A stretch of 64,000 nt of DNA from an uncultured Chloroflexia bacterium (lineage in GTDB: Bacteria > Chloroflexota > Limnocylindria > Limnocylindrales > CSP1-4): positions 365,053 to 429,052 of the forward strand of contig CAVSKR010000002.1 of assembly GCA_963728635.1 (NCBI GenBank). The letters run 5' to 3'. A program made the position numbers and the translations under genes. How positions within the stretch are numbered: the first letter of the stretch is position 1; every line of letters begins with the position of its first letter. The notes beneath the pieces were generated by a model. It saw only the letters and a list, made by a program, of their open reading frames with translations. It ran no database searches and was not told where the DNA came from. Below are positions 1 through 64,000 of the stretch, in pieces.

Positions 1-2
1 AT

Positions 3-1622
3 GGGCCGTTCCGCTACGCCGATCTGCGCTTCGACGCGGGGAGGCGTCGCTTCATCGCGATCCGCGAGGACCATTCTGGCGACGGCGAGCCGAAGGCCGC
101 GATCGTCGACGTGCCCCTCGACGGGGAGCGTGCTCCCCGGATCCTCTACGACGGCCCCGATTTCCTGGCCGCCCCACGGCTGTCGCCCGACGGGACGCGC
201 CTCGCCTGGCTCGAGTGGGACCACCCGGACATGCCGTGGGACGCCACGCGGCTCCGCGTCGCGCCGGTCGGGGAGGACGGATCCCTCGGTGCGAGCGACC
301 TCGCGGCCGGCGGCATCGACGAGTCGATCGCGCAACCTGAATGGTCGCCCGAGGGGGTCCTCCATTTCGTCAGCGACCGGACGGGCTGGTGGAACCTGTA
401 CCGGCTCTCCGACGGGCCGCGGCTCGAGCCGCTCGCACCGCTCGAGGCGGAGTTCGCGGACCCGGCCTGGGTGTTCGACCGCTCGTCATACGGGTTCCTG
501 CCCGACGGCTCGATCGCAGCGGTGGGCCGGGCGCGAGGGCGCGACCGGCTCTTCCACATATCGCCGAACAACCTGATCGGCGAGGTCAATTCGCCGTACA
601 CGGATGTCGGGACGGTCCGCGTCGGGGCGGCCGGGGTGGTCGCCAACGTGGGCACGCCGACCGAGCCACCGATGATCGTTGCGCTCGACCCGTCCACGCT
701 CGCGACGTCCGGGGTGCTGCGCCACGCGACCTCGATCGCGATCGATCCCGCGTACATCTCAGTCCCGGAGCCGATCACGTTCCCGACCGCCGAGGGTCGC
801 ATGGCGCACGCGCTGTTCTACCGGCCGGTCAATCCGGATGCCGCGGCCCCCGACGGGGAGCTGCCGCCGCTGGTCGTCCGGTCGCATGGCGGGCCGACGG
901 CGAATGCGACGAACGCGCTCGAGCTCACGTATCAGTACCTCACGTCGCGCGGCATCGCCGTGGTGGACGTCGACTACGGAGGCAGCACCGGGTACGGCCG
1001 CGAGTACCGCCAGGCTCTCGAGGGCGGCTGGGGCGTCGTCGATGTCGACGACTGCATCGGCGCCGCGCGCTACCTGGTCGACCGCGGTGATGTCGACGGC
1101 GACCGCCTGGCCATCGAGGGCGGCAGCGCCGGCGGGTACACGACGCTCGCCGCGCTCGCGTTCCGCGACGTGTTCGCCGCGGGCATCAGCCTCTTCGGCA
1201 TCGGTGACCTCGAGATGCTGACGCGCCAAACCCACAAGTTCGAATCGCGTTACATGGATCGCCTGGTCGGTCCCTATCCGGCGATGGCCGATCGGTACCG
1301 CGACCGCTCGCCGATCCACTACCTCGACGCGATCTCCTGCCCCGTGCTGATCCTGCAGGGCCTCGACGACAAGGTCGTCCCGCCCGCGCAGGCCGAGGCT
1401 CTGGCGGCGGCCCTGGCGGCGAAGGGCATCCCGCACGCCTACCTCGCGTTCGAGGGCGAAGGGCACGGGTTCCGCGGCGAGGTCGCGCAGCGGCGGACGC
1501 TGGAGGCACGCCTGGCGTTCCTCGGCGCCGTGTTCGGGTTCACGCCCGCCGACCGCCTCGCACCCCTCGATCTGCCGGGCATCCAGACCTGGCGGGAGCA
1601 CCGCGCGGTCGCCGTCGGCTGA
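3..1622 (+). CDS. S9 family prolyl oligopeptidase / acylaminoacyl peptidase (5' truncated)
   Basis: Frame open from position 3 ([11 protein letters not shown]...); PD40-like propeller repeats, HGGP, nucleophile GGSAGG, LQGLDD, EGHGF triad motifs. Confidence 0.9.
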
Positions 1623-1660
1623 GCCGGGCCGCTCCGGCCGAGGTGCTACCCTTCGCCGCG

Positions 1661-2887
1661 ATGAGCATCGTCGACGCCGCGCAATACCTGTTCACCTCCG
1701 AGTCCGTCACGGAGGGTCACCCTGACAAGATGTGCGACCAGGTCTCCGACGCGATCCTGGACGCGATCCTGCGGGAGGATCCCGACGCCCGAGTGGCGTG
1801 CGAGACGGCCACGACGACGGGCCTCGTGCTGGTCCTCGGTGAGATCACGACGCACACGTATATCGACTTCCAGGGGATCGTCCGCGACACCGTCCGAGAC
1901 ATCGGCTACACGCGCGCCGACTACGGCTTCGACTATCAGACGTGCGGCACGCTCGTGTCGGTCAAGGGGCAGTCACCGGACATCGCGCAGGGCGTGGATG
2001 CCGCCCTCGAGGTGCGCGACGACGCTGCCCCGGCATTCGAGCTGGGCGCCGGCGACCAGGGGATGATGTTCGGCTTCGCCTGCCGCGAGACTCCCGAGCT
2101 GATGCCGCTCCCGATCGCGCTCGCGCATCGGATGGCCCGCCGCCTTGCCGAGGTGCGCAAGTCGGGCCAGCTGCCGTATCTCCGACCGGACGGCAAGACC
2201 CAGGTCACCGTGGAGTACGAGCACGGCGCGCCGGTTCGCGTCAAGACCGTCGTCGTGTCCGCCCAGCATGACCCTGACGTCCGGCCCGAGCGGCTTCGTT
2301 CCGACATCGTCGACACGGTCATCCTGCCGACGATCCCGAGCGAGCTGCGCGAGGCGGATCCGGTGATGCACGTGAACCCGACGGGGCGGTTCGTGACCGG
2401 CGGGCCGATGGGCGATGCCGGGCTCACCGGTCGCAAGATCATCGTCGACTCATACGGCGGGATGGCGCGCCACGGTGGCGGCGCATTCTCCGGCAAGGAT
2501 CCGACGAAGGTCGACCGGTCGGCCGCGTATGCCGCACGGTGGGTTGCCAAGAACGTGGTCGCGGCGGGCCTCGCCGACCGCTTCGAGGTCGAGGTCGCCT
2601 ACGGGATCGGCATCGCCCGGCCGATCAGCTTCACCGTCAATTCGTTCGGCACCGGGCGGATCGACGATGCCGCGATCCAGACGCTCATCGAGCGCCATTT
2701 CGACCTGCGACCGGCGTCGATCATCGCCGCCCTCGACCTGCGCCGGCCGATCTACCGCCAGACGGCGGCGTACGGCCACTTCGGCCGGCCCGACCTGGAC
2801 CTGCCCTGGGAGCGCATCGACAAGGCCGCGCTGCTTGCCTCGGATGCGGGCCTGCCGGAGCCCGAGCCGATCTCCGTTACGGCCTAG
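1661..2887 (+). CDS. metK: S-adenosylmethionine synthetase
   Basis: [39 protein letters not shown] motifs; ATG 1661 follows TGcTACCCT -10-like box. Confidence 0.98.
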
Positions 2888-3850
2888 GCTCTCCGCCGGC
2901 GTTCTCCGCGACGATCCCCGCCACGCCGCCGACCTGACCGCGACGCGCCCGAGCGGCGGGCGCCTGCGCGACAGCAGCACCTGGCCGACGAGCAGGATCG
3001 AGAGCGTGATCAGCAGCATCATCGCCGCGACCGCATTCGTTGCTGGCGTGACACCGAGCCGGACCTGGCCGAAGACGAACAGCGGCAGCGTCGACGTACC
3101 CTGGCCGTACACGAACGTCGAGATCAGGTAGTCATCGAAGCGAACGTGAAGGCGAGCAGGAAGCCGGCGACGATGGCCGGCAGCAGCTGCGGGAAGGTGA
3201 TCTGCCAGAAGGTCCGCCACGGCGTCGCGAACAGGTCGTAGCTCGCCTCGACGTGGGTGCGGTCCATGCCGGACAGCCGGGCGCGGACGAGCAGCAGCAC
3301 GAGGCTCGATGTTGAACAGGACAGCGCGCCGATGATCGTGTGGAGGCCGAACCCGATCTCGATCCCGGTGGCACTGGTGTATGATCCCGTCGACGCCCGA
3401 TGGTGCTGCGAAGAGCACGAGCGTGGCGATCGCGATGACGAGCTCGGGCACGATGATGCTCACGTAGGTCAGCGCATCGAAGCGCAGGCGGAACCACTTG
3501 GATGCCCGTTGCAAGCCGAGCGCCGCCATCGTCCCGAACGACCGTCGCGAGGACGGCGTTGCGGAACCGCGACGATGAAGCTGTTGACCGAGGCGCTGCT
3601 GCACGGTCCGGTCGTTCAGCGACGAACTCGTACCAGCTGCAGGCAGAACCCGTCCCAGATCCGTCAACCGCCGCTCGGTGTCGTTGAAGCTGAAGACGAC
3701 GACGATCACGATCGGCAGGTAGAGGAACAGGTAGACGAGCAGCGTGTGGCCGCGGAGCCACGCCTCGATCAGGCCGGCCGAACGGTCGATCCGCGGGAGC
3801 CTACGCGTCGCCCAGCCAGAGTGCGGGCGCGGGGATCGCGGAGCGGTCAT
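2877..3850 (-). CDS. potC: Polyamine ABC permease, PotC-like (several frameshifts; ends approximate)
   Basis: Fragments [60 protein letters not shown] spread over different frames. Confidence 0.8.
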
Positions 3851-3857
3851 GGGGCCG

Positions 3858-4769
3858 TCACAGGACGCTGACGTCACGCGATCTGCCGCCCGCGGTTCGT
3901 CAACCACAGGTACGCGCTGACGTTGATGAACATCACGAGCGATCAGCCCGACCGCCTGGGCGGAGCCCGCGGGCCAGTTGCGGGACGTCGAGGAATCGGA
4001 GGACCAGGGCATTCCCGATGAGGAAGACCCGGCCATAGCCCGAGGATCTGCGGGATGACGTACTCGCCCATCATCGGGATGAAGACGAGGATGCTGCCGG
4101 TGATGAGGCCGGGCAGAGCGATCGGCAACGTGACCTGTCGGAACGTCGCCAGCGTCCGGCACCGAGGTCCTTGGAGGCTTCGACGAGCGTGCGGTCCATG
4201 CGCTCGAGCGTCACGTAGAGCGGAAAGACCATCAGCGGCAGGTAGCCGTAGACGAGGCCGATGCAGCACGCCGGCGCGGAGTGCCGAGGATCCGGAAGCC
4301 CGATCGCCGATGAGTATCGCCGATGAAGCCGCCGAGCCCCTCCGGGCCCAGGATGATGAGCCAGGCGTACGTCCGGATGAGGAAGCTCGTCCAGAACGGG
4401 ATGACGAGCAGGAGGATGAGCAGGCCTTGCGCTTCCCCGCCACGCGTCGCGATGAAGTACGCGAGCGGCAGACGCGACGAGCAGGCAGAGGAGCGTGCCG
4501 ATGACGGCCAGCGTCAGGCTGGTGATGAACGGGTCGGACTCCGGATGATGCTCGCGTAGTTGTCGAGCGTGAAACCCGGCCGCGTAGCCGCCGTTCGGAC
4601 CGCGACTCCCGAACGAAAAGAGCATGACGATCGACGATCGGCGCGACGAGCAGGATCGGGTACCACAGCGCCGCCGGCAGCAGCAGGGCGGTCGTCAGGA
4701 GACGACCACCCTCGCGTGGTGCGCCGACTCGGCGCTGCGCAGCGGTGCCGCGGGCGCTGCCGTGGTCAT
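3858..4769 (-). CDS. potB: Polyamine ABC permease, PotB-like (frameshifted; ends approximate)
   Basis: Fragments YGYLPLMVFPLYVTLERMDRTLVEASKDLGA, VTLPIALPGLITGSILVFIPMMGEYVIPQILG. Confidence 0.8.
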
Positions 4770-4788
4770 CGTGTCGAGGCGCCTGGGC

Positions 4789-6014
4789 TCAGCCGCCGAT
4801 GTTGGACGCTGAATTCCTCCCAGATGTCGATGCGCTGCGGGACGCCCGAGTCATCCAGGCGCCCTCGAGGCTTCGCCACGATCGTCCTCGCGGCGGGAAA
4901 ACGGCCGGGTCGTTCTGGACGTCTCCGGGAGACAGCTCCTTGGCCTCGTCGTTGGCCGTCGCGTAGCCGTTCGATCTCGGTCTCCTCGGCCTGGATCGCT
5001 GGCTCGTGGATGAAGTTCAGCCAGGCGTAGGCCGGCGTTCGGATGCGGCGCGTCGGTGAGCATGACCCACATGTCCATCCAGTAGAGCGTCGCCTTCCTC
5101 GGGGATCCGATGTACTCGATCGTCGCCGTCTCGGCGTTCGCGCAGGTCGACGAGCGGGCCCGGTCCAGCCGAGGACCAAGGACGGCCTCCTCCGTGGCGA
5201 GCTTGTCGCCGTAGTTGTCGGAGTCGAGCGCGAGGAGGTGGGGGCGAGCCCAGCAGGAGTTGCCTGCCTCCTCGAGCTCGGTCGGGTCGGTCGAGTTCAG
5301 CGAGTAGCCGAGCACCTTGAGCGGGACGGCAAGACGTCGCCCGTCGAGTCGACGAAGACGACCTTGCCGGAGTACTTGCCCGGGGCGACCTCGAAGAACT
5401 GCTTCCACGACGTGACCGTCTTCGGTCACGAGCTTCTTGCGGACGGCGATCCCGGTCGTGCCCCAGTCCTTGGGGACGTGGTAGTCGTTGTTCGGGTCCC
5501 ATCGGACCGTGGTTCTTGAACGCCGGCGTTGATGAACGCCGCGTTCGGGATGCGCGAAGGTCGCAGCTCGACGATGTAGCCCTGCCCGCCATCACCTGGA
5601 CGTATTCGGCCGTCGGCGCAAGCGATGTCGTAGCCCGGATCGCCCCGCCATGGAGCTTCGCCAGCAGCTCCTCGTTGCTCGCGAAGATGTCGTATGTCAG
5701 TCGCGATGTTGTAGCGAGCCTTGAACTCCTCGATGTTCTCGAGCGTCGACATACTCGGCCCAGTTGTACATGAGGAGCGCGCCTTCGAGTCGCGTAGAGC
5801 TGCGCGGCGGCGCTCAGGGGCCGCGCTGCCGACGGTGCGAGATGGGCGCGCCGCTGGCGGCGGCCGACGGCGCAACGCTGGCCACCCGGCGAACTGCACG
5901 CCGCCAGTGCGGCGCTGCGCCGATAGCGGGCGCTGCCGCTAGGAAGCTGCGGCGGCTGACTTGGTGGTCGGGAGCCTCGCCGAAGGATCTCGTTCGAGAT
6001 CCTGTGTCTGCCAC
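4789..6014 (-). CDS. potD: Polyamine ABC substrate-binding protein, PotD-like (frameshifted)
   Basis: GTG 6014 after GAGGAGGA SD; Tat-like SRRSFLAAA; fragments YNWAEY, YDIFASNEELLAKL, PKDWGTTGI, YWMDMWV, AYAWLNFIHEP. Confidence 0.8.
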
Positions 6015-6062
6015 GTCGCTCTCCTCCTCTTCGCCGGTCGTGCCGGCGCGACCTGTCGACCC

Positions 6063-7280
6063 TCATCCGGCGAGGATGAGGTTCGCCTCCTCCTGCCACC
6101 GGACGACCACGGGGTCACCCGGACCGACCCCCGGAGCGCCCCCGGCGCCCGCTGCGTTCTGATGCCGGACGATGACCTCGCCGGCCTCCTCCGTCTGCGA
6201 TCCGATACTCCGTCTGGTCCCCGAGGTAGGTCCCCTGCTGGACCCTGCCGAGCACCTGCGTCATGCCCGGGAACGGCGGCCCCCGCGACATCGCCCGGGA
6301 CGACCTCGAGGCGCTCGGGCCGGGTCGCGACGACGACGACATCCCCCGCGGTCGGTCGCGCGTCGGGGTCCGTCACGCGCGCCACGCAGGGACATCCCGC
6401 GATCGGTGCGTACGATGACCCGCCCATCGCCGTCATCCTCGACGACGGTGGCGTCCATGAAGTTCGAGGTCCCGATGAAGTCCGCCACGAAGCGGTTGAC
6501 CGGCCGCTCGTAGAGGATGGTCGGGTTGCCCTTCTGCTGCACCACACCGTCACGCATCACGACGATGACGTCGCTCATCGTCAGCGCCTCTTCCTGGTCA
6601 TGGGTCACGTACACGAACGTGATCCCGACCTCGCGCTGGAGATCCTTGAGCTCGAGCTGCATCTCCTTGCGGAGCTTCAGGTCGAGAGCGCCGAGGGGCT
6701 CGTCGAGCAAGAGCACGGTCGGCCGGTTGACCAGTGCCCGCGCGAGGGCGACGCGCTGCTGCTGGCCACCGGACATCTCCCACGTGCGGCGCTTGCCGTA
6801 GCCGGTGAGGCGGACGAGCTCGAGCGCCTCCGCGACGCGTCGGTCCTCCTCCTTCTTGTCGACCTTGCGCTGCCGGAGGCCGTAGCCCACGTTCTGGTTG
6901 ACGTCCATGTGCGGGAACAGCGCGTAGTGCTGGAAGACCGTGTTCACGTTGCGCTGGTACGGAGGGACGCCCGCGATGGGTTGCCCGGCGAGGAAGATCT
7001 CACCCTCGGTCGGCTGCTCGAAGCCCGCGATCATCCGGAGCGTGGTCGTCTTGCCGCAGCCCGACGGCCCGAGCAGGGAGTAGAACTCTCCGCGCTCGAT
7101 CGAGAGGTCCATGCCGTCGACGGCCGTGACGGCGTCGAATCGCTTGGTGACTCGCTGGATCTGGACGTCTGGGGCGTCCGCCGCGCGGGAGCTGTGCGGC
7201 TCGACGGTGGAACCGTCAGGCCGGGCGTCGATCGTCGGGGAAGCGGTCAACGGCGGTCCTCGCGCGATGGTGCCGGGCAT
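6063..7280 (-). CDS. potA: Polyamine ABC ATP-binding protein, PotA-like (frameshift in C-terminal part)
   Basis: [47 protein letters not shown]; TOBE-like tail ending [14 protein letters not shown]-stop. Confidence 0.9.
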
Positions 7281-7407
7281 CGAGCATCGGTGACTGTAGC
7301 GCTGCTACAGGCCCCCGCATCCTAGGGGCGATGCCCGTCCTCGTCAACGCGTCCGTCGTACGAATTCTCGCAGCCGTCGACGCTTGCGGCGTGCTGTCAT
7401 CGTGGCA

Positions 7408-7428
7408 TCCTGAACCTATACTTCAGGA
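7408..7428. promoter_or_regulatory. Perfect inverted repeat TCCTGAA-N7-TTCAGGA around a TATACT -10 box; candidate operator
   Basis: Read directly from sequence; lies between divergent potA and XRE-cupin regulator. Confidence 0.6.
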
Positions 7429-7465
7429 ACCCGAAGTCGAGCGGACGCAGCAGAGGACGCCAGCA

Positions 7466-8020
7466 TTGGTCACGGAGCTGCAACTCGGGTCCCGGATCCG
7501 GACACTGCGGCAGGCTCGCGGGCTGACCCTTCGCGACGTTTCCGAGCGCGCCGGTGTCACGGAAAGCTTCCTCTCGCAGGTCGAGCGTGACGTGACCAGC
7601 CCGTCGATCGCGACCGTCCAGCGGATCGCCCGCGCTCTCGACCTGTCCATCGCGCAGCTCTTCGCGCACGATGCCGACACCGGGCGCGTCGTCCGCCGCG
7701 AAGCGCGCCGTCGGGTGGAGTACCCGGGCCTCAAGGCCGTCGACGAATTCCTGACGTCGAACCTGGCGGGCCGGCTCCAGGTGATCATGTCGACGATCGA
7801 AGCCGGTGGCGGCACCGGCGCAGACCCCTATACGCATGAGTCGGACGAGGAGACCGTCATCGTCCTGACCGGTGTCCTCGACCTGTGGGTCGGCGACGAG
7901 CATTACATCCTGCGCGAAGGCGACGCGATCACGTTCCCGTCGCGCGTCCCGCATTGGAATGCCAACACCGGCAGCGACCCGGCGACGGTCCTGTTCTGCA
8001 TGACGCCGCCGAGCTTCTGA
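7466..8020 (+). CDS. XRE-family HTH plus cupin transcriptional regulator (PuuR-like)
   Basis: LGSRIRTLRQARGLTLRDVSERAGVTESFLSQVER HTH; cupin HESDEE...GDAITFPSRVPH; TTG 7466 after GAGGA. Confidence 0.9.
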   Translation: MVTELQLGSRIRTLRQARGLTLRDVSERAGVTESFLSQVERDVTSPSIATVQRIARALDLSIAQLFAHDADTGRVVRREARRRVEYPGLKAVDEFLTSNLAGRLQVIMSTIEAGGGTGADPYTHESDEETVIVLTGVLDLWVGDEHYILREGDAITFPSRVPHWNANTGSDPATVLFCMTPPSF

Positions 8021-8101
8021 CGCCGGTCCGGTGCCAGGCGGCACCGGGCTGGGACCATCGGGTCGGCACATGGGGTGGCGCGCGGACGGTAGGCTTATGC
8101 C

Positions 8102-8989
8102 ATGGCTCCACGTCTGGCGATGCGCCCGCGCGCCCACCGCTTGCTGCTCGCGGGTACCCTCGGCGTCGCGGTCCTCGGGGCGATGCCGTGGTCCGTGGCG
8201 GCCGACGAGTCGCCCCCGCCGGAGTCCTCGGCGGAGCCGTCGGCGACGACCGAACCGACCCCCAGCCCGACTGCTCCCCCCGAACCGGCTCCTGAACCCG
8301 CCGCGGCGCCCGAGCCGACCACGGCTCCGGCGTCCGACCCGACGCACACGCCGTCCCCGGACGCGACTCCGACGCCGACTCCGACCGCGACGCCGACTCC
8401 GTCATCGCCCACCTATGCGCTGGCCAGCATCAACCTGTATCGGTCGACGGCGATGGTCCGTCAGTACACGAGCTACTACTGCGTGCCGGCAACGGTCCAA
8501 TCCATGGCCAACCTGGTCCTGCGGACGAGCAACCGGACCTACTCGCGGCAGGGCTACATCTACAGGCTCACCCGCCAGCACAACCGCTATCGATATGCCA
8601 CCAGAGGCAATGACCCCCAGGGCTGGGCGTGGTCCCTGCGCTACTTCACGGGCGGCCGGAACTACCAGGCGCGCGCGTACTCCGACAAGACCGCCGCGAT
8701 CAACTCGATCGCCGCCTCCATCGCCAGGACGAGGCACCCCGTCGGCGTCACCGTCCACGCGGGCACGCACGCCTGGGTGGTGCTCGGGTACAAGCAGACC
8801 TGGGACCGGAACGAGCCGTCGAAGAAAACCCTTCTCGGGCTTTACGTGAGTGGTCCGCTGGGCACGACGCGGGATCGCTGGCCATACAAATACCTCACCG
8901 TCGCCCAGTTCCGCGAGGTCTTCACGCGCTATCACGAGTGGCAGCGAGCCGTGCCCTGGGAAGGCAAGTGGGTGGTCGTCGCCCAGTGA
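8102..8989 (+). CDS. Secreted Pro-rich protein with papain-like C39-type peptidase domain
   Basis: Signal peptide ending AVAA, Pro/Thr linker, QYTSYYCVPATVQ and HAWVVLGY motifs. Confidence 0.65.
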   Translation: MAPRLAMRPRAHRLLLAGTLGVAVLGAMPWSVAADESPPPESSAEPSATTEPTPSPTAPPEPAPEPAAAPEPTTAPASDPTHTPSPDATPTPTPTATPTPSSPTYALASINLYRSTAMVRQYTSYYCVPATVQSMANLVLRTSNRTYSRQGYIYRLTRQHNRYRYATRGNDPQGWAWSLRYFTGGRNYQARAYSDKTAAINSIAASIARTRHPVGVTVHAGTHAWVVLGYKQTWDRNEPSKKTLLGLYVSGPLGTTRDRWPYKYLTVAQFREVFTRYHEWQRAVPWEGKWVVVAQ

Positions 8990-9045
8990 CCTGACGGCGG
9001 ACGCCCGGCCTGTCGCCGATCGGGCGGCGCTACGATGATCCGCGC

Positions 9046-10113
9046 ATGTATGCAGTGATCATGGCCGGCGGCGGCGGGACCCGGCTCCACCCGCTGAGTC
9101 GCCCCGAACGCCCCAAGCCGTTCCTGCCCCTCGTCGGCGACGAGACCCTCCTCCAGGCGACAGACCGGCGCCTCCGCACGATGACCGACGACATCACGGT
9201 CGTCACCGACCGGCGCTACGAACGGCTCGTGCGCGACCAGGTGCCCGACGCCGCCCTCCTGCTCGAGCCCATGGGCCGCAACACCGCCGCGGCGATCACC
9301 CTGGCGACCGCAGGGATCGATCGCCCTGCGGACGAGGTCATGCTCGTGATCCCCGCCGATGCGCACATCGATCCCGCACGGGAGGGCATCTACCAGGACG
9401 TGCTCCGATCGGCCGCCGACCACCTGGCCACGGGCGTTTTCGGCATCGAGGATCCGCTCGTCACGCTCGGGACCCAGGTGACCAGACCGGCGACCGAGTA
9501 CGGCTACCTGCTGCCGAAGCTCGCCGAGCGCGCGGAGATCGGCGGCCTCGACAGCTATCCGCTCAGCGCATTCGAGGAGAAGCCCAAGCCGGCGCGTGCC
9601 GAGGACCTGTTCGAGCGCGTGCCGGGTGCGGCCTGGAACGCCGGGATGTTCCTCTGGCGACGTCGCGCGATCAGGGCGGCCCTCCTTCGCTACACCGGTC
9701 TCGTCCAGTCGCTCGAGCCGATGGCGGGGGCGCCTCAGCTTCTGGAGAAGGCCTACGAGGCGATCCAGCAACCGCTCTCGATCGACCATGCGGTCATGGA
9801 GGGAGCCGCGCGCAACGGTCAGGTCGTCATGGCGTCGATGGACGTGGGCTGGTCGGACCTGGGCTCTTGGACCGCCCTGCTGGCCGCCAACGGAGCGCGC
9901 GGCGAGGGCGCAGTCGTGCAGCCAGGGGAGACCGTCTCGGTCGAGGGGGACGATCTCATCGTCCGCCGGATCGCCGGGAAGCTGGGCGTCATCGCGCCAC
10001 TCGAGCGGGGTAGCATGACTGCGGCACAACCGATCGCCGTGCTGCGCGGGTCGGCGCCCGACATCGACATCGTCAATGCGCTCATCGACCGCTGCGCGCA
10101 GGCTGGAGGCTGA
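9046..10113 (+). CDS. manC: Mannose-1-phosphate guanylyltransferase (no cupin domain)
   Basis: MAGGGGTRLHPLSR..PKPF, EPMGRNTAAA, FEEKP, WNAGMF, SIDHAVME, GWSDLGSW. Confidence 0.9.
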   Translation: MYAVIMAGGGGTRLHPLSRPERPKPFLPLVGDETLLQATDRRLRTMTDDITVVTDRRYERLVRDQVPDAALLLEPMGRNTAAAITLATAGIDRPADEVMLVIPADAHIDPAREGIYQDVLRSAADHLATGVFGIEDPLVTLGTQVTRPATEYGYLLPKLAERAEIGGLDSYPLSAFEEKPKPARAEDLFERVPGAAWNAGMFLWRRRAIRAALLRYTGLVQSLEPMAGAPQLLEKAYEAIQQPLSIDHAVMEGAARNGQVVMASMDVGWSDLGSWTALLAANGARGEGAVVQPGETVSVEGDDLIVRRIAGKLGVIAPLERGSMTAAQPIAVLRGSAPDIDIVNALIDRCAQAGG

Positions 10114-11595
10114 GTGTCCACGACCGCCGGCGCGTCCGCTCCGACCTCGATCGTCTTCGGGACGGACGGCTGGCGGGCCCGCATCGCCGACGAGTTCACC
10201 TTCGACAACGTCCGTCGCTGTGCGGACGGGGTCGCCCAGTACGTAGCCGAGCAGGGGGCCAGCGCCAAGGGCGTGGTCGTGGCGTTCGACCGGCGGTTCG
10301 CCTCGGAGCACTTCGCGGAGGCGGCAGCCGAGGTCCTCCTCGCCCACGACATCCCGGTCGTCATCGCCGCCCACGCCGTGCCGACGCAGATGAGCTCGTT
10401 CGAGGTGGTCATGCGTGGGGCGGCTGCGGGCATCGTCATCACCGCCAGCCACAACCCCTGGGTCGACAACGGCTTCAAGGTCAAGGCGCCGACCGGCGCC
10501 GCAGCCGGCGCCGAGATCCTGGGCGTCATCGAGGCACGGTTGGCGGTCAATGGCGGGCAGCCCATCGATCGCCGGCCCCTTGCCGACGCGGAGAGTGCGG
10601 GTCTCGTCGAGCGATTCGATCCGTACGAGGGTTACGAGCAGTTCGTGCGGCGGACCGTCGATCTCGACGCGCTCCGCGCGGCGGACGTGTCGGTATTGGT
10701 CGATCCGCTGTACGGCGTCGGCGCGGGCTGGATCAGCCGGTTGCTGGGCGGCGGTCGCATCCGGATCCGCGAGATCCACCAGGAACGCAATCCGTACTTC
10801 GGTGGCCTCAACCCCGAGCCGATCCGCCCGAACATCGACGAGGCGCTGCGGCTCACGGTCGAGGGTGGTCACGACCTGGCGCTCCTGCTCGACGGCGATG
10901 CGGACCGGGCGGGCGCGGCGGATGAGAAGGGCACCTTCATCCACCAGCTCCAGGTCACGGGCCTGCTGATGTACTACCTCGCCGAGCACCGCGAATGGCG
11001 CGATCCGGTGGTCGTCAGCGTCAACAACACGTCGATGGCTGCCCGGCTCGGCGGGCGCTTTGGCATCGCCACGTACGAAACGCCGGTCGGGTTCAAGTTC
11101 ATCGGCCCGAAGATGATCGAGACCGGCGCAATGATGGGCGCCGAAGAGTCGGGCGGGTTCGGGTTCGGCATGCACCTCCCGGAGCGAGACGGGATCTATG
11201 CTGACCTTCTGCTGCTCGACCTGTTCCTGCGCGAGAAGGCGGCCGGCCGCTGGCCCGTGTCGCGCGTGCTGGAGCATTTCCATTCGATCGCCGGCCCGTC
11301 GTTCTATCGCCGCACCGACGTCCATGTCGCCCGCGCGGACTACCCCGAGGTCAAGCGCCGTCTGCTGGTCGACCTCGCGGCGCAGGGTCCTGCCGAGCTG
11401 GCGGGGCAACCGGTCGCGCACACCGTCGCGCTCGAGACCGGCGATGGGTCGAAGTTCTTCCTCGACGATGGCTCCTGGCTGCTGATCCGCGCATCGGGCA
11501 CGGAGCCACTCGTCCGCGTGTATACCGAGGCGACCTCGGCCGACGCGCGCGACGCGATGCTCGCGGCCGGCGAGCGCCTGGTCCGCGGCTCGTGA
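10114..11595 (+). CDS. Phosphoglucomutase/phosphomannomutase family protein
   Basis: FGTDGWR, TASHNP, DGDADR, GAEESGG, RASGTEP. Confidence 0.95.
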   Translation: MSTTAGASAPTSIVFGTDGWRARIADEFTFDNVRRCADGVAQYVAEQGASAKGVVVAFDRRFASEHFAEAAAEVLLAHDIPVVIAAHAVPTQMSSFEVVMRGAAAGIVITASHNPWVDNGFKVKAPTGAAAGAEILGVIEARLAVNGGQPIDRRPLADAESAGLVERFDPYEGYEQFVRRTVDLDALRAADVSVLVDPLYGVGAGWISRLLGGGRIRIREIHQERNPYFGGLNPEPIRPNIDEALRLTVEGGHDLALLLDGDADRAGAADEKGTFIHQLQVTGLLMYYLAEHREWRDPVVVSVNNTSMAARLGGRFGIATYETPVGFKFIGPKMIETGAMMGAEESGGFGFGMHLPERDGIYADLLLLDLFLREKAAGRWPVSRVLEHFHSIAGPSFYRRTDVHVARADYPEVKRRLLVDLAAQGPAELAGQPVAHTVALETGDGSKFFLDDGSWLLIRASGTEPLVRVYTEATSADARDAMLAAGERLVRGS

Positions 11596-11954
11596 CCGGT
11601 CGTCGGGTCGACAAGCCGTGGGGTCACGAGCTCATATGGGCGCACACCGATCGCTACGTCGGGAAGCTCCTCGTCATCGAGGCCGGCAGGCGCCTGTCGC
11701 TCCAGCGCCACGAGATCAAGGACGAATCGATCCTGGTCCACGCCGGCCGCCTCCGGTTGTACCTGGAGGACGACGATGGGACCGTCCAGGTGCACGACCT
11801 GGGGGCCGGCGAGTCCCGCCGCATCCCGACGGGCCGGATCCATCGCTTCGAGGCAATCGAGCGATGCGAGCTGATCGAGGTCTCCACACCCGAGCTGGAC
11901 GACGTCATCCGGCTCGAGGACGACTTCGGCCGGGAGGGGACGAACGCGCCCTGA
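11592..11954 (+). CDS. Stand-alone cupin (type II phosphomannose isomerase C-terminal-like)
   Basis: RVDKPWGHE, LSLQRHEIKDE, IHRFEA, EVSTPELDD; GTGA overlap with mutase gene. Confidence 0.85.
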   Translation: MTGRRVDKPWGHELIWAHTDRYVGKLLVIEAGRRLSLQRHEIKDESILVHAGRLRLYLEDDDGTVQVHDLGAGESRRIPTGRIHRFEAIERCELIEVSTPELDDVIRLEDDFGREGTNAP

Positions 11955-12089
11955 CCGAGAGGACGATTCGGGGGTGACCTGGATGGGTCGGCGGTGTAGG
12001 CTTCAGGGACGCGACCGCCATCACCGGTCGAAGGTGCAGACCGGACGGCGGCCTCGAGAGCGCCCATGTGGCGACGGAGGATGCACGAG

Positions 12090-12368
12090 ATGCACAGTTC
12101 CCTGATCGGCAAGGTCGAGAAGGCGAATCGTTACGCGCGAGAGCTCGATCGGATGACCATCGATCGTCTCTCGCTGACGTTCCGCGGTGACAACGACACG
12201 CACCATGTCGCCCTCGAAGCCGGTCAGTGGCGTTGCACCTGCCACTACTTCGAGAGTTGGGGATCGTGTGTCCATCTCCTGACCCTGCAGAAGGTCCTCG
12301 GGGTGATGCTGCCCGAAGACGCCCAGGTCTCGATCTTCGCCGCCGGACAGCCCGTCACCTCGACCTAG
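12090..12368 (+). CDS. Small SWIM zinc-finger protein
   Basis: MHSSLIGKVEKANRYARE; CTCHYFESWGSCVH fits CxC-x-CxH; GGAGG 9 nt before ATG 12090. Confidence 0.8.
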   Translation: MHSSLIGKVEKANRYARELDRMTIDRLSLTFRGDNDTHHVALEAGQWRCTCHYFESWGSCVHLLTLQKVLGVMLPEDAQVSIFAAGQPVTST

Positions 12369-12497
12369 CGCATGTCGCCGGACGCCCTCCGCGGGCGTTG
12401 CCGGCTCCGCTCCCTCGCTCACGCACGTCGGAGTGCGCTCGCTCGGGTGCTCGCCGCCGCCTTCGCCCGAGACGTCCTGCGACATGCGGTAGGACCC

Positions 12498-13016
12498 TCA
12501 GGTGACCTCGAGCCGCCAGAAGTAGCTCGCGTCGCCGACGCCCCCCTCGAACACCACGTGGACCTCGGCGGTCCACGAGCCGGCCGCGGGCGCACCGAAC
12601 GCAGGAGCGCCCGTGCCCTCGCCGAGGATGGTGGCGCCCGCAGGACCGTCCGCGTCCGCCGAGACCGCTCGGGCCCGCCACGTCGCCACCCCGATCGGCG
12701 ATCCGAACGAGACGGCCAACGGCTCTCCGGCTCCAACGGCGATCGGCGCCCCGGGGAGCCACGGACTGTCGGACCCGCCATCGCCCCACGCGAATGTCCC
12801 AAGCTGGCCCGTGACCGGGTCGCCGCCTTCGGCCGCGAGCAGTCCGGCCGGCGGGCCGTCACCGGGCGCGGTGGGGACAGCCGCGGTCGGGACGACCGCA
12901 GTCGAGACGGCCGCTGTCGCAAGCGCGGGTGAAGTCCTGGGGGGAGATGCCGTGGCGCCTGACGAGCAACCGGCCACGACGAGGACCATGAGCAGGAGGG
13001 CCTGGCAGCGCGGCAT
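12498..13016 (-). CDS. Hypothetical lipoprotein
   Basis: Hydrophobic leader with VAGC lipobox; GGAG before ATG 13016. Confidence 0.7.
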   Translation of the reverse strand: MPRCQALLLMVLVVAGCSSGATASPPRTSPALATAAVSTAVVPTAAVPTAPGDGPPAGLLAAEGGDPVTGQLGTFAWGDGGSDSPWLPGAPIAVGAGEPLAVSFGSPIGVATWRARAVSADADGPAGATILGEGTGAPAFGAPAAGSWTAEVHVVFEGGVGDASYFWRLEVT

Positions 13017-13039
13017 CGTGAGTCTCCGTCTACTGTCGA

Positions 13040-14074
13040 TCAAGGGAGCGGGCATCGCCAGGTGCACGGCGCGACCGTGACGCGGATCGTCGCGCTCGGG
13101 TCGCCGCGGAGGCCTTCGTCGGTCGGCGTCGGGAAGAAGGCACGGTATTCGGCGGTGCCATGCAGGCGAAGGCTCGCCTGGTAGGTGCCTGTCGTCGCCG
13201 ACGACGTGAGCATCACCAGATTCGACCAGGTCGACGAGCCGACCGCGCGCGTCTGAAGGCGAACGAGGCGGTTGCCGATCGGGTTCGCGCTCAACCGGCC
13301 GTACGCCGTGCTCGTCGCGATCTTCAGGGAGGCAGTGAAGTCGACGAGTGCGCCGTACGTGACCGACGTGCCACTGACGCCGAGCGTCAGGACGGTCGCC
13401 AGATCGAGGCAGGGTGAGTACGGCGACGACAGGGTCGGGACGTCGTACCGGATCTGGAGCGTGGCGGTATCGCAGACGCCATAGGCGTGCATGTTCCAGC
13501 CGGCCTTCGGGCGGGTCCGGGAGAAGGTCTGCACGACGGCATCGGTGTAATCGCTCTCGTCGGCGAAGTTCACATGGTGATTGAGGATCTCGACGTGCCC
13601 GAACTCATCGAGGGCGATCGTCTCGGCGTCGTAGCAGCCGTTCGTGGGCGTCGACTGCATCTGGCACCAGCGCAGGGTCCCCCAGTCGAACGGACGGCCG
13701 TGCTCTCTGAGCCACATCGTGAACCCGGTCGGGGCGGTCCGCGTGAAGCAGCCGATCCCGTTGACGCCGCACGTCCCGGTGCCGTAGCCGATGAGGTTCG
13801 AGCCGGCGGAGTCATAGACGAAGGTGGCCGCCCGTGATGCACGGGTCGTGTTGCTAGCGTCGGCGGCGGCCCGGATCGCGGTCTTGATCGCGGTGGGTGG
13901 CTCCGAGCCGGACCGCCACCGGAAGGTCAGCCGCTGATCCTGGCCGAAGAGGCCGCCCGACAGGCTCGGGTCTGGCGCGTGGGCGGCGGTCGGTGCGGCG
14001 CTGCCGAGCGCGATCAACAGCGCGATCAGGCTCGCGGTCGCGGGGATGGATGGGCGGCGGTGCTGCTCGATCAT
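13040..14074 (-). CDS. Secreted metzincin-like protein with atypical DEFGHxxxLNH motif and C-terminal beta-sandwich
   Basis: Signal peptide; TIALDEFGHVEILNHH; four Cys in the core; ATGA overlap with upstream gene. Confidence 0.7.
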   Translation of the reverse strand: MIEQHRRPSIPATASLIALLIALGSAAPTAAHAPDPSLSGGLFGQDQRLTFRWRSGSEPPTAIKTAIRAAADASNTTRASRAATFVYDSAGSNLIGYGTGTCGVNGIGCFTRTAPTGFTMWLREHGRPFDWGTLRWCQMQSTPTNGCYDAETIALDEFGHVEILNHHVNFADESDYTDAVVQTFSRTRPKAGWNMHAYGVCDTATLQIRYDVPTLSSPYSPCLDLATVLTLGVSGTSVTYGALVDFTASLKIATSTAYGRLSANPIGNRLVRLQTRAVGSSTWSNLVMLTSSATTGTYQASLRLHGTAEYRAFFPTPTDEGLRGDPSATIRVTVAPCTWRCPLP

Positions 14075-15198
14075 CGGAGCACCTCGTCGACCGGGACGGT
14101 CCGTCCGTCCGTGACGTGGCGGAGGAAAACGCGGTCGGCCCCGTCGATTGGCAACCTGCCGTCTGGCCCGAACGGCACCCAGTCCGGAGCATGCTCGAGG
14201 GCCCCGCCGGACCAAGCGGCACGGCCGACCAGCCTGCGGCCGTCGTCCGGGACCGCCAGCGCCCGCGGGTCACCCCCATCAGGCGCGACCGCGCGGAGGA
14301 CGCGACCGTCCGCACCGACCTCGTGGATGACGGCCGTTCGTCCGCTCGCGTCTCGCCCCATCACGGCCAGCCCCGACTCGTGGTGGAGGATCAACGGCGC
14401 ACCGCCATCCGGGTGGATCGACAGGAGCGGACACGGCAGCCCGCGGCACGCGCGGTGGGCGACCAGCCGGCCGTCGGCGAATCCGACGAGGTCGCCCAAT
14501 GACGGGTCGGCGACGGCCTGCCGTTCACCGGTGCCTTCGTCCAGCAGGCGGAAGCGACATGCCACCTCGCCGCAGGACTCGACGATCAGGGTCCGGCCGT
14601 CCTCCGACCACGCCAGCTCGGACCGCCAGGTCGGGCCGAAGCGCCGGTCCGGATCGATCGGAGGGAGGATGCGTGCCACAGGGCCGCGGTCGAGCGGCCT
14701 GCGCCACACGCCGAGGTCCTCCCGGGTTCGCCGATCCACCCGGACTTCCGCGATCGATCGCCCGTCCGGGCTCAGCCGTGCGTGCCGGACGACGTCGTCC
14801 GAGGTGGCGAGAGACCAGCGGCACGCGCCGGCCAGATCGAGGAGCGACAGCGTCGACGTTCGACCGTCGTCGGTGCCGACCAGGACCGTCCCGCCCTGAG
14901 GTCCGCTCGCGAACGACTCGGCGTGGAGGTCGATCCTGAAGGGTCGGTCGAGACCGGTTCGTCCGAGGATCAGGCGCTGGCCCGCCCAGACGCCATCTGT
15001 GAGGAGCGGGTCGATCCTGTACCACGCGCCGATGGGTTCCGAACCAGGTCCTGGTGGACCCGCGCACGGCGGCGGGTCCCAGGGTGGTGGGGGAGTACCG
15101 GTCGTGGTCGATGCGATCACGGCCAACGCCCCGATCGCGGCGATCCCCGGCCCGGCTCGACGGAACCAACGTGCCTCCAGCATCTCGAGGGCCTCCAC
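14071..15198 (-). CDS. Exported hypothetical protein, probable beta-propeller
   Basis: N-terminal hydrophobic segment; propeller-like RLSPDGRSI and LAWSEDGRTL repeats. Confidence 0.65.
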   Translation of the reverse strand: MEALEMLEARWFRRAGPGIAAIGALAVIASTTTGTPPPPWDPPPCAGPPGPGSEPIGAWYRIDPLLTDGVWAGQRLILGRTGLDRPFRIDLHAESFASGPQGGTVLVGTDDGRTSTLSLLDLAGACRWSLATSDDVVRHARLSPDGRSIAEVRVDRRTREDLGVWRRPLDRGPVARILPPIDPDRRFGPTWRSELAWSEDGRTLIVESCGEVACRFRLLDEGTGERQAVADPSLGDLVGFADGRLVAHRACRGLPCPLLSIHPDGGAPLILHHESGLAVMGRDASGRTAVIHEVGADGRVLRAVAPDGGDPRALAVPDDGRRLVGRAAWSGGALEHAPDWVPFGPDGRLPIDGADRVFLRHVTDGRTVPVDEVLR

Positions 15199-15320
15199 CA
15201 GCGGGCAGGGATGCGGGCGGGGGAGGGCGAGGTGGGCATGGTAGGGATGGGCGCTTCACCGCCAGTTATCTGGGACGTGCGGGCCCATGTGCTAACCTCG
15301 CGGCGACGTTCTCGTCGAAC

Positions 15321-15456
15321 GCCGCGTGGTCGCGAAGCCGGTGTAATTCCGGCACAGTCCCGCTACGGTGAACCGCCCTCGGGCGGAAGTCCGGTCGCCG
15401 ACCCCGCGGTGCATGCTCGAACCTTCGAGAGAAAGGTAGGCAGGACCGTGCACCGC
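15321..15456 (+). ncRNA. Cobalamin riboswitch (compact)
   Basis: GAAGCCGGTGTAATTCCGGCACAGTCCCGCTACGGTGAA core; closing helix CCGCG/CGCGG; P13-like stem 15406-15415/15447-15456; upstream of btuFCD-cob genes. Confidence 0.9.
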
Positions 15457-15465
15457 ATCACCTGA
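15448..15465 (+). CDS. Putative 5-codon leader ORF (MHRIT)
   Basis: GTG CAC CGC ATC ACC TGA preceded by GAAAGGTAGGCAGGA purine-rich SD-like tract. Confidence 0.5.
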   Translation: MHRIT

Positions 15466-15498
15466 CCCCTCCTTCGACCTGCTCGAAGAGAGGGGTTT
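15466..15498 (+). terminator. Terminator/attenuator-like hairpin in riboswitch leader
   Basis: CCCCTC-CTTCGA/TCGAAG-A-GAGGGG stem followed by TTT. Confidence 0.55.
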
Positions 15499-15554
15499 CG
15501 CGCGCCTGACGCGCGACCCCTCCGGTGTCCAGCCCGAAACCCGGAGGTCCGTCG

Positions 15555-16574
15555 ATGCCGACCCAGGACCGACGCCGACGCGTCGTCCTTGCCCTGATCC
15601 TGTCCGCCGTGGTCGCCGCCTGCTCGGCGCCCGGGGCGACCACGACGCCGACCCAGTCGCCTCCTGCCGCTTCGCCGTCGGCCACGCTGGCCGCGCCGCC
15701 GTCGCCGACGCCGGCGGCGGCCTTCCCGGTGACCGTCACCGATGACGAGGGCACAGCCGTCGAGATCGCCGCCGAGCCCGAGAGGATCATCTCGCTGACC
15801 CCGGCGAACACCGAGATCCTGTTCGCGATCGGCGCCGGGGATCGCGTGATCGCAACCGACGATGGCAGCGACCACCCGGAAGCGGCGGTGGCGTTACCGG
15901 ACGTCGCGACGTTCTCGACCGTCGACGTCGAGAAGGTCGTCGCCCTCGAGCCGGACCTGATCGTGGCCGGTGGGCTCGGCTTCACCCCGGCCGACGCGAT
16001 CACCCGGTTGCGGGGCCTCGCCGTCCCGGTGCTCGTCGTGTACGCCACGTCGGTCGAGGCGGTCTACGACGACATCGAGCTGATCGGGACCGCGACCGGC
16101 ACGAGCGACGAGGCGACGACCGTGACGGCCCGGATGCGCGCAGAGATCGACGCGATCAGCGCCGCCGCCGCAGGTGCGGGGACGAGGCCGCGCGTGCTCT
16201 ATGAGGTCGGCTACGACGACACGACCGGTGCGATCTATGCGCCCGCGGAAGCGTCGTTCGTCGCCGAGATGGTGACGCTCGCCGGCGCCGAGACGATCAC
16301 GACGGGCGATCCCAACACCTACGAGATGTCGCTGGAGACGTTGATCGCCAGGGACCCGCAGATCATCGTGCTGGGCACCAATCCGTTCTACGCACCGACG
16401 CCGGACGGGGTCGCGAAGCGACCTGGCTGGGACGCGATGTCGGCCGTCCGCAACGGTGACGTCCGGACGGTCCGGGACATCGAGATCACCCGTCCGGGAC
16501 CGCGCCTGCCGCTCGGGCTGCGAAACCTGGTCGCTGCCATTTGGCCCGACCTGACTTTGCCGGCAGCGTCGTAG
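15555..16574 (+). CDS. btuF: Corrinoid ABC substrate-binding lipoprotein
   Basis: VAAC lipobox, PERIISLTPANTEILFAIG, EKVVALEPDL, RPGPR; under B12 riboswitch. Confidence 0.9.
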   Translation: MPTQDRRRRVVLALILSAVVAACSAPGATTTPTQSPPAASPSATLAAPPSPTPAAAFPVTVTDDEGTAVEIAAEPERIISLTPANTEILFAIGAGDRVIATDDGSDHPEAAVALPDVATFSTVDVEKVVALEPDLIVAGGLGFTPADAITRLRGLAVPVLVVYATSVEAVYDDIELIGTATGTSDEATTVTARMRAEIDAISAAAAGAGTRPRVLYEVGYDDTTGAIYAPAEASFVAEMVTLAGAETITTGDPNTYEMSLETLIARDPQIIVLGTNPFYAPTPDGVAKRPGWDAMSAVRNGDVRTVRDIEITRPGPRLPLGLRNLVAAIWPDLTLPAAS

Positions 16575-16582
16575 ACATCGAC

Positions 16583-17659
16583 GTGTCGGCCGGAGCACTG
16601 TCTCGCGACCTTGACTCGAGCGGATACGCCGCATGGGTCCGGTCTCGGCCGCTCGCCGTCGGGCTCGTCGCAGGCGGCTCCCTCGTCGCGATCCTCGTCC
16701 TCGGCGTCGGTCTCGGCTCGGTCAGCATCGGACCGAGCGAGGTGGTGGCCGTGATCGTGTCGAAGACGCTCGGCCTCGACATCGGGGTCACCTGGTCGCC
16801 GGCCACCGAGGCGATCGTCTGGGAGCTGCGGCTGCCGCGCGTCCTGACGTCGATGGTGATCGGCTGTGCTCTCGCGATCGCCGGTGCGACCTTCCAGGGT
16901 CTGCTGCGCAATCCCCTGGCCGATCCATACGTGCTCGGGACCGCGTCGGGGGCCGCCCTCGGCGCGTCGATCGCCGTGCTGCTGCCGATCCAGCTCATGG
17001 TCATCGAATTCGGCCTGCTGCACGGCTTCGCCTTCGCCGGTGCGCTGCTCTCCGCGTGGCTGGTCTTCCGGCTCGGGGGGACCGGCGGCCCCGGAGGGCT
17101 CACCCGCCTGCTGCTCACCGGCTACGCGGTCGGCTCCGTGCTGGCGGCCATGCTGACGATGGCGATGTACGTCTCGGGCGTCGAACTGCGGCAGATCTTC
17201 TCGTTCCTGCTCGGGGGTCTCGGCGGCGCGTCGTGGGTGCGCCTGCTCGTTGCCGCGCCCCTGATCTTCGGTGCGTCCGCTCTGATCATCGCGCGCGGTC
17301 GGACCCTCGACGCCCTGCTCCTCGGAGACGCTGCCGCCCGACATCTCGGGGTCGATGTCGGCCGTGAGCGGGGGATCCTCCTCGCGCTCGCATCGATGGC
17401 GACGGCGGCGGCCGTGGCGATCAGCGGTCTGATCGGGTTTGCCGGGCTCGTCGTCCCTCACCTCGTCCGCTTGCTCGTCGGGCCGTCCGCGAGGCGTGTC
17501 CTGCCCATCTCAGCGGTCGTGGGGGCGGCGCTCGTGTCGGCCGCGGACCTTGCCGCACGACTGGCGGGTGACGTCCCGGTGGGGGTGGTGATGGCACTGC
17601 TGGGCGCGCCGTTCTTCCTGTTCCTGTTGCAGCGCACGCGTTCGGGTTACCAGCTGTGA
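16583..17659 (+). CDS. btuC: Corrinoid ABC permease (FecCD family)
   Basis: LRLPRVL, FQGLLRNPLADPYVLG, GLIGFAGLVVPH. Confidence 0.9.
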   Translation: MSAGALSRDLDSSGYAAWVRSRPLAVGLVAGGSLVAILVLGVGLGSVSIGPSEVVAVIVSKTLGLDIGVTWSPATEAIVWELRLPRVLTSMVIGCALAIAGATFQGLLRNPLADPYVLGTASGAALGASIAVLLPIQLMVIEFGLLHGFAFAGALLSAWLVFRLGGTGGPGGLTRLLLTGYAVGSVLAAMLTMAMYVSGVELRQIFSFLLGGLGGASWVRLLVAAPLIFGASALIIARGRTLDALLLGDAAARHLGVDVGRERGILLALASMATAAAVAISGLIGFAGLVVPHLVRLLVGPSARRVLPISAVVGAALVSAADLAARLAGDVPVGVVMALLGAPFFLFLLQRTRSGYQL

Positions 17660-18423
17660 CGGGGGACATCCCGTTCCTTGCGGCGTCCGACGTCACGATC
17701 ACGTACGGCGAGCGGACCGTGGTCGACGGGGCGACGTTGGCGATCGGTCGAGGGGAGCGGGTGGCACTCGTCGGGCCGAACGGGGCCGGCAAGTCGACCC
17801 TGCTCCGGGCGATGACCGGCGTCCTGGTGCCGCGAAGTGGGTCGGTCAGCATCGACGGCGAGACGATCGAGCACGTCGGGCGCGCCGCCCTTGCCCGGAC
17901 GATCGCCGTCGTCCCCGAAGTCGCGGACCTCCCGTTCGCCATGCCGGTTCACGAGGTCGTGGCCCTGGGACGCCTGCCGCATGACCCGCCGTTCACGGGC
18001 CTTCGCAACAGTGACGTCCGTGCGATCGACCGCGCGATCGAGCGCGTGGGGATCGCGCACCTTCGCGCGCGCGACGTCCGCGAGCTGTCGATGGGCGAGC
18101 GGCAGCTCGTCTTCATCGCCGTGGCGCTGGCCCAGGCGGCCCCGATCCTCGTGGTGGATGAGCCGACCGCGCACCTCGACATCCGTCACCAGGTCGAGGT
18201 GATGCAGCTGCTCGTCGAGCTCAACGATCGGGACGGGGCGACCATCGTCGCGGTGCTCCACGACCTCGCCCTCGCCGCCCATTTCTTCCCCCGCGTCGTC
18301 GTCCTGGACAGCGGGCGGATCGTGGCGGACGGGCCGCCGGCCACGACCCTGGACCCGGCCACGATCCGCACGGTCTTCAAGGTCGATCCGGCGCTCGTCC
18401 GCTTGCCTGTGGCGGCAGGCTGA
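17656..18423 (+). CDS. btuD: Corrinoid ABC ATP-binding protein
   Basis: GPNGAGKST, LSMGERQ, DEPTAHLD, VLHDL. Confidence 0.9.
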   Translation: MTGDIPFLAASDVTITYGERTVVDGATLAIGRGERVALVGPNGAGKSTLLRAMTGVLVPRSGSVSIDGETIEHVGRAALARTIAVVPEVADLPFAMPVHEVVALGRLPHDPPFTGLRNSDVRAIDRAIERVGIAHLRARDVRELSMGERQLVFIAVALAQAAPILVVDEPTAHLDIRHQVEVMQLLVELNDRDGATIVAVLHDLALAAHFFPRVVVLDSGRIVADGPPATTLDPATIRTVFKVDPALVRLPVAAG

Positions 18424-18425
18424 CG

Positions 18426-19178
18426 ATGGAGACGATGCGCGATGCGATCGGCCTCCTGACCCGCCTGCCGGTCGCGGTGGCGAGCACGGATCGGCCCGGG
18501 GCGGCGGCATTCGCGGTCGTCGGGGCGGTCGTCGGCGCGGTCGCGGCCGTCCCGCTCGGCCTCCTCGGTGGACTGGCCGGCGAGCCGGTCCTCGGGGCGA
18601 TCGCGACGATCGCGACCCTGGCGATCGTCACCGGCGCCCTGCATCTCGACGGCCTCGCAGACACGGCAGACGCGCTGCTGGCCCGCGACTCCGTGGCGGC
18701 CGAGCGGGCGCGAACGGATCCCCACATCGGCACCGGCGGGGCCATCGCGCTGATGCTGGCGATCGGCGCCGAGATCGCCGCGCTGGCGAGCATCGTCGGC
18801 GTCGCTGGGGTCGTGTTCACAGGATCTGCCTTCGTCGCGGTCACGGCGCTCTCGCGCGTGGTCCCCGTCATCGCCGTGCAGACGTCGGTCGCGCGATCAC
18901 CTTCGCCTGGGCTCGGTTCGTGGTTCGGTGCGAGCATCTCGCGCACGGACGCGGTCGTGGCGGCCGGGTCGGCGGCCCTGGTGCTCGCCATTGCGATGGT
19001 GGTCTCGGGCGCCGGCTGGACCCTGCTCGTCGCGGCCCTGCTCGAGCTCGCCATCGGTCTCGTGGCGGTCGCCGCGATCGTCCGCGCGCGCGGGAGCCTG
19101 GACGGTGACGGGATGGGCGCGACGATCGAAGTTTCGATGATCGCGGGCCTGGTCGCCGTCTCGGTGGTCGCGGCCTGA
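18426..19178 (+). CDS. cobS: Adenosylcobinamide-GDP ribazoletransferase
   Basis: LLTRLP, GALHLDGLADTAD, GSLDGDGMGA; multi-TM. Confidence 0.92.
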   Translation: METMRDAIGLLTRLPVAVASTDRPGAAAFAVVGAVVGAVAAVPLGLLGGLAGEPVLGAIATIATLAIVTGALHLDGLADTADALLARDSVAAERARTDPHIGTGGAIALMLAIGAEIAALASIVGVAGVVFTGSAFVAVTALSRVVPVIAVQTSVARSPSPGLGSWFGASISRTDAVVAAGSAALVLAIAMVVSGAGWTLLVAALLELAIGLVAVAAIVRARGSLDGDGMGATIEVSMIAGLVAVSVVAA

Positions 19179-19182
19179 GCTC

Positions 19183-19722
19183 ATGGCGACACCCTTGATC
19201 CTGGCGCTCGGCGGGACCCGCAGCGGCAAGAGCCGCTTCGGTCTCGCGACGACCCGACGGCTGGCGGGTGAGGGGCGCGCCTGGTTCCTCGGGACGGCGT
19301 GGAGTGGCGACCCTGAGCTCGACGACCGCATCCGGCGCCATCGTCTCGAGCGACCGGCGGATTGGCCCACGGTCGATGTCGGCGGCGACCTCGCGGCGGC
19401 GATCGGCTCAACGGCTCCTGCCGAGCCGATCCTCCTCGACGGCCTGACCCTGTGGCTCAGCAGATTGCTCGGTGACGACGTCCCGGCGATCGATCCGATC
19501 CTCGACGGGCCGGTCGCGGCCGCCGTCGCCGCTCTGGCGGCACGACCGGGACCTGCCATCGTCGTGAGCGACGAGGTCGGTCTTGGCATCGTCCCGATGC
19601 ACCCGAATGCGCGCGCGTACCGCGACCTCGTCGGGATCGCCCACCAGCGCCTGGCAGCGATAGCCGACGAGGTCTACCTGTTCGTCGCGGGTCTGCCGGT
19701 CACCTTGAAGGGACCGCGATGA
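19183..19722 (+). CDS. cobU: Adenosylcobinamide kinase / guanylyltransferase
   Basis: GGTRSGKS, RIRRHR, LDGLTLW, VSDEVGLGIVP. Confidence 0.93.
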   Translation: MATPLILALGGTRSGKSRFGLATTRRLAGEGRAWFLGTAWSGDPELDDRIRRHRLERPADWPTVDVGGDLAAAIGSTAPAEPILLDGLTLWLSRLLGDDVPAIDPILDGPVAAAVAALAARPGPAIVVSDEVGLGIVPMHPNARAYRDLVGIAHQRLAAIADEVYLFVAGLPVTLKGPR

Positions 19723-20835
19723 ACGCGGACGAGACTGCGCTTCGGGCGGGCATCGATGCCGTCGCAGCGCTGGGCCCGCTGGATCCGGTTGCGATGGCGG
19801 ACGCCGCGGCGATCCTCGGCGCATTGACGAAGCCGCCGGGAAGCCTCGGACGGCTCGAAGTCCTGGCCGTCCAGCTCGCCGGGATCACCTCCAGCCTTCG
19901 ACCGACCCTCCGATCGCGCGCGATCGTCGTGGCAGCAGCCGATCACGGGGTCGCCCGGCAGGGCGTGTCGGCCTATCCGGCCGAGGTGACGGCCCAGATG
20001 GTCGGGAACTTCCTGACCGGCGGTGCCGCGATCAACACGCTCGCGGCGCTGGTCGGCGCGAGCGTCACCGTGATCGACGTCGGCGTGGCTGGGTCCATCC
20101 CCGGCGCCCGCCAGGGTGGCCATGGCGCACGTCTCATCGGTGCACGCGTCCGTCCGGGCACGGCCGACATGACCGTCGCCGCGGCGATGTCACGCGCGGA
20201 TGCGCTTCGCGCGGTCGCTGTCGGCCTCGCCGCGAGTCGATCGCTTGGCGCGACCGGCGTAGACCTCATCGCGGTGGGCGAGATGGGCATCGGCAACACG
20301 ACCGCCGCCAGCGCGATCACGGCCGCGATGACCGATCTCCCCCCGGGGCGCGTCACCGGCCGTGGGACGGGGATCGATGACGAAACGCACGAGCATAAGG
20401 TCGAAATCGTCGCCCGAGCGCTGGACCGGCATCGCCCCGACGCCGCGGATCCGATCGGTGTCCTCGCCGCCGTCGGCGGGCTCGAGATCGGCGCGTTGGT
20501 CGGGATGATGATCGGCGGCGACCGCAAATCGGATCCCGGTGGTCCTCGACGGCTTCATCACGGGCGCGGCGGCACTCCTCGCCGCGGGTCTCGCTCCGTC
20601 GATCAGCGCCCGCCTGATCGCCGGCCATCGCAGCGTGGAGCCGGGGCACGCGATCGTCCTGGAGCGACTCGGCCTGCGGCCGCTGCTCGAGCTCGACCTT
20701 CGGTTGGGGGAGGGGACGGGCGCCGCTCTCGCGATCACCGTCATCGACGCGGCGATCGCCCTGCGCGACGGCATGGCGACGTTCGAATCCGCCCGAGTCT
20801 CAGGACCCGTCGAACCGATCACGCCCGACCGGTGA
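19719..20835 (+). CDS. cobT: Nicotinate-nucleotide dimethylbenzimidazole phosphoribosyltransferase (frameshift near 20520)
   Basis: LTKPPGSLGRLE, AADHGV, GEMGIGNTT, then second frame VVLDGFI...LRLGEGTGA. Confidence 0.9.
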
Positions 20836-21425
20836 CCGAGATCGTGCTCGTCCGTCACGCGGCGACGGCGTGGTCGGGCAGCCGGTACAGCGGGCGGAGC
20901 GATCCGCCGCTGTCGGAAGCCGGCCGGGAAGACGCGGCGCGGCTCGGTGCGAGGCTCGCCCCGCTCATCGGCCCCGGAACGTCGATCATCGCGAGCCCGT
21001 CGATCCGCGCGCTCGCGACCGCCCGGGCGATCGCCGCGGCAGCCGGCATCGATAGCGTCCAGACCGATGATCGCTGGCTCGAGGCCGACGTCGGCATCGC
21101 CGACGGACGAACGTTCGGCGAGCTCGCGGAGCAGGCTCCCGACCTTGCCGCGGCACTCGCCGGCGGCGCCCTCGAGGTCGACTGGCCCGGTGGTGAGACC
21201 CATCGTGCGCTGGCGGCACGGGTTGCCGACGCCTGGGACGATCTCGTCGGCCGCCGTAGCCCGGCGGTCGTCGTGACGCACGCCGGTCCGTTGATGCACG
21301 CGCTCGCGCTCGCCGAGGGGCGGCCGGCGCGAACCGACGACCTCCTGGGGCCGGCGGCATTCGTTCGCGTGCGACTCCCCGGCGAGGGGCAAACGACGGT
21401 GACCGTGCTACCCTCCCGGGCGTGA
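20832..21425 (+). CDS. cobC: Histidine phosphatase, alpha-ribazole phosphatase-like
   Basis: LVRHAATAWS, YSGRSDPPLS, GET, VVTHAG; GTGA overlap with cobT. Confidence 0.8.
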   Translation: MTEIVLVRHAATAWSGSRYSGRSDPPLSEAGREDAARLGARLAPLIGPGTSIIASPSIRALATARAIAAAAGIDSVQTDDRWLEADVGIADGRTFGELAEQAPDLAAALAGGALEVDWPGGETHRALAARVADAWDDLVGRRSPAVVVTHAGPLMHALALAEGRPARTDDLLGPAAFVRVRLPGEGQTTVTVLPSRA

Positions 21426-21512
21426 CGCCACCCCGAACGAGCGTCGCCGGGACGTCCTGCGATCGTCCGTCATCGGCCGACCCTCCCCCTTCTCGCTGTT
21501 GCCACCGTCGCC

Positions 21513-22124
21513 ATGCTCGTCGCTGGGTGCATCGGTGGCGAAGCGGCTTCGACGATCACCCCGAGCGTCAGCAGCGCACCATCGGTCGCGGCACCCTCGG
21601 CGTCCGCATCGAGCGCGCCGACCACGGCGCCGACCGACGCACCGACCCTGGAGCCGACGCCTTCCGGCAGCCCCGCCGGATCGCCATCCGCGTCGCCGGC
21701 TGCGAATGCGGTCGACGGTTGTACCGGCACTGACGACAACCGCGCGTTCTTCGCCGAGGCCGCGGCCAACCTCGATTGGCCGGTGTACTGCCCCGCTCTC
21801 CCGGCCCGCTGGACGGTGAACACCGGCAGCTACAGCGGGCAGGGCGTCGGCCGGCTCGTCATCTCGTACAAGGGCCCGGGTGGCGCAAGCCTGTCCCTGC
21901 AGCAGGGTGCGTTCTGCAGCGACGCCGACGGCTGCGTCCCGGCCGGGACCGATTCCGGCGATGCGCCATTCGGGGATCAGAGCGGCACGATGGTCGTGGT
22001 CGACGGCGGCGGCTACGCGATCGTCGTGGATCGGGGCGCACAACCCAGCTGGCTCGTCGAGGGCCAGGGCCTCGACGAAGCCACCTTCCGGGCGTTCGTC
22101 GCCGACTTGATCCGCCTCGACTGA
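21513..22124 (+). CDS. Hypothetical lipoprotein (true start uncertain, probably upstream)
   Basis: VAGC lipobox, Ser/Pro/Ala linker, globular domain with paired Cys; in-frame signal-like RHRPTLPLLAVATVA precedes the ATG. Confidence 0.7.
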   Translation: MLVAGCIGGEAASTITPSVSSAPSVAAPSASASSAPTTAPTDAPTLEPTPSGSPAGSPSASPAANAVDGCTGTDDNRAFFAEAAANLDWPVYCPALPARWTVNTGSYSGQGVGRLVISYKGPGGASLSLQQGAFCSDADGCVPAGTDSGDAPFGDQSGTMVVVDGGGYAIVVDRGAQPSWLVEGQGLDEATFRAFVADLIRLD

Positions 22125-23072
22125 TCAGTCGGGACGCTGCTCTGCCGCGACGGCCTCTGCGAGCGCGGCTTCGGCCAGCGCAGCGACCGCATCGACCGTC
22201 GCTCCCATATCTGCGTCCTCGCGCGGCATGACCGCCGTGGCCCCGAAGCCGATGACTGGCGTACCGCTCGTCGCGATCGTTCGGACCGTGGCAACGGCCG
22301 TTCCGAGCGAGATGCCGTAGGCCTCGGGCGTCGCGACTGCCCACCCGCCGGAGGCGTCGAGGGCGTCCATATCGAACGCGATATACCACGCGTCGATCCG
22401 CTGCGCGATGATCGCGCTCCACGACGCGACGGCTGTCTGACCCGCGGCATCTGCCAGCATTCCCGCGCCGAACTGTGCGACCCCGCTCGCGGCAAGCACC
22501 CGCGATTCGGTCTCGTCGAGGACCTGGCCACCGAACAGCCCGGCATCGAGCTCCCGGACGGTCGGTCCCTCCGCCGCCGCGACCAGCTCCGCGTCGCCGC
22601 GACCGCAGGCCATCGCGAATGGCATGCCCCACACATTGCCCGACGGGGTGGTATCGGGCGTGTTGAAGTCGCCATGGGCGTCGAACCAGGCCAGCCCCAG
22701 GCGCATGCCCGGCCGAGCCCTGCGGATGCCCGCCATGGCCCCGGCGTGCGTCGTGCAATCGCCGCCGAGGACGAGGAGGCGCACGTCATCGCCGCCCTGG
22801 ACGAGTCCGGTCTGGACGTGGGTCGCGAGACGGCCGAGGTAAGCCACGATCCGATCGCGGTTCTTCGCCCGCGGATCGTCGTCGGCGACCCAGCCGGGTT
22901 CGTTGGCGGCGTCGCCGTGATCGAGCCACGTCTTCCCCGTCAACGCCGGACTCGCCGCGAGACGTTCGCGCAGGCCGAGCCGCCGAAGCTCGGTCGGGGC
23001 ACGCTCCATCCCGCCGAAATGGCCGCCCAGCGCGGTCGGGGAGCCGGCGACCACGATCGTCGGATCGGTCAC
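22125..23072 (-). CDS. Arginase/ureohydrolase family protein
   Basis: GGDCT, WFDAHGDFNTP, SGNVWGM, FDMDALD; GTG 23072. Confidence 0.88.
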   Translation of the reverse strand: MTDPTIVVAGSPTALGGHFGGMERAPTELRRLGLRERLAASPALTGKTWLDHGDAANEPGWVADDDPRAKNRDRIVAYLGRLATHVQTGLVQGGDDVRLLVLGGDCTTHAGAMAGIRRARPGMRLGLAWFDAHGDFNTPDTTPSGNVWGMPFAMACGRGDAELVAAAEGPTVRELDAGLFGGQVLDETESRVLAASGVAQFGAGMLADAAGQTAVASWSAIIAQRIDAWYIAFDMDALDASGGWAVATPEAYGISLGTAVATVRTIATSGTPVIGFGATAVMPREDADMGATVDAVAALAEAALAEAVAAEQRPD

Positions 23073-23122
23073 ACCTTCAGGATACCCATGCGGCAGCGAT
23101 CGACCTTCGCCATCATGTCGTG

Positions 23123-24247
23123 ATGCGGATCGCGGACTTCGCGCTCGAGCGCTTCTTCGCCCGCTGGGAGTTCGCCGTGGAGCACATGCTTTGCGCGTCC
23201 GACCTGCAGGGGTACCCGATGGCGGAGTTGCTCGGGCTGGCCGACCCCGAGACGCGCGCGTTGTGGGAGCAGCTGGCGCTCGGCTACACCGAATCGACCG
23301 GGCATCCGCTGTTGCGTCGCGAGATCGCCTCGCTGTACGACGGGATCCAACCCGACGACGTGTTGGTCTTCGCTGGTGCGGAGGAAGGGATCTTCTGCCT
23401 CGCGAACGTGGCACTCGGTCCGGGAGACCACGCGATCGTGACCTGGCCGGGGTACCAGAGCCTGTACGAAATCGCACGGGCGACGGGGGCGGATGTCACG
23501 CTCCACGAGCTCCGAGAGGACGCCGCCTGGGCGATCGACATCGATCTCCTCCGCCGCCAGCTGACGCCCGCCACTCGGATGATCGTCATCAACGCCCCAC
23601 ACAACCCGACCGGGATGCTGCCGGATCGCGCGACATTCGACGCGATCGTGGCCATCGCCGAGGAGAGCGGCGCGCACCTACTGGTGGACGAGGTCTACCG
23701 CTTCCTGGAGTTCGACGAGGCTGATCGCCTGCCTGCCGGTGCCGACGCGAGCGCTCGTGGGATCTCGCTCGGTGTCATGTCGAAGTCGTTCGCGATGGCC
23801 GGCCTGCGGATCGGCTGGCTTGCGACGCGCGATCGCGACCTCCTGGCGCGTTGCGCCTCGTTCAAGGACTACACGACGATCTGCTCGGCGGCGCCGTCCG
23901 AGGTGCTGGCGCTCATGGGCCTGCGCGCCCTCGACGCGGTCCTCGCCCGCTCGCGCCGGATCGTGACCGCGAACCTCGAGCGACTAGATGCGTTCTTCGA
24001 CGACTGGGCGGACCGGTTCACGTGGATCCGACCCAGGGCGGGGTCGGTCGGATTTCCGCGGCTGACCGTCCCGGGCGTCTCGATCGACGATTGGGCGGCG
24101 GGCCTGATCGAGGCCAAAGGCGTTCTCATCCTGCCCGGATCGCAATTCGGTTACGGCGGCAATCACTTCCGCCTGGGGTTCGGGCGGACGGATCTTCCGG
24201 TCGCGTTGGACCTGCTCGAGCAACACGCGCGTCGCACGCTTCGCTGA
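23123..24247 (+). CDS. PLP-dependent aminotransferase class I/II
   Basis: INAPHNPTG, VDEVYR, MSKSFAMAGLRIGW. Confidence 0.9.
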   Translation: MRIADFALERFFARWEFAVEHMLCASDLQGYPMAELLGLADPETRALWEQLALGYTESTGHPLLRREIASLYDGIQPDDVLVFAGAEEGIFCLANVALGPGDHAIVTWPGYQSLYEIARATGADVTLHELREDAAWAIDIDLLRRQLTPATRMIVINAPHNPTGMLPDRATFDAIVAIAEESGAHLLVDEVYRFLEFDEADRLPAGADASARGISLGVMSKSFAMAGLRIGWLATRDRDLLARCASFKDYTTICSAAPSEVLALMGLRALDAVLARSRRIVTANLERLDAFFDDWADRFTWIRPRAGSVGFPRLTVPGVSIDDWAAGLIEAKGVLILPGSQFGYGGNHFRLGFGRTDLPVALDLLEQHARRTLR

Positions 24248-24506
24248 ACCCTTTGCTCGACGACCCCTGCGGACCGTCCCACGCCGCCCCGCACGACCCC
24301 ACGACCGGTACCTTCGGACCTACCCGATCTGGGACGTTGCGTGGACGCACCGGTGCACCGCCGCACGGTCCTACCCGAAGGGTCCTACGCCGGGTACCAG
24401 TTTCTCCCTTAGCCGTTCGTCATGGACCACCTAGCGTTCGTCCTCCATCGGGGGATGGGCATCGCGTCTCAAGACGCGGCGCGCTTGGATCGAAAGGACA
24501 GCCGGG

Positions 24507-26206
24507 GTGGTCCGAACGAGGCGACATCAGCGTGCCGATCGACTTGCTGCCGCGTGGCTCGTGGCGCTCCTGTCGATCGCGTTCGCGCCGGTCGTGCCGT
24601 TCGGGTCCCAGGTCGCCGTCGCGGCATCGGCCACGACCGTCGACGTCTCCCCTGAGCTCGGCGCCGGCCCCACGGGGGGCGTCGTCGTCCTCACGGCGAG
24701 GGTCTACGACGAGAACGGTGACCTGCACGCGGGCGCGGGCACGTCGGTCCACGTGCGGTTCTTCTTCTCTTCGAGCAGCCCCAACGATATCGATAGCCCA
24801 GGGAACAGCTCGGATCTCGACTGTTCGACCGGCGACGCCGGCATGTGCACCGTCTCGTACACGGCGGATGTTGTCGGAACCGACTTCATCTGCGCCCTGA
24901 TCGGTGGCCCCACCTCGCAATGTGACGACGAGAACGTCGGCGATCCCGAGCGCAACGATCGAACCGACAAGGTCCAGCACGTCAACCCCGGCACGCCGAG
25001 CCCGACGCCCACGCCGACGCCCACGCCCAGCCCGACACCGACGCCGAGCCCCACGCCCACACCGACGCCCAGCCCGACGCCGACGCCGAGCCCCACACCG
25101 ACGCCCAGCCCCACGCCGAGCCCGACGCCGACGCCCAGCCCCACGCCGAGCCCGACGCCGACGCCCAGCCCCACGCCGACGCCCAGCCCGACGCCGACGC
25201 CGACGCCCAGCCCGACGCCGACGCCGACGCCCAGCCCGACGCCGACGCCGACGCCGACGCCCAGCCCCACGCCCAGCCCGACGCCGACGCCGACGCCCAG
25301 CCCCACGCCCAGCCCGACGCCGACGCCGACGCCCAGCCCCACGCCCAGCCCGACGCCGACGCCGACGCCCAGCCCCACGCCCAGCCCGACGCCGACGCCG
25401 ACGCCCAGCCCCACGCCCAGCCCGACGCCGACGCCGACGCCCAGCCCCACGCCCAGCCCGACGCCGACGCCCAGCCCCACGCCGAGCCCGACGCCGACGC
25501 CGACGCCCAGCCCGACGCCGACGCCCAGCCCGACGCCGACGCCGACGCCTAGCCCGACGCCGACGCCGACGCCGACGCCCAGCCCGACGCCGACGCCGAC
25601 GCCCGCACGCCCAGCCCGACGCCGACGCCGACGCCCAGCCCCACGCCCAGCCCGACGCCGACGCCGACGCCCAGCCCCACGCCCAGCCCGACGCCGACGC
25701 CGACGCCCAGCCCCACGCCCAGCCCGACGCCTTCGCCGGAAGCGTCACCCGAAACGGATCCGACCCCGTCGCCGTCGCCGACGCCGACCGTGGAACCCAC
25801 GCCGTCACCGGCGACGACCGGACCGATCCCGTCGACGACGCCTGACGACCCTGGGGCCGGTCCGGGGGGCTCCGGCGGCGGCACGACAACTGTCGGTTCC
25901 GGGAGTCAGGCCGAACCGGGCCCGGCGCCCACCGACCCACCCGATACCGGCCCGTTCGCAGCCCTGCCCGAGGCGGGCCTGTTCGTCCAGGGGCTCGTCG
26001 ATGGCGTTCGCGAGCGAGTCGCTGCGACCGTCCAACCGCAGGCGATCGTGGCCGTGGCTGAAGCGTTCAGCTTCCCGCTCGTCCTGATGGTCGCGGTCCT
26101 GCTGTTCCTGGTCGGTCAGTGGCGGATGGACGATCCGAAGTTCCGACTGGCCCCGCTGAGCAGGGCGGACACCACCATCGTGTTCGAGGAAAAGGGAGCG
26201 AGCTGA
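24507..26206 (+). CDS. Surface protein: signal peptide, Cys/Asp-rich Ig-like domain, long Pro-Thr-Ser stalk, C-terminal TM anchor (frameshift near 25605)
   Basis: GAAAGGA SD plus GTG; AVA cleavage site; repeat continues in another frame to [30 protein letters not shown]...stop 26206. Confidence 0.8.
24994..25790 (+). repeat. Coding low-complexity tandem array of CCGACG / CCCAGC / CCCACG units (PT/PS)
   Basis: About 0.8 kb of 6-nt-unit repeats encoding (PT)n(PS). Confidence 0.95.
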
Positions 26207-28671
26207 TGCAAGCAGCGGTCCGCCACGATTACACACCGCTCAGCGACCGCATGAACGCTCTCCTGGCGCTCCGGGTCGTGATGGCCGGATTCGTCCTCGT
26301 CTGGGCGTGGGTCCGCCCAGAGGTGAGCGCTGTCCCGCTCGACGCGGTCGCTGCGCTCAGCTTCGCCTACGTGGCCGCCAGCGTCGCCCTCGAGGCGAGT
26401 CGCCGGCGCTCCGGCCGGCGCGGGCTGTCGGTCATCACCGGGCTGCTCCTGGCAGATGGCGTGTACCTGATCGGCGCGATGTATCTGACCGGGGGGATGG
26501 GCAGCCCGATCCGCTTCCTCGTCTATCTCCACCTCGTCGCGGTATCTCTCCTCGCCTCGTATCGGACCGGCCTCAAGCTCGCGTTCTGGGACTCGCTATT
26601 GCTCCTGGTCGTCCTCTATGCCCAGGCGGCGCAGCTGATGCCGGCGGTCGACGTCATGCCCGGCCAGGCGATCGAGTTCGAGCAGATGCCGATCGCCAAC
26701 CTCATCTCGTTCTGGTTGTTCGCGCTCGCGACGTCGGTCTTTTCGGCGATGAACGAGCGCGAGCTGCGCCAGCGCCGCGCGGACCTGCAGGCGCTAGTTG
26801 ACGTCGGCGCTCGTCTCGACGACGTGACCGACCCTGTGCGTCAGTCGAACCTCGTGCTGGGGGGACTCGTCGACCGGTTCGGCTTCCCGCGCGGCGTCGT
26901 GCTCGGGTCGGTCGATGACCGGATGGTCATCCTCGCCGCGAGCGGGGTCGACGCGCCGCCGACGGCCTCGGCCGTCCCGGACGCGATCGTCGCCCGAGCG
27001 CTATCGGGTCGAGAGACCATCGCGATCCGCGCCATGGATCCAGCGCTCGATCCGTTCCTGACCGCCGTGATGCCCGATGCGGTGAACCTTCTCGTCGCCC
27101 CGATGGTGGCCGATGGCCGCGCCGTCGGCGCGATCGTGGTCGAGCATCCGTCGCGCATCCTCCGCCGCGTCGACCGGCGCGTCACGACCGTACTCGAGCA
27201 GATGTGTGCGATGGCCGCGCTCAACCTGCGGAATGCCGTCCTGCTGCGACATGTGCAGGACCTGGCTGAGCGCGATGCGTTGACCGGTGCCGCGAACCGG
27301 CGCACCTTCCAGCTCCAGCTCGAGAACGTGCTCGACGGTCGGGAGCTTCGAGACCGAGAGTCGATCACGACCGTGCTGTTCATCGACCTCGACGACTTCA
27401 AGGTCGTCAACGACACGCTGGGCCATGCGGCCGGCGACGGGCTCCTGCAGGCCGTGACGGAACGGCTCACCGACTCGGTGAGGGACGGCGACCTCGTCGC
27501 GCGCCTCGGTGGCGATGAGTTCGCGATCCTGACGAGTGATGGGCCGGACCTGAAGCGCTCGCTGGCGATGGCCGAGCGGCTCACCCGCGAGCTCCGAGCG
27601 CCGTACATGATCGGCGAGAAGACCATCACGGTCTCGGCCAGCATCGGCATCGCGAGTGGCCGCGACCTGAGCGAGAGCGCCGCCGACGTCGTGCGCAATG
27701 CCGACGTCGCGATGTACATGGCCAAGGCCAACGGCAAGGCCGGCTATGCCGTCTTCGACCCCGGCATGCACGCGGCCATCCGTGAGCGCCACGAGATGGG
27801 TGTCCAGCTCCAGCACGCCGTGGAGCTCGGCCAATTGCGACTTGCGTACCAGCCGATCGTCGACCTCACCGATGACAGCCTGGTGGGCGTCGAGGCGCTC
27901 GTCCGCTGGCAGCACCCGGACCGCGGCGTGGTCTCGCCCGGTGAGTTCATCGAGATCGCGGAGGAGAACGGCGCGATCCTGCCGATCGGCCGGTGGATCC
28001 TGCGGGAAGCCTGCCGCGAGGCGATGTCCTGGTCGAACATGGACCGCTCGGCGTTCCTGTGCGTGAACGTGTCCGCCCGGGAGATCCAGCAGCCGGGCTT
28101 CGTCACAGCGGTCCGCGAGGCGCTCGGTGAGGCAGGCATGGCTGCATCTCGACTGAGCCTCGAGATCACGGAGACGGCCCTCCTTCGAGCCACCCCGAAG
28201 ACGATCTCGACGCTCGAGTCACTGCGCACGCTCGGCGTCCGCATCGTCATCGACGACTTCGGCACCGGCTACTTCTCGCTGAGCCATCTCCGCCAGTTCC
28301 CGGTCGACGTCCTCAAGATCGCCAGCGAGTTCGTACAGGTGCCGGACAGCGACGCCAGGACGGCTGCCCTCGCCGGCGCCATCGTTGCGATGGGTCGTTC
28401 GCTCGAGATCCGGACCGTGGCCGAAGGGATCGAGACCGCCGAACAGGCTGAGCGGATGCGGGCCCTTGGCTGCGCCTACGGGCAGGGCTTCCACTTCGCC
28501 CAGCCGATCCCGGGCAGCGAGGTCGCCGCCGGCGCTTTCGACGCGATGATGGGCGCCGATCGACCGGCGCCCGATGTGGTCGAGGCTCCTCCGGCACCGG
28601 TGTTCCGCGCCCCGTTCGGCGGTTTCAGTCGACGTCGGACTGCCGCCCGCACGGACGTCAGCCCCGCCTGA
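26206..28671 (+). CDS. Membrane-anchored GAF-like/GGDEF/EAL protein
   Basis: Multi-TM N-terminus with TGGMGSP; RDGD-LVARL-GGDEF; VEALVRW, LEITE, DDFGTGYFS, AEGIE, QGF; TGATG overlap with surface-protein gene. Confidence 0.93.
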   Translation: MQAAVRHDYTPLSDRMNALLALRVVMAGFVLVWAWVRPEVSAVPLDAVAALSFAYVAASVALEASRRRSGRRGLSVITGLLLADGVYLIGAMYLTGGMGSPIRFLVYLHLVAVSLLASYRTGLKLAFWDSLLLLVVLYAQAAQLMPAVDVMPGQAIEFEQMPIANLISFWLFALATSVFSAMNERELRQRRADLQALVDVGARLDDVTDPVRQSNLVLGGLVDRFGFPRGVVLGSVDDRMVILAASGVDAPPTASAVPDAIVARALSGRETIAIRAMDPALDPFLTAVMPDAVNLLVAPMVADGRAVGAIVVEHPSRILRRVDRRVTTVLEQMCAMAALNLRNAVLLRHVQDLAERDALTGAANRRTFQLQLENVLDGRELRDRESITTVLFIDLDDFKVVNDTLGHAAGDGLLQAVTERLTDSVRDGDLVARLGGDEFAILTSDGPDLKRSLAMAERLTRELRAPYMIGEKTITVSASIGIASGRDLSESAADVVRNADVAMYMAKANGKAGYAVFDPGMHAAIRERHEMGVQLQHAVELGQLRLAYQPIVDLTDDSLVGVEALVRWQHPDRGVVSPGEFIEIAEENGAILPIGRWILREACREAMSWSNMDRSAFLCVNVSAREIQQPGFVTAVREALGEAGMAASRLSLEITETALLRATPKTISTLESLRTLGVRIVIDDFGTGYFSLSHLRQFPVDVLKIASEFVQVPDSDARTAALAGAIVAMGRSLEIRTVAEGIETAEQAERMRALGCAYGQGFHFAQPIPGSEVAAGAFDAMMGADRPAPDVVEAPPAPVFRAPFGGFSRRRTAARTDVSPA

Positions 28672-28825
28672 CCTGGCCTGGCCAGGACCGCAGGGGCCCG
28701 ACGAGTAGATCGCCCCGCTGCCTCAGTGTCGCTCACAGGCACGATGTCGCCATCAGCGACGTGCCGGGAGCATGCTGTCCGGATCGCGTCGCCTCACCAA
28801 CGCTCCCCGGGTGAAGGCGGGGGAA

Positions 28826-29317
28826 TCACGCGGCGCCAAGCGCCACAACGGGTCGACCGAAGGCGAGACGGCGGGCAGCGTCCAGGAGCGAGCGAGGCGT
28901 CGATCGGCCGTGCCAGCCCAACGCGCGGGCCGGAGTCAGCCGGATGGTCGTTGCATAGGTGGCGGCGAACTCGGCCGGTGTCAGGCCGAGCGCTTCGATC
29001 CGGTCGCGGTACTTGGCGAGGAACGGTTCGGGCAGCGCGGCCTCGTGCTCGACGACCTCGGCCCGTGCCTCGAGGAGCCCGACGTCGAAATCGTCGTCGG
29101 CGTCGCCGAGCGCCAGCATCGCGCGCGGGTCGCGCCGGAGGTTCCGGACCTTGGTCGCTTCCGGCTTCGAGCGGATCACGATCGCCTCGCCGTCCCAGGC
29201 GAACCACGTCGGCACCAGGTGCGGCGCACCGTTACCTCGGATCGACGACAGCCAGACCACCGGTTCCATTTCGAGGAACCGCTGGACGCGCAGGGCGGCG
29301 AGAGTCGGGCTGTCCAT
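28826..29317 (-). CDS. Pyridoxamine 5'-phosphate oxidase-like (probably F420-binding) protein
   Basis: VWLSSIRGNGAPHLVPTWF, KVRNLRRDPR. Confidence 0.8.
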   Translation of the reverse strand: MDSPTLAALRVQRFLEMEPVVWLSSIRGNGAPHLVPTWFAWDGEAIVIRSKPEATKVRNLRRDPRAMLALGDADDDFDVGLLEARAEVVEHEAALPEPFLAKYRDRIEALGLTPAEFAATYATTIRLTPARALGWHGRSTPRSLLDAARRLAFGRPVVALGAA

Positions 29318-29395
29318 GGCCGCAGCATCGGGCGCCACATCGGGACCGGCCGCGGACGCCGGTCGGGGACCGGCATGGACAAGTGTCGCGTCGGG

Positions 29396-29899
29396 TCAGC
29401 GACCCTTGTCGCCGCCGAGCGCGCCGCCGAGCCCGCCGAGCAGGTCGTCCAGGTTGCCGGTGCCGGGCCCGCCGGCCGTTCCGCCCATGAGACCGCCCAG
29501 GAGGCCGCCCAGGTCGCCGAGTCCGCCGCTGCCCAACGCGCTGTCGAGGCCGCCGTCCGGCGTCCGGCCGTTCGGGGTCAGCATGTTGATGAGCTGCGGC
29601 AGGAACGCTGCGAGGAGCGGGAGCAGCGCCTGGATGTCGAGGCCCGTACCGTTCGACAGCCGCTGGACCGTCTCGGGTCCGAGCGCGCTGCCCAGCCGCT
29701 GCGGATCGACCGGCTGGTTCTCACCCGTCGACACCCACGAGTCGACCTCGTCGTTCAGACCGCCCTCGCGGAGCCTGCCGACCAGCCCGTCGAGGCCACC
29801 AGTCTCGTCGATCGCGCCGGCCAGGTCGCCCATGGTGGCGCCGACATCGGCCCCGCCTGCCGGGCCGAGCCCGCGGCTCAGGTTGGAGAGATCATCCAT
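29396..29899 (-). CDS. YidB/DUF937 family protein
   Basis: GGLDGLVGRL, VDSWVSTGENQPV, LPQLINMLTPNG; Gly-rich tail. Confidence 0.85.
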   Translation of the reverse strand: MDDLSNLSRGLGPAGGADVGATMGDLAGAIDETGGLDGLVGRLREGGLNDEVDSWVSTGENQPVDPQRLGSALGPETVQRLSNGTGLDIQALLPLLAAFLPQLINMLTPNGRTPDGGLDSALGSGGLGDLGGLLGGLMGGTAGGPGTGNLDDLLGGLGGALGGDKGR

Positions 29900-30020
29900 G
29901 AGGGCCTCCGTCACGTTCGCGATCGCCAGGGACGATGGTACCGATGCCCCGCGCGGCGACGTCTTGCGAGTGGCGACGCCGACCCTACGCGCGCATGCCG
30001 AATGGACGGCCAAGCTCCAG

Positions 30021-31127
30021 TCAACCCCGCTTTCGGCGCCGTTGCGGCTTGGCACGTGCCTTTGCGCCCTGCCTCGGGTCCGCCTTCGGGTCCGCCTTCG
30101 TTTCCCCCTGCGCGTCCTTCCCTGGCAGGTCCCACGACCAGTCCTTGAGGCGACGCAGCAGGCGGCGGCCCGTCAGGTCGAGGTGGATGGGCGTGACCGC
30201 GATCCGGCGGTTGACGACCGCGTGGAAGTCGGTGCCCGGGACCGCCAGTCCGGACGGCGGCGGCCCACCGATCCAGAAATAGGGGATCCCGCGCGGGTCG
30301 AGCCGCTCCACGAGCTGATCGGAGTACACCCGCCGGCCCAGGCGCGTGACCTCGATCCCCTCGCATTCCTCGAGCGTGACGGCCGGCACGTTGACGTTGA
30401 TGAGCTCGCCGCGTGAGAGGCCCTCGGAAAGGATGTTGCGGGCCACGATCGTCGCGGCGTAGCCGGCGAGCGCGAAGTCGGGATGTTCGTAGTACTCCTG
30501 CGAGATCGCGAAGGCCGGGCAGCTGTTGATGACCGCCTCCATCGCCGCACTGACCGTCCCCGAATAGGTGATGTCGTCGCCGAGGTTCGCGCCGTAGTTG
30601 ATGCCGGCCGCGACGAGGTCGAAGCCGTGACCGAAGTAGCCGAGGAAGGCGAGGCTGACCGCATCGGTCGGCGAGCCGTCCACGGAGTACGCGGTGGAGC
30701 CGTCGGCCAGCACGCGCTCCCGGACCCGCAGAGGGCGCATCAGGGTCTTCTGGTGGCCGACTGCGCTCTGGTTCGTGTCCGGCGCCACGACCGTGACCTC
30801 GCCCATCGGCTCGAGCGCCTGCTTCAGCGCGAGCAGACCGCGCGACTCGACGCCGTCGTCGTTCGTGACCAGGATCCGCGGCTTGCTCGTCCACTCCGGG
30901 ACCGGGCGGCTCGGCGTTCTGAGGGCACGTGGTCCGCCTCGCGCCGCGCCGCCGGCCAACGGCTCGCCGCGCTCCTTGTCGAGGTCGCGCCGTTCGGCGC
31001 GCGCCCGCTCGCGGGTCATGTCGGGGACCTCGTCGCGCACCGCGCTCGTCTCGCGCGGCGTCGAGACGTCGTCCGGGGGCGGATCGTCCGCGGCCGGTTC
31101 GTCGGGCGCGGGCGGGTCGTCGGTCAC
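30021..31127 (-). CDS. surE: 5'/3'-nucleotidase SurE
   Basis: ILVTNDDG, GSPTDAV, GINYGANLG, YSGTVSAA; N-terminal extension. Confidence 0.93.
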   Translation of the reverse strand: MTDDPPAPDEPAADDPPPDDVSTPRETSAVRDEVPDMTRERARAERRDLDKERGEPLAGGAARGGPRALRTPSRPVPEWTSKPRILVTNDDGVESRGLLALKQALEPMGEVTVVAPDTNQSAVGHQKTLMRPLRVRERVLADGSTAYSVDGSPTDAVSLAFLGYFGHGFDLVAAGINYGANLGDDITYSGTVSAAMEAVINSCPAFAISQEYYEHPDFALAGYAATIVARNILSEGLSRGELINVNVPAVTLEECEGIEVTRLGRRVYSDQLVERLDPRGIPYFWIGGPPPSGLAVPGTDFHAVVNRRIAVTPIHLDLTGRRLLRRLKDWSWDLPGKDAQGETKADPKADPRQGAKARAKPQRRRKRG

Positions 31128-32314
31128 GGCTCGGGGACGTCGACGGCCTGGCCCGGTGTCGGCTCGCGTGGCACCGTGACCGGCCGGCCCTCCCGCTGGC
31201 TCAGCCGCTTCGCGGCTCGTCCCGCCACGCTGCGATCGCCCGCCGTCCGGTGCAGGAAGTGGAAGAAGAACGACGACACGACGGCCGCGACGGGGATGCC
31301 GAAGATGGCGCCCGGCACGCCCGCGATCTTCGAACCGATGAGCACCGAGCCGAGCACGACGATCGGGTGGATGCCGACCGCGCCCTGCATGATCCGGGGC
31401 TGGAGCGCGTTCATCACGACCATCCAGCCGGCGGCCATGATCACGACCGTGGGCAGCAGCACATCGGGCTTGGTCACGAGCGCCACGATCACCGGCGGCG
31501 CCCAGGCAAGGAACGGACCGAAGAACGGGATCGCCATCAGGACCCCGGCACTCACCGACGAGAGCGCGGTCAGCTCCAGCCCGAGGCCGAGGTGGGTCAG
31601 CAGCGCGATCGTGAAGTACACGATGCCCATGAGGGCCTGGCCACGCAGGAAGCCACCGAACGAGCGAGCCACGGACGTCTGCAGCAGCCGGGCCTCCTCC
31701 GCGTACGACGGCGGCACCAGGCGAAAGAGGAAGGCCATGATCTGGTCGCGGTCGATGACCATGTAGATCGAGAGGATGAACACGATCAGCATCGTCCCGA
31801 CGGCACCGACGCTCGCGACCGCGATCGCCTGGAGCGGGACGATCAGCTGGGCCGCGACCTCATCGAGGTTGTCGAGGATCGCGAGGGCCTGCGTGGCCAG
31901 GTCGACCTGGCCGAGACCGATCGAATCGAACCAGCCCTGCATCGGCGCCACGATCGTGCCGATGTTCGCGCGGACGTCCGGCAGTGATGCCACGAACTGT
32001 GTGATCGACGTCGAGAGGGCCTGCGCGACCACCAGGATCAGGAAGACCAGCAGGATGACGATCGCGGTGTAGACGAGGACGGTCGCGAGCACCCGGGGCA
32101 GCCGCGGGATCAGGTCGACGATGCGGGTGACGACCGGGCTGATGATGAACGCGAGCAGCCAGGCCAGGAAGAAGGCCAGCAGCACGTCGCCGAAGAAGCC
32201 GATCGCCGACGCGGCCAGGTTGACCGCCACGAAGAAGAGCACGATCGTGCCGAGCACGAGGATCGCGCTCACGAGCCGGCGCTCGCGACCTCCCGGTGCG
32301 ATCGCGTCGAGCAC
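31124..32314 (-). CDS. AI-2E (PerM) family transporter
   Basis: Multi-TM; FGGFLRGQ, IPFFGP, LQPRIM, GVPGAIFGIP. Confidence 0.9.
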   Translation of the reverse strand: MLDAIAPGGRERRLVSAILVLGTIVLFFVAVNLAASAIGFFGDVLLAFFLAWLLAFIISPVVTRIVDLIPRLPRVLATVLVYTAIVILLVFLILVVAQALSTSITQFVASLPDVRANIGTIVAPMQGWFDSIGLGQVDLATQALAILDNLDEVAAQLIVPLQAIAVASVGAVGTMLIVFILSIYMVIDRDQIMAFLFRLVPPSYAEEARLLQTSVARSFGGFLRGQALMGIVYFTIALLTHLGLGLELTALSSVSAGVLMAIPFFGPFLAWAPPVIVALVTKPDVLLPTVVIMAAGWMVVMNALQPRIMQGAVGIHPIVVLGSVLIGSKIAGVPGAIFGIPVAAVVSSFFFHFLHRTAGDRSVAGRAAKRLSQREGRPVTVPREPTPGQAVDVPEP

Positions 32315-32320
32315 GCGGTC

Positions 32321-33340
32321 CTACCGTAGACCCATCTTGTGGCGGACCTCGTCCATGGTCGCCTCGGCGATCGGGCGCACCCGCTCGGCGCCCTCGGTGA
32401 GGATCGACTCGATCCGTGCCGGATCGGCCATCAGCTCCCGGTAGCGCTCGCGCGCCTCTGCGTACCGTGCCAGCACCCGATCCGCGAGCAGCTTCTTCGT
32501 ATCGACGCAGCCGGTCCGCGCCGTCCGCTCACCATCCCAGATCTCCTCGTAGTCGTCGCCGAAGGACCGGTGGAGCTGGCACACGTTGCAGACCTCGGGA
32601 CGGCCCGGGTCCGTTCGCAGGATCCGCTTCGTGTCGGTGACCATGCTCATGATCTGCTTCCGGATCTCGTCCTCCGGCGCGAAGATGTCGATGGTGTTGC
32701 CGAGCGATTTGCTCATCTTGCGGACGCCGTCGGTGCCGAGGATGATCGGCGATTCGGTGAAGACGGGCTGGGGCTCGGGAAACGTGTCGCCGTAGCGGTT
32801 GTTGAACGACCGCACGATCTCGCGCGACAGCTCGAGATGGGCGACCTGGTCCTTGCCCACCGGTACGAGCGACGCCTTGTAGATGACGATGTCGGCGGCC
32901 TGCAGGACCGGGTAGGTCAGCAGCCCGTGGTTGATGTCATCAGGCTGGTACTGGCGCTTCTCCTTGTAGGTCGGTGTTCGCTCGAGCCAGCTGACCGGGG
33001 TCACCGTCATCAAGAGCCAGGCGAGCTCCGTATGCTCGGGTCGGTGGCTCTGGACGAACAACGTGCAGCGCTCGGGGTCGAGCCCGAGGGCCAGCAGACC
33101 GGCGGCCATCTCACGTGTCTGGCGGCGGAGCACATCGGCGTCGTGCAGGCTCGTGAGCGCGTGGTAGTCGACGATGCAGTAGATCGCCTCGTATTCCCAC
33201 TGGAGCTTCACGTAGTTTCGGATCGCGCCTAGGTCGTTCCCGATGTGGGGCACCCCGGTGGGCTGGATGCCGGAGAAGATCCGGGGTCTCGGGGCGGCCT
33301 CAGCCACGGGCGACGGAGCGGGCAGGATCTCGGTCGTCAT
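32321..33340 (-). CDS. trpS: Tryptophan--tRNA ligase
   Basis: FSGIQPTG.PHIGN, YPVLQAADI, VPVGKDQ, KMSKS. Confidence 0.98.
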   Translation of the reverse strand: MTTEILPAPSPVAEAAPRPRIFSGIQPTGVPHIGNDLGAIRNYVKLQWEYEAIYCIVDYHALTSLHDADVLRRQTREMAAGLLALGLDPERCTLFVQSHRPEHTELAWLLMTVTPVSWLERTPTYKEKRQYQPDDINHGLLTYPVLQAADIVIYKASLVPVGKDQVAHLELSREIVRSFNNRYGDTFPEPQPVFTESPIILGTDGVRKMSKSLGNTIDIFAPEDEIRKQIMSMVTDTKRILRTDPGRPEVCNVCQLHRSFGDDYEEIWDGERTARTGCVDTKKLLADRVLARYAEARERYRELMADPARIESILTEGAERVRPIAEATMDEVRHKMGLR

Positions 33341-33403
33341 CGTGCGGGAGTGTAATCGACGGTCCTTGGCGGACGATCCCTCACGGGACCCTGGCGTCCG
33401 GCG

Positions 33404-33850
33404 CTAGTCCTCGCCGATGTCCTCGTTCCAGATCTCGGGGTGGGCGGCGATGAACTCGTCCATCAGTGCCACGCACTCTGCCGAATCGAGGTTCACGACC
33501 TCGACGCCGCGCGATCGGAGCAGGTCCTCGCCGCCCACGAATGTCCGGTTCTCACCGATGACGACCCGCGGGATCCCGTACAGGAGGATCGCCCCGGTGC
33601 ACATGTCGCAGGGGGAAAGCGTCGTGTACATCGTCGCCCGGCGATAGACGGCAGCGGGCTGGCGGCCGGCGACCTCGAGTGCATCGGTCTCACCGTGGCG
33701 GATCGCGCTGCCCTGCTGGACGCGGCGGTTGTGGCCGGCGCCCAGCACCTGCCCGTCGACCACCAGCGCGGCTCCGATCGGGACGCCGCCTTCGTCGCGC
33801 CCGACGCGTGCCTGTTCGATCGCGACGGCGAGGAACTTCTGGTCTGTCAT
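33404..33850 (-). CDS. Zn-dependent nucleoside/cytosine deaminase (CDA fold)
   Basis: GGVPIGA, HGE, SPCDMC, WNEDIG. Confidence 0.88.
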   Translation of the reverse strand: MTDQKFLAVAIEQARVGRDEGGVPIGAALVVDGQVLGAGHNRRVQQGSAIRHGETDALEVAGRQPAAVYRRATMYTTLSPCDMCTGAILLYGIPRVVIGENRTFVGGEDLLRSRGVEVVNLDSAECVALMDEFIAAHPEIWNEDIGED

Positions 33851-33857
33851 GGTCTCC

Positions 33858-34772
33858 TCAGCTTCGGCGATATGGCTTCAGGTACGCCCCCGGATACGCG
33901 ACGTTGCGGCCCGAGATCGCGAGCGCCGCGATGACGACAAGATACGGAAGTGCGAGGAGCAGCTCGAAGGGGATGTCCCCGAAACCGGGGAGGATCCGGA
34001 GCCGGAGCTGGAGCGAGTAGACCGCCGCGAACAGGAGGGCACCGGCGACGACCCGCATGATCCGCCATCGACCGAAGATCACCAGGGCGACAGCGACCCA
34101 GCCGCGGCCCGCGATGATGTCAAGCGTGAAGCTGCCGAGCAGCGCGAGGGTGATGAAGGCGCCCCCGATCGCCATCAGCGCGCCGCCCAGCATGAGGGCG
34201 AGGTAGCGGGTCCGCCCGACCCGGATGCCGGCCGCGTCGGCGGCCTCGGGGTTCTCGCCGACGGCACGCACGTCGAGTCCGAACGACGATCGATTCAGGA
34301 GCCACCATGCCGCCGGCACCACGACCAGGAACGCAAGCCACGTCAGCCCGTACTGGCTGAAGACCGGCGCCAGCGGGCCGAGGACAGCGGGAGCGTCAAG
34401 GGCCGGGAACGGGTCGATCCGCACGATCTCGGTGCCGCCGAAGATCAGCCGGTTTGTGAACTCCGACAGCCCGATCAGCCCGATCGTCAGGCCGATGCCG
34501 GAGACGTGCTGGTTGGCCCCCAGGGTCACCGTGAGCAGCGCCATGAGCGCTCCGGCGGATAGCCCCACGACGATGGCGGCGGCCAGCCCGAGGAGCAGTG
34601 AGCCCGTCGCGTACGCCACGGCGAACCCGGAGAACGCTCCGGCGTACATCGTCCCCTCGATCCCGAGGTTGAGGACGCCCGAGCGTTCCGAGAACGTCTC
34701 ACCGACGCCCCCGTACACGAGCGGCGTGGCGTTCCGCAGAGTGGCCGCGATCAGGTCGACGAGGAAGTTCAT
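33858..34772 (-). CDS. Nucleoside-type ABC permease
   Basis: SERSGVLNLGIEG, AVGENPEAADAAGI, AGRGW. Confidence 0.9.
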   Translation of the reverse strand: MNFLVDLIAATLRNATPLVYGGVGETFSERSGVLNLGIEGTMYAGAFSGFAVAYATGSLLLGLAAAIVVGLSAGALMALLTVTLGANQHVSGIGLTIGLIGLSEFTNRLIFGGTEIVRIDPFPALDAPAVLGPLAPVFSQYGLTWLAFLVVVPAAWWLLNRSSFGLDVRAVGENPEAADAAGIRVGRTRYLALMLGGALMAIGGAFITLALLGSFTLDIIAGRGWVAVALVIFGRWRIMRVVAGALLFAAVYSLQLRLRILPGFGDIPFELLLALPYLVVIAALAISGRNVAYPGAYLKPYRRS

Positions 34773-35944
34773 GGCTCGCCGTCATCGCGCTTGGGCGCGG
34801 GCGTCTCGTCGAGCTCTTCCGGACGCACCGACATGTCCGCCGCGACGACGTCAGCCGCGACACCTGCCGCGTCGGGCGTGATCGCCGCGCCGACCAGTCG
34901 ATTCCGTCGGATCGCGAGCAGCCCGATGGTCACCAGGAGCAGCGTCGCCTGGACGACGGCCCCGAGCTGCGACGGGATCCCGAGCGCCCGTCCCGCCGAG
35001 CTGGCGCCGACCGCGAGGTCCCCGAGCAGCAGGGCTGCCAGCGCGACGCCCGGCATGGACAATGCGCCGAGTGTCGCCACGACGATCCCCGTGTATCCAT
35101 AGCCCGGCGAGATCCCGGATGTCAGCCGGTACTGGATCCCCGCCACCTCGCCGACACCGGCGATGCCGGCGATCGCGCCGCTGGCGAGTGCCGTCAGGAG
35201 CAGCGTCCGTCCGACATCGATGCCGGCGAACCGTGCACCGTGCGGGCTGAGGCCGACGGCCCGAAGCCGGAGCCCGGCCGGCGTCCGCCCGACCACATAA
35301 CCGACCGCCGATACGACCAGGATCGCCACGAGGAAGCCGAGATGCAGGCGTGACCGGTCGAGCAGCTGCGGGAACTCCGCGGCCTCCACGATGCGAGGCG
35401 ATTCCGGGAACCCCGACACCGGATCGCGCCACGGACCGTGCAGCAGCGCGTTGACGAGTAGCAGCGCGACGGGGTTGAGAAGGAGCGTCGTCACGACCTC
35501 GTCGATCCCGAAGCGGACCCGGAGGAGCGCGGGACCAAGGGCCCACAGCGCGCCGCCGACCGCCCCGCCCAGGATCATGAGCGGGATCGCGATTCCTTGC
35601 GGCAGCCCGGCGATCTGGCCGATGGCCGCCGCCATGATCGCCCCGACGAGCAGCTGGCCTTCTGCCCCGATGTTCCAGTAGCCGCCTCGGAACGCGAGCG
35701 CGACCGCCGTCCCCGTGAGGAGCAGCGGCGTCGCGGTGACCAGGACCTCGAGGACGGAGAACCGCGAGGTCAGGGGCACGAGGAGGAACTCCGCATAGGC
35801 GGTGATGGGGTTCGCCCCGGCGAGCGCGATGGGGCCCGCCGTCAGAAGGAACGTGACCACGACGGCCATGAGCACGAGCCCGGGCGTCGACCATGGGAGC
35901 GCCCGCCAGCGCGGCGTCCGAATGGCGCCGGTGCCGGCCGTCAT
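34769..35944 (-). CDS. Nucleoside-type ABC permease
   Basis: WNIGAEGQ, DEVVTTLLLN, GYGYTGIVVA. Confidence 0.9.
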   Translation of the reverse strand: MTAGTGAIRTPRWRALPWSTPGLVLMAVVVTFLLTAGPIALAGANPITAYAEFLLVPLTSRFSVLEVLVTATPLLLTGTAVALAFRGGYWNIGAEGQLLVGAIMAAAIGQIAGLPQGIAIPLMILGGAVGGALWALGPALLRVRFGIDEVVTTLLLNPVALLLVNALLHGPWRDPVSGFPESPRIVEAAEFPQLLDRSRLHLGFLVAILVVSAVGYVVGRTPAGLRLRAVGLSPHGARFAGIDVGRTLLLTALASGAIAGIAGVGEVAGIQYRLTSGISPGYGYTGIVVATLGALSMPGVALAALLLGDLAVGASSAGRALGIPSQLGAVVQATLLLVTIGLLAIRRNRLVGAAITPDAAGVAADVVAADMSVRPEELDETPAPKRDDGEP

Positions 35945-37464
35945 GCAGCCCGTCCGTCAGGATCGGCGCTCCGTCCGGCCATGAGCAGCCCAAGGCGCTC
36001 CAGGTCGGCGTCCTCCGTGCGCATCTCGCCCACGATGCGCCCCTCGTACAGCACGATCAGGCGATCAGCCAGGGCCAGGAGCTCGTCGAGGTCCTCGGAC
36101 ACGAGGAGGACCGCGCTCCCGGCCGCCCGTCGAGCAAGCAGCTCGGATCGGACGTACTCGGTCGCGCCGACGTCGAGCCCGCGCGTGGGTTGGGACACGA
36201 CGACGACCCGCGGATCCCTCGACAGGACCCGGGCGAGCAGCACCTTCTGGACGTTCCCACCGGACAGCGTTCCGAGCCGGTCGTCGGGTCGGGCACGGAT
36301 CGAAAAACGCTTGATGAGGTCTGCGGCGTGGTCGCGGATACGACGCTCGTCCAGCCGAGCCCATCCGCCGAAATCGTCGATTCGCTCCAGGACCAGGTTC
36401 AGCGCGACGGACAGGTCGGGCACGAGCGATGCGTGGCGATCCTCCGGGATACGACCGACCCCGGCTTCGACGACCTCCCGGGGCTGCGCGCCCGCCAGCT
36501 CGGCGTCGCCGACCTTCACGGATCCCGCATCCGGGCGGCGCATCCCGGCGAGCACGTCGACGAGCTCGGTCTGGCCGTTGCCGGATACCCCCGCGACACC
36601 CAGGATCTCGCCCGGCGCGATGTCGAAGGAGACGGATCCCAGGGCATCGACCCCAGATCCGCTGACGCGGAGCTCGCGGACCCGGAGTAGCGACCCGTCC
36701 GCTCGGGCAGACGTATCGGCAGGCCGCTCGACCCGGGCCATCGGACGCCCGACCATCATGCGCGCCAGCTCGCGCTCGTCGGTGGTGCCGGCTGCAGTTC
36801 CGACCAGCGACCCCTTGCGCAGGACGCTGACCCGGTCGCTGATGGCGCGGACCTCGCCCAGCTTGTGGCTGATGAAGACGACGCCGAGGCCATCGGCCAC
36901 GAGCTGTCGCAGCGTCTCGAAGAGGGTCGTGACCTCCTGGGGGACGAGCACCGCGGTCGGCTCGTCGAGAACCAGCACGCGGCAGTCACGCGCAAGGGCC
37001 TTGAGGAGCTCGACACGCTGCTGCTCTCCGATCGACAGGTCCCCGACCCGTTTCCGCGGATCTACCGCGATCCCGTAGCGCGCCGAGACCTCTGCCACGT
37101 GAGCCAGTGCCGCCTGCTCGTCGTAGCGGAATGGCGATCGCCCGAGAGCGAGGTTCTCCGCGACCGTCATCGGTCGCACGAGCGAAAAGTGTTGCGTCAC
37201 CATGCCGATCCCAGCCGCGATGGCATCCCGCGGCGAGCGGATGGCGAATGGCCGCCCGTCGACGAGGATCTCGCCGGCATCGGGCGTCGCCAGCCCGTAC
37301 AGGATGCGCATCAGCGTCGTCTTGCCCGCCCCGTTCTCGCCGAGGAGGGCATGCACCTCGCCGCGCCGGATCGCGAGATCGACGCGGTCGTTGGCGACGA
37401 GGTGCCCGAAGCGCTTGCTGATCCCGCGGAGTTCGACGAGCGGCTCCGGCACGGCCGGGATCAC
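35941..37464 (-). CDS. Nucleoside-type ABC ATP-binding protein (two NBD halves)
   Basis: GENGAGKTT, LSIGEQQ, DEPTAVL, LSGGNVQK, QPTRGLD. Confidence 0.93.
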   Translation of the reverse strand: MIPAVPEPLVELRGISKRFGHLVANDRVDLAIRRGEVHALLGENGAGKTTLMRILYGLATPDAGEILVDGRPFAIRSPRDAIAAGIGMVTQHFSLVRPMTVAENLALGRSPFRYDEQAALAHVAEVSARYGIAVDPRKRVGDLSIGEQQRVELLKALARDCRVLVLDEPTAVLVPQEVTTLFETLRQLVADGLGVVFISHKLGEVRAISDRVSVLRKGSLVGTAAGTTDERELARMMVGRPMARVERPADTSARADGSLLRVRELRVSGSGVDALGSVSFDIAPGEILGVAGVSGNGQTELVDVLAGMRRPDAGSVKVGDAELAGAQPREVVEAGVGRIPEDRHASLVPDLSVALNLVLERIDDFGGWARLDERRIRDHAADLIKRFSIRARPDDRLGTLSGGNVQKVLLARVLSRDPRVVVVSQPTRGLDVGATEYVRSELLARRAAGSAVLLVSEDLDELLALADRLIVLYEGRIVGEMRTEDADLERLGLLMAGRSADPDGRAA

Positions 37465-37491
37465 GCCACGGTCAGCTGGCCGGACGAATCG

Positions 37492-38613
37492 TCAGCCCGC
37501 CGGGACGGTCGCGCCCGGTGGGGTCGCCTCGTTGATGTCGACGCGGAACGTACCCGACTTGATCGCGGTCTCCTTGTCTTTGACCTTTGTCAGGAGATCG
37601 TCCGGCACGCCGCCAGCGACCGAGGCGTTGATCTGGGCAAGGGCAGCGCCGCCCTTCGCCACCATGCTGAAGTCCTTGAGGTCCTGGGCGGTGTAGGAGC
37701 CCGCCATCACCTGGTCGATGACGTAGCCGACCGTCGGCTTCATGTTCCAGGTCACGCTGCTGACGACGTGCTGAGGCGCCAGCTCCTGCTGGTCGCTCAT
37801 GTTGCCGATGGCGAGCAGGTCGTTTTCCGACGCCGCTTCGATGACGCCGAATCGCTCGGCGAACAGGACGTCCGCTCCCGCGCCGACCTGGGCCAGGGCC
37901 GCCTCCTTCGCCGCCGCCGGGTCGAACCAACTGTTGAGGAAGGTGACCTTGACCTCGACGTTCGGATTGACTTCCTTGGCGCCGCCGATGAACGCGTTGA
38001 CGATGCGGTTGACCTCGGGCACGGGATAGCCGCCGACGACGCCGAGAGTGTTCGACTTCGTCAGGCCACCGGCGAGCATCCCGGCCAGGTACGCCGGCTC
38101 GTGGATCCAGTTGTCGAAGACGGAGAAGTTCGGTTCGGCCGGGCCGCCGCCGGATCCGAAGACGAACGCGATGTCCGGATACTCGGCCGCCACGCGGCGC
38201 GCGGCTTCCTCGTTGCCGAACGCGTCACCGAAGATGATGGCCGGCTGATCGCGCTCGGCGACCTCGCGGAGCACACGCTCCATGTCGCCCGAGTAGCCGA
38301 TCGCGTCGGTGAAGTCGTAGGTGATGCGCCCGGCTGCCTTCTCGTCTTCGAGCGCGCTGTGGATGACGCCGTCCCACGGTTCCTCGATCTCCGTGGCGAA
38401 GGCGCCGAAGACCGAGAGCGTCCCCGCGGCGGATGGACTGGCCGCCTGGCTCGGGGTGCCGGCCGAGGCACTGGCCGGCGGCGCCGACGCGCTCGGGGTC
38501 GCGGTAGTCCCGCATGCGCCGACGAGCAGGATCGCGACACAGAGTGCTGCAAGTCTGATCGTGCGCGACATCGGCGAGGTGATTGACGGGTGGCGACGAC
38601 GTTGACCGAGCAT
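37492..38613 (-). CDS. BMP family ABC substrate-binding lipoprotein
   Basis: AGGAGG SD; VGAC lipobox; EPAYLAGMLAG, GVVGGYPVPEV, SWFDP. Confidence 0.92.
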   Translation of the reverse strand: MLGQRRRHPSITSPMSRTIRLAALCVAILLVGACGTTATPSASAPPASASAGTPSQAASPSAAGTLSVFGAFATEIEEPWDGVIHSALEDEKAAGRITYDFTDAIGYSGDMERVLREVAERDQPAIIFGDAFGNEEAARRVAAEYPDIAFVFGSGGGPAEPNFSVFDNWIHEPAYLAGMLAGGLTKSNTLGVVGGYPVPEVNRIVNAFIGGAKEVNPNVEVKVTFLNSWFDPAAAKEAALAQVGAGADVLFAERFGVIEAASENDLLAIGNMSDQQELAPQHVVSSVTWNMKPTVGYVIDQVMAGSYTAQDLKDFSMVAKGGAALAQINASVAGGVPDDLLTKVKDKETAIKSGTFRVDINEATPPGATVPAG

Positions 38614-38729
38614 GGCCTCCTCCTGCCTTCTCGTAGCTCACTCCGGCCTCTGGGACGGACAGCGTGATGTCGCGCGGTTCTGGTGATCGCGGCAATCCGG
38701 CCGCGGTGTCCCCACGCAACGGTGGCGGC

Positions 38730-38758
38730 AGTGTCCGGCGGTCGTACGGCGCTGTCAA
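38730..38758 (-). promoter_or_regulatory. Sigma70-type promoter of BMP ABC operon
   Basis: Minus strand TTGACA-17 nt-GACACT, about 115 nt before the start codon. Confidence 0.6.
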
Positions 38759-38972
38759 ACATCCGGTTGTCACGTGAATGCAACGCGGGTCTTGCGGCGG
38801 TGACATGTCGTCCCAACTGCTCGAGCGGTTGCATCGCGATGACCCCCGAGGTCGCGTCCCAAGCCCGAGGGGAGGTGAGCCGTCCGAGCCTGACTGCGCT
38901 CCGCGTGACCGAGCCCCGCGTGCCCTTGCGTGCTGCGCGGCCCGACCGGGTCGCTTTTGGAGGAGGGATCAG

Positions 38973-40415
38973 TTGGCCACGTCCGCCGCCCCGCTCCCCG
39001 CGTCCGAGACCCCCGTCTATCGGTACAAACTGCCGTTCGTGATCACGGCCTCCGCCGCGGGGACCGTGATCGAGTGGTACGACTTCTATCTGTACGGTGT
39101 CCTCGCCGCGTTCTTCGCGACGCAGTTCTTCCCGCCAGGCAACGAGGTCGCCGCGCTCCTGTCGTCGCTGGCGACATTCGGCGCCGGGTTCGCCGTGCGG
39201 CCGTTCGGCGCCGCCTTCTTTGGCCGGATCGGCGACATCATCGGTCGGAAGTTCACCTTCCTCGTGACGATCTCGCTGATGGGCGGCGCGACCGCGCTCG
39301 TCGGCGTCCTGCCGACGTACGCCCAGATCGGCGTCCTTGCGCCCATCATCCTCGTGCTTCTGCGCCTGGCCCAGGGACTGGCGCTGGGCGGCGAGTACGG
39401 CGGTGCCGCGATCTACGTCGCGGAGCACTCGCCGGACCACGAGCGTGGGAAGTACACCAGCTGGATCCAGACGACGGCAACGGTCGGATTGCTGCTCGCC
39501 CTTGTCGTCATCGCGGTCTTCCGGGTATCGATGGGCGATGAGGCATTCCGTGCGTACGGCTGGCGCATCCCCTTCATCCTGTCGGCCGTCCTCGTCGTGT
39601 TCGCGCTCATCATTCGACTGCGACTCCAGGAAACGCCGTTGTTCACGCGGCTCAAGGCCGAGGGCAATTCGTCGACATCGCCGTGGCGTGAGAGCTTCGG
39701 CGACCCGGGCAATCGCAAGCTGATCCTGCTGGCCCTGTTCGGCATGACCGCCGGTCAGGCCGTGGTCTGGTATCAGGGCCAGTTCCAGGCGCTGTTCTTC
39801 ATGCAGAACATCCTGGGTCTCGGGTACCTGAACTCCTACCTCGTGGTCGGAACGGCGATCGTCCTCGCGACCCCGTTCTTCATCGTGTTCGGGCGGCTGT
39901 CCGATCGGATCGGGCGCAAGCCGATCATCCTCGGCGGCTGCCTCATCGCGGCGCTGACGTATTACCCGATCTACAACCTGATGTTCGCGGTGGCCAACCC
40001 GGTCGCGAACCCGAAGACCGACCCAGCCATCACCTCGACATTCATCAGCGCAAACCCGAATCTCGTGGCGCTCATCGCGCTCGTTTGGATCCAGGTCGTG
40101 TTCGTGACCATGGTGTACGGCCCGATCGCGGCGTTCCTCGTCGAGTACTTCCCGGCCCGGATCCGCTATACGTCGCTGTCGATCCCCTATCACATCGGCA
40201 ACGGCTGGTTCGGCGGTTTCCTGCCGCTCATCGCGGCGTCGCTGTTCGCGGCGACCGGCAACATCTACGCGGGATTGATCTATCCCATCGTCGTCGCCCT
40301 GATGACGGCGTTCATCGGCTGGCGCTTCGTGCGCGAGACCAAGGATGTGCGCATCTGGGACGAAGTCGGCGGGCAGACCGAGAACGTCCCGAAAGGGAGC
40401 GGCGCCGTGACCTGA
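38973..40415 (+). CDS. MFS transporter, metabolite:H+ symporter (MHS) family
   Basis: TTG after GGAGGAGG; GTVIEWYDFY, RPFGA.FFG..GD, GGEYGGA, LSDRIGRKP, YHIGNGWFGG. Confidence 0.93.
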   Translation: MATSAAPLPASETPVYRYKLPFVITASAAGTVIEWYDFYLYGVLAAFFATQFFPPGNEVAALLSSLATFGAGFAVRPFGAAFFGRIGDIIGRKFTFLVTISLMGGATALVGVLPTYAQIGVLAPIILVLLRLAQGLALGGEYGGAAIYVAEHSPDHERGKYTSWIQTTATVGLLLALVVIAVFRVSMGDEAFRAYGWRIPFILSAVLVVFALIIRLRLQETPLFTRLKAEGNSSTSPWRESFGDPGNRKLILLALFGMTAGQAVVWYQGQFQALFFMQNILGLGYLNSYLVVGTAIVLATPFFIVFGRLSDRIGRKPIILGGCLIAALTYYPIYNLMFAVANPVANPKTDPAITSTFISANPNLVALIALVWIQVVFVTMVYGPIAAFLVEYFPARIRYTSLSIPYHIGNGWFGGFLPLIAASLFAATGNIYAGLIYPIVVALMTAFIGWRFVRETKDVRIWDEVGGQTENVPKGSGAVT

Positions 40416-40577
40416 GCCCGACTCGAGCGGGCATGTGGGGGATCGCGTCGACCGAGGGCCGCCACGCTGGTCCTCGGTCGCAGCGGTGTGTCCTCGATCG
40501 TCCATTTCCGGCGCCGGTCGCGTGGGTGGCGGGCTACCATGCGAGGCGATGCGCGTCCCCCGTCACGAGCCTGGCCG

Positions 40578-41850
40578 GTGAGCCGTTCGCCGCTGCGTGT
40601 CGCGGTCCTCGGGGCCGGGACGGTCGGCGGGGCCGTGCTCGACGGCCTGACCCACCACCCCGAGCGACTGGCGACGGACGACGGCCGGCCGATCACGCTC
40701 TCCGCGGTCGCCGTGCGGGATCTCGACAAGGCGCGCCGCAACGGCGTTGCCTGCGGACTTGCTGACCGACGCGCCGGCGCATCTCGTCGCCGATCCCGAA
40801 ACCGACGCCATCGTCGAGCTGATGGGTGGCATCGAGCCCGCCCGGACGCTCATCGCGGCCGCGCTCGGTGCCGGGAAGCCGGTCGTCACAGCGAACAAGT
40901 CGGTCATCGCCCACCACGGCCCGGAGCTGGAGTCGGCGGCGCGCCGGACAGCGACGGCGTTCCGCTTCGAGGCCGCCGTCGCCGGCGGGATCCCCGTGCT
41001 CGGTCCCCTCGCCGCCGACCTTGCCGGCAACGAGATCGTCCGGGTCCGCGGCATCGTCAACGGGACGACGAACTACATCCTGACCGCGATGGCCGAGGAC
41101 GGACGGCCGTACGACGAGGTCCTCGCGGATGCGCAGGAGCTCGGGTACGCGGAGGCAGACCCGGCCGGCGACGTCGAGGGCGACGACGCGGTCAACAAGC
41201 TGGTCATCCTGGCTCGACTCGCATTCGGTCGCTGGCTCGACCCGTCGACCGTCGGCCGGCGGCCGCCCACGGCCCGTGGCATGGGCCGACCGGGCATCAC
41301 CGGCGTGACCGACCAGGAGCTCGAAGGCGCGGCCGCCCTCGGTCTCACGATCAAGCTGCTCGCGACCGCGACCCGTCGGGACGACGCGATCGAGGCCTCC
41401 GTGATCCCGACCGCGGTCCCGGCCGATAGTCCGTTCGGCTGGACGGACGGCGTGACGAACCGGATCGAGATCGAGGCCATGCCGCTCGGCACGGTCGGTC
41501 TCGCCGGTCCCGGCGCAGGTGGAGCCGCGACGAGCAGCGCTGTCCTCGGCGATCTGGTCGCGGTCGCGCGGGGTCAGGGATCCACGTGGGCCGGGCTGCC
41601 GCCGGCCACCGACGCGGCGGTCCCGGCGGTCGATCCTCTCGACGCGCCGCGGCGCTGGTTCGCGTTCGTTGGCGCAGTCCGATCCAGCGACGGTGACCTG
41701 CCAGCGGCGATCGGTCGGGCCGCATCCGTCGATTTCGACGACGGCACGGCGATCCGCACCGACGTCGTGACCCTGGCCGACGCGCAGGCCGCGTTCGACG
41801 CCCTCCTTCCGGACGGCGCGGACGTCACGCTCTACCCCGTCGATGACTGA
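40578..41850 (+). CDS. hom: Homoserine dehydrogenase (frameshift near 40750)
   Basis: VLGAGTVG; second frame [36 protein letters not shown]. Confidence 0.9.
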
Positions 41851-42934
41851 CGCGGCGATGGCGGCAGACTCGGGGTTGCGGCCGCGGCTCATGGATCGCT
41901 ACCGGCAATTCCTGCCGATCACCGACGCGACGCCGTCGCTCAGCCTTGGCGAGGGCGCGACGCCGCTCATACGGGCCGGCCGACTCGCGCGGTCGATCGG
42001 GCTCCGGAACCTCTACCTGAAGGTCGAAGGCCAGAACCCGACGGGCTCGTTCAAGGACCGCGGCATGGTCGTGGCCGTCGCAAAGGCGATCGAAAGCGGC
42101 GCGCACTCGATCGTCTGTGCGTCGACGGGCAATACGTCCGCGTCGGCGGCCGCCTATGGCGCGGCCGCGGGGCTCGAGGTCATCGTCGTGCTGCCCCGCG
42201 GCCAGATCGCGGTCGGCAAGCTGCTCCAGGCGCTCGCCGCCGGCGCCCGCGTCGTCGCGGTCGATGGCAACTTCGATGACGCCCTGCGCATCGTCCGCGC
42301 CCTTGCCGAACAGGACGAGCACCCCGTGACACTGGTCAACTCGGTCAACCCGTTCCGTCTCGACGGGCAGAAGACGGCCGCCTTCGAGGTGTGCGACGAC
42401 CTCGGCCGGGCGCCCGACATCCTGGCCATCCCGGTCGGCAACGCCGGCAACATCAGCGCGTACTGGGCAGGGTTTCGCGAATACGCGGAGGCGAACCTGG
42501 CGCGCTCGACGCCCGCGATGTGGGGTTTCCAGGCCGCCGGCGCCGCACCGCTCGTGCACGGGCGCCGGGTCGAGCGTCCGGAGACCGTCGCGACGGCGAT
42601 CCGCATCGGCGCGCCCGCGTCGTGGGAGAAGGCGGTCGCGGCCCGCGACGAGAGTCGCGGTCGGATCGATGCCGTGACGGACGACGAGATCCTCGCCGCC
42701 TACCGCGATCTCGCGACGCTCGAAGGCGTGTTCTGCGAGCCCGCGTCAGCGGCGAGCATCGCCGGGCTGCGGAAGATGGCCGCGGCCGACAATCTCGACC
42801 CCGACGCGACCGTCGTGGCGGTCCTCACCGGGCACGGCCTCAAGGACCCGCAGACGGCCGAGCGCCAGGTCCCGGGCGTGATCGAGACGGCGCCGACGCT
42901 CGGCGCCGTGGCCGTCGCGCTGGGCTGGAGCTGA
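41843..42934 (+). CDS. thrC: Threonine synthase
   Basis: [40 protein letters not shown]. Confidence 0.96.
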
Positions 42935-42938
42935 GTCG

Positions 42939-43904
42939 ATGGTCGCCCACTGGCTCGCGGAGCTCGACGGCCGCCGGGTCACGGTCGAGGTGCCGGCATC
43001 GTCCGCCAACCTGGGCGCCGGTTATGACTGTCTCGGTGTCGCGCTGGCGCTGACGAACCAGATCGAGGTTGAGGTGCGCGGCTGGAGTCGCGGCCAGATC
43101 GAGCTCACGGTCGAGGGTGAGGGTCGCGACGAGCTGACGGAGGACCGCGACAACCGATTCGTCCGCGGACTCGAAGCGGCGATGGGCGCGGCACGGGGCG
43201 AGCTGCCTGAGGGCGTCGGCTGGCGGATCGCGATGCGCAATGGCATCCCCCTCGCGCGCGGGCTCGGGTCGTCGGCTGCCGCCACCGTGGCGGGCATCGT
43301 CGCTGCGAACGCGCTCCTCGGCGGGTCGCTGGACACGGCGACGCAGCTCCGGATCGCGGCCGGCATCGAAGGCCATCCGGACAACGCCGCCGCCGCCTTG
43401 CTCGGGGGTTTCGTCGCTTCCGCGGCGACGGCCGACGGAGTCGAGGCCATCCGGATCGACGTGACGCGTGACCTGCGCGCGGTCCTGTTCGTCCCGGAGC
43501 GCCGTCTGCCGACCGACGCGATGCGCAGAGCCCTGCCGGCGACGATCCCTCTCGAGGACGTCGTGGCGAACCTCGGTGCCGTGGCGCTCGGCGTCGCGGG
43601 GCTGGCCACCGGCCGGACCGACATGCTGGCGCGTCTCACGGTCGACCGCGTCCATGAGCAATATCGAGCCAAGGTCTATCCCGAGCTGCCGCGGATGGTC
43701 GCGGCCGCCCGCGAGGCCGGGGCGCTCGGCGCGTGTCTCTCGGGCGCCGGCTCGACGATCATCGCCTTCGCCGATTCCATGTCGCAGATCTCGCGGGTCG
43801 AAGCGGCTTTCGTGGCCGTCGCGGCAGACAGCGACCTTGACGGCAAGGTCGTCGTCGTGGAGCCGCGCAACGCGGGCGCGAAGGTCATCCCGACCGGCCG
43901 CTGA
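42939..43904 (+). CDS. thrB: Homoserine kinase
   Basis: VPASSANLGAGYD, PLARGLGSSAA, EGHPDN, LSGAGST. Confidence 0.96.
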   Translation: MVAHWLAELDGRRVTVEVPASSANLGAGYDCLGVALALTNQIEVEVRGWSRGQIELTVEGEGRDELTEDRDNRFVRGLEAAMGAARGELPEGVGWRIAMRNGIPLARGLGSSAAATVAGIVAANALLGGSLDTATQLRIAAGIEGHPDNAAAALLGGFVASAATADGVEAIRIDVTRDLRAVLFVPERRLPTDAMRRALPATIPLEDVVANLGAVALGVAGLATGRTDMLARLTVDRVHEQYRAKVYPELPRMVAAAREAGALGACLSGAGSTIIAFADSMSQISRVEAAFVAVAADSDLDGKVVVVEPRNAGAKVIPTGR

Positions 43905-43956
43905 TGGACGACCTCGGTCGGACGGTCGGCAACGGTCGCGGAGCGCTGAGGCGTGA

Positions 43957-44718
43957 TCAGCCGTCCGTCTGCGCCTCGATGAAAGCCATGACCTCGTCCC
44001 ATGCGTCGACGCTCTGCTGTGCGAACTCGGCCGCCTTCCGGTCGAAGAAGCTGTGCGGGGCGCCCGGGTACGTGACGATGCGCCGGTCGATGCCGCGCTC
44101 GGCAAGGCCTCGATCCAGGGCCGCGATCGCTTCGGCCGAGATGCCCTGGTCGGCCCCGCCGAACAGCCCGAGGACCGGCTCCGCGATTTCGTCGATCCGA
44201 TCGAGCGGGGCCGGCGCGTCGTTCCGCCACGGCCCTTCGAGCGCGCCATAGAACCCGATCACGCCAGCGAGGTCGAGGCCCAGCGTCGCCGCCAGGAACG
44301 ACATCCGGCCGCCCATGCAGAACCCGAGCGTAAAAAGAGCGGCGATCCGGTCCGAGCGGAGTGCCTCCACGCCGGCGGCGATGTCCGCCGAGTTGCCGGC
44401 CCAGGTCGTCGCGGTGACGTGGGGCATGTGGTCGAAGGCCTCGCCGCGAGCCTCGGTCCCGGCTGTCCGACCGAACCAGTCGATCGCGATCGCGTCGATC
44501 CCGCGCTCCGCGAACCGCAGGGCGAGCTCCTCGTAGAACGGATGGAGACCGCGAACGTCGGGCAGGATCACCACGCCCGCGCCGCCCGGCTCCGATGGCC
44601 GCGCCCGGAACGCGCCGAGCCTGTTGCCATCGGCTGCCGTCAGCTCGATGCGTGAGCCATCGATCGCGCCTCCGGCGATCGGCGCGATTGGCGGCCGGCT
44701 GTCGTGGTCGAAGCACAT
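43957..44718 (-). CDS. Dienelactone hydrolase family protein
   Basis: PDVRGL, GFCMGG, FGGAD, YPGAPHSF. Confidence 0.9.
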   Translation of the reverse strand: MCFDHDSRPPIAPIAGGAIDGSRIELTAADGNRLGAFRARPSEPGGAGVVILPDVRGLHPFYEELALRFAERGIDAIAIDWFGRTAGTEARGEAFDHMPHVTATTWAGNSADIAAGVEALRSDRIAALFTLGFCMGGRMSFLAATLGLDLAGVIGFYGALEGPWRNDAPAPLDRIDEIAEPVLGLFGGADQGISAEAIAALDRGLAERGIDRRIVTYPGAPHSFFDRKAAEFAQQSVDAWDEVMAFIEAQTDG

Positions 44719-44804
44719 ATGGATCGTGACAATGGTGCCACCCGTGCGCGCCTCGACGGAGGCCGCGGGCGGAATCCGGTGAATCCGGCAGTAGAATGCC
44801 CCGC

Positions 44805-46067
44805 ATGCCCGGCCCCCTCGTCGTCCAGAAGTACGGCGGCTCATCGGTCGCCGGGGCGGACCGGATCAAGCGGGTCGCCCGGCGCATCGCGCGCGAGCGT
44901 GCCGCCGGTCACGATCTCGTGATCGTCGTGTCCGCCATGGGCGACACCACAGACGAGCTGCTCGGCCTCGCCGCCGCGATCACCGATGACCCAGATCCGC
45001 GCGAGCTCGACGTGCTGCTGGCGACGGGCGAGCATCAAAGCGCCACCCTCGTCTCGATGGCGCTCCACGGCATCGGCATCCCGGCGATCAGCCTGACCGG
45101 GCCGCAGGCCGGCATCACGACCGACGGCACGTACGGACGTGCGCGCATCGCCGGCATCGAGCCACGCCGCGTGCGCGCGGAGCTCGAGAGCGGCAAGGTC
45201 GTGATCGTGGCCGGCTTCCAGGGCCAGAGCGCGACGCAGGCCGACGACCAGGAGATGACGACGCTCGGGCGCGGAGGCAGCGATACCACGGCTGTCGCGC
45301 TCGCTGCCGCCCTGCGCGCCGATCGCTGTCAGATCTTCACCGACGTCCGTGGCATCTTCACGGCCGACCCGCGCCTGGTCCCGCATGCCCGTCAGCTGCC
45401 GCTCATCGGCTACGAGGAGATGCTCGAGCTCGCCCACCAGGGCGCTCAGGTCATGCAGGTCCGGGCCGTCGAGCTGGGCTGGATCAACGACGTCGTCATC
45501 GAGGTCCTGAGCTCGTTCGAGGACGCGCCGGGCACGCTCATCAAGGAGGACCCGCTCGTGGAACAGCGCAACAAGGTCCGCGGGCTCGCCCACGACCGGA
45601 ACGTCGCCAAGGTGACGGTCGTCGCGGTCCCCGACCGGCCGGGCATCGCGCGGGCGATCTTCGATCCCCTCGCCGCGGCCGGGGTCAACATCGACATGAT
45701 CGTCCAGAACGTCGGCCATGGCGGCGAGACCGACCTGTCGTTCACGGTCCCCGAGGTCGAGCTCGGAAAGGCGAAGAAGACGCTCGAGCCGGTCGTGCGC
45801 GAGCTCGGCGCTCGCGAGCTGACGACGGATGCGTCGGTGGCCAAGGTGAGCATCGTCGGGGCCGGCCTGCACAACGCCCCGGGCTACGCGGCCAGGATGT
45901 TCGGCACGCTGGCGGACGCGAACGTCAACATCGAGATGATCTCGACGTCCGAGGTGCGGATCACCTGCATGATTGCCGAGGAGGAGCTCGAGACCGCGCT
46001 GCGCGCGTTGCACGAGGCGTTCGAGCTCGAGCGCCCGGAGCCGGTGGAGGTCGCGGCGGCCGGCTAG
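44805..46067 (+). CDS. ask: Aspartate kinase (alpha/beta type)
   Basis: VQKYGGSSV, VSAMG, LGRGGSDTTA, ADPR; two ACT domains. Confidence 0.97.
   Translation: MPGPLVVQKYGGSSVAGADRIKRVARRIARERAAGHDLVIVVSAMGDTTDELLGLAAAITDDPDPRELDVLLATGEHQSATLVSMALHGIGIPAISLTGPQAGITTDGTYGRARIAGIEPRRVRAELESGKVVIVAGFQGQSATQADDQEMTTLGRGGSDTTAVALAAALRADRCQIFTDVRGIFTADPRLVPHARQLPLIGYEEMLELAHQGAQVMQVRAVELGWINDVVIEVLSSFEDAPGTLIKEDPLVEQRNKVRGLAHDRNVAKVTVVAVPDRPGIARAIFDPLAAAGVNIDMIVQNVGHGGETDLSFTVPEVELGKAKKTLEPVVRELGARELTTDASVAKVSIVGAGLHNAPGYAARMFGTLADANVNIEMISTSEVRITCMIAEEELETALRALHEAFELERPEPVEVAAAG
45558..46067 (+). CDS. Aspartate kinase beta subunit from nested in-frame start
   Basis: AAGGAGGA at 45543-45550, GTG at 45558 in frame, immediately before the ACT domains. 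Confidence 0.7.
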   Translation: MEQRNKVRGLAHDRNVAKVTVVAVPDRPGIARAIFDPLAAAGVNIDMIVQNVGHGGETDLSFTVPEVELGKAKKTLEPVVRELGARELTTDASVAKVSIVGAGLHNAPGYAARMFGTLADANVNIEMISTSEVRITCMIAEEELETALRALHEAFELERPEPVEVAAAG

Positions 46068-46080
46068 GTCGCCCTCCCTC

Positions 46081-46905
46081 ATGCCTCAGTTCATCAGCCA
46101 CCTGGAACGCTTCGCCACCGTCGGTTCGACGAACGATGTCGTCCGCGATTTTCTGGCCGAGGGCGTCCCGGAAGTCTGCCTGGCTACCGCCGATGAGCAG
46201 ACCGCCGGACGTGGCCGTGAGGGCCGGACGTGGGTGTCGCCACGGGGCACGGCGCTGCTGGCATCGCTCGGCTTCCGTCCGACTTGGCTCGCACCGGATC
46301 GCGTCTGGCAGGTGGCTGCGACAGTGTCGCTCGCGATGGCCGATGCCTGCGAGACGGTCGGGGGGCTCCCCGCCGGCGTCGTCCGCCTGAAGTGGCCCAA
46401 CGACCTCGTGGTCTCCGCTGGCAATGGTGTCCTGAAGCTCGCTGGTGTCCTCGGTGAGAGCGACGGGCTCGGGACCGACGACCCGCGCGTCGTCGTCGGC
46501 ATCGGCGTGAACACCGACTGGGCGCCGACCGACTTCCCGCCAGAGCTCGCGGATACGATGACGTCGCTTCGGGATCTCACCGATGGCTCGATCGACCACG
46601 AGGCGTTGCTCGCGTTGTTCCTGGCCAATCTCGAGCCCTCCGTCGAGGAGCTCAGAAAGGGCCGGTTCGACGGTCCGGGTTGGGGGAACCGCCAGGTGAC
46701 GAACGGCCGCGACATCGAACTGATCGAACCTGATGGGCAGTCGACGATCGTTCCCGCGATGGGCGTCGACCCCGCGACCGGCGCGCTCGTCGTCGAGGAC
46801 GCCACGCGCGGGCCGCGAAGCGTGTTGGTCGGCGAGATCCGGCATGTCCGACTGTGGGCCCAGCACGACCCGGACCGCTTTCTAGACTTTCTGGAATCGG
46901 TGTAA
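46081..46905 (+). CDS. birA: Biotin--acetyl-CoA carboxylase ligase (no HTH)
   Basis: STND, QTAGRGREGRTW, KWPND, KLAGVL, GIGVN. Confidence 0.93.
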   Translation: MPQFISHLERFATVGSTNDVVRDFLAEGVPEVCLATADEQTAGRGREGRTWVSPRGTALLASLGFRPTWLAPDRVWQVAATVSLAMADACETVGGLPAGVVRLKWPNDLVVSAGNGVLKLAGVLGESDGLGTDDPRVVVGIGVNTDWAPTDFPPELADTMTSLRDLTDGSIDHEALLALFLANLEPSVEELRKGRFDGPGWGNRQVTNGRDIELIEPDGQSTIVPAMGVDPATGALVVEDATRGPRSVLVGEIRHVRLWAQHDPDRFLDFLESV

Positions 46906-46909
46906 CGCG

Positions 46910-47548
46910 ATGGCCCGTCCGGCATTGAGGAAGACGACGCGGTCCCAGGGGGCCGTTCGCCCACGCCTCGCCCGCCTCGACCTCGACCGGTCGCTCGTGG
47001 ATGCGGCACGGGCCGACCCCGCGCGGTTCGACGCGCTGTACCGGAAGTACGTTGCCCAGGTGTACAACTACGCGGTCTACGAGCTCGGCGACCATCACGA
47101 GGCGGAGGACGCCACGGAACGGACGTTCCTGTCCGCGCTGGCCGGCCTGCCCCGATTCGAGGAGCGCGCCGAGCCCGACGACGGAGAGGGCGCCTCGACC
47201 TTCCGCATCTGGCTCCTCCGGATCGCCCGAAACGTGGTCAACGAGCGTCGCCGGCGCTGGCGGCGCCGTCCCGAGGCGCCGCTCGAGCTTGCGCTCACCG
47301 CACCCGACCCGACCGATGTCGAGCACGCCGTCGTCGAGCGCGAATCGGCGCTGTCCGCGTGGCGGGCGGTGGACCGCCTGAGCGGCGATCGCCGGCGGGC
47401 CGTGATCCTGCGCTTCGTCCACGAGATGTCGACGGCGGAGATCGCCGCAGTCCTCGGCCGGTCTGAGGGCGCGGTCCGGGTCCTGATCCATCGCGGCCTG
47501 CGCGGCGTCGCACGCGACCTGCGCGACCGTCGCGAGGGGAGGGCGTGA
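46910..47548 (+). CDS. ECF-type sigma70 factor
   Basis: AEDATERTF, FRIWLLRIARN, LRFVHEMSTAEIAAVLG.SEGAVRVLIHRG. Confidence 0.93.
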   Translation: MARPALRKTTRSQGAVRPRLARLDLDRSLVDAARADPARFDALYRKYVAQVYNYAVYELGDHHEAEDATERTFLSALAGLPRFEERAEPDDGEGASTFRIWLLRIARNVVNERRRRWRRRPEAPLELALTAPDPTDVEHAVVERESALSAWRAVDRLSGDRRRAVILRFVHEMSTAEIAAVLGRSEGAVRVLIHRGLRGVARDLRDRREGRA

Positions 47549-47991
47549 CCGTCGGTTCGACCGCGCGTGACGGGGAGATCGAGGCGCTCGTCGTCGACCG
47601 ATACCTCGAGTCGTTGCTCGCGCGCGCGCCACGCGATCCGGCGGACGTGCCGGAGGACGTGCGGGCCACCGCCGACCGACTGGCCGCCGCCCTGCCGCGC
47701 TACCACCCGTCCTTCCGCTTCGAGGAAGACCTCGCCGCGCGCCTCGCGCTCGCGGCCGCGTCCGCGACGGAGGGGATCGGCGACATCATCGACTTCCCCG
47801 CCGGTCGATCGCGCGACCGCGGCACGACCGACGATGGGCGCGGCCAGGTCCGCCCGGTGGTGATCGGCGGTGTGGTGACGTCGGCCGCGATCTCGCTCGC
47901 CGCCGCGTGGATGGCCTGGCGCCGAGGGCGGCCGCCCGCCGACCCGATGACGCGCGCGGTTCGCGCCGTCGCGCGGACGAGGATCGTCTGA
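47545..47991 (+). CDS. Small membrane protein, probable anti-sigma factor
   Basis: GTGA overlap with sigma gene; PSFRFEEDLAARL helix; single C-terminal hydrophobic segment. Confidence 0.6.
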   Translation: MTVGSTARDGEIEALVVDRYLESLLARAPRDPADVPEDVRATADRLAAALPRYHPSFRFEEDLAARLALAAASATEGIGDIIDFPAGRSRDRGTTDDGRGQVRPVVIGGVVTSAAISLAAAWMAWRRGRPPADPMTRAVRAVARTRIV

Positions 47992-49970
47992 TGCCGCTCA
48001 AGCTGCCGTCCTTCCGCGCCCGGCGGGACGTCTACCCGCCCGACCTCTGGACGAAGTGCCCGACCTGCTCGACGATGCTGTTCAACAAGCAGCTCGAGAA
48101 GAACCTCCGGGTCTGCACCACGTGCGGCCACCACTTCCGCCTGTCGGCCGAAGCCCGGTTGGACCACCTGCTCGACCCCGGCAGCTGGTCGGAGCGCGAT
48201 CCGGGACTGCAATCGGTCGACGCGCTCGGGTTCGTGGACCAGAAGCCGTACCCGGACCGGCTCGCCGCCGCCCAGCTCGCGACGGGCATGCGCGACGCGG
48301 CCGTGTGGGGCACCGGGTCGATCAGCGGTCACGAGATCGCGATCTGCGTGATGGATTTCGGGTTCATGGGCGGCTCGATGGGCGCGGTGGTCGGCGAGAA
48401 GGTCACGCGGGCGGCCGAGCACGCGCTCGCAGCGCGGGTGCCGCTCATCGTCGTGAGCGCGTCGGGTGGCGCCCGCATGCAGGAGGGCACGCTGGCGCTG
48501 ATGCAGCTCGCCAAGACGCTGGCCGCGCTCGAGCGGCTGCGCGCGAGCGGCGTGCCGTTCTTCTCCGTCCTGTCAGACCCGACGACCGGTGGCGTCTTCG
48601 CATCGTTCGCAGCCGTCGGCGACGTCAACATCGCCGAGCCGGACGCGCTCATCGGCTTCGCAGGGGCGCGCGTGACCGCCGGCACCATCGCCGCCGAGCT
48701 CCCGCCCGGCTTCCAACGGGCCGAGTTCCTCTACAGCCACGGCTTCGTCGACCGGGTGGTGGCGCGTCCGGAGCTGCACGACGAGCTGGCCAGCCTGCTC
48801 CGCTTGCTCCCGGCGCGAGGTTCGCTCGAGGAGCCAGAGCCCGAGGAGGACGTGCCGGCATTCCGGCCGTTCTCGTTCCTCACGACGATCGCGGATCGGG
48901 TGGGGGAGCTCGCGAACGGCGAAGGCCCGACCGACGGCGACGAAGAAGCCGAGGTCCCCACGCCGCCAGTCACGGTCCCGGCCGTGGCCCCGGACGGCGC
49001 CGTGGCGATCGCGCCGCTCGACGACAAGGCACGCGACGACGTGTGGGCGCGCGTCCAACTGGCGCGCAGCCTGCGCCGGCCGCGCACGCTCGAGTTCCTC
49101 GACGCCATGGCCGACGAGTTCGTCGAGCTGCACGGCGATCGGCTCTTCGGCGACGACGCCGCGATCGTGGCCGGTCTGGCCCGCATCGGCGGCCGGCGTG
49201 TGGTGGTCATCGGCCAGCAGAAGGGCGCGGACACCGACGAGAACATCCGGCGCAACTTCGGCATGCCCCATCCGGAGGGCTATCGCAAGGCCATGCGGGT
49301 CATGGAGCTCGCGGAGCGCGCGGCTCTCCCGGTCGTGACCTTCGTCGACGTCCCGGGTGCCCATCCCGGTCCGGAGTCGGAGGAGCGCGGTATCGCCGAG
49401 GCGATCGCCCGCTCGATCGGGTTGATGAGCCGTCTCCGGACGCCGATCGTGACGGTGATCACCGGTGAGGGCGGCTCGGGCGGGGCCCTGGCGATCGCCG
49501 TCGCCGATGTCGTGATCGCCCTCGAGAACGCGGTCTACTCGGTCATCAGCCCGGAGGGCTGCGCCTCGATCCTGTGGCGGACGGCTGATGAGGCGGCGAC
49601 GGCCGCCGCGGCGATGCGGATGTCGGCGGCCGACCAGCACGCGCTCGGCGTGGTCGACATCGTGGTGCCGGAGCCGGGCGAGGGTGCGCACGCGGAGCCA
49701 GAGGCGACGGCCGATCGTCTCCGCTCGGTCATCCTCGATCGGCTCGACGCGCTCGACGCGCTATCGATGGAGACGCTCCTCGAGCAGCGCTACCGACGCT
49801 ACCGTGCCCTGGGCGCCTACACTGAGGTCGCCAGACCCGAGGTGCCCGGGCGCGTGGACCGGAGTCTCGCCGATCGCCTGCGCGATCTGCTGGATCCGGC
49901 TCGGAGGGGACTCGTCGGGGTCGAAGCCTGGTCCCGAGACGACGATCCACCGGCTCGCGAGGAGGTATAG
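47991..49970 (+). CDS. accDA: Fused acetyl-CoA carboxylase carboxyltransferase beta+alpha
   Basis: Zn finger CPTC..CTTC, SGGARMQEG, DPTTGG; acidic linker; HGDR, NFGMPHPEGYRKA, GEGGSGGAL, SPEGCASIL. Confidence 0.95.
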   Translation: MPLKLPSFRARRDVYPPDLWTKCPTCSTMLFNKQLEKNLRVCTTCGHHFRLSAEARLDHLLDPGSWSERDPGLQSVDALGFVDQKPYPDRLAAAQLATGMRDAAVWGTGSISGHEIAICVMDFGFMGGSMGAVVGEKVTRAAEHALAARVPLIVVSASGGARMQEGTLALMQLAKTLAALERLRASGVPFFSVLSDPTTGGVFASFAAVGDVNIAEPDALIGFAGARVTAGTIAAELPPGFQRAEFLYSHGFVDRVVARPELHDELASLLRLLPARGSLEEPEPEEDVPAFRPFSFLTTIADRVGELANGEGPTDGDEEAEVPTPPVTVPAVAPDGAVAIAPLDDKARDDVWARVQLARSLRRPRTLEFLDAMADEFVELHGDRLFGDDAAIVAGLARIGGRRVVVIGQQKGADTDENIRRNFGMPHPEGYRKAMRVMELAERAALPVVTFVDVPGAHPGPESEERGIAEAIARSIGLMSRLRTPIVTVITGEGGSGGALAIAVADVVIALENAVYSVISPEGCASILWRTADEAATAAAAMRMSAADQHALGVVDIVVPEPGEGAHAEPEATADRLRSVILDRLDALDALSMETLLEQRYRRYRALGAYTEVARPEVPGRVDRSLADRLRDLLDPARRGLVGVEAWSRDDDPPAREEV

Positions 49971-49973
49971 CGC

Positions 49974-50561
49974 GTGCCAGATCAGGTCCCGGCCGACGCC
50001 CGACGCTCGCGTGACGACGGCGAGCGTTCTGCCGACCACGCAGCCATCGACCGCCTCACAGGCGAGCTGCTGCCCGCACTGATCTCGAAGCTCGGGGCGA
50101 CCGGCCTCGGCGAGCTCGAGGTCCGGGAGGGCGAGTGGCGCGTCAGGCTCCGGCGTCCGGCTAGTCCGCCCGCGGGTGGCCGCGACCGGCGCGCCGGCGA
50201 CCGTGGCAGCGCCGAGCGGTCGACGGAGCGCGTGCCCGAGCGGCCGCCGCGTGCCCAGCACCTGCATCCCCACCCCGAGCCCCCGGCCACCGCCCGCTCC
50301 GATTCGCGGAGTGTCGCCACGTCACCGGCGGTCGGCATCTACCAGCCGCGCAAGGACCTGACGATCGGCTCGCGCGTGCGCGCGGGCGACCGGATCGGCG
50401 CAGTCGACATGCTCGGCGTGCCCCAGGAGGTGGTCGCCCCGATCGACGGCGTCGTGGGGACGAGCCTGGTGGAGCCGGGCGAGGCCGTCGAGTACGGCCA
50501 GGAGCTCGTCGTCGTCGAATTCGGCGTCCCGATGTCGACCAACGGCACCGGCAACGCCTGA
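49974..50561 (+). CDS. BCCP-like protein lacking the biotinylated lysine (BADC-like)
   Basis: AccB-like N-terminus LGELEVREGEWRVRLRR; biotinyl domain SPAVG...VDMLGVPQEV...GEAVEYGQEL with DMLG instead of EAMK. Confidence 0.8.
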   Translation: MPDQVPADARRSRDDGERSADHAAIDRLTGELLPALISKLGATGLGELEVREGEWRVRLRRPASPPAGGRDRRAGDRGSAERSTERVPERPPRAQHLHPHPEPPATARSDSRSVATSPAVGIYQPRKDLTIGSRVRAGDRIGAVDMLGVPQEVVAPIDGVVGTSLVEPGEAVEYGQELVVVEFGVPMSTNGTGNA

Positions 50562-51931
50562 TGTTCAAGAAGGTCCTCATCGCCAACCGCGGGGAGATCG
50601 CCCTCCGGGTGCTGCGCGCCTGCCGCACCCTCGGCGCGGAGTCGGTGGTCGCCTACAGCGAGGCAGACCGCGAATCGCTCCCGGTCGGGCTCGCCGACGA
50701 GGCGATCTGCATCGGCCCGCCCGAGGCCCAGCGGTCGTACCTGTCCGCGCCCGCGGTGATCTCGGCCGCGCTGGTCACCGGCTGCGACGCGATCCATCCG
50801 GGATACGGCTTCCTGTCCGAGGACGAGGGCTTCGCCGAGGTGGTGGCGGCCCACGGCATGACATTCATCGGTCCGCCCGCCAACGTCCTGGAGCGCTTCG
50901 CCAGCAAGGCCGGGACGCGCCAGCTCCTGGGCGCCCACGGGCTGCCGACGATCCCGGGTTCGGACGGGATGCTGCGCGACGACATCCACGCCCTCGCGGA
51001 AGCCGAGCGCATCGGCTATCCGGTCCTGGTCAAGCCATCGGCCGGTGGTGGCGGCAAGGGCATGCGCATGGTGCGCACGCCGCGCGAGCTCGAATCCGTC
51101 CTGAGGGTCTGCCGCAGCGAGGCGAAGGCCGCGTTCGGCGACAATTCGCTGTACCTCGAGAAATGGCTCGATGAGAACCGCCACGTCGAGGTCCAGGTCG
51201 CGGTCGACCGGTACGGTCACGGCGTCCACCTCGGGGAGCGCGACTGCTCGGTCCAGCGGCGTCACCAGAAGATCCTCGAAGAGGCTCCGACACCAGCCCT
51301 GTCCGATGCCGTCCGCGAGGATCTCGCGGAGCGCGCGATCCGGGCGGTCGTCGCGGCCGGCTACGAGAACGTCGGGACGCTCGAGTTCCTCGTCGATCGG
51401 GCCGGCAACTTCTACTTCATCGAGATCAACTGCAGGATCCAGGTCGAGCATCCCGTCACCGAGAGCCTGACCGGCGTCGACCTCGTCGCGATGCAGATGC
51501 GCATCGCCGCCGGCGAGCCACTGGGCATCACCCAGGCCGACATCACGTTTTCTGGCCACGCGATCGAATTCCGGATCAACGCCGAGGACCCGGCGCACGA
51601 TTTCCGCCCGGGGGCCGGCGTCGTCGAGCGCTACCACGCGCCGGGCGGGCCGGGCGTGCGCATGGACTCGCACCTGTTCACCGGCTACGAGGTCCCCCCG
51701 TTCTATGACTCCCTGCTCGGCAAGCTCATCGTGTGGGGGCCTGACCGCGAGACCGCCATCGCCCGCGGCCGGGTGGCGCTCGAGGAGCTGGTCATCGACG
51801 GCATCACGACCAATGTCGACATCCACCAGGCGCTTCTCGCCTCCGAGACATTCCTCGAGGGCCGGATGACGACGAACCTGCTGGATCGGGTGGGCAGCGC
51901 GGCCTTCCTCGCGGCGGCCGCCCGGGCATGA
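50561..51931 (+). CDS. accC: Biotin carboxylase
   Basis: IANRGEIA, HPGYGFLSE, GGGGKGM, QRRHQK, EINCRIQVEH, RINAED, YDSLLGK. Confidence 0.97.
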   Translation: MFKKVLIANRGEIALRVLRACRTLGAESVVAYSEADRESLPVGLADEAICIGPPEAQRSYLSAPAVISAALVTGCDAIHPGYGFLSEDEGFAEVVAAHGMTFIGPPANVLERFASKAGTRQLLGAHGLPTIPGSDGMLRDDIHALAEAERIGYPVLVKPSAGGGGKGMRMVRTPRELESVLRVCRSEAKAAFGDNSLYLEKWLDENRHVEVQVAVDRYGHGVHLGERDCSVQRRHQKILEEAPTPALSDAVREDLAERAIRAVVAAGYENVGTLEFLVDRAGNFYFIEINCRIQVEHPVTESLTGVDLVAMQMRIAAGEPLGITQADITFSGHAIEFRINAEDPAHDFRPGAGVVERYHAPGGPGVRMDSHLFTGYEVPPFYDSLLGKLIVWGPDRETAIARGRVALEELVIDGITTNVDIHQALLASETFLEGRMTTNLLDRVGSAAFLAAAARA

Positions 51932-52014
51932 CCGTTGTGCAGACCTGCACACGCCGACCCGTTGCCGCCGGCCGCCACCGCCCAGACTGACCACGACCGT
52001 CCTTGGAGCCGCCC

Positions 52015-52470
52015 GTGACCGACACCGTCCACACGACCGCCGAGATCGAACGCCTGATCCCGCATCGCCACCCCTTCCTCCTGGTCGACCGCATCGTCGA
52101 GTACGACCCGGACGCGAAGCGCATCGTCGGGCTCAAGGGCGTCACGGCGACCGAGTGGTTCTTCGCGGGGCACTTCCCGGGCCTGCCGGTCATGCCCGGT
52201 GTCCTCCAGGTGGAGGCGCTCGCCCAGACCATGGCGGTCTACGTCGCGAAGCAGCCCGGGTTCGGCGACCGGATCGGCCTGTTCGCCGGCATCGACGACG
52301 TGCGCTTCAAGCGGATCGTCGCACCGGGCGACACGCTCCGGCTCGAGGTCACGATGGAGAAGCTCGGCTCGCGGTTCGGCAAGGGCCGCGGCGTCGCGAG
52401 CGTCGCCGGTGAGGTCGCGTGCGAGGGCGTCCTGAGCTTCATCATCCCGCCCGAGGGCGCCCTCCGATGA
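52015..52470 (+). CDS. fabZ: 3-hydroxyacyl-ACP dehydratase
   Basis: IPHRHPFLLVD, GHFPG.PVMPGVL..EA.AQ. Confidence 0.97.
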   Translation: MTDTVHTTAEIERLIPHRHPFLLVDRIVEYDPDAKRIVGLKGVTATEWFFAGHFPGLPVMPGVLQVEALAQTMAVYVAKQPGFGDRIGLFAGIDDVRFKRIVAPGDTLRLEVTMEKLGSRFGKGRGVASVAGEVACEGVLSFIIPPEGALR

Positions 52471-53213
52471 GCCGGATCGCAGCCCTCTCCGACGTCCACG
52501 GCAACGCGGCCGCCCTCGAAGCCGTCCTCGCGGACATCGCACGCGAGAAGCCGGACGTGCTCATGGTCGCGGGCGATCTCGTGCTCAACGGTCCGGAACC
52601 CGCCCTGGTCATCGACGTCCTGCGCAGCCTGGCCGGCGATGGCGCCCTGATCATCGGCGGCAACACCGACATCGCGGTCGCGGATTTCGACTACGCGGCC
52701 GCCTTCCCGTGGATGATCGACGGCGTCCCGGACGCGATCGTCGATGCGGCGGAATGGGCCCACGAGGCGATCGGGGAGGAGCGGCTCGACTGGCTTCGGC
52801 GGCTTCCGGCCGAGCGCCGCTGGCGCACGGACGACGACACGCTCGTCCTGGCCTGCCACGGCTCGCCCGGGTCGCAGACCGCCGGCTTCGACCAGAATCT
52901 CGACCCGTCGGTCACGATCGAGCGGGTCGCGCGGACCGACGCCCGGGTCATCGTCTGTGGCCATACCCACCTGCCCGAGGTTCGCGACTTGGGCTGGAAG
53001 GTCATCGTCAACGATGGGTCCGCGGGCTACGTGTTCGACGGCGACCCGACCGCGTCGTGGGCGCTCATCGACATCGCCGACGACGAGGTCCACGCCGAGA
53101 TCCGGCGCACGACGTTCGACACGCTGGGGGTCGCCAACGCCATCTCGGCCCGCGGTCTTGCGGGCGATGTCTACCGGGCCGCCACTGTCCGAACCGGGAA
53201 ACTCGTGCGATGA
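52467..53213 (+). CDS. Calcineurin-like metallophosphoesterase (YfcE/MJ0936-like)
   Basis: DVHGN, GDLV, GNTD, CHGSP, GHTH, NDGSAG. Confidence 0.9.
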   Translation: MSRIAALSDVHGNAAALEAVLADIAREKPDVLMVAGDLVLNGPEPALVIDVLRSLAGDGALIIGGNTDIAVADFDYAAAFPWMIDGVPDAIVDAAEWAHEAIGEERLDWLRRLPAERRWRTDDDTLVLACHGSPGSQTAGFDQNLDPSVTIERVARTDARVIVCGHTHLPEVRDLGWKVIVNDGSAGYVFDGDPTASWALIDIADDEVHAEIRRTTFDTLGVANAISARGLAGDVYRAATVRTGKLVR

Positions 53214-54460
53214 GCCGGCGGGTCGTGGTGACTGGGATGGGCCTGGTGACCGCGCTCGGGAACGACCTCGAAACGACCTGGGCGGGCATGGTCGCGGGGC
53301 GCTCCGGGATCACGACGATCGATGCGTTCGATCCGTCGCGGCTGACGGTCCGCATCGCGGGCCAGGTCCGCGACTTCGACGCGAGCCACGTCCTCGACCG
53401 CAAGGACCAGCGCCGCACGGACCGCTACATCCAGTTCGGGCTGGTCGCGGCCCGCGAGGCGATGGACCAGGCCGGCCTGCCCGATCGGCTGGAGGGCGAG
53501 CAGGCCGAGCGCACCGGCGCGATCCTGGGCACGGGCCTCGGCGGCGTGGGCACGCTCAACGAAGGCATCAGCACCAACGTGACCCGCGGCCCGGACCGGA
53601 TCAGCCCATTCCTGATCCCGATGGGTATCCCCAACGTCGGGGCCGGGCAGATCGCGATCAACTTCGGCATGACCGGGCCGAACTTCGCGACGGTCTCGGC
53701 GTGCGCCACAGGCGGTCACGCCGTCGGCGAGTCGTTCGAGACCATCCGGCGTGACGACGCCGACATGATGATCGCCGGCGGCACGGAGGCCGGCATCCAC
53801 GAGTTCCTCATCGGCGGGTTTGCCGCGATGCGCGCCCTGTCGACCCGCAACGACGACCCGGCCGGGGCGTCTCGCCCGTTCGACACCGGTCGCGACGGCT
53901 TCATCTGTGGCGAGGGGGCCGGGGTCCTGGTCCTCGAGGAGCTCGAGCACGCCCGGGCGCGCGGGGCGACTCCACTCGCGGAGATCGTCGGCTACGGCGC
54001 GACCGCGGACGCGTCGCACATCACGCTGCCCGCGCCCGGTGGCATCGGTGCCGTCCGCGCCGCGCGACGGGCGCTCGAGAAGGCGGGGCTGTCGCCCGGG
54101 GACGTCGACCACGTGAACGCCCACGCGACGTCGACACCGGAAGGGGACAAGTCGGAGCTCCAGGCGATCAAGACGATCCTCGGCGAGCACGCCGCGGAAA
54201 CGCCGATCACGGCCAACAAGTCGATGATCGGCCACACGCTCGGGGCGGCCGGTGCGATCGAGTCGATCGTGTCGGTCATGACGATCCGCGAGGGCTGCAT
54301 CCCACCGACCATCAATCTGACCGACCCGGATCCTGAGGCCGCGGGGCTCACGATCGTCGCGAACCAGGCCGCTCAGCGGGACGTCGGCGTAGTGCTCTCG
54401 AACTCGTTCGGGTTCGGGGGCCAGAACACGGCCCTGATCTTCCGGCGATGGGACGCATGA
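53210..54460 (+). CDS. fabF: Beta-ketoacyl-ACP synthase II
   Basis: RRVVVTGMG, SACATG, HATST, KSMIGHTLGAAG, NSFGFGG. Confidence 0.97.
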   Translation: MSRRVVVTGMGLVTALGNDLETTWAGMVAGRSGITTIDAFDPSRLTVRIAGQVRDFDASHVLDRKDQRRTDRYIQFGLVAAREAMDQAGLPDRLEGEQAERTGAILGTGLGGVGTLNEGISTNVTRGPDRISPFLIPMGIPNVGAGQIAINFGMTGPNFATVSACATGGHAVGESFETIRRDDADMMIAGGTEAGIHEFLIGGFAAMRALSTRNDDPAGASRPFDTGRDGFICGEGAGVLVLEELEHARARGATPLAEIVGYGATADASHITLPAPGGIGAVRAARRALEKAGLSPGDVDHVNAHATSTPEGDKSELQAIKTILGEHAAETPITANKSMIGHTLGAAGAIESIVSVMTIREGCIPPTINLTDPDPEAAGLTIVANQAAQRDVGVVLSNSFGFGGQNTALIFRRWDA

Positions 54461-55032
54461 CCGACGACCTCGAGCCGATGGCCGTTGGTCCCGGTGCAGA
54501 GCCGCTCGGAGACGGTGTCGTCGGCGCGCCGGACGCGAAGGCCGCGACGCCCCGCGATGACGGCGATCTCGAGCTGCTCGGTCTCATCGATCGTCTCGCG
54601 GCCCTGCTCGACCGCTCGGACCTGACCGAGCTCGAGGTGGAGTCCGGCAGCACCGGCCTCGTCCTGCGCAAGCCATCGGCCCTCGCCCCGATCAGCGTGG
54701 CCAGTGTGGCGGCGTCGTCGCCCGCGGCGTCCGCGGTGGCTGCACCTGCGACCGGCGAGGGAGCGGCCGGGGATCGCGAGGGAGCCCCCACCAAGCCGTC
54801 GATCAAGGCGCCCCTCACCGGCATCTTCTACGCATCGCCGGCACCGGGGACGGCACCGTACGTGGCCGTCGGCGGCGAGGTCGCGGTCGGCCAGATCATC
54901 GGCCTCATCGAGGCCATGAAGCTGTTCAACGAGATCAAATCCGACCTGGCGGGGCGCGTCGTTCGCGTCGTGGCCGAGAGCGGCACGCTGGTCAAGGCGA
55001 AGCAGCCGCTGATCGAGGTCGAGCCACTGTGA
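54457..55032 (+). CDS. accB: Biotin carboxyl carrier protein
   Basis: APLTGIFYASPAPG thumb, IEAMKLFNEI (Lys codon 54919-54921). Confidence 0.95.
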   Translation: MTDDLEPMAVGPGAEPLGDGVVGAPDAKAATPRDDGDLELLGLIDRLAALLDRSDLTELEVESGSTGLVLRKPSALAPISVASVAASSPAASAVAAPATGEGAAGDREGAPTKPSIKAPLTGIFYASPAPGTAPYVAVGGEVAVGQIIGLIEAMKLFNEIKSDLAGRVVRVVAESGTLVKAKQPLIEVEPL

Positions 55033-56234
55033 ACGACGTCGCCCGCCAGCCGCGGGCCCATGTCACCGGCTGGGGCCGCTACGCGCCCGCCCAGGTCCTG
55101 ACGAACAAGGACCTCGAGCGGATGGTCGACACGTCCGACGAGTGGATCGTGACGCGGACCGGGATCCGCGAGCGTCGCGTGGCGGCGGCCAACGAGACGA
55201 CCGCGTCGATGGCCGCGGTCGCCTCGCTGCGTGCGATCAGGACGGCCGGCATCGACCCCGATGACATCGACCTGATCCTGCTCGCGACGCTCACGCCCGA
55301 CTACTGGATGCCGTCGACCGCGGCGCTGGTCAAGGAGGCGATCGGCAACACGCGAGCGGCCGCGATGGACGTCGCCGCGGCGTGCTCCGGGTTCGTGTAC
55401 GCGTTCGCCACGGCCCAGGCGTACATCGCGAGCGGGATCGCCAGGCACGTCCTGGTCATCGGCGCCGAGCTGCTGACCCGCTTCCTCGACTACACCGACC
55501 GGAGCACGTGCATCCTGTTCGGCGACGGCGCCGGTGCGGTCGTGCTGTCGGCCAGTCGACGAGCCGGGTGGCGCGCTCGGGATCGAGCTCACGACCGCGC
55601 CGCAGGGCGCCTACATGATCTGGCTGCCGGCCGGAGGTGCCAAGAGCCCGCCGTCTGCCGAGACGATCGCGCGCGGCGAGCACTTCATCCGGATGGAGGG
55701 CAAGGAGACGTACCGGTTCGCGACGAAGACGATGGCCACCACCGCGCTGGAGTCGGTCCGCAAGTCGGGACTGGCAGCCCGTCGGACATCGACCTGTTCA
55801 TCCCGCACCAGGCCAACATCCGGATCGTCGAGGCCGTCGCCAAGGGACTCGACCTGCCGATGGACAAGATGTACGTCAACCTCGACCGCTACGGCAACAC
55901 CTCTGCGGCGTCGGTGCCGATCGCCCTGGCCGAGGCGGTCAACGAGGGCCGGGTCAAGATCGGCGACCGGATCGTGATGGTCGCGTTCGGGGCGGGCTTC
56001 ACGTCGGGCGCGGTGACGGTCGAATGGACGGCGGACCCGGCCCGTGGACGCGCCGGCGACGCCGCGGTCAACGCCCGACGACGTCCAGGTCCGCCTGCCG
56101 GTCGACTGGGACTCGGTCGACCCGATCCCACCGGCCCTGGCCGAGGTGCTGCGCGGCCCGGCCGCGTCGACGTGCCGCTCGACGACGTCGTCCCGGCGAA
56201 CCCGAATCCGCCGCACTCGGAGGTCCACGCGTGA
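55029..56234 (+). CDS. fabH: Beta-ketoacyl-ACP synthase III (frameshifted)
   Basis: WIVTRTGIRER, AACSGF, LFGDGAGA, IPHQAN, YGNTSAAS, GAGFT across frames. Confidence 0.9.
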   Translation: MNDVARQPRAHVTGWGRYAPAQVLTNKDLERMVDTSDEWIVTRTGIRERRVAAANETTASMAAVASLRAIRTAGIDPDDIDLILLATLTPDYWMPSTAALVKEAIGNTRAAAMDVAAACSGFVYAFATAQAYIASGIARHVLVIGAELLTRFLDYTDRSTCILFGDGAGAVVLSASRRAGWRARDRAHDRAAGRLHDLAAGRRCQEPAVCRDDRARRALHPDGGQGDVPVRDEDDGHHRAGVGPQVGTGSPSDIDLFIPHQANIRIVEAVAKGLDLPMDKMYVNLDRYGNTSAASVPIALAEAVNEGRVKIGDRIVMVAFGAGFTSGAVTVEWTADPARGRAGDAAVNARRRPGPPAGRLGLGRPDPTGPGRGAARPGRVDVPLDDVVPANPNPPHSEVHA

Positions 56235-56986
56235 TCGATCTGACCGGCAAGGCGGCTCTCGTGACCGGCGGCTCGCGCGGGATCGGCAAGGCCATCGCGC
56301 TGCGGCTCGCCCGCCAGGGCGCCGACGTCGCGTTCAGCTACAAGGGCAACGCCGACGCCGCGAAGGCGACGGCGGCCGAGATCGAGTCGATCGGGACCGA
56401 AGGCGCTGCGCGATCCAGGGCGACGTCCGGGAGCCCGAGTCGGCCGACGCGCGTCGTGAAGGCGGCGCTCGAGGCGTTCGGCAAGGTCGACATCCTCGTC
56501 AACAACGCCGGGATCACCCGCGACGACCTGATCATGCGGATGAGCGAGGACGCGTGGCGCGACGTCCTCGAGACGAACCTGTTCGGGGCGTTCTGGATGA
56601 CCAAGGCCGTCACCCGGCCGATGCTCAAGGCACGCGCGCGGCCGGATCGTCAACATCACGTCGGTGTCGGGCCAGGCCGGCCAGATGGGCCAGGCGAACT
56701 ACTCGTCGGCAAAGGCCGGGCTGATCGGGCTGACCAAGGCGACGGCGCGCGAGCTCGCGTCGCGCGGCATCACCGTCAACGCCGTCGCACCCGGCTTCGT
56801 GCTGACCGAGCTGACCAAGGACCTGCCCGAGGCGCTGCAGGACGAGATCACCGTCGCGCACGCCGCTCGGGCGGTTCGGCACGACCGAGGAGATCGCCGA
56901 CGCCGTCGCGTTCCTCGCGTCGGACGAGGCCGGCGTACATCACCGGCCAGGTCCTCGCCGTCGACGGCGGCCTGGTGATGATGTAG
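56231..56986 (+). CDS. fabG: 3-oxoacyl-ACP reductase (frameshifted)
   Basis: [49 protein letters not shown]. Confidence 0.9.
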
Positions 56987-57214
56987 GTCGAACGCCCTAG
57001 GACCCTTACCGGACCCGCCCGGTACCGCTGGCGAGGACCAACGCGGCAACCCCTGATGGACGATGCGGCCGTATGACCGCGCGCCTCCGTCACCGCGACG
57101 TTGCTGGTTCGCGCCCCGGAACGGGCTCCCGGCACGGGCCGCCCGTCCGTGTTCCGGCGTCTGCTTGCCGCGGCCGATCCCCCACCGCACCCCGACGGGG
57201 TGCCGGAGGCCCGG

Positions 57215-59286
57215 ATGGGCCTCGAATCGGAGCTCGCGGAGCGGCTCGACAGCGTCCTCGGCATCGCCGAGCGACTCGCCGCGTCGCACGACCGGCAGGA
57301 ACTGTTCCGGACGATCGTCGACGAGACGAAACGGGCCCTCCGGGTCGACTACGTCGACGATCCGGATCCTGCGCGATGACCAGCTCGTACGTCGCAGCGT
57401 GGGCGGGCCTGCCCGACGACGTCGCCACCGCCCTGCCCGTCATTCGGCGTCGGCGAGGGCTGGGTCGGCGAGGTGCTGCGGACCGGGCGGGCCGCCGCGT
57501 GGACCGGACACGCGCACGGATCGGCCGGTACGGCAGCGAACGAGTACGACGGGATCCTCGAGTTCGCGGGCGACCTCATCGCGCCGCTCATGCACCACGA
57601 CCGGGTGATCGGGGCGCTGTCGGCGGTGACCCGCGAGCCGCGCGCAATGGACCGACGGCGACGTCGCCTTTCTCACGACGCTCGCGACCCACGCCGCGAT
57701 CGCCCTGACCAACGCCGAGCTCTTCGAGCAGACCGAGGCGAAGGCCGCCCAGCTGACCGTCCTCCAGGCGGCCTCGGGCCGGCTCAGCCGCGCGACGCTC
57801 GGTCGAGGCGGTCGGGCGAGCCCTGGTCGAGGAGACGCGCCGGATCATCGACTACCACAACGCGCGCGTGTACCTCATCGAGCTGCCCGACCAGGTCGTG
57901 CCGATCGCATTCGAGGGACGCGTGGGAGCCTACGAGCATGTCGATCTCGACCTCCTGCGCTGCCGGCTCGGCGAGGGCTTCACCGGCTGGGTCGCGCAGC
58001 ACGGCGAGCCGCTCCTGATCAACGACGCCAACCGCGATCCGCGGGGACAGACGATCGCCGGCACCGACGACATCGACGAATCGATGCTCGTCGTCCCGAT
58101 GCGCTACGACGAGGAGACCGTCGGCGTGATCACGCTGTCGAAGCTCGGTCTGGACGGTTTCGACGGGGACGACCTGCGGCTTCTGGCCATCCTCGCGGAC
58201 CACGCCGCGACCGCGCTCGAGACGGCCCGGCTGCTGAGCCGGAGCCAGGAGCTCGCGCTGGAGCTGCGGCGGATGCTCGACATGAGCGGCGAGCTCTCGG
58301 AGAGCCTCGACCCGCGTCAGGTCGCGAACCTGATGGCAGGCCACCTCGCCCGGGCGATGGGCGTCGATGAATGCGCCATCAGCTACTGGGATCGACCGTC
58401 CGGGCGGGTCGAATCACTCGGCTACTACCCACTGCTCGACGAGCTCGAGCCGTACTTCGAGGTCGACGGCTTTCCGGAAACGCTGCGTGTCCTCGAGCGG
58501 CAGGTCACGGTCATCATCGACGCCGAGGACACCCGCGCCGATCCGGCCGAGGTGGCCCTCCTGCGGCGCGACGGCATCCGCATGCTCGTGATGCTTCCGC
58601 TCGTCGCCAAGGGCCAGTCGATCGGCCTCGTCGAGCTGTTCTCGCGCGCCGAGGCACGCTGGGATGCCCAGCGCCTCGAAGTCGCGCGGACGATGGCCAA
58701 CGAGGCGGCCATGGCCCTCGAGAACGCGCGGCTGTACGAGGACGCCCGCAAGCGCGCGGACCGCGACCCGCTGACCGGCTTCTTCAACCACCGCTACCTG
58801 CATGAGCGGATGGGGGAGGAGGTCGTCCGGTCGCAGCGGGGCAAGCGCCCGCTGAGCCTGATGATGCTCGACCTCGACGATTTCAAGCTCGTGAACGACA
58901 CGTTCGGACACCTGTTCGGCGACCGCGTCCTGACCTGGGCGGCCGAGCTGATCAAGGCCACCCTCCGCACGTCGGACGTGCCGGCCCGGTACGGCGGCGA
59001 CGAGTTCGCCGTGATCCTGCCCGACACCGATGCTGCGGATGCGGTCCACGCTGCCGAGCGGATCCTCGCGGCGTTCCGCGATCGCCCATTCATCGGCGAG
59101 CAGCGCGGCCCGGTCCCGATCGCCGCTTCGATCGGCGTGGCGACGTTCCCCGCCGACGGTCGCACGGCGACCGAGTTGATCGCGTGTGCCGACCGGCGTC
59201 TTTACCAGGTCAAGCGTGACGGCGGTCACGGTCGGGCGACCGGCGCGGATGGCACGGCCGAGGACTCCGCCGAGCCGGTCGCGTAG
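57215..59286 (+). CDS. Multi-GAF diguanylate cyclase (N-terminal region frameshifted; start approximate)
   Basis: GGAGG+ATG 57215; three GAF-like segments (APLMHHDRVIGAL, VPMRYDEETVGVI, LPLVAKGQSIG); RTSD-VPARY-GGDEF. Confidence 0.85.
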
Positions 59287-59382
59287 GCGGACCAGGACGG
59301 AAGTACCAGGCCGCATCCCCCATCGGTACCATCCCGCGCTAGTGGACGCGGCGGGGTCTGGGTCGCATCCTTAACTCCCGAG

Positions 59383-60585
59383 TTGACCCGCTCCACCCAG
59401 CGCCCCGCGCGCCCCGTGGACCCGTCGGATCGCCGGATCCGTCGGTCCTGGTGGACCTTCTCCGTCGCCTTCCTCCTCGTTGTCGTCGTGGTCCTCCTCC
59501 GCGCCCTTGCCGCGGATGCGACGCTCGCCGACCGGTTGCTGCTGGTGGTCATGCTGGTTGCCGGTTTCGCGGCGTTCGTCCACGGTGCCGCCGTTGCCGA
59601 CCTCGGCGCCCGGCGACGCGACGAGGCCGAATCGTTCGCGCGGATCCTGAGTGGCTTGTCACGCTCCGTGTCGCCCGATGCGATCGTCGACGCCATCGCC
59701 GAGGACCTCGGTCAGGCCACGGCCGCCGACCACGTCGTGGTGGTCCGACGAGCGGAGGACGACCGGGAGCTCGCCGCGCACCTCGTGAGCCTCCGCCCGG
59801 GTGTGCCGGATCACTCGACGCCGCTCCCGCTCGGCGACCTGGAGGACCCCGTCCGGGGCCGACCGGCGACCCCTGCCGAGGCCGCTGACCGGATCGCCCG
59901 CCGGGTCCGCGACGTCTACGGGCTCGGACAGGTGCTGGCCGCTCCGCTGACGACCGTGGATGGCGTCGTGGGCGCCCTCGTCGTTTCGCGCCGGGTCGGC
60001 TCGACGTGGCCGGAATCCACGCGTCGGATCCTGGGCGGCGCGGCGATCGAAGCGTCGGCGGCGCTCGCCCGAGCCTACTCTCACCGCGACGCGGAGGCGC
60101 GCGCCTCCACCGATGCGCTCACGGGGCTGCCCAACCGCCGCTACTTCGACGAGTTCGTGGGCCTGCTGGCGCAGCGTCGCCGGGCCGGGGACGCGGTCGG
60201 GATCCTGATGGTCGACATCGACCGGTTCAAGGCCCTCAACGACAAGCACGGGCACGCGACCGGCGATGCGGTGCTGCGTGCGGTGGCCGGTGCGATCGTG
60301 TCCGCGGTGCGCGAGGACGATGTGCCTGCGCGCTTCGGCGGGGAGGAGTTCGTCGTGCTGCTGCGCAACCCGGATCCGGGAGTCGCGGTCGAGGTCGGTG
60401 AGCGGATCCGCGCCGCGGTCCGCGGGCTCGACCTGCGCCACCTCGCGGTCCCGGCGCCGAGCGTGTCGATCGGTGTCGCGGTCGCGACCCGCCCGGACGA
60501 GGACATCGAATCGCTCATCGATATCGCCGACCAGGCGCTCTACCGGGCGAAGCGGGCCGGGCGCGATCGGGTGGTCGCCGCGTAG
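59383..60585 (+). CDS. Membrane GAF-GGDEF diguanylate cyclase
   Basis: Two N-terminal TM helices; DALTGLPNRR, DIDRFK, REDD-VPARF-GGEEF. Confidence 0.9.
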   Translation: MTRSTQRPARPVDPSDRRIRRSWWTFSVAFLLVVVVVLLRALAADATLADRLLLVVMLVAGFAAFVHGAAVADLGARRRDEAESFARILSGLSRSVSPDAIVDAIAEDLGQATAADHVVVVRRAEDDRELAAHLVSLRPGVPDHSTPLPLGDLEDPVRGRPATPAEAADRIARRVRDVYGLGQVLAAPLTTVDGVVGALVVSRRVGSTWPESTRRILGGAAIEASAALARAYSHRDAEARASTDALTGLPNRRYFDEFVGLLAQRRRAGDAVGILMVDIDRFKALNDKHGHATGDAVLRAVAGAIVSAVREDDVPARFGGEEFVVLLRNPDPGVAVEVGERIRAAVRGLDLRHLAVPAPSVSIGVAVATRPDEDIESLIDIADQALYRAKRAGRDRVVAA

Positions 60586-60621
60586 CGAGCCGGCCGCGCT
60601 GGCGCGGGTACCATCGGGCCC

Positions 60622-62583
60622 ATGCCGCGTCGCGTCGCCCGAACCGATCCGCCGCCTCTCGCCGCCCAAGCGGAAGCCGATTTCGCGGACGCCGCCGGGT
60701 CGATCGCCGGCGAGGACGGTGACGCCGACCTCGCCGATGTCGACCTGCGCGCCAGCGATGAGGACGAGCCGAGCCGCGACCTGACGAACGGCGACCTCGC
60801 ACGGATCTTCCACGACATCGGCGACATGCTCGAGGTCAAGGGCGAGCTGTCGTTCAAGACCGTGGCCTATCACCGGGCGGCGGACGCGATCGGGCGAAGC
60901 CCGGTCGACCTCGTTGCCGCCTACCGCGACGGTCAGGCGCCGAAGATCCCCGGCGTCGGCCCCGCGATCAGCGACAAGATGGCCGAGATCGCGACGACGG
61001 GACGGATGGCCTATTACGACAAGCTCATCGCGGAGGTCCCGCCGAGCCTGGTCAACCTCCTCCGGATCCCGGGGCTCGGTCCGAAGACCGTCCGCCAGAT
61101 CTGGCTCGAGCTCGGGATCCTGTCGATGGAAGACCTCCGCACGGCGGCCGAGGCGGGCACGCTGCGCGGTTTGCGTGGCCTCTCGGAGCGGACGGAGCAG
61201 CTCATCCTCGAGGGAATCACCCGTCTCGAGTCCGCGCCGCGGCGCATGCTGCTCCATCGGGCGGAGGCAATCATCCTCGGGCTGATGGAGGCGCTGACCG
61301 ACGCGCCGGGCTTGCGCACGATCGAACCCGCCGGGTCGTTTCGTCGTCGCCGCGAGTCGATCGGCGATCTCGACCTGCTCGCCGAGACCGACGACGGGCC
61401 CGGTCTCATCCAGCGATTCACCACGCTGGGCGTCGTGGATCAGGTTCTGAACAAGGGCGGGTACAAGGCGGCCGTGCGGCTCCTGCGCGGCCCGCAGGTC
61501 GACCTCATGGTCATGTCGCCCGGGACCGCGGGCACGTACCGCATCCACTTCACGGGCTCGAAGGAGCACAACGTCCGCATCCGCGAGCGAGCCCGCGACC
61601 AGGGCTGGAGCCTGTCGGAGAAGGGCTTCCTGCGGATCGGCGAGGACGGCGAGCCGCTGACCGGTGACGCCGCGGAGCTGCGCACGTTCGCCACGGAAGA
61701 GGAGGCGTACGCGTTCCTCGGCCTGCCCTTCATCGAACCTGAGCTGCGCGAGGACGAAGGCGAGATCGAGGCGGCGCTCGCGGGGGCGCTGCCGCGGCTC
61801 ATCTCACTCGAGGACCTGACCGGCGACCTGCACAGCCATTCCGACTGGTCCGATGGGACGCACAGCATCGAGGTGATGGCCGAAACCGCTCGTCGTCGCG
61901 GGCACGCCTACCAGGTGCTGACGGATCACAGCCAGTCGTTGGCCATCGCCCGCGGTCTCACGCCCGACCGGGTCGAAGAGCAGCGCTCGATCATCGCTGC
62001 TCTCAACGCACGCTACGCCCAGGAGGAGGCAGAGGGGACCGCTCCGCCGGAGACGCCGCCGGAAGGCTTCCGCCTCCTCCACGGGTGCGAGCTCGAAATC
62101 CGCGCCGACGGCGCGCTCGACTACCCGGATGAGCTGCTCGAGCGGTTCGACCTCGTCGTCGCGTCGGTGCACGTCGCGCGGCGACAGTCGAGGGCGGAGC
62201 TCACGCGACGGACGCTCAACGGCATCAGGAGCCCGCATGTCGACGTGATCGCCCACCCGTCAGGTCGGATGATCGGCACGCGCGACGACCTCGACCTCGA
62301 TTGGGACACCGTCTACGCCGAGGCCGCGCGGACCGGCACGGTGCTCGAGATGAACGGGTCGCCCCACCGTCTCGACCTCGCGGTCGAGCGAGCGCGGCGG
62401 GCCGTCGCCATGGGCTGCGTCCTGTCGATCGACTCCGATGCGCACAAGATCGCGGAGTTCGACCATCTGCGTTGGGGCGTCAGCCAGGCCCGCCGGGCGT
62501 GGGTTGAGCCCGGACATCTCCTCAACACCCGCTCCCGGGCCGATGTGCTGGCCTGGGTCGCCGGCAAGCCGGCGCGCGTATGA
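60622..62583 (+). CDS. polX: DNA polymerase X with PHP 3'-5' exonuclease domain
   Basis: HhH IPGVG/IPGLG, GSFRR, GDLD, FTGSKEHN; PHP DLHSHS, TDHS, AHP, DSDAH. Confidence 0.96.
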   Translation: MPRRVARTDPPPLAAQAEADFADAAGSIAGEDGDADLADVDLRASDEDEPSRDLTNGDLARIFHDIGDMLEVKGELSFKTVAYHRAADAIGRSPVDLVAAYRDGQAPKIPGVGPAISDKMAEIATTGRMAYYDKLIAEVPPSLVNLLRIPGLGPKTVRQIWLELGILSMEDLRTAAEAGTLRGLRGLSERTEQLILEGITRLESAPRRMLLHRAEAIILGLMEALTDAPGLRTIEPAGSFRRRRESIGDLDLLAETDDGPGLIQRFTTLGVVDQVLNKGGYKAAVRLLRGPQVDLMVMSPGTAGTYRIHFTGSKEHNVRIRERARDQGWSLSEKGFLRIGEDGEPLTGDAAELRTFATEEEAYAFLGLPFIEPELREDEGEIEAALAGALPRLISLEDLTGDLHSHSDWSDGTHSIEVMAETARRRGHAYQVLTDHSQSLAIARGLTPDRVEEQRSIIAALNARYAQEEAEGTAPPETPPEGFRLLHGCELEIRADGALDYPDELLERFDLVVASVHVARRQSRAELTRRTLNGIRSPHVDVIAHPSGRMIGTRDDLDLDWDTVYAEAARTGTVLEMNGSPHRLDLAVERARRAVAMGCVLSIDSDAHKIAEFDHLRWGVSQARRAWVEPGHLLNTRSRADVLAWVAGKPARV

Positions 62584-63440
62584 GCGCGATCGGGACGCGT
62601 ACCATCGCGGCGATGCAGGACGACAGGGCCGGCCGCCGCGACCTCGCGCTGGCCGCGGTCACGATCGTCGGCTTGTCGCGTCTGATCGAGCCGCCCGGCG
62701 TGTGGTTCGTCGCGATCTTCCTGCTTGGCGCGATCATCCTCGGCAGCCTCCAGGTCCTCAACGACGAAGCCGCCGATACGGATAGCCACGCCCTCGGTAT
62801 CCCGATCGAGTCGCTGATCCTGCCGGCCGTGGCCGCGGTCGCGTGCCTCGGCGCGATCCGTCTTGTGCCGTTCGGGCTGGGGCTCGTGCCGGCACTCGCC
62901 GTGACCGGCATCATCGTGGAGCGCTGCCTGGCGCTCGAGGCACGCATCCTCGCCTCGCCGGCGGGGCTCGACGACGACGGGCGCACGCGGGTCCTGGTCA
63001 CGACGCTGATCGTGGGGTTCCTCGCGTTCGTCGGAGTGGCCGCAACCGTGCCGGGTGGGCTCGTCCAGCCCGGAGCGAGTGGGGTGGCCGGTCTGCCTCT
63101 GCCGCGGCGAGACCTGCTCGTGCTCGCCGCAGGGGATGCCGCGGTCGCGTTCCTGCTCGGCTACCGGGCGGCCGCCCTCCGTGTCATGAGCCTGCGCGAC
63201 GCGCTGTGGTCCGCGGCCACGTACGGCATCGCGATCGCGATCGCGGCCGCGGCGTTCCGCTTCGTCCAGATCCCGCGGCTGATGGGTCCGGCGCTGCTCA
63301 CATTGACCTTCTACCTGTGGGACGCGTTCCACGCTGCCAGCCCGTCCCGCCGTCGCGATGTCCGCTGGCTGTGGCAGACGATCCTCCTGGCGATCCTCGG
63401 GCTCGTCGTGATCGGGCTGAATCTCATGGTCAGGGAGTAG
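62580..63440 (+). CDS. Hypothetical multi-pass membrane protein
   Basis: About eight hydrophobic segments; ATGA-type overlap with polX. Confidence 0.75.
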   Translation: MSAIGTRTIAAMQDDRAGRRDLALAAVTIVGLSRLIEPPGVWFVAIFLLGAIILGSLQVLNDEAADTDSHALGIPIESLILPAVAAVACLGAIRLVPFGLGLVPALAVTGIIVERCLALEARILASPAGLDDDGRTRVLVTTLIVGFLAFVGVAATVPGGLVQPGASGVAGLPLPRRDLLVLAAGDAAVAFLLGYRAAALRVMSLRDALWSAATYGIAIAIAAAAFRFVQIPRLMGPALLTLTFYLWDAFHAASPSRRRDVRWLWQTILLAILGLVVIGLNLMVRE

Positions 63441-63459
63441 GCACGCCGAGCCGCCGCGT

Positions 63460-63488
63460 TTGACGGCACGGGCATCCGATGCTAGAAA
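63460..63488 (+). promoter_or_regulatory. Sigma70-type promoter of TPR gene
   Basis: TTGACG-17 nt-TAGAAA. Confidence 0.55.
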
Positions 63489-63578
63489 GCGATGCCCGAC
63501 CACCCGCTCTCCCGACCCTGATCCGAGGCTGCATCCGACGCGCCCGGGTCATCGCGCCCCCGAAAGGACGACCCGCCC

Positions 63579-64000
63579 GTGACCTTCCCCGATGTCGAGA
63601 CGACCCCGCAGAGTCCGGTCAACCTGACCAGGACGAAGCGCCAGCTGGCCGAACAGGCCATCACGCAGGCCTCCGCCGCACAATGGGAGGAGGCGGCCGA
63701 TACCAACCGCAAGCTCCTCGAGCTCGGTGCCGATGCCGAAGCGGAGAACCGCCTGGCCAAGGCCCTGTGGGAGCTCGGCATGCTGGCCGAGGCGCGCGAG
63801 CACTATCAGACGGCGCTCGCCCTCGACCCCACCAACCGCATCGCCGAGCGCAACATCGACCGGCTCAAAGTCCTCCTGAATGCCGCCGGCGAGCGGACGG
63901 TCGCCGCGGCCGAGGGCAGCAAGGCGCCCGTCAGCATCTTCGTCGAAGAGACCGGCAAGACCGGTTTCGCGTTCCTGACCGACCTCGCCAACCCCAAGGA
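63579..64000 (+). CDS. Tetratricopeptide repeat protein (3' truncated)
   Basis: GAAAGGA SD plus GTG; ENRLAKALWELG...YQTALALDPTNRIA; FVEETGKT; open to window end. Confidence 0.8.
   Translation, partial: MTFPDVETTPQSPVNLTRTKRQLAEQAITQASAAQWEEAADTNRKLLELGADAEAENRLAKALWELGMLAEAREHYQTALALDPTNRIAERNIDRLKVLLNAAGERTVAAAEGSKAPVSIFVEETGKTGFAFLTDLANPK

Follow-up and report, generated by a model that had tools for sequence, protein, structure and literature searches.

A cobalamin riboswitch that may control btuF through translation of a five-codon leader ORF in uncultured Chloroflexota

Riboswitches are commonly portrayed as acting directly on their target gene's terminator or ribosome-binding site (RBS). 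In class-II platforms such as env8HyCbl and E. coli btuB, pairing between L5 (UCCCG) and L13 stabilizes a P13 helix that hides the RBS of the regulated gene itself (PMC10327014). The corrinoid riboswitch of P. megaterium metE is transcriptional, with a true terminator and mutational proof, and the 3' side of its P13 is complementary to the 5' side of the next hairpin, forming an antiterminator (PMC10327014). Experimentally characterized riboswitches that gate small upstream ORFs (uORFs) are few, recent (2024-2026) and all from Mycobacterium, the B12 and Mg riboswitches of M. tuberculosis having been shown by experiment to gate uORF translation (PMC11260477, PMC12810186). Among these, ppe2/uPPE2 (Kipkorir et al. 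2024, PMC11260477) is a class-II-type cobalamin OFF switch in which the L13 hairpin masks the initiation region of the uORF and not that of the main gene, and the main gene needs translation of the uORF for its expression; the uORF is long (its product has 6.3 kDa), is partly conserved and overlaps the main start (AUGA), with coupling by termination-reinitiation and possibly Rho. In the pe20 Mbox of the same organism, a translational platform acts on a small upstream ORF, rv1805A, the gene of a small conserved protein, with Rho-dependent termination as the consequence downstream (PMC12810186). The S. meliloti metA SAM-II riboswitch carries a Shine-Dalgarno (SD) sequence within the riboswitch, with the main ORF start tens of nucleotides downstream past a stable hairpin; its AUG1 and AUG2 are in frame, a standby mechanism has been proposed, and no five-codon ORF or relay was described (PMC9373788). 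Finally, in ermC/cat attenuation (summarized in PMC5118997), a short leader ORF, equipped with an SD of its own, precedes four segments, the last of which contains the regulated SD: pairing of segments 1:2 and 3:4 gives the OFF state, 2:3 pairing gives the ON state, and a ribosome on segment 1 is the trigger. The leader ORF of erm enters segment 1, and the drug-dependent stalling requires a specific nascent peptide.

Here, we examine a cobalamin riboswitch encoded upstream of a B12 uptake and salvage operon, btuFCD-cobS-cobU-cobT/C, in a window of 64,000 nucleotides from an uncultured Chloroflexia bacterium (GCA_963728635.1, CAVSKR010000002.1:365053-429052), the lineage being uncultured Chloroflexota (Limnocylindrales). 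We favor a reading, with somewhat better than an even chance of being right, in which the direct output of this OFF riboswitch would be translation of a mini-ORF, with the translating ribosome flipping a four-segment relay that controls the btuF RBS about 90 nt downstream. The fuller cascade, in which the riboswitch has as its only direct output a ribosome on an ORF with an unconserved peptide, parked at a UGA-C stop that abuts a hairpin, and leads thence to an ermC-like relay, order-wide and with at least two reversions, has in our estimate an even chance of being correct. The features on which the argument draws are listed in Table 1.

Table 1. Features of the btuF leader (positions counted from the first letter of the window)
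Feature	Position	Strand	Remarks
Promoter-like block TGTGCTAACCT	15288..15298	+	putative; extended -10-like, TGnTAnnnT
Cobalamin riboswitch aptamer and P13	15307..15443	+	Rfam RF01482 AdoCbl, 55.9 bits (gathering score 50)
P1, 5' strand	15320..15331	+	pairs with 15400-15411 in the Rfam alignment
L5 loop UCCCG, putative kissing-loop donor	15358..15362	+	equals the L5 consensus; invariant in 35 distinct sequences
P1, 3' strand	15400..15411	+	15406-15411 double as the 5' half of the 10-bp stem
P13 upper hairpin, ACCTT / AAGGT	15421..15437	+	L13 CGAGAGA (15426-15432); Rfam P13/L13 alignment
Putative mini-ORF SD GAGAAAGGTAGG	15429..15440	+	core AGAAAGG(T)AGG; partly in L13 and the P13 3' strand; 7 nt 5' of GTG
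10-bp stem, 3' half CGTGCACCGC	15447..15456	+	pairs with GCGGTGCATG (15406-15415); covers GTG
Mini-ORF GTG-CAC-CGC-ATC-ACC-TGA	15448..15465	+	GTG, four sense codons and TGA; fM-H-R-I-T
Hairpin T	15466..15495	+	segment 1 CCCCTCCTTCGA (15466-15477); segment 2 TCGAAG(A)GAGGGG (15483-15495)
TTT after T	15496..15498	+	not a conserved U-tract
Hairpin H2, TCGCGCG-CCTGA-CGCGCGA	15498..15516	+	-11.3 kcal/mol
Segment 3 CCCCTCCGG, btuF anti-SD	15517..15525	+	5' CCCC unpaired in the OFF fold
Segment 4, CCGGAGG	15541..15547	+	contains the btuF SD GGAGG, 7 nt before ATG
btuF-like corrinoid-binding lipoprotein	15555..16574	+	Pfam PF01497, E = 8.5e-36; ATG at 15555

The operon begins with btuF and continues, by the families of the downstream genes, as FecCD-ATPase-cobS-cobU-cobT/cobC, a context from which corrinoid binding and repression are predicted for the upstream RNA. 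Assignment of this RNA to RF01482 (clan CL00101), where a member must reach at least the curated gathering score with the covariance model, confirms the cobalamin riboswitch call of the original prediction; the match spans model positions 1-149 of 149, and the same family was matched in seven related genomes at 52-55.4 bits. Within P1, positions 15325 and 15406 covary, being C-G in 12 sequences and U-A in 8, and folding of the nascent transcript gives P1 a probability of at least 0.97. The 276-nt leader as a whole folds better than all of 200 shuffles (200/200; z = -3.45). Upstream of it, the TGTGCTA of the promoter-like block is unchanged among relatives, and its placement is compatible with a transcript start just 5' of P1; a sigma-70 consensus scan did not call the block at 15288..15298. 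A 227-codon ORF (14782-15465), which has its frame and stop in common with the mini-ORF, was also considered and set aside as a gene: it spans both aptamer and promoter, and a +1 indel immediately 5' of the GTG occurs in relatives.

The consensus for L5 is UCCCG (PMC10327014), and the longer aptamer loop GTCCCGC named in the original prediction is present as described, albeit at 15357-15363, one base off from 15356-15362. Its partner had been sought in GCAGGAC (15440-15446), which is indeed there and complementary to L5 at 6/7 positions; however, this stretch varies among relatives (GCAAGCC, GCAACCC, GCAGAAC, GCAGTCC) with L5 invariant, and the pairs are broken in 4-6 of 35 sequences with zero compensation. 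A better-fitting partner would be L13 of a canonical P13 hairpin: positions 15421-15437 align with high posterior probability to the Rfam P13/L13 consensus CuUCGAGGcAAaG, the stem is unchanged in relatives, and the loop varies at 15430 only. L13 (CGAGA) and L5 pair at four of five positions around a central A.C mismatch, all of them invariant, so that there is no covariation signal, and kissing loops with a mismatch or bulge are known, for instance in env8 (PMC10327014). The P13 hairpin itself is weak (5 bp, -3.3 kcal/mol). An alternative hairpin in its place, CTCGA/TCGAG (15416-20/15425-29), was rejected, being broken by the changes T15417A and G15419C, neither of them compensated.

The same prediction had a 10-bp stem burying the GTG of the mini-ORF. 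The stem exists (nine Watson-Crick pairs and one G.U), with all ten pairs present in the window sequence and its closest relatives and 6-9 elsewhere. Its role as a designed sequestor did not hold up: the outer pairs fail to form in 24/35 and 16/35 sequences, covariation equals that of shuffles, the 5' half overlaps P1, and the probability of the stem in the nascent-transcript ensemble is about 0. We therefore rejected it as a selected element. The inner 6-8 pairs persist because both strands are constrained otherwise. The stem is possibly an OFF-state lock rather than a core part, and in the window it could bury the GUG if P1 frays.

The mini-ORF had been proposed as the first frame after the aptamer, ahead of btuF, and its conservation bears this out. 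Across a single lineage, with BtuF identity of 58-90% among tblastn-scored loci, 47 of 49 distinct leaders keep a GTG, four codons and a stop, in the same frame and at the same length. In these leaders the ORF comes in about 30 different nucleotide sequences, encoding about 25 different peptides; column entropy rises from 0.0 at the GTG to 0.98 over codons 2-5 and falls to 0.46 at the stop, and the 12 internal bases form the most variable stretch 5' of the T loop. The stop is TGA or TAG, with at least two stop-to-stop changes on the BtuF tree, and its position is never a sense codon where hairpin S (see below) is intact. Indels occur just 5' of the GTG (5 or 6 nt) and 3' of the stop (0-4 nt), with none inside the 18 nt; since a +1 indel upstream of the GTG is tolerated, the constraint on frame begins at the GTG. 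This strongly conserved pattern points, on comparative grounds, to selection on the mini-ORF as an ORF and not as a sequence.

Its initiation signal had been placed in GCAGGAC, which, in addition to being variable, is too close to the GTG, at a distance of 2 nt, to serve as an SD. The candidate is instead AGAAAGGTAGG, an SD-like element on the P13 3' strand that is invariant and falls within a block (15412-15441) with a mean column entropy of 0.05. Paired with an assumed 16S 3' tail, GAUCACCUCCUUUCU, also given as CCUCCUUUCU, the mini-ORF SD has a predicted duplex energy of -12.6 kcal/mol, against -12.9 for the btuF SD. The element presents a uORF-type initiation region at the helix that the ligand would stabilize, with the SD overlapping L13 and the P13 3' strand and the GTG at 15448. 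That the mini-ORF is translated is an indirect inference from the conservation of the ORF in 47 of 49 leaders and from two in-frame fusions (see below). Counting against it, in predicted apo folds the opening energy of its initiation region (15429-15463) is high, at 16.3 kcal/mol, and these folds also occupy the SD through a helix, termed anti-T, that joins AAGG.AGGCAGG to CCUG/CCUCCUU.

It might be argued that the mini-ORF is incidental and untranslated, its GTG and TGA being conserved for RNA structure (a lower P13 stem CAUG/CGUG, the CCUG pairing) or for other reasons. CAUG at 15412-15415 is complementary to the GTG at 15448-15450 together with the C before it, codon 2 is mostly CAN, which lengthens the CAUG/CGUG helix, chance short ORFs are common, and the evidence for the mini-ORF is comparative throughout. 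However, position 15413 varies (A, G, C, T) and its partner U15449 never does; the TGA/TAG swap breaks the proposed pairings and yet remains a stop; the 18 nt show 0 indels over 47 leaders against several in both flanks; and two leaders, L046 and L059, carry in-frame fusions. We regard this explanation as very unlikely.

Downstream of the mini-ORF, hairpins T, H2 and S are predicted in series in nearly all relatives. Hairpin T (-18.6 kcal/mol) occurs in essentially all of them, with 94% of cells paired and compensatory changes at 15473:15487 and 15474:15486. The position of H2 is occupied by a hairpin in all relatives, with differing sequence and length and with covariation. Segment 3 pairs with segment 4 to form hairpin S (CCTCCGG 15519-15525 : CCGGAGG 15541-15547; -12.5 kcal/mol), which agrees with the helix over the btuF SD noted earlier and is kept in relatives; CCGGAG[G/A] is conserved, the two fusion variants being the only leaders in which it has decayed or been deleted.

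In the original prediction, T and the following TTT formed a terminator, completing a riboswitch-gated transcription attenuator together with the L5:GCAGGAC pairing and the 10-bp stem. The strong hairpin directly after the stop is real and covaries; the terminator part fell away. Here, the run after T is 3 U long, and among relatives it is 1 nt in 23/41 and at least 3 nt in 12/41; a consensus terminator scan called no terminator in the window sequence. Short-U-tract terminators have been discussed for high-GC bacteria, all three elements do exist at this locus, and the full-length minimum free energy (MFE) fold includes the 10-bp stem. Against this stand the unconserved U-run, the beginning of H2 inside the would-be U-tract, the competition of the stem with the covarying P1, and the variability and spacing of GCAGGAC, which make the transcription attenuator very improbable. 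We accordingly rejected an intrinsic terminator: on sequence evidence, hairpin T is probably not one and is more likely the 1:2 pairing of an ermC-like four-segment relay (T, H2, S).

The relay has two nearly isoenergetic outcomes at its distal end. The CCCCTC of segment 3 can pair alternatively with GAGGGG (15490-15495) of segment 2, stacked on H2, at -22.9 kcal/mol versus -23.8 for H2 plus S. With segment 1 free, the OFF state is favored by roughly the energy of T (-18.6 kcal/mol), and therefore an outside agent is needed for the ON state. When segment 1 was removed, the conformer with a free SD (2:3 plus H2) was at least as stable as H2 plus S in 36/41 relatives (median -2.9 kcal/mol). The unpaired probability of the SD with and without a ribosome mask was uninformative, because the freed SD takes weak alternative partners, and it was replaced by opening energies and the two-conformer comparison. 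Masking the footprint of a terminating ribosome lowered the opening energy of the btuF initiation region in 41/42 relatives, the median falling from 11.75 to 7.75 kcal/mol (Wilcoxon p = 2e-8); in some relatives (L006, L029, L047), S still wins the MFE under the mask. The 2:3 pairing showed no covariation among relatives, because each of its strands is constrained by its other partner.

A model can be built on the computed aptamer, ORF conservation, covariation of T and H2, conservation of S and energy balance of 2:3 against 3:4. Without B12, P13 would be unlocked, and its SD, AGAAAGG(U)AGG, may recruit a ribosome to the GUG at 15448, which after four codons would stand at the UGA at 15463. A ribosome covers about 15 nt beyond the first base of its P-site codon. 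The footprint at the stop would then cover CCCCUCCUUC in segment 1 so that hairpin T could not hold, and the freed GAGGGG of segment 2 would pair with CCCCUC of the anti-SD in segment 3, stacked on H2, releasing the btuF SD GGAGG for translation. With B12, an L5 (UCCCG)-L13 (CGAGA) kissing loop would lock P13 and hide the SD; no ribosome would enter, T (1:2) and S (3:4) would form, and btuF would be off. The agent masking segment 1 would, on this model, be the ribosome. The logic first proposed for the leader, that B12 blocks its translation and absence of the ribosome lets an inhibitory hairpin form, thereby survives as the best-supported model, although as translational control and not as a transcription attenuator, given the unconserved U-tract. 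An ON switch like that of A. halodurans cobT, considered as the operon is one of salvage, was rejected: every route with a locked P13 leads to T plus S, and hence to OFF.

The same relay could in principle be driven by RNA alone, with translation of the mini-ORF irrelevant. Without B12, the anti-T helix, in which the P13 3' side and the linker, AAGG-AGG-CAGG (15433-15444), are paired with CCUG (15461-15464) and CCUCCUU (15468-15474), would hold segment 1, GAGGGG would take the anti-SD, and the btuF SD would be free; with B12, the locked P13 would prevent anti-T and give T plus S. The SD-like look of AGAAAGGUAGG would then be mere complementarity to the anti-SD-like segment 1. The anti-T helix is part of the MFE fold predicted for nascent transcript 15307-15480; across relatives, 92% of its cells are paired, and its duplex energy is -9 to -15 kcal/mol in all of them. 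However, it lacks compensatory changes: C15472G and U15473G/A are compensated in T and never on the P13 side. The CAGG:CCUG portion is disrupted in 5-10 of 35 sequences, with TAG variants breaking C15441:G15464. In stability, anti-T (about -10 kcal/mol) falls far short of T (-18.6 kcal/mol) and could therefore act only in a kinetic window, which would fit a terminator, and the U-tract is unconserved. The invariant GTG, the in-frame TGA/TAG stop, the fixed 18 nt and the two fusions that lost the btuF SD would all go unexplained, and we consider an RNA-only route unlikely.

Two further routes would leave T unmelted: the riboswitch SD and GTG may be a loading or standby site for btuF, or translation of the mini-ORF may block Rho termination. 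The first has a precedent in S. meliloti metA, where the riboswitch SD is needed for a start 74 nt downstream past a terminator hairpin (PMC9373788), and the second in the M. tuberculosis riboswitch-controlled uORFs tied to Rho-dependent termination (PMC11260477, PMC12810186); the leader is, moreover, C-rich. Yet three stable hairpins, T, H2 and S, together worth about -42 kcal/mol, separate the stop from the btuF start, and the stop-to-T spacing of 0-4 nt, along with the repeats by which segment 1 equals segment 3 and segment 2 resembles segment 4, finds its explanation in the relay, and neither sliding nor Rho accounts for it. We judge these routes quite improbable.

The relay driven by a terminating ribosome also accommodates the remaining 2 of 49 leaders, in which the mini-ORF is fused in frame to btuF with no stop between. 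In L046, a 1-nt deletion in the stop is accompanied by a deletion of about 50 nt removing the anti-SD, SD and start; in L059, TAG has become TGG and the T loop is 1 nt shorter. In both, the aptamer, P13, SD and GTG are intact and the hairpin over the btuF SD has been lost by deletion or decay (GGAGG changed to GGACG; -4.3 vs -12.6 kcal/mol for the anti-SD duplex). L062, the nearest to L059, has a normal relay, and a search of protein clusters for further fusions of the L046 type found none, the closest relatives of L046 having normal starts, so that L046 by itself would be anecdotal. We read the fusions, each represented by a single contig from metagenome assemblies, as two independent events, which on the fuller cascade would be at least two reversions to canonical direct control. 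L059 retains the old GTG start, and SD-independent initiation is possible there.

These features set the locus apart from its closest relatives in the literature. It shares its Rfam clan and family, and putatively its L5-L13 logic, with env8HyCbl and E. coli btuB, but an arrangement for direct hiding of the regulated gene's own RBS is seen here only in L046 and L059, whereas the window sequence and 46 other leaders place a stop codon and three hairpins in between. In comparison with P. megaterium metE, the U-tract is unconserved and the pairing from P13 to the next hairpin lacks compensation; S. meliloti metA differs in ligand and aptamer. The original prediction allowed that similar schemes may have been predicted before; a riboswitch-gated uORF has been described in M. 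tuberculosis ppe2 (PMC11260477), and dependence of the main gene on uORF translation is proposed likewise for btuF. In contrast to ppe2, the ORF here has five codons, its peptide is unconserved, it ends about 90 nt before btuF, and a T/H2/S relay is proposed, in Chloroflexota and not Actinomycetota; stop/start overlap is absent, the stop (15463-15465) and the ATG at 15555 being separated by 89 nt and three hairpins. Relative to erm, the signal would be initiation or its absence, as set by the riboswitch, and a terminating ribosome is proposed to mask segment 1 from a stop 0-4 nt before it. The roughly 25 different five-residue peptides define no stalling motif of the ermC type.

The comparative data are unusually clean for a five-codon ORF (fixed frame, length, start and stop, free codons, and two fusions), which makes the locus well suited to testing how tiny regulatory ORFs can be called when only sequence is at hand. 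They also suggest that, in high-GC genomes, expression platforms that carry a terminator annotation merit re-examination for mini-ORFs, and the arrangement, with an aptamer setting initiation and a relay amplifying it, would be a compact modular part for synthetic biology. If the model is true, riboswitch control would be joined with leader-peptide translational attenuation, and the principle known from Mycobacterium would operate in a distant, uncultured phylum, with coupling through a hairpin relay driven by a terminating ribosome and not through reinitiation or Rho.

An Rfam search placed an AdoCbl riboswitch (RF01482) at 15307-15443, with a score of 55.9 bits where the gathering score is 50, bearing out the cobalamin aptamer of the original prediction; the fold of the 276-nt leader beats 200 of 200 shuffles (z = -3.45). 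A BtuF protein search recovered seven close loci whose genomes bear the label Chloroflexia or Candidatus Limnocylindrales, all seven with the same Rfam match, and further BtuF matches came from 50 metagenome loci and six more contigs. In total, 49 distinct leaders were readable, and BtuF identity to the window ranged from 58 to 90% (tblastn-scored loci only). Leaders were aligned with nhmmer and MAFFT, and conservation was expressed as column entropy. One locus (DATNFQ010000079.1), titled 'Patescibacteria group bacterium', carries a btuF (68% identity) and the whole leader of the Limnocylindrales/Chloroflexia family; the title probably reflects a mistake in binning or labelling. Upstream, a block at 15255-15300 is kept in relatives (CAGTTATCTGG ... 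TGTGCTA[A/C]); within it, TGTGCTAACCT (15288-15298) looks in sequence like an extended -10 (TGnTAnnnT), from which the transcript would begin just 5' of P1, and a sigma-70 consensus scan gave no call for this element.

Features of the btuF leader and the genes behind it
Feature	Position	Strand	Description
10-bp helix	15406-15415 with 15447-15456	+	
P13 hairpin	15421-15437	+	ACCTT-CGAGAGA-AAGGT; Rfam model alignment to family consensus CuUCGAGGcAAaG
Mini-ORF	15448-15465	+	GTG CAC CGC ATC ACC TGA
T	15466-15495	+	12-bp hairpin, then TTT
H2	15498-15516	+	hairpin
S	15519-15525 with 15541-15547	+	CCTCCGG pairs with CCGGAGG over GGAGG, 7 nt 5' of ATG 15555
Downstream genes			Peripla_BP_2 binding protein (btuF-like), FecCD permease, ABC ATPase, CobS, CobU, CobT-phosphatase fusion

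The five-codon leader ORF that had been proposed upstream of btuF is retained among the relatives, with GTG separated from the stop by exactly four sense codons in 47 of the 49 distinct leaders, in about 30 nucleotide and about 25 peptide versions. The GTG (15448-15450) shows no variation in the alignment, variability upstream of the T loop is highest over the next 12 bases (entropy 0.98), and the stop is constrained again (0.46). This stop is mostly TGA, whereas L036 and the L047/L042/L044/L062 group have TAG; a TGA leader (L029) lies between TAG lineages in a rough BtuF tree, so at least two stop-to-stop changes have occurred. Where hairpin S is intact, no relative's leader has a sense codon at this position. 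Indels are tolerated directly 5' of GTG, which stands 5 or 6 nt from GGTAGGCA, and directly 3' of the stop (0, 1, 2, 3 or 4 nt to the C-run), and none falls within the 18 nt of the mini-ORF in the relatives compared. By these sequence patterns, the mini-ORF behaves as an ORF whose frame constraint starts at GTG, and we consider it highly improbable that it is incidental. A 227-codon ORF (14782-15465, + strand) sharing its frame and stop, and running through promoter and aptamer, was rejected as a high-GC artefact; relatives have +1 indels just 5' of GTG. A second tiny frame (ATG CTC GAA CCT TCG AGA GAA AGG TAG, 15413-15439) lies inside the invariant J1/13-P13 region, lacks an upstream SD and, in a handful of relatives, has G, T or C in place of A15413; it is probably meaningless.

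The stretch from J1/13 to the linker (15412-15441) is near-invariant (mean column entropy 0.05), and the sole variable position of P13 is loop position 15430. L13 (CGAGA) can pair with L5 (UCCCG) at four of five positions around a central A.C mismatch; there are precedents for kissing loops that contain mismatches or bulges. The window's L5 is identical to the published consensus UCCCG (PMC10327014). This L5-L13 assignment is supported by model alignment and conservation, not by covariation, because all parts are invariant. The loop GTCCCGC of the original prediction is present, at 15357-15363, one base from where it had been placed; its proposed partner GCAGGAC (15440-15446) matches as well as P13/L13 in the window, but relatives carry GCAAGCC, GCAACCC, GCAGAAC or GCAGTCC opposite a constant L5, and the pairs are lost. 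The end of L13 and the 3' strand of P13 together form AGAAAGG(T)AGG, the full complement of a CCUCCUUUCU 16S tail plus one extra U, ending 7 nt 5' of the mini-ORF GTG. Assuming this 16S tail, the predicted SD duplex is nearly as stable for the mini-ORF as for btuF (-12.6 vs -12.9 kcal/mol). This is the arrangement of the canonical class-II translational platform, where an RBS is hidden by P13, except that the ORF behind it has only five codons. The leader also contains internal repeats: TGCTCGAA (15414-15421 and 15480-15487) and CCTTCGA (15422-15428 and 15471-15477) each occur twice, GACCCC occurs three times (15400, 15464, 15515), and J1/13 with the P13 5' strand repeats both halves of T in swapped order. 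No P13-T covariation was seen among relatives; these repeats could descend from a duplication or provide further alternative pairings.

The 10-bp stem that had been thought to bury the GTG exists, but its 15406-15411 segment doubles as the P1 3' strand, and P1 itself shows covariation, 12 sequences having C-G and 8 having U-A at 15325:15406. In 24/35 and 16/35 sequences, respectively, the two outer pairs of the stem do not form, position 15413 changes to G, C or T opposite a constant U15449, and covariation measures across the 35 sequences do not differ from shuffles. A nascent-transcript fold (15307-15480) gives P1 a probability of at least 0.97 and leaves the stem at about 0. Most relatives keep six to eight of the inner pairs, so the stem may contribute to locking OFF or may merely follow from the GUGCAC palindrome; the model works without it. 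The elements of the original prediction, including GCAGGAC, the mini-ORF, this helix, T with its TTT and the CCTCCGG/CCGGAGG helix, are all real, but two of its proposed pairings, L5 with GCAGGAC and the 10-bp stem, are unsupported.

Beyond the stop, T covaries (15473:15487, U-A to G-C; 15474:15486, A-U to U-A; 94% of cells paired), its strands being conserved (entropy 0.25-0.32) and its loop variable (1.58). H2 is present in all relatives with differing sequence and length, and S in nearly all. A terminator had been proposed here; the T-run after T is a single T in 23/41 relatives and reaches three or more in only 12, and a terminator scan called none in the leader, leaving that version very improbable. 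Standby or Rho variants are improbable as well. The region is more likely a relay. GACCCCTCC is repeated at 15464 and 15515, with partners GAGGGG and GGAGG, and this repetitive design allows three alternative pairings among segments 1 and 2 (the strands of T), 3 (the btuF anti-SD) and 4 (the strand with the btuF SD), namely 1:2, 3:4 and 2:3. Predicted energies are -18.6 kcal/mol for T (1:2) and -12.5 for S (3:4), while 2:3 stacked on H2 reaches -22.9 vs -23.8 kcal/mol for H2 plus S. While segment 1 is available, OFF (1:2 and 3:4) has an advantage close to T's own energy; once segment 1 is taken away, the conformer that frees the SD equals or exceeds OFF in stability in 36/41 relatives (median -2.9 kcal/mol). 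A mask representing a ribosome with its P site on codon 5, with a footprint from GTG-3 to GTG+27, makes the btuF initiation region easier to open in 41/42 relatives, the median opening energy falling from 11.75 to 7.75 kcal/mol (p = 2e-8). Only 0-4 nt separate the stop from the C-run, so CCCCUC would in every case lie beneath a terminating ribosome; such a ribosome would thereby mask segment 1, permit 2:3 pairing and expose the btuF SD. We judge it somewhat probable that such a ribosome-driven relay explains the locus. UGA-C, which in E. coli terminates translation poorly, is the stop context in 36/42 leaders (15463-15466 in the window and homologous positions), and several clades end the sense codons with Pro (CCC/CCT). 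Speculatively, both features would lengthen ribosome dwell at the stop, fitting the relay.

The main alternative is that RNA alone counters T, through an anti-T helix of AAGG-AGG-CAGG (15433-15444) with CCUG (15461-15464) and CCUCCUU (15468-15474). This helix appears in the nascent-transcript MFE, is 92% paired across relatives and has a proven counterpart of its kind in the metE riboswitch from P. megaterium. However, it shows zero compensatory changes, substitutions in segment 1 having their matching change in T, with none on the P13 side; TAG stop variants break it; and, being much weaker than T, it would act only kinetically. It also leaves unexplained both the ORF signature and two natural fusions of the mini-ORF to btuF, and we regard it as unlikely.

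These fusions arose by different mutations. In L046 (1432-2544), the stop has lost one base and a deletion of roughly 50 nt took the btuF anti-SD, SD and start, so that the leader GTG runs in frame, without a stop, into the BtuF signal peptide. In L059 (1096-2268), TAG became TGG and the T loop is one base shorter, placing GTG in frame with btuF (105 nt; 390 codons stop-free). The old btuF GTG start is retained, its SD has decayed from GGAGG to GGACG (predicted 16S-tail duplex -4.3 vs -12.6 kcal/mol for the leader SD, 16S tail assumed) and its anti-SD from CCCCTCCGAG to ACCCTTCCAAG, with aptamer, P13, leader SD and GTG unaltered. Its closest relative, L062 (85% BtuF identity), has the normal architecture; in the P4/L4 region of the L062 aptamer (L062:400-470), GCCGTGAAAAACGGC replaces GCCGGTGAGATCCCGGC, shortening the T-loop region, which could be either a true variant or an assembly error. 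Each fusion is one assembled contig, and among the relatives searched the L046 form occurred only once. In another BtuF (P0142, 375 aa, 342-kb MAG contig), the N-terminus is swapped for an out-of-frame translation starting within hairpin T (MSKRGVCDS...); this is a frameshift in assembly or gene call, and urges caution on indels in these MAGs, both fusions included. Such fusions would be expected if the GTG is a working start, as loss of the stop in frame would make the downstream SD hairpin dispensable, and they look like two independent reversions to the canonical platform, with P13 hiding the main-gene RBS. B12-riboswitch gating of the leader ORF, as originally predicted, is likely.

Riboswitch-gated uORFs are already known experimentally. 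For ppe2 of M. tuberculosis, the uPPE2 initiation region is hidden by the L13 hairpin of a B12 switch and PPE2 needs uORF translation, coupled mainly by termination-reinitiation at an AUGA overlap (PMC11260477); a pe20 Mbox acts together with Rho on a small uORF (PMC12810186); and in S. meliloti metA, the SAM-II riboswitch SD is needed for translation starting 74 nt downstream, past a terminator hairpin (PMC9373788). The relay logic is that of ermC, except that the regulated step is initiation here and stalling in ermC. A riboswitch-gated mini-ORF driving a four-segment hairpin relay had no precedent in the literature searched, the coverage of which was not exhaustive.

The genes behind the leader form an operon for corrinoid uptake and salvage. 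Such operons are a classic target of B12 OFF-switches. The last gene (19719-21425) fuses CobT (DBI_PRT phosphoribosyltransferase) to a CobC-like His_Phos_1 phosphatase; with this fusion, CobS and CobU in the operon, riboswitch control would extend to nucleotide-loop assembly as well as uptake.

Follow-up and report, generated by a model that had tools for sequence, protein, structure and literature searches.

What does a stalked surface protein do when its gene lies directly upstream of one for a membrane-bound c-di-GMP enzyme? We analysed such a pair on the forward strand of a 64,000-nucleotide stretch of DNA (the window), which, like its source MAG, belongs to the Chloroflexota (Ca. Limnocylindria) and not to an actinobacterium. 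The features described in a sequence-only reading of the locus are all found in the DNA, including the variant DDFGTGYFS and KIA motifs of the EAL domain, and they are far beyond chance, since homologues of the surface-protein tail reach E = 3.5e-45 in a search of a 5.8-billion-protein database. The gene pair is best read as a case of accessory-protein or intramembrane sensing. The combination of a stalked protein bearing a conserved anchor with an adjoining c-di-GMP enzyme, occurring in two soil-bacterial phyla, suggests an undescribed link between the cell surface and biofilm signalling.

The surface protein (24507-26206) consists of a signal peptide, an all-β domain of about 120 aa with four cysteines, a Pro/Thr stalk of about 250 aa, a juxtamembrane helix, a single TM helix and, in the cytoplasm, a tail of 27 aa. 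A possible Shine-Dalgarno sequence, GAAAGGA (24492-24498), lies 8 nt before the GTG start at 24507. The 5' part of the gene (24507-25604, frame 0; orthologue profile match E = 8e-94) covers the signal peptide, the four-Cys domain and most of the stalk. The predicted Sec-type signal peptide (aa 1 to about 40; 24507-24626), delineated by a Kyte-Doolittle scan and kept in orthologues, has a basic N-region, a hydrophobic core at aa 13-31 and an AVAA/S cleavage-like site. It is followed by the ectodomain (24633-24989), with cysteines at aa 106, 114, 129 and 139 and Asp-rich loops, which AF2 models as a seven-strand Ig-like sandwich (pLDDT 65.7, pTM 0.60). This domain has no match in Pfam or NCBIfam, and a Foldseek search returned weak Ig-like matches (filamin, intimin D00-D0 and macroglobulin domains), none at E <= 1e-3. 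The Pro/Thr/Ser stalk is encoded by imperfect 6/24/36-nt tandem repeats detected with TRF (24992-25731) and is extended to about 25960 by a P/T/S/E-rich and then G/P-rich linker. The 3' part (25607-26206, in the frame of 25607), identified from its translation and homologue matches, specifies the end of the stalk, the linker, the juxtamembrane and TM helices, the tail and the TGA stop.

As assembled, these two parts do not form one ORF, which is a point against reading the locus as a working module. Within the repeat, at ACGCCC-GC-ACGCCCAGC, frame 0 is open to 25604 and reading resumes from 25607, the difference amounting to two extra bases (GC, 25605-25606) or, equally, one missing base. Were this break real, the gene would be split or dead in this strain and no anchored protein would be made. 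Consistent with that, frame breaks within the repeat occur in the window and in each of the three long-read relatives closest to it (L001, L002 and L003), and no read set covering 25605/6 was found. However, the position of the break differs from genome to genome, and paired compensating shifts inside the repeat in some long-read contigs (L011, L053) are typical of consensus error. Among contigs spanning the gene, it is a single ORF in 14/15 short-read as against 24/49 long-read ones (Fisher p = 0.002). Comparisons between frame-broken genomes give dN/dS values of 0.15-0.24 at dS 0.37-0.90 for the N-domain and tail alike, pointing to purifying selection on both sides of the break; moreover, lacking a signal peptide, a separate tail fragment would take the wrong topology. 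The frameshift flagged in the sequence-only reading is thus present in the assembly, but, given the contrast in ORF intactness and the selection on both halves, it is most likely a long-read assembly error and not the mark of a pseudogene. A true lesion appears quite improbable.

The most distinctive part of the surface protein is its membrane anchor. An extracellular amphipathic helix of 21 aa (25967-26029; helix 2-22 of the AF2 tail model, pLDDT >80), kept within Limnocylindria in the alignments, precedes a 31-residue helix with the single TM segment (26036-26128), which is predicted as one continuous helix (25-55, pLDDT 91-95). The latter carries a conserved stripe, F-x-F-P-L-x-L-x3-V-x2-F-L-x2-Q (26066-26119), and leads into a cytoplasmic tail (26120-26203) with the family consensus xRxDxRDPKLRxAP...F.EE..L, giving the overall conserved motif FxFPLxL..V..FL..Q.R.D.RDPKL. 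Across 82 distinct tails from two phyla, the Q never varies and the F, P, L, V, F and L hardly vary. Their conservation moment peaks at 100 degrees, placing the conserved residues on one helical face. As judged from these alignments, conservation of the tail far exceeds the needs of a mere anchor, and no Pfam or NCBIfam model matches it. The tail sequence quoted earlier is present, but was cut 16 aa short of the actual stop, TGA at 26204-26206. The last tail codons double as the ribosome-binding site of the partner gene; an embedded GAGGAG ribosome-binding site and an overlapping GTG start can account, at the DNA level, for part of the extreme C-terminal conservation (EE.L).

The partner gene (26206-28671) codes for a protein of 821 aa with a 6TM-GAF-GGDEF-EAL architecture, assigned through Pfam and NCBIfam models and sequence matches to RmcA, MorA and DosP in the PDB. 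Its N-terminal six-helix membrane domain (26206-26770) is under stronger constraint than any other part of the locus (dN/dS 0.03-0.08). An alignment across two phyla reveals invariant residues (D84, T95-G-G, S100-P, S118-Y-R-T-G-x-K and N183-E-R-E-L-R), the polar ones lying in the membrane and in cytoplasmic loops. While 33/37 members of this domain match PF25323 (6TM_PilS; best E = 3.3e-7), most do so below the Pfam gathering score, and the match of the window's own domain is likewise weak and under the cut-off; on these profile scores, the domain is related to the pilin-sensing domain of PilS, but distantly and below threshold. There follow a GAF domain (26854-27234; Pfam GAF 22.8 bits, just over the cut-off of 22.4, E = 1.4e-4, with GAF_2 and GAF_3 weaker) and a GGDEF domain (27268-27738; Pfam 1.2e-41) with the RxxD I-site RDGD at 27481-27492 and the GGDEF motif at 27508-27522, both motifs being intact in 85/85 orthologues. 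The EAL domain (27805-28506; Pfam 3.2e-72) retains EAL, N, ExxE, DDFGTG (in DDFGTGYFS of loop 6, 28252-28278), K, E and Q. In contrast, the metal-2 ligand Asp of K-x-D is replaced by Ala (KIA, 28315-28323) in an ungapped alignment to the KID of RmcA and MorA, and K(I/V)A occupies this position in 85/85 Limnocylindria orthologues. The equivalent of the substituted residue, Asp183 of PA3825, coordinates the M2 Mg2+ (PMC5301497).

The two genes meet at a junction (26188-26208) made up of GGAAAAGGGAG (26188-26198), which could serve as the Shine-Dalgarno sequence of the partner gene, and TGATG, in which one base is common to the stop (26204-26206) and the start (26206-26208), which gives the extent of the overlap noted earlier. 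In Limnocylindria, the tail is encoded directly upstream of the orthologous enzyme gene in all 84 of the 84 loci having upstream DNA, and the pairing persists where the flanking genes differ (L002). In Actinomycetota, 19/20 informative loci, spanning two separate tail subfamilies, have a related tail followed by a 6TM-GAF-GGDEF homologue of the enzyme gene; this begins at the tail's stop codon, and its 6TM domain matches that of the window at E = 1e-24 to 1e-50. These partners lack the EAL domain and keep the catalytic GG(D/E)EF motif. Stop and start overlap by 4 or 1 nt, as GTGA, ATGA or TGATG, at 73/77 junctions in Limnocylindria and at 16/18 in Actinomycetota, an arrangement typical of subunits produced in a fixed ratio. 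One exception (L091) has a Q-SRIDRRDPKL tail without FxFP and no adjoining cyclase gene; the contig of a relative with an identical tail (L093) ends before the neighbouring gene. Between loci, the ectodomain is swapped while the tail and the partner 6TM domain stay constant, the versions borne on the tail including the four-Cys domain (in tandem in L031), VWA+DUF11/DUF7507, unassigned domains and Big_13 arrays of 1400-2000 aa. The actinobacterial motif FPL...Q.R.D..DPKL, which the sequence-only reading had mentioned, is verified by the actinobacterial loci. The interpretation given in that reading stands in part. It had proposed to check whether the tail is conserved and linked to GGDEF genes and whether the frameshift is real, and neither the linkage counts nor the frame analysis overturned the idea.

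We propose, with a probability of roughly 0.58, that the two genes specify a translationally coupled two-protein membrane signalling module, in which the anchor docks on the 6TM domain and couples the surface protein to c-di-GMP turnover. Support for this comes from the strict linkage, the pairing in a second phylum, the codon overlap and the exchange of ectodomains with the tail kept, as well as from the one-faced tail conservation, the constraint on the 6TM domain, its PilS kinship and the intact GGDEF and RxxD motifs of all partners. An action of the TM helix and tail on the membrane domain of the partner is favoured by the co-conservation of the 6TM domain and tail across two phyla together with the free exchange of the ectodomain. 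From the architecture, linkage, co-conservation, ectodomain swapping, stop/start overlap and catalytic-motif state, all established computationally, we infer physical contact, an outside-in direction of the signal and an enzymatic outcome. The first product would be a Sec-exported type I membrane protein with a variable ectodomain on a long Pro/Thr stalk that probably spans the cell wall, held in the membrane by the juxtamembrane helix, the TM helix with its conserved face (FxFP-L-V-FL-Q) and the cytoplasmic xRxDxRDPKLRxAP. The second would be a c-di-GMP enzyme with the PilS-like six-helix domain as its input. The anchor helix may pack on the 6TM bundle, with the cytoplasmic motif touching the conserved cytoplasmic loops (SYRTGxK and NERELR). 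The state or abundance of the surface protein, as changed when it engages a ligand or a surface, when its stalk is pulled, or when it is lost or shed, could then be relayed via the GAF linker, setting the diguanylate cyclase balance and, in Limnocylindria, that of the phosphodiesterase as well.

The same parts could be wired differently. Information might flow inside-out, as in LapD, with the enzyme acting as a receptor/effector that senses c-di-GMP via its I-site or impaired EAL domain and, through the 6TM domain, alters the anchored adhesin in its conformation, retention or release. The family-wide lack of one metal-2 ligand may mean that the EAL domain binds c-di-GMP rather than hydrolysing it, the I-site is intact, and many of the paired proteins look adhesin-like (Big_13 arrays, VWA). 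Nevertheless, this seems unlikely to us: every other EAL catalytic residue is present, no conserved protease or release machinery flanks the gene pair, and the EAL-less Actinomycetota partners with their catalytic motif point to an active cyclase, and not a receptor, as the core of the module. Only slightly less plausible is an inventory sensor akin to PilS and its pilin, in which the 6TM domain merely counts the anchored protein to tune c-di-GMP and the ectodomain is signal-free. The PilS-like domain, the precedents of PilS and PleC, and an ectodomain exchange that suits an anchor-only reader would fit such a device. However, the stop/start overlap would supply sensor and ligand in a fixed ratio, leaving hardly anything to gauge, barring shedding or degradation of the anchored protein, and the conservation of the extracellular juxtamembrane helix suggests that information comes from outside.

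We hold two further readings to be very improbable. The sorting motif offered as an option in the sequence-only reading would make the tail a C-terminal signal for sorting or processing, comparable to LPXTG, PEP-CTERM or GlyGly-CTERM, with the 6TM domain or an unlinked enzyme cleaving the protein or transferring it to the wall. In its favour, known sorting signals have a similar layout of short motif, TM helix and basic cluster, surface proteins of very different kinds carry the motif at their C-terminus, and polar residues of the 6TM domain are invariant (D84, S100, S118 and R120). This option is disfavoured, as no sorting-signal model in NCBIfam or Pfam is hit at E <= 1, and the tail occurs once in the window and once or twice per sampled MAG, with no substrate family. 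Moreover, known sorting signals stop at the basic cluster whereas here 27 conserved aa extend beyond the TM helix, and the 6TM domain finds its match in a family of sensors rather than in proteases or transpeptidases. Alternatively, the tail could be a lineage-specific anchor and the adjacency an inherited operon without protein contact. The evidence is one of genomic association, co-conservation of neighbouring genes is also expected from shared descent, by which related genomes share gene order, and covariation analysis between the proteins would need more gene pairs than the approximately 100 available. Yet the pair has stayed together while flanking synteny changed, ectodomains were replaced, the EAL domain was lost or gained, and the genes were transferred or diverged between two phyla, with the codon overlap kept throughout and one face of the anchor helix near-invariant.

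The proposed docking of anchor on 6TM domain has a close parallel in Pseudomonas aeruginosa, where PilS, the founding member of PF25323, detects PilA, a single-pass pilin, by direct contact with its membrane helix (PMC6058289). There too, a six-helix membrane sensor, to which the partner 6TM domain is distantly and mostly sub-threshold related, reads a single-pass protein. However, the output of PilS is a histidine kinase instead of GAF-GGDEF(-EAL), its ligand helix lies at the N-terminus of a type IV pilin rather than forming the C-terminal anchor of a Sec-exported surface protein, and there is no translational coupling of pilin and sensor genes. In Caulobacter, the pilin TM helix drives c-di-GMP synthesis via PleC-PleD upon surface contact (PMC7196804). 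Here again a TM helix of a surface-structure subunit (the PilA CIP helix) is the input that raises c-di-GMP, but the route is indirect, from sensor kinase to response-regulator cyclase, and PleC has two TM helices and a periplasmic domain; the tail of the window protein has no sequence kinship to this system. The LapA/LapD/LapG system of Pseudomonas fluorescens and relatives also ties a membrane GGDEF-EAL protein to a large surface adhesin. By every membership test, the window pair falls outside LapA/LapD, which is a loose analogy only; the NCBIfam LapD model is a distant match to the partner, with 140 bits where its cut-off is 1020. LapD, which has HAMP and periplasmic domains, is a receptor devoid of catalytic activity that acts on the protease LapG and not on an adhesin anchor, and LapA is a T1SS RTX adhesin held in the outer membrane; in contrast, the window pair has an intact GGDEF, no HAMP or LapG-binding domain, a Sec signal with a C-terminal TM helix, and Chloroflexota/Actinomycetota hosts.

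Operon-encoded accessory envelope proteins likewise set the activity of a membrane cyclase (YfiN) in YfiBNR (TpbB) and of a kinase in WalK-YycHI, YycH and YycI acting through TM-helix contacts and YfiR being periplasmic and soluble. To our knowledge, neither their accessory proteins nor their sensor domains are related to those of the present pair, and none bears a swappable adhesin-like ectodomain on a stalk. In the PilY1-SadC system, a surface-exposed VWA protein has been proposed to relay mechanical contact to a membrane cyclase; several loci orthologous to ours bear a VWA ectodomain on the conserved tail. PilY1 is a pilus-tip protein working through the pilus alignment complex, and we know of no anchor motif or gene pairing that it has in common with the present pair. 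As for the enzyme itself, its best solved-structure matches are RmcA (5m3c, 2.5e-96) and MorA (4rnh, 4e-91), and the soluble mycobacterial GAF-GGDEF-EAL enzymes (MSDGC-1/DcpA) are listed as active dual-domain proteins (PMC13492106). These and the membrane GGDEF-EAL enzymes RmcA, MorA and RbdA have the catalytic cassette in common with the partner, but have no 6TM input of this kind and no coupled anchor-bearing partner gene; the window enzyme is further set apart from them by the family-wide K-I-A change at the metal-2 ligand.

The surface-protein gene starts with a GTG at 24507 on the + strand, with GAAAGGA 8 nt upstream, as found in the ORF listing and by direct reading. Its product opens with a basic/hydrophobic signal peptide (hydrophobic core at residues 13-31), followed by an N-terminal domain (N-domain) of about 120 residues with Asp-rich loops and four cysteines (residues 106, 114, 129 and 139), and then by a Pro-Thr/Pro-Ser stalk specified by an imperfect 6/24/36-nt tandem repeat at 24992-25731. 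Inside this repeat the assembled frame breaks at 25605-25606, in a unit with the sequence ACGCCC-GC-ACGCCCAGC; beyond the GC, Pro/Thr codons resume in the frame of 25607, which continues through a P/T/S/E-rich stretch and a G/P-rich linker into the anchor and ends at the TGA stop (26204-26206). The A of this TGA is also the A of the ATG at 26206 that starts the partner gene, and GGAAAAGGGAG is found 8 nt upstream of that ATG. The ORFs and Pfam searches bear out the architecture of the pair described in an earlier sequence-only reading, with the amendments that the tail is 16 residues longer than quoted, that the overlap of TGA and ATG is a single base (TGATG), and that the surface-protein gene lies, as assembled, in two frames.

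If genuine in this strain, the frameshift would abolish the anchor, the outcome that would have told against the earlier proposal; we consider this very improbable. The frame is also broken inside the repeat in the window's three nearest long-read relatives, each at a different site. One open frame is seen in 14/15 short-read versus 24/49 long-read contigs spanning the gene (Fisher p = 0.002), and in L004, a JGI contig, the signal peptide, four-Cys domain, stalk and tail form a single 442-aa ORF. In two long-read MAG contigs (L011:4307-5992 and L053:2762-5983) the frame is open end to end, and Arg-rich out-of-frame stretches within the Pro/Thr tract are bounded on either side by in-frame Pro/Thr, as is characteristic of paired consensus errors (compensating indels). 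Between the window and its frame-broken relatives, dN/dS is 0.15-0.42 for the N-domain and 0.17-0.24 for the tail region at a dS of 0.37-0.90, indicating purifying selection on both halves of the gene. The contig counts, the differing break sites, the paired-error signature and this selection all argue against a real frameshift. Even the best of the public read runs covered no more than 34% of the words sampled from the locus, and no contig from them crossed the break at 25605; the short contigs they yielded stack on the repeat and derive from unrelated genomes. A look-up for another assembly of the same strain found the window's exact enzyme sequence to be absent from public assemblies. GC-rich Pro/Thr repeats appear to be consensus-error hot spots in the long-read assemblies L011 and L053. 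The error level of some comparison assemblies is seen in the low-coverage long-read contig L005:1-13042, in which many genes, including the arginase-family gene, are fragmented and the enzyme gene is split into 294-aa and 358-aa calls.

The last 109 residues of the surface protein, used as query against a 5.8-billion-protein database, matched 35 proteins with E-values down to 3.5e-45, all of them ORF calls of 61-137 aa. A profile of diverse tails recovered 444 proteins by word search, and an exhaustive profile scan recovered 1180 cluster representatives at E <= 1e-3, of which 132 reached E <= 1e-10. The matches shown (all 35, and 120 of the 444) are without exception fragments in which only the C-terminal piece of the gene has been called. 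Over the Pro/Thr repeat lie spurious opposite-strand ORFs (24704-25480(-) in the window; L001:5020-5631(-), L002:4946-5581(-) and L003:5325-5882(-) in orthologous loci), which in public gene calls are 185-211 aa long and read 'GVGVGLGVG...'. The tail family is systematically mis-annotated, the last 60-140 aa of the real gene product being called a separate hypothetical protein, and the corrected annotation concerns a gene that is almost always split in public data into such a fragment and a spurious ORF. This splitting makes the family invisible to Pfam and NCBIfam: neither the tail nor the N-domain has a match in them at E <= 1, and no entry of Pfam, NCBIfam or Rfam covers the tail or the locus.

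The consensus of the Limnocylindria tails is V-K-P-x-A-A-x-A-V-A-x-x-F-x-F-P-L-x-L-x-x-A-V-x-x-F-L-x-x-Q-x-R-x-D-x-R-D-P-K-L-R-x-A-P-...-F-x-x-E-x-x-L, from which the window's clade departs by a two-residue deletion (RMD--DPKF). The window tail is recovered at 5e-30 with the Limnocylindria profile and at 5e-14 with that of the Actinomycetota. In an AF2 model built from 39 sequences, a juxtamembrane helix of 21 residues is separated by a break at Pro25 from a continuous 31-residue helix (pLDDT 91-95), with a less ordered segment thereafter. Among 82 distinct tails from the two phyla the Q is invariant; the near-invariant positions, counted back from it, comprise F(-17), F(-15), P(-14), L(-13), L(-11), V(-7), F(-4) and L(-3), while those between them vary. 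The conservation moment of these tails has its maximum at 100 degrees per residue; hence, the conserved face corresponds to one side of an α-helix. The 64-kb window holds a single copy of the tail. A weak 'RRDPKL' match at 33114-33299(-) was rejected as chance, being an alternative frame inside the tryptophanyl-tRNA synthetase gene.

The tail and the c-di-GMP enzyme gene are strictly linked across the Limnocylindria: in 84/84 loci with upstream DNA the tail lies directly upstream of the enzyme gene, and the sole locus without one begins inside the enzyme gene. The GTDB species representatives, scanned with the enzyme sequence, yielded 526 relatives; the best 80 of these are 60-94% identical and come nearly all from MAGs labeled Chloroflexia/Chloroflexota or Ca. 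Limnocylindria/Limnocylindrales, many of them long-read 'MFD' soil assemblies. The window, with a G+C content of ~70%, is thus assigned to the Limnocylindria and not to the actinobacteria. In its syntenic group (L001, L003) the pair is preceded by an aminotransferase gene and followed by a convergent YidB/PNPOx-SurE block; L002 keeps the gene pair between different flanks, with genes for an ECF sigma factor and A2M/Big_5 before it and FtsX-domain genes after it. Of 77 distinct Limnocylindria junctions, 61 overlap by 4 nt (GTGA, ATGA, TTGA) and 12 by 1 nt (TGATG). The final codons of the tail, E-E-x-L (GAGGAG...CTGTGA), also provide the partner gene with its Shine-Dalgarno sequence and its overlapping GTG/ATG start (26185-26206 in the window; L001-L084). 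Since GAGGAG here is the ribosome-binding site of the partner and GTG its start, the conservation of E-E-x-L at the extreme C-terminus may be partly a nucleotide-level constraint. No riboswitch or other RNA element was matched in Rfam at E <= 1 within 23500-29500, and consensus scans of 24200-28900 for promoters and terminators gave nothing above shuffled expectation. A search of RNA runs for signs of co-transcription found none that contained this stretch.

In the weaker matches of the exhaustive scan, which are actinobacterial in appearance, the tail takes the related form F-x-F-P-[LIM]-x-L...Q-x-R-I-D-R-R-D-P-K-L-[RA]-x-A-P-x-D-S...F. Two genome scans, run independently with two tighter Actinomycetota tail subfamilies as queries, gave 22 loci, including representatives of Solirubrobacteraceae, Frankiaceae, Modestobacter and Pilimelia. 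Downstream DNA was sufficient at 20 of these, and at 19 of the 20 the N-terminus of the next gene product matches the six-helix membrane domain (6TM) of the window's enzyme at E = 1e-24 to 1e-50, and in these 19 partners the 6TM is followed by GAF-GGDEF without an EAL domain. A 4-nt start/stop overlap occurs in 16/18 of the junctions examined. This substantiates the statement of the sequence-only reading that a similar 'FPL...Q.R.D..DPKL' tail stands beside GGDEF genes in actinobacteria; conservation of the tail and its linkage to GGDEF genes, the lack of which would have told against the earlier proposal, hold in both phyla. The exception is L091, where a Q-SRIDRRDPKL tail without FxFP is followed by a convergent, unrelated gene and no cyclase gene is adjacent. 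Its variant anchor, ELPLGIAAVVVLFLLxQSRIDRRDPKLA (L091:3346-6207), recurs in L093:611-2308, on a contig too short to show the neighbor; the juxtamembrane Q-x-R-I-D-R-R-D-P-K-L motif may perhaps be used more widely than the gene pair. Two modules occur together in at least two MAGs (L090 and L092; L073 and L077). In six loci of Actinomycetota MAGs (L102-L107; e.g. L105:514-4985) the order is cyclase, tail protein, cyclase, with a second, paralogous 6TM-GAF-GGDEF gene immediately upstream of the module, which suggests that the gene was duplicated in tandem or that one anchor serves two receivers. The window locus itself fits the proposed module in the C-terminal position of its tail, the FxFP-L-V-FL-Q helix, the D.RDPKL-type motif and the 6TM-GAF-GGDEF gene at the stop codon.

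The ectodomains borne on this anchor are diverse. Those of Limnocylindria comprise the four-Cys domain (in tandem in L031), VWA domains with a DxSGS metal site combined with DUF11/DUF7507, and domains with no Pfam match, while among those of Actinomycetota are arrays, 1400-2000 aa long, of Big_13 and other Ig-like repeats such as adhesins typically have. Given this variety, evolution holds constant the stalk-plus-anchor design and the partner rather than the binding domain, and the ectodomain is interchangeable. The N-domain of the window protein has 13 close homologues by word search. It is modeled by AF2 as a seven-strand β-sandwich with moderate confidence (pLDDT 65.7); Foldseek comparisons of this model gave non-significant matches to Ig-like domains of filamin, intimin D00-D0 and macroglobulin (best E 0.066, TM 0.41-0.52). 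As it has no family match, a moderate model and no significant fold match, we describe it only as a probable Ig-like β-sandwich.

The 821-aa partner (26206-28671(+)) contains a GGDEF domain (PF00990; 142.7 bits against a cut-off of 23.8, E 1.2e-41) with its motif at residues 435-439 and an RxxD I-site, RDGD, at 426-429, five residues upstream. As the sequence-only reading had noted, both are intact, and they are so in 85/85 Chloroflexota orthologues; RxxD is likewise present in 11/11 Actinomycetota partner motifs scored. The EAL domain (PF00563; 243 bits, E 3.2e-72) is accompanied by a marginal GAF match and a weak 6TM_PilS match in Pfam, and NCBIfam gives sub-threshold matches only, to named GGDEF-EAL enzymes. 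It keeps the Glu of EAL, the Asn, ExxE, DDFGTG, Lys, Glu and Gln. Its variant DDFGTGYFS and KIA (28315-28323), which had also been picked out from the sequence, prove to be family-wide, with DDFGTGYFS and K-(I/V)-A in 85/85 Chloroflexota orthologues versus the K-x-D of active enzymes. The loop 6 variant is a Ser-to-Phe change and KIA an Asp-to-Ala change at the metal-2 ligand, the other active-site residues being canonical. The equivalent residue of PA3825, Asp183, ligates the second (M2) Mg2+ (PMC5301497). Since Ala replaces this ligand throughout the family, c-di-GMP hydrolysis by the EAL domain may be weakened or differently regulated, and the 85 orthologues could represent an EAL subclass whose metal dependence is altered.

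No other part of the locus is as constrained as the 6TM (dN/dS 0.03-0.08). Its alignment across both phyla has invariant R15, R23, D84 (mid-TM3), T95, R120, G122, W128, N183-E184 and R188, and near-invariant G96, S100-P101 and S118-Y119-x-T121-x-x-K124. From hydropathy and the positive-inside rule we infer that the N-terminus and the RRRSGRR, SYRTGLK and NERELR segments are cytoplasmic and that TGGxxSP faces outward. Against PF25323, 33/37 members of this 6TM family match at E <= 1 over nearly the full length (best 3.3e-7), and the window protein covers model positions 7-177 of 189 at E = 0.0045; as its score of 17.1 bits falls below the gathering score of 27, its 6TM appears to be a distant relative of 6TM_PilS, not a member.

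Precedents for steps of the mechanism proposed below come from Proteobacteria. The six TM segments of PilS bind the pilin PilA directly (PMC6058289), and in Caulobacter c-di-GMP rises on surface contact through the activation of PleC-PleD by a 17-residue TM helix of the pilin (PMC7196804). The LapA/LapD/LapG system, which the sequence-only reading had cited for comparison, fails in every defining feature tested and is an analogy only. The window enzyme scores 140.6 bits against the cut-off of 1020 for the LapD model NF045673 and has neither a HAMP nor a LapD periplasmic domain in Pfam searches; its GGDEF is intact, whereas GGDEF and EAL of LapD are degenerate. LapA is a T1SS RTX adhesin retained through an N-terminal module, while the window protein combines a Sec signal peptide with a C-terminal TM anchor, and no protease gene, such as one for LapG (C93), occurs among the syntenic neighbors with Pfam calls. 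Streptomyces CdgE was rejected as an already described equivalent, being a 382-aa soluble GAF-GGDEF protein. A literature search found no paper combining Limnocylindria with c-di-GMP. Control of a sensor by an accessory membrane protein or intramembrane ligand is a known principle; what is undescribed is the set of parts, its combination with a cyclase, the exchangeable ectodomain and the occurrence in these host phyla.

We propose that the gene pair is a functional unit acting through contact between tail and 6TM, to which we assign a probability of roughly 0.58. The type I membrane protein would hold its ectodomain beyond the wall on the long Pro/Thr stalk, the conserved anchor helix would pack against the six-helix bundle, and the cytoplasmic D-x-R-D-P-K-L motif would meet the conserved basic loops of the 6TM. 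The overlapping codons would ensure that both proteins are made together, and the state of the anchored protein would alter the output of GAF-GGDEF(-EAL). The pair may instead sense the inventory of anchored protein after shedding, or the c-di-GMP protein may control the adhesin from the inside out. We favor outside-in signaling, with ligand binding or stalk tension as the input, because the extracellular juxtamembrane helix is conserved and because synthesis at a fixed ratio leaves a pure inventory sensor little to measure. A weaker alternative is that the tail, as a C-terminal element, is a sorting signal like LPXTG, PEP-CTERM, GlyGly-CTERM and similar ones. No curated signal model of NCBIfam or Pfam matches it at E <= 1, however, and 27 conserved residues follow the TM helix, where such signals are expected to end soon after a basic cluster. 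Copies per genome appear to be few, with one in this 64-kb window and one or two in the MAGs sampled, and the neighboring 6TM appears to be related to a sensor family.

A bolder extension of the contact model, which we advance tentatively and hold to be somewhat less probable than the model itself, is that the tail module is a portable plug-in that docks any exported ectodomain (Ig-like, VWA or giant adhesin arrays) onto a PilS-like six-helix cyclase. It would form a dedicated surface-contact or ligand sensor writing directly into c-di-GMP in Chloroflexota and Actinomycetota, widespread in soil (~1180 sequence clusters), and a one-step, wall-spanning counterpart of the proteobacterial pilin-PilS and pilin-PleC routes. 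The inputs of most bacterial GGDEF/EAL proteins are unknown, and outside Proteobacteria the link between events beyond the cell wall and c-di-GMP is poorly understood; the gene pair offers a concrete, testable input candidate. Two abundant soil phyla have kept an anchor module of ~60 residues with its six-helix receiver, and evolution has already made the domain swaps. If the docking model is true, the tail could connect chosen extracellular binding domains to c-di-GMP output.

Two further features were noted in the window. Two positions upstream, 21513-22124(+) codes for a small protein with an N-terminal MLVAGCIGG containing a Cys, a linker rich in Ala, Ser, Pro and Thr, and a C-terminal domain rich in Cys; the arginase-family gene (22125-23477) separates it from the aminotransferase gene. 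It has no Pfam call in the syntenic records, no relation to the module was apparent, and it may be a lipoprotein. About 30 kb downstream are tandem GGDEF-domain genes at 57757-59283(+) and 59287-60582(+), with no 6TM or tail-bearing neighbor detected for either; GAF is weakly matched in the first as well, and their GGDEF domains match that of the window enzyme at E = 1e-23 and 6e-21, respectively.

Follow-up and report, generated by a model that had tools for sequence, protein, structure and literature searches.

The window, that is, the whole stretch of 64,000 nucleotides that was analysed, has a G+C content of 70.5% and carries a cluster of ACC and fatty-acid synthesis genes, in which everything from aspartate kinase to fabG is co-directional on the + strand. 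Between the carboxyltransferase gene and accC lies a gene, here called X, that encodes a paralog of BCCP without the biotin-accepting lysine. The cluster contains the following features:

44796..46067, + strand: aspartate kinase
about 46081..46905 (start approximate), + strand: BirA-type biotin protein ligase (Pfam BPL_LplA_LipB, 61 bits)
46910..47548, + strand: ECF-type sigma factor (Sigma70_r2 and r4_2), directly 5' of the anti-sigma ORF and accDA
47545..47991, + strand: putative anti-sigma ORF, conserved in its position upstream of accDA
47991..49970, + strand: accD-accA fusion (carboxyltransferase beta and alpha), one ORF with TIGR00515 and TIGR00513 above their cutoffs
49974..50561 (stop included), + strand: X, Lys-less BCCP paralog, 195 aa, GTG start (ORF call)
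50034..50159, + strand: N-terminal helix and beta-hairpin motif of X, residues 21-62, consensus LLPALIxKLGxxGLGELEVRxGxWRVRLRRP
50160..50306, + strand: linker of X, residues 63-111, long, charged (Arg/Asp/Glu/Pro), predicted to be disordered
50307..50522, + strand: biotinyl-fold (barrel-sandwich) domain of X, residues 112-183, with a shortened thumb
50415..50417, + strand: GGC codon of Gly148 of X, at the hairpin tip, the biotinyl-Lys position
50561..51931, + strand: accC, biotin carboxylase (TIGR00514, 628 bits, cutoff 626.5)
52003..52470, + strand: fabZ (Pfam FabA)
52467..53213, + strand: metallophosphoesterase (Pfam Metallophos_2)
53210..54460, + strand: fabF (Pfam ketoacyl-synt)
54448..55032, + strand: canonical accB with EAMKL and a full thumb (Pfam Biotin_lipoyl, 51.5 bits; TIGR00531, 109.8 bits)
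from 55029, + strand: fabH
downstream, beyond fabH, + strand: fabG

The genes around X are tightly packed. The accD-accA fusion, which carries a Zn ribbon and, between its domains, an acidic linker with a median net charge of -8, ends with TAG at 49968-49970, and X begins 3 nt later, with AGGAGG at 49960-49965, 8 nt 5' of its GTG. At the other end, the TGA of X (50559-50561) overlaps the accC ATG (50561-50563) in the sequence TGATG, and the same type of overlap joins the anti-sigma stop to the accDA ATG (47991). The accB of the window, which reads IEAMKLFNEI, overlaps both the end of fabF and the start of fabH and is found 3.9 kb 3' of X. From this spacing alone, we infer that the cluster genes are probably co-transcribed. 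A promoter and terminator scan of the region from 46 to 58 kb, of a kind poorly suited to this host, gave no terminator-like site between the cluster genes; one antisense promoter-like match was seen in the same scan. The biotin protein ligase is the first gene after aspartate kinase in the conserved cluster, and a Pfam domain search detected no HTH or other DNA-binding domain in it.

X scored only 40.2 bits with the BCCP model TIGR00531 (residues 35-182; cutoff, 115.2) and 16.7 bits with Pfam Biotin_lipoyl, under the threshold of 22.1. The best solved relative of a profile built from X orthologs was nevertheless E. coli BCCP (PDB 4hr7_B, E=8e-11), with both the N- and the C-terminal parts aligned. 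The N-terminal motif of X fell on about residues 29-60 of the E. coli protein (X 37-62 on 29-54), while in the C-terminal part 'GavdmlGvaqev' of X was placed against 'CIVEAMKMMNQI' and, over a longer stretch, 'GDrlGavdmlGvaqev' against 'GDTLCIVEAMKMMNQI'. Because this alignment pairs the two residues, Lys122 of E. coli BCCP is replaced by Gly148 in X. The thumb loop, which connects strands 2 and 3, is 2+4=6 residues shorter than that of E. coli AccB, on which a second alignment agrees with the profile, and also 6 residues shorter than that of the AccB encoded in the window.

The AlphaFold2 model agrees with these alignments. Residues 120-183 at the C terminus were modelled with a pLDDT of 82 to 88, and the N terminus, at moderate confidence (pLDDT of 53 to 67), as a helix (residues 7-43) and two strands (47-51 and 54-58), while the linker (63-117) was disordered, with a pLDDT of <50. 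In Foldseek, the X domain matched the biotinyl domains of BCCPs, including 1bdo and 4hr7, with TM scores of 0.71 to 0.80 and an rmsd of 2.0 to 2.9 A. Its best matches were archaeal BCCPs without a thumb, and lipoyl domains were weaker matches only. By profile alignment and predicted structure, X is thus a BCCP homolog that keeps two folded AccB modules.

This is in good agreement with the preliminary description of this DNA, which had proposed that the accB position of the acc operon is taken by a BCCP paralog that cannot be biotinylated, its gene being joined to accC by TGATG. The alignment places Gly148, encoded by GGC at 50415-50417, on Lys122 and reproduces the thumb, described there as about 6 residues shorter; the profile alignment, the model, and Foldseek all recover the AccB-like N terminus, the linker, and the biotinyl-fold domain; and the canonical accB noted there 4 kb downstream is present at 54448..55032 and lies downstream in 105 loci.

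The linker of X contains a median of 9 basic and 7 acidic residues in 58 residues, compared to 2 and 3 in 37 residues for the AccB linker. Its Arg positions are conserved within the close clade, and its sequence is not conserved in distant members. No nucleic-acid-binding domain was detected in X by Pfam and TIGR searches. The net charge of +2 of the X linker against -8 of the accDA linker is a charge complementarity too weak to build on. That the linker of X is charged and not Ala/Pro-rich hints at a role beyond that of a simple AccB mimic.

A search of the protein database returned 3936 proteins at E<=1e-3 to X, a number that may include canonical BCCPs. The top 120 of these 3936 matches were 69 to 100% identical to X and came from metagenome assemblies of Limnocylindria/Limnocylindrales (Chloroflexota). 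Among representatives of clusters at 50% identity, a profile search matched 124 clusters at E<=1e-30; at E<=1e-10, the number was 358. When species-representative genomes were scanned twice, X was present on about 125 different contigs, almost all of them labelled Limnocylindria or Chloroflexota, with a few short ones binned elsewhere, and a look-up of the exact X sequence in the contig index gave no match. Judging from these sequences, the X family is limited to one bacterial class, the Limnocylindria. Its hosts are uncultured and known solely as metagenome-assembled genomes; Limnocylindria are bacteria of soil and freshwater.

Throughout this family, the Lys position is occupied by glycine. 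This was the case in all 81 orthologs from independent assemblies, which have intact ORFs, and in 146 of the 150 representatives at 50% identity, the other 4 being truncated or frameshifted fragments. The hairpin motif of the family is [VI][DEN][MVLC]LG[VI]. No Lys column is conserved among the 114 near-full-length representatives, and the sole partly Lys column, K39, is Arg in 70% of them. In the same set, P34, L36, L45, E47, E49, W55, R58, and R60 each reach a conservation of at least 96%, and 'SPAVG', 'D.LG', and 'VEYGQ' are invariant in the C-terminal domain. Since the acceptor Lys is a Gly and no Lys is conserved family-wide, X should be unable to carry biotin, and we predict that it is not biotinylated.

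To describe the selection on X, dN/dS was calculated against 11 close orthologs and, for AccB, against 8 to 10. The values for X were 0.08 for the N-terminal motif, 0.36 for the linker, and 0.16 for the C-terminal domain, and those for AccB were 0.12, 0.44, and 0.06, respectively. The order is thus reversed, the most constrained part being the assembly motif in X and the carrier domain in AccB. Over the whole gene, dN/dS was 0.14 to 0.29 for X and 0.05 to 0.15 for AccC. These values, which for the N-terminal motif and the domain resemble those of AccB, indicate that X is under purifying selection.

The surroundings of X are conserved as well. In 105 accDA-X-accC loci, accB lies 3.7 to 4.5 kb (about 4.0 kb) 3' of X, a count that leaves aside 26 further contigs too short to tell; the sole family member with room for accB but without it is a frameshifted assembly. 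In 56 loci, the genes follow the order AspK-BirA-sigma-antisigma-AccDA-X-AccC-FabZ-MPE-FabF-AccB. Overlap of the X stop with the accC start (estimated offset, -1) is the commonest class, with 49 of 128 loci, and most others are separated by <=5 nt. In a neighbor-joining tree, a distance method applied here to 137 columns, the Lys-bearing AccBs grouped at 88% bootstrap and X formed a clade of its own at 69%. The X and AccB subtrees of this weak tree are congruent, which suggests that X is an ancient paralog, passed on by vertical descent from the ancestor of the class. The tree fits an origin of X from the AccB of Limnocylindria as well as an older one. In a mirror-tree comparison of X with AccC, AccB, AccDA, and background genes over the 19 loci that passed the filters, the partial r between X and AccDA was 0.46, equal to that between X and the unrelated AspK.

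The preliminary description had suggested a profile search for Lys-less BCCPs beside accC; besides the X family, our analysis yielded a family in Armatimonadota. The latter (12 clusters) reads 'ALGIAN[DE]' and is encoded in the order Lys-less BCCP, small membrane protein, accC, nusB, folD; like X, it combines a Gly at the Lys position and a shortened thumb with a place upstream of accC. A further family, with '[IV][QES][SA]LNV[IL]NE[VI]' and thus Asn in the Lys column, was present in 45 of the 45 Ktedonobacteria genomes fetched, including the cultured Dictyobacter, Ktedonosporobacter, and Thermogemmatispora. This form retains the thumb; in Dictyobacter aurantiacus it is located between efp and xseA, and no accC was found within 4 to 8 kb of the Ktedonobacteria gene. 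Both the Armatimonadota 'ALGIAN' and the Ktedonobacteria 'QSLNVINEV' forms share with X a Leu in place of the Met before the lost Lys, but they are separate families, which the neighbor-joining tree does not join to X. Single Chloroflexota contigs carry Arg (L141, L207) or Gly (L214) at the Lys column. Taken together, the Armatimonadota, Ktedonobacteria, and single Chloroflexota cases indicate that loss of the acceptor Lys is recurrent in these phyla. It is conceivable, at not quite even chances, that Lys-less BCCP paralogs are recurrent non-catalytic ACC partners that evolved several times in bacteria and converged with the plant BADC proteins on a Leu-Gly hairpin. If true, the use of dead carrier subunits to control or assemble ACC would be a general solution and not a plant invention, and such partners would be open to study in simple prokaryotes, some of them cultured.

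Heteromeric ACC carries out the committed reaction of fatty-acid synthesis and serves as a target of antibiotics and herbicides, and the assembly of its subunits has been resolved in part only recently. We tentatively propose that X is a non-catalytic subunit of Limnocylindria ACC that assembles or stabilises the BC-BCCP subcomplex, a reading that we put somewhat below an even chance and that draws on sequence comparison. X would be made in fixed proportion to AccC, and its AccB-like N-terminal helix/hairpin motif would bring it into the complex, where it may form mixed oligomers with AccB and/or be bound to AccC. The biotin-less domain could then dock, without turnover, on the surfaces at which AccC or the N terminus of AccD binds BCCP. 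The net effect would be assembly or stabilisation of the BC-BCCP subcomplex, as in the 'glue' model of plant BADC, with AccB as the sole carboxyl carrier. In E. coli AccB, the first ~30 residues form a helix/strand/strand unit, which according to a model oligomerises into a beta-barrel and so tethers the BCCPs centrally in the active ACC tube, and the N terminus of AccD contacts both BC and BCCP (PMC11160672).

An AccB-like N terminus and a docking-competent domain without the Lys would suit equally well a competitive attenuator, which would take the AccB sites on AccC or in the AccB N-terminal oligomer, lower the number of productive carriers, and so cap malonyl-CoA synthesis; pH, charge, or partner proteins could tune its effect. 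The first descriptions of plant BADCs were of negative regulators displacing BCCP, as far as this is related in later papers (PMC11926652; PMC12706156). However, a gene embedded in the operon and overlapping the accC start suggests that X is synthesised constitutively and in proportion, not deployed under certain conditions, and the weak scan gave no separate promoter or terminator signal. While both readings fit the sequence data structurally, we favour the assembly role, because expression appears hard-wired and proportional and the assembly motif is the more constrained part; attenuation is possible but rather unlikely. An expression autoregulator that binds operon DNA or mRNA via the N-terminal motif and the Arg-rich linker seems improbable to us. 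In its favor, constraint on X is strongest in the N-terminal motif (dN/dS of 0.08), the close clade conserves Arg positions in a linker that is long, Arg-rich, and charged, and residues 1-68 of the E. coli AccB N terminus repress accBC (PMC11160672). Yet autoregulation would leave unexplained why selection acts on a complete biotinyl-like domain (dN/dS of 0.16, invariant motifs), and it has to face a linker that is not conserved in distant members and a protein in which no nucleic-acid-binding domain was detected.

The presence of a BirA-type ligase gene in the same conserved cluster, together with the retention in the model of the hairpin geometry recognised by the ligase, would be consistent with a decoy or sensor, in which X is a pseudo-substrate for BirA or BirA-biotinyl-AMP and modulates AccB biotinylation. 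Since the Met-Lys recognition core is fully replaced (A-M-K by M/V-L-G) and the thumb is shortened, since no DNA-binding domain was detected in the ligase through which a decoy could act on regulation, and since the location of X between accDA and accC points to an ACC partner, we consider this very improbable. We give hardly any credence to X still being a carrier via another residue or cofactor: the fold is intact, but the 114 representatives have no conserved Lys column and the hairpin tip is Gly. An alternative attachment Lys was ruled out, as no Lys is conserved and K39 is mostly Arg (70%), and so was a lipoyl domain of the E2 or GcvH type, because the tip is Gly and a conserved Lys is lacking. 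We see next to no chance that X is an accB pseudogene in decay or that the Lys was lost through a sequencing error, even though X scores below the curated BCCP and Biotin_lipoyl cutoffs and the window does contain many genuine single-base insertions at 55.5 to 57.8 kb. The latter, uncompensated and recognised against two orthologous assemblies, lie at 55556-57800 and disrupt fabH, fabG, and the gene that follows. In the acc operon, by contrast, all gaps are paired and of the alignment type and there are no single-base insertion errors, so neither the loss of the Lys nor the short thumb is a read error. Furthermore, Gly is invariant in 81/81 assemblies and 146/150 representatives, ORFs are intact, and dN/dS is 0.08 to 0.16 in the folded parts. 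Orthologs, dN/dS, and the indel map thus rule out a read error or a pseudogene. The preliminary description had argued against read error too, which the 81 orthologs with Gly and an acc operon free of insertion errors bear out; it had also named orthologs that retain MK, or that are decaying, as evidence to look for against its proposal, and what we found is an invariant Gly and purifying selection.

In plants, it is disputed whether BADC inhibits or glues the complex. What a dead carrier does to ACC could be settled more cleanly in a bacterial analog, because X is operon-encoded, is presumably produced together with the catalytic subunits, and has only one true AccB beside it. Heterologous reconstitution should be straightforward, and Lys-less relatives exist in cultured Ktedonobacteria. 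The change of the hairpin from Met-Lys to Leu-Gly would represent the same trick in separate lineages, a case of convergent evolution. Proteins of the X type are labelled by annotation pipelines as 'biotin carboxyl carrier protein' or 'biotin/lipoyl-containing protein', and such labels would mislead metabolic reconstruction.

To our knowledge, BADCs have been reported from plants and algae only. BADC1-3 are BCCP homologs (25 to 30% identity) without the AMKL motif, and their function has been seen in two ways, as that of an inhibitor or of a 'glue' for BC-BCCP assembly (PMC11926652; PMC12706156). Our plant comparison set was obtained by searching the database with a BADC fragment, to which the matches, from Populus, Salix, Hibiscus, and Colocasia, were 73 to 82% identical. 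Their UniRef name is 'Lipoyl-binding domain-containing protein', and from the Arabidopsis sequences we take them to be putative BADC orthologs. Their hairpin reads IEQLGGE(L/I)PIE, with Gly in the Lys column and Leu before it. The statement in the preliminary description that BADCs have a Gly at this position therefore holds for the plant BADC-type sequences retrieved (IEQLGGE). Its further suggestion of a bacterial BADC counterpart stands in so far as X is an analog in design, arrived at by convergence; a specific kinship is not seen, as X is 20 to 23% identical to the plant domains, compared to 26 to 33% for bacterial BCCPs. Since X is closer to bacterial BCCP than to the plant BADC-type sequences, we regard the likeness as convergent and the origins as independent. 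The plant proteins also have a longer, basic thumb-like insert (RRSRTIKGKRAPPSCKEK), whereas the thumb of X is 6 residues shorter, and their C-terminal tail LPSFPGIKKLQ is absent from X, which has a tail of its own. Moreover, X is operon-encoded and overlaps accC, whereas BADCs are separately regulated nuclear genes. Specific homology of X to BADC was consequently rejected in favor of convergence (identity, no insert, no tail, occurrence in Limnocylindria only).

Among bacterial proteins, X is most readily compared with E. coli AccB and TIGR00531, with which it shares the three-part build and a gene directly upstream of accC; it differs from them in having no acceptor Lys, a shortened thumb, a linker that is charged and not Ala/Pro-rich, and a score of 40 versus 115 bits. 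In the Chloroflexus ACC described in the literature, BC and BCCP are fused and the Lys is intact. Our full-text literature searches returned no description of a bacterial Lys-less or BADC-like BCCP, and an operon-encoded, non-biotinylatable bacterial BCCP paralog such as X has apparently not been described before. A precedent for the 'glue' idea is offered by the epsilon subunits of actinobacterial acyl-CoA carboxylases, of the AccE/PccE type (PMC11926652). With the role proposed for X they have in common that they are small non-catalytic subunits, encoded alongside the carboxylase, that hold the complex together. AccE and PccE are not known to resemble X in sequence or fold, nor to derive from BCCP. 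As to the plant BADCs and X, both are Lys-less BCCP homologs beside a true BCCP of a heteromeric ACC, both have a hydrophobic-Leu-Gly hairpin (IEQLGGE in plants, VDMLGV in X), and the functions proposed for BADC, inhibitor and glue, are those that fit X.

The gene order AspK-BirA-sigma-antisigma-AccDA-X-AccC-FabZ-MPE-FabF-AccB, where AspK is an aspartate kinase, MPE a metallophosphoesterase and X the Lys-less BCCP paralog, was found again in 56 Limnocylindria loci. In the window, the members of this cluster flanking X include the following genes:

46081-47991, BirA-type biotin protein ligase, ECF sigma factor and putative anti-sigma ORF, directly upstream of accDA
47991-49970, accD and accA as one fused gene (accDA)
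52467-53213, calcineurin-like metallophosphoesterase, inside the acc-fab cluster between fabZ and fabF

No HTH domain was detected in the BirA-type ligase of the window, and the acc-fab cluster may be under the control of the sigma/anti-sigma pair. The calcineurin-like metallophosphoesterase is kept in its position across acc-fab clusters. Overlaps between start and stop codons recur along the cluster:

47989-47993, TGATG overlap, anti-sigma/accDA
50559-50563, TGATG overlap, X/accC
52467-52470, ATGA overlap, fabZ/phosphoesterase
54448-54460, 13-nt overlap, fabF/accB
55029-55032, GTGA overlap, accB/fabH

This repeated arrangement is consistent with one long, translationally coupled operon.

Comparison with two orthologous assemblies (L001 and L002) revealed about 20 uncompensated single-base insertions between positions 55556 and 57800 of the window, which shift the reading frames of fabH (from 55029), of fabG (to 56986) and of the gene that follows. 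This stretch appears to be a local cluster of assembly errors, and in the same comparison no uncompensated single-base insertions were found in the acc operon upstream of it.

In the close clade, X has VPMSTNGTG as a conserved C-terminal tail (50523-50558), and nine positions of its linker (50160-50306) are nearly invariant, namely R70, R72, R73, D76, R77, R82, R93, H100 and R108. Such near-invariant Arg, Asp and His positions are unusual for a mere flexible tether. In distant members of the X family, neither the tail nor these linker positions are conserved. The two domains of the accD-accA fusion are joined by a strongly acidic linker of about 70 residues (median net charge -8 over 40 orthologs), whereas the linker of X, also charged, is slightly basic (+2).

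Other BCCP-like genes also lack the biotinyl lysine:

L149 7815-8330 (= L159 4001-4513) and L160-L204, Asn-type genes of Ktedonobacteria
L140 7803-8213, L148 7821-8234 and L158 8001-8402, ALGIAN genes of Armatimonadota
L141 ~7900-8273 (Arg), L207 4001-4474 (Arg) and L214 4001-4228 (Gly), ORFs on single Chloroflexota contigs

All 45 fetched Ktedonobacteria loci harbor a gene with Asn at the Lys column (QSLNVINEV) and a retained thumb; cultured Dictyobacter, Ktedonosporobacter rubrisoli and Thermogemmatispora species are among the carriers. In D. aurantiacus this gene is flanked by efp and xseA, with no accC within 4 to 8 kb. At this column the ORFs on the Chloroflexota contigs read Arg in two cases (VEVLRM; VEAMRM) and Gly in the third (IETLGI). 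In Armatimonadota, a separate Lys-less family (12 clusters) has Gly at the Lys column, in the motif ALGIAN, and a shortened thumb; its gene is followed by a small membrane protein gene, accC and then nusB-folD, with no canonical accB found within 8 kb.
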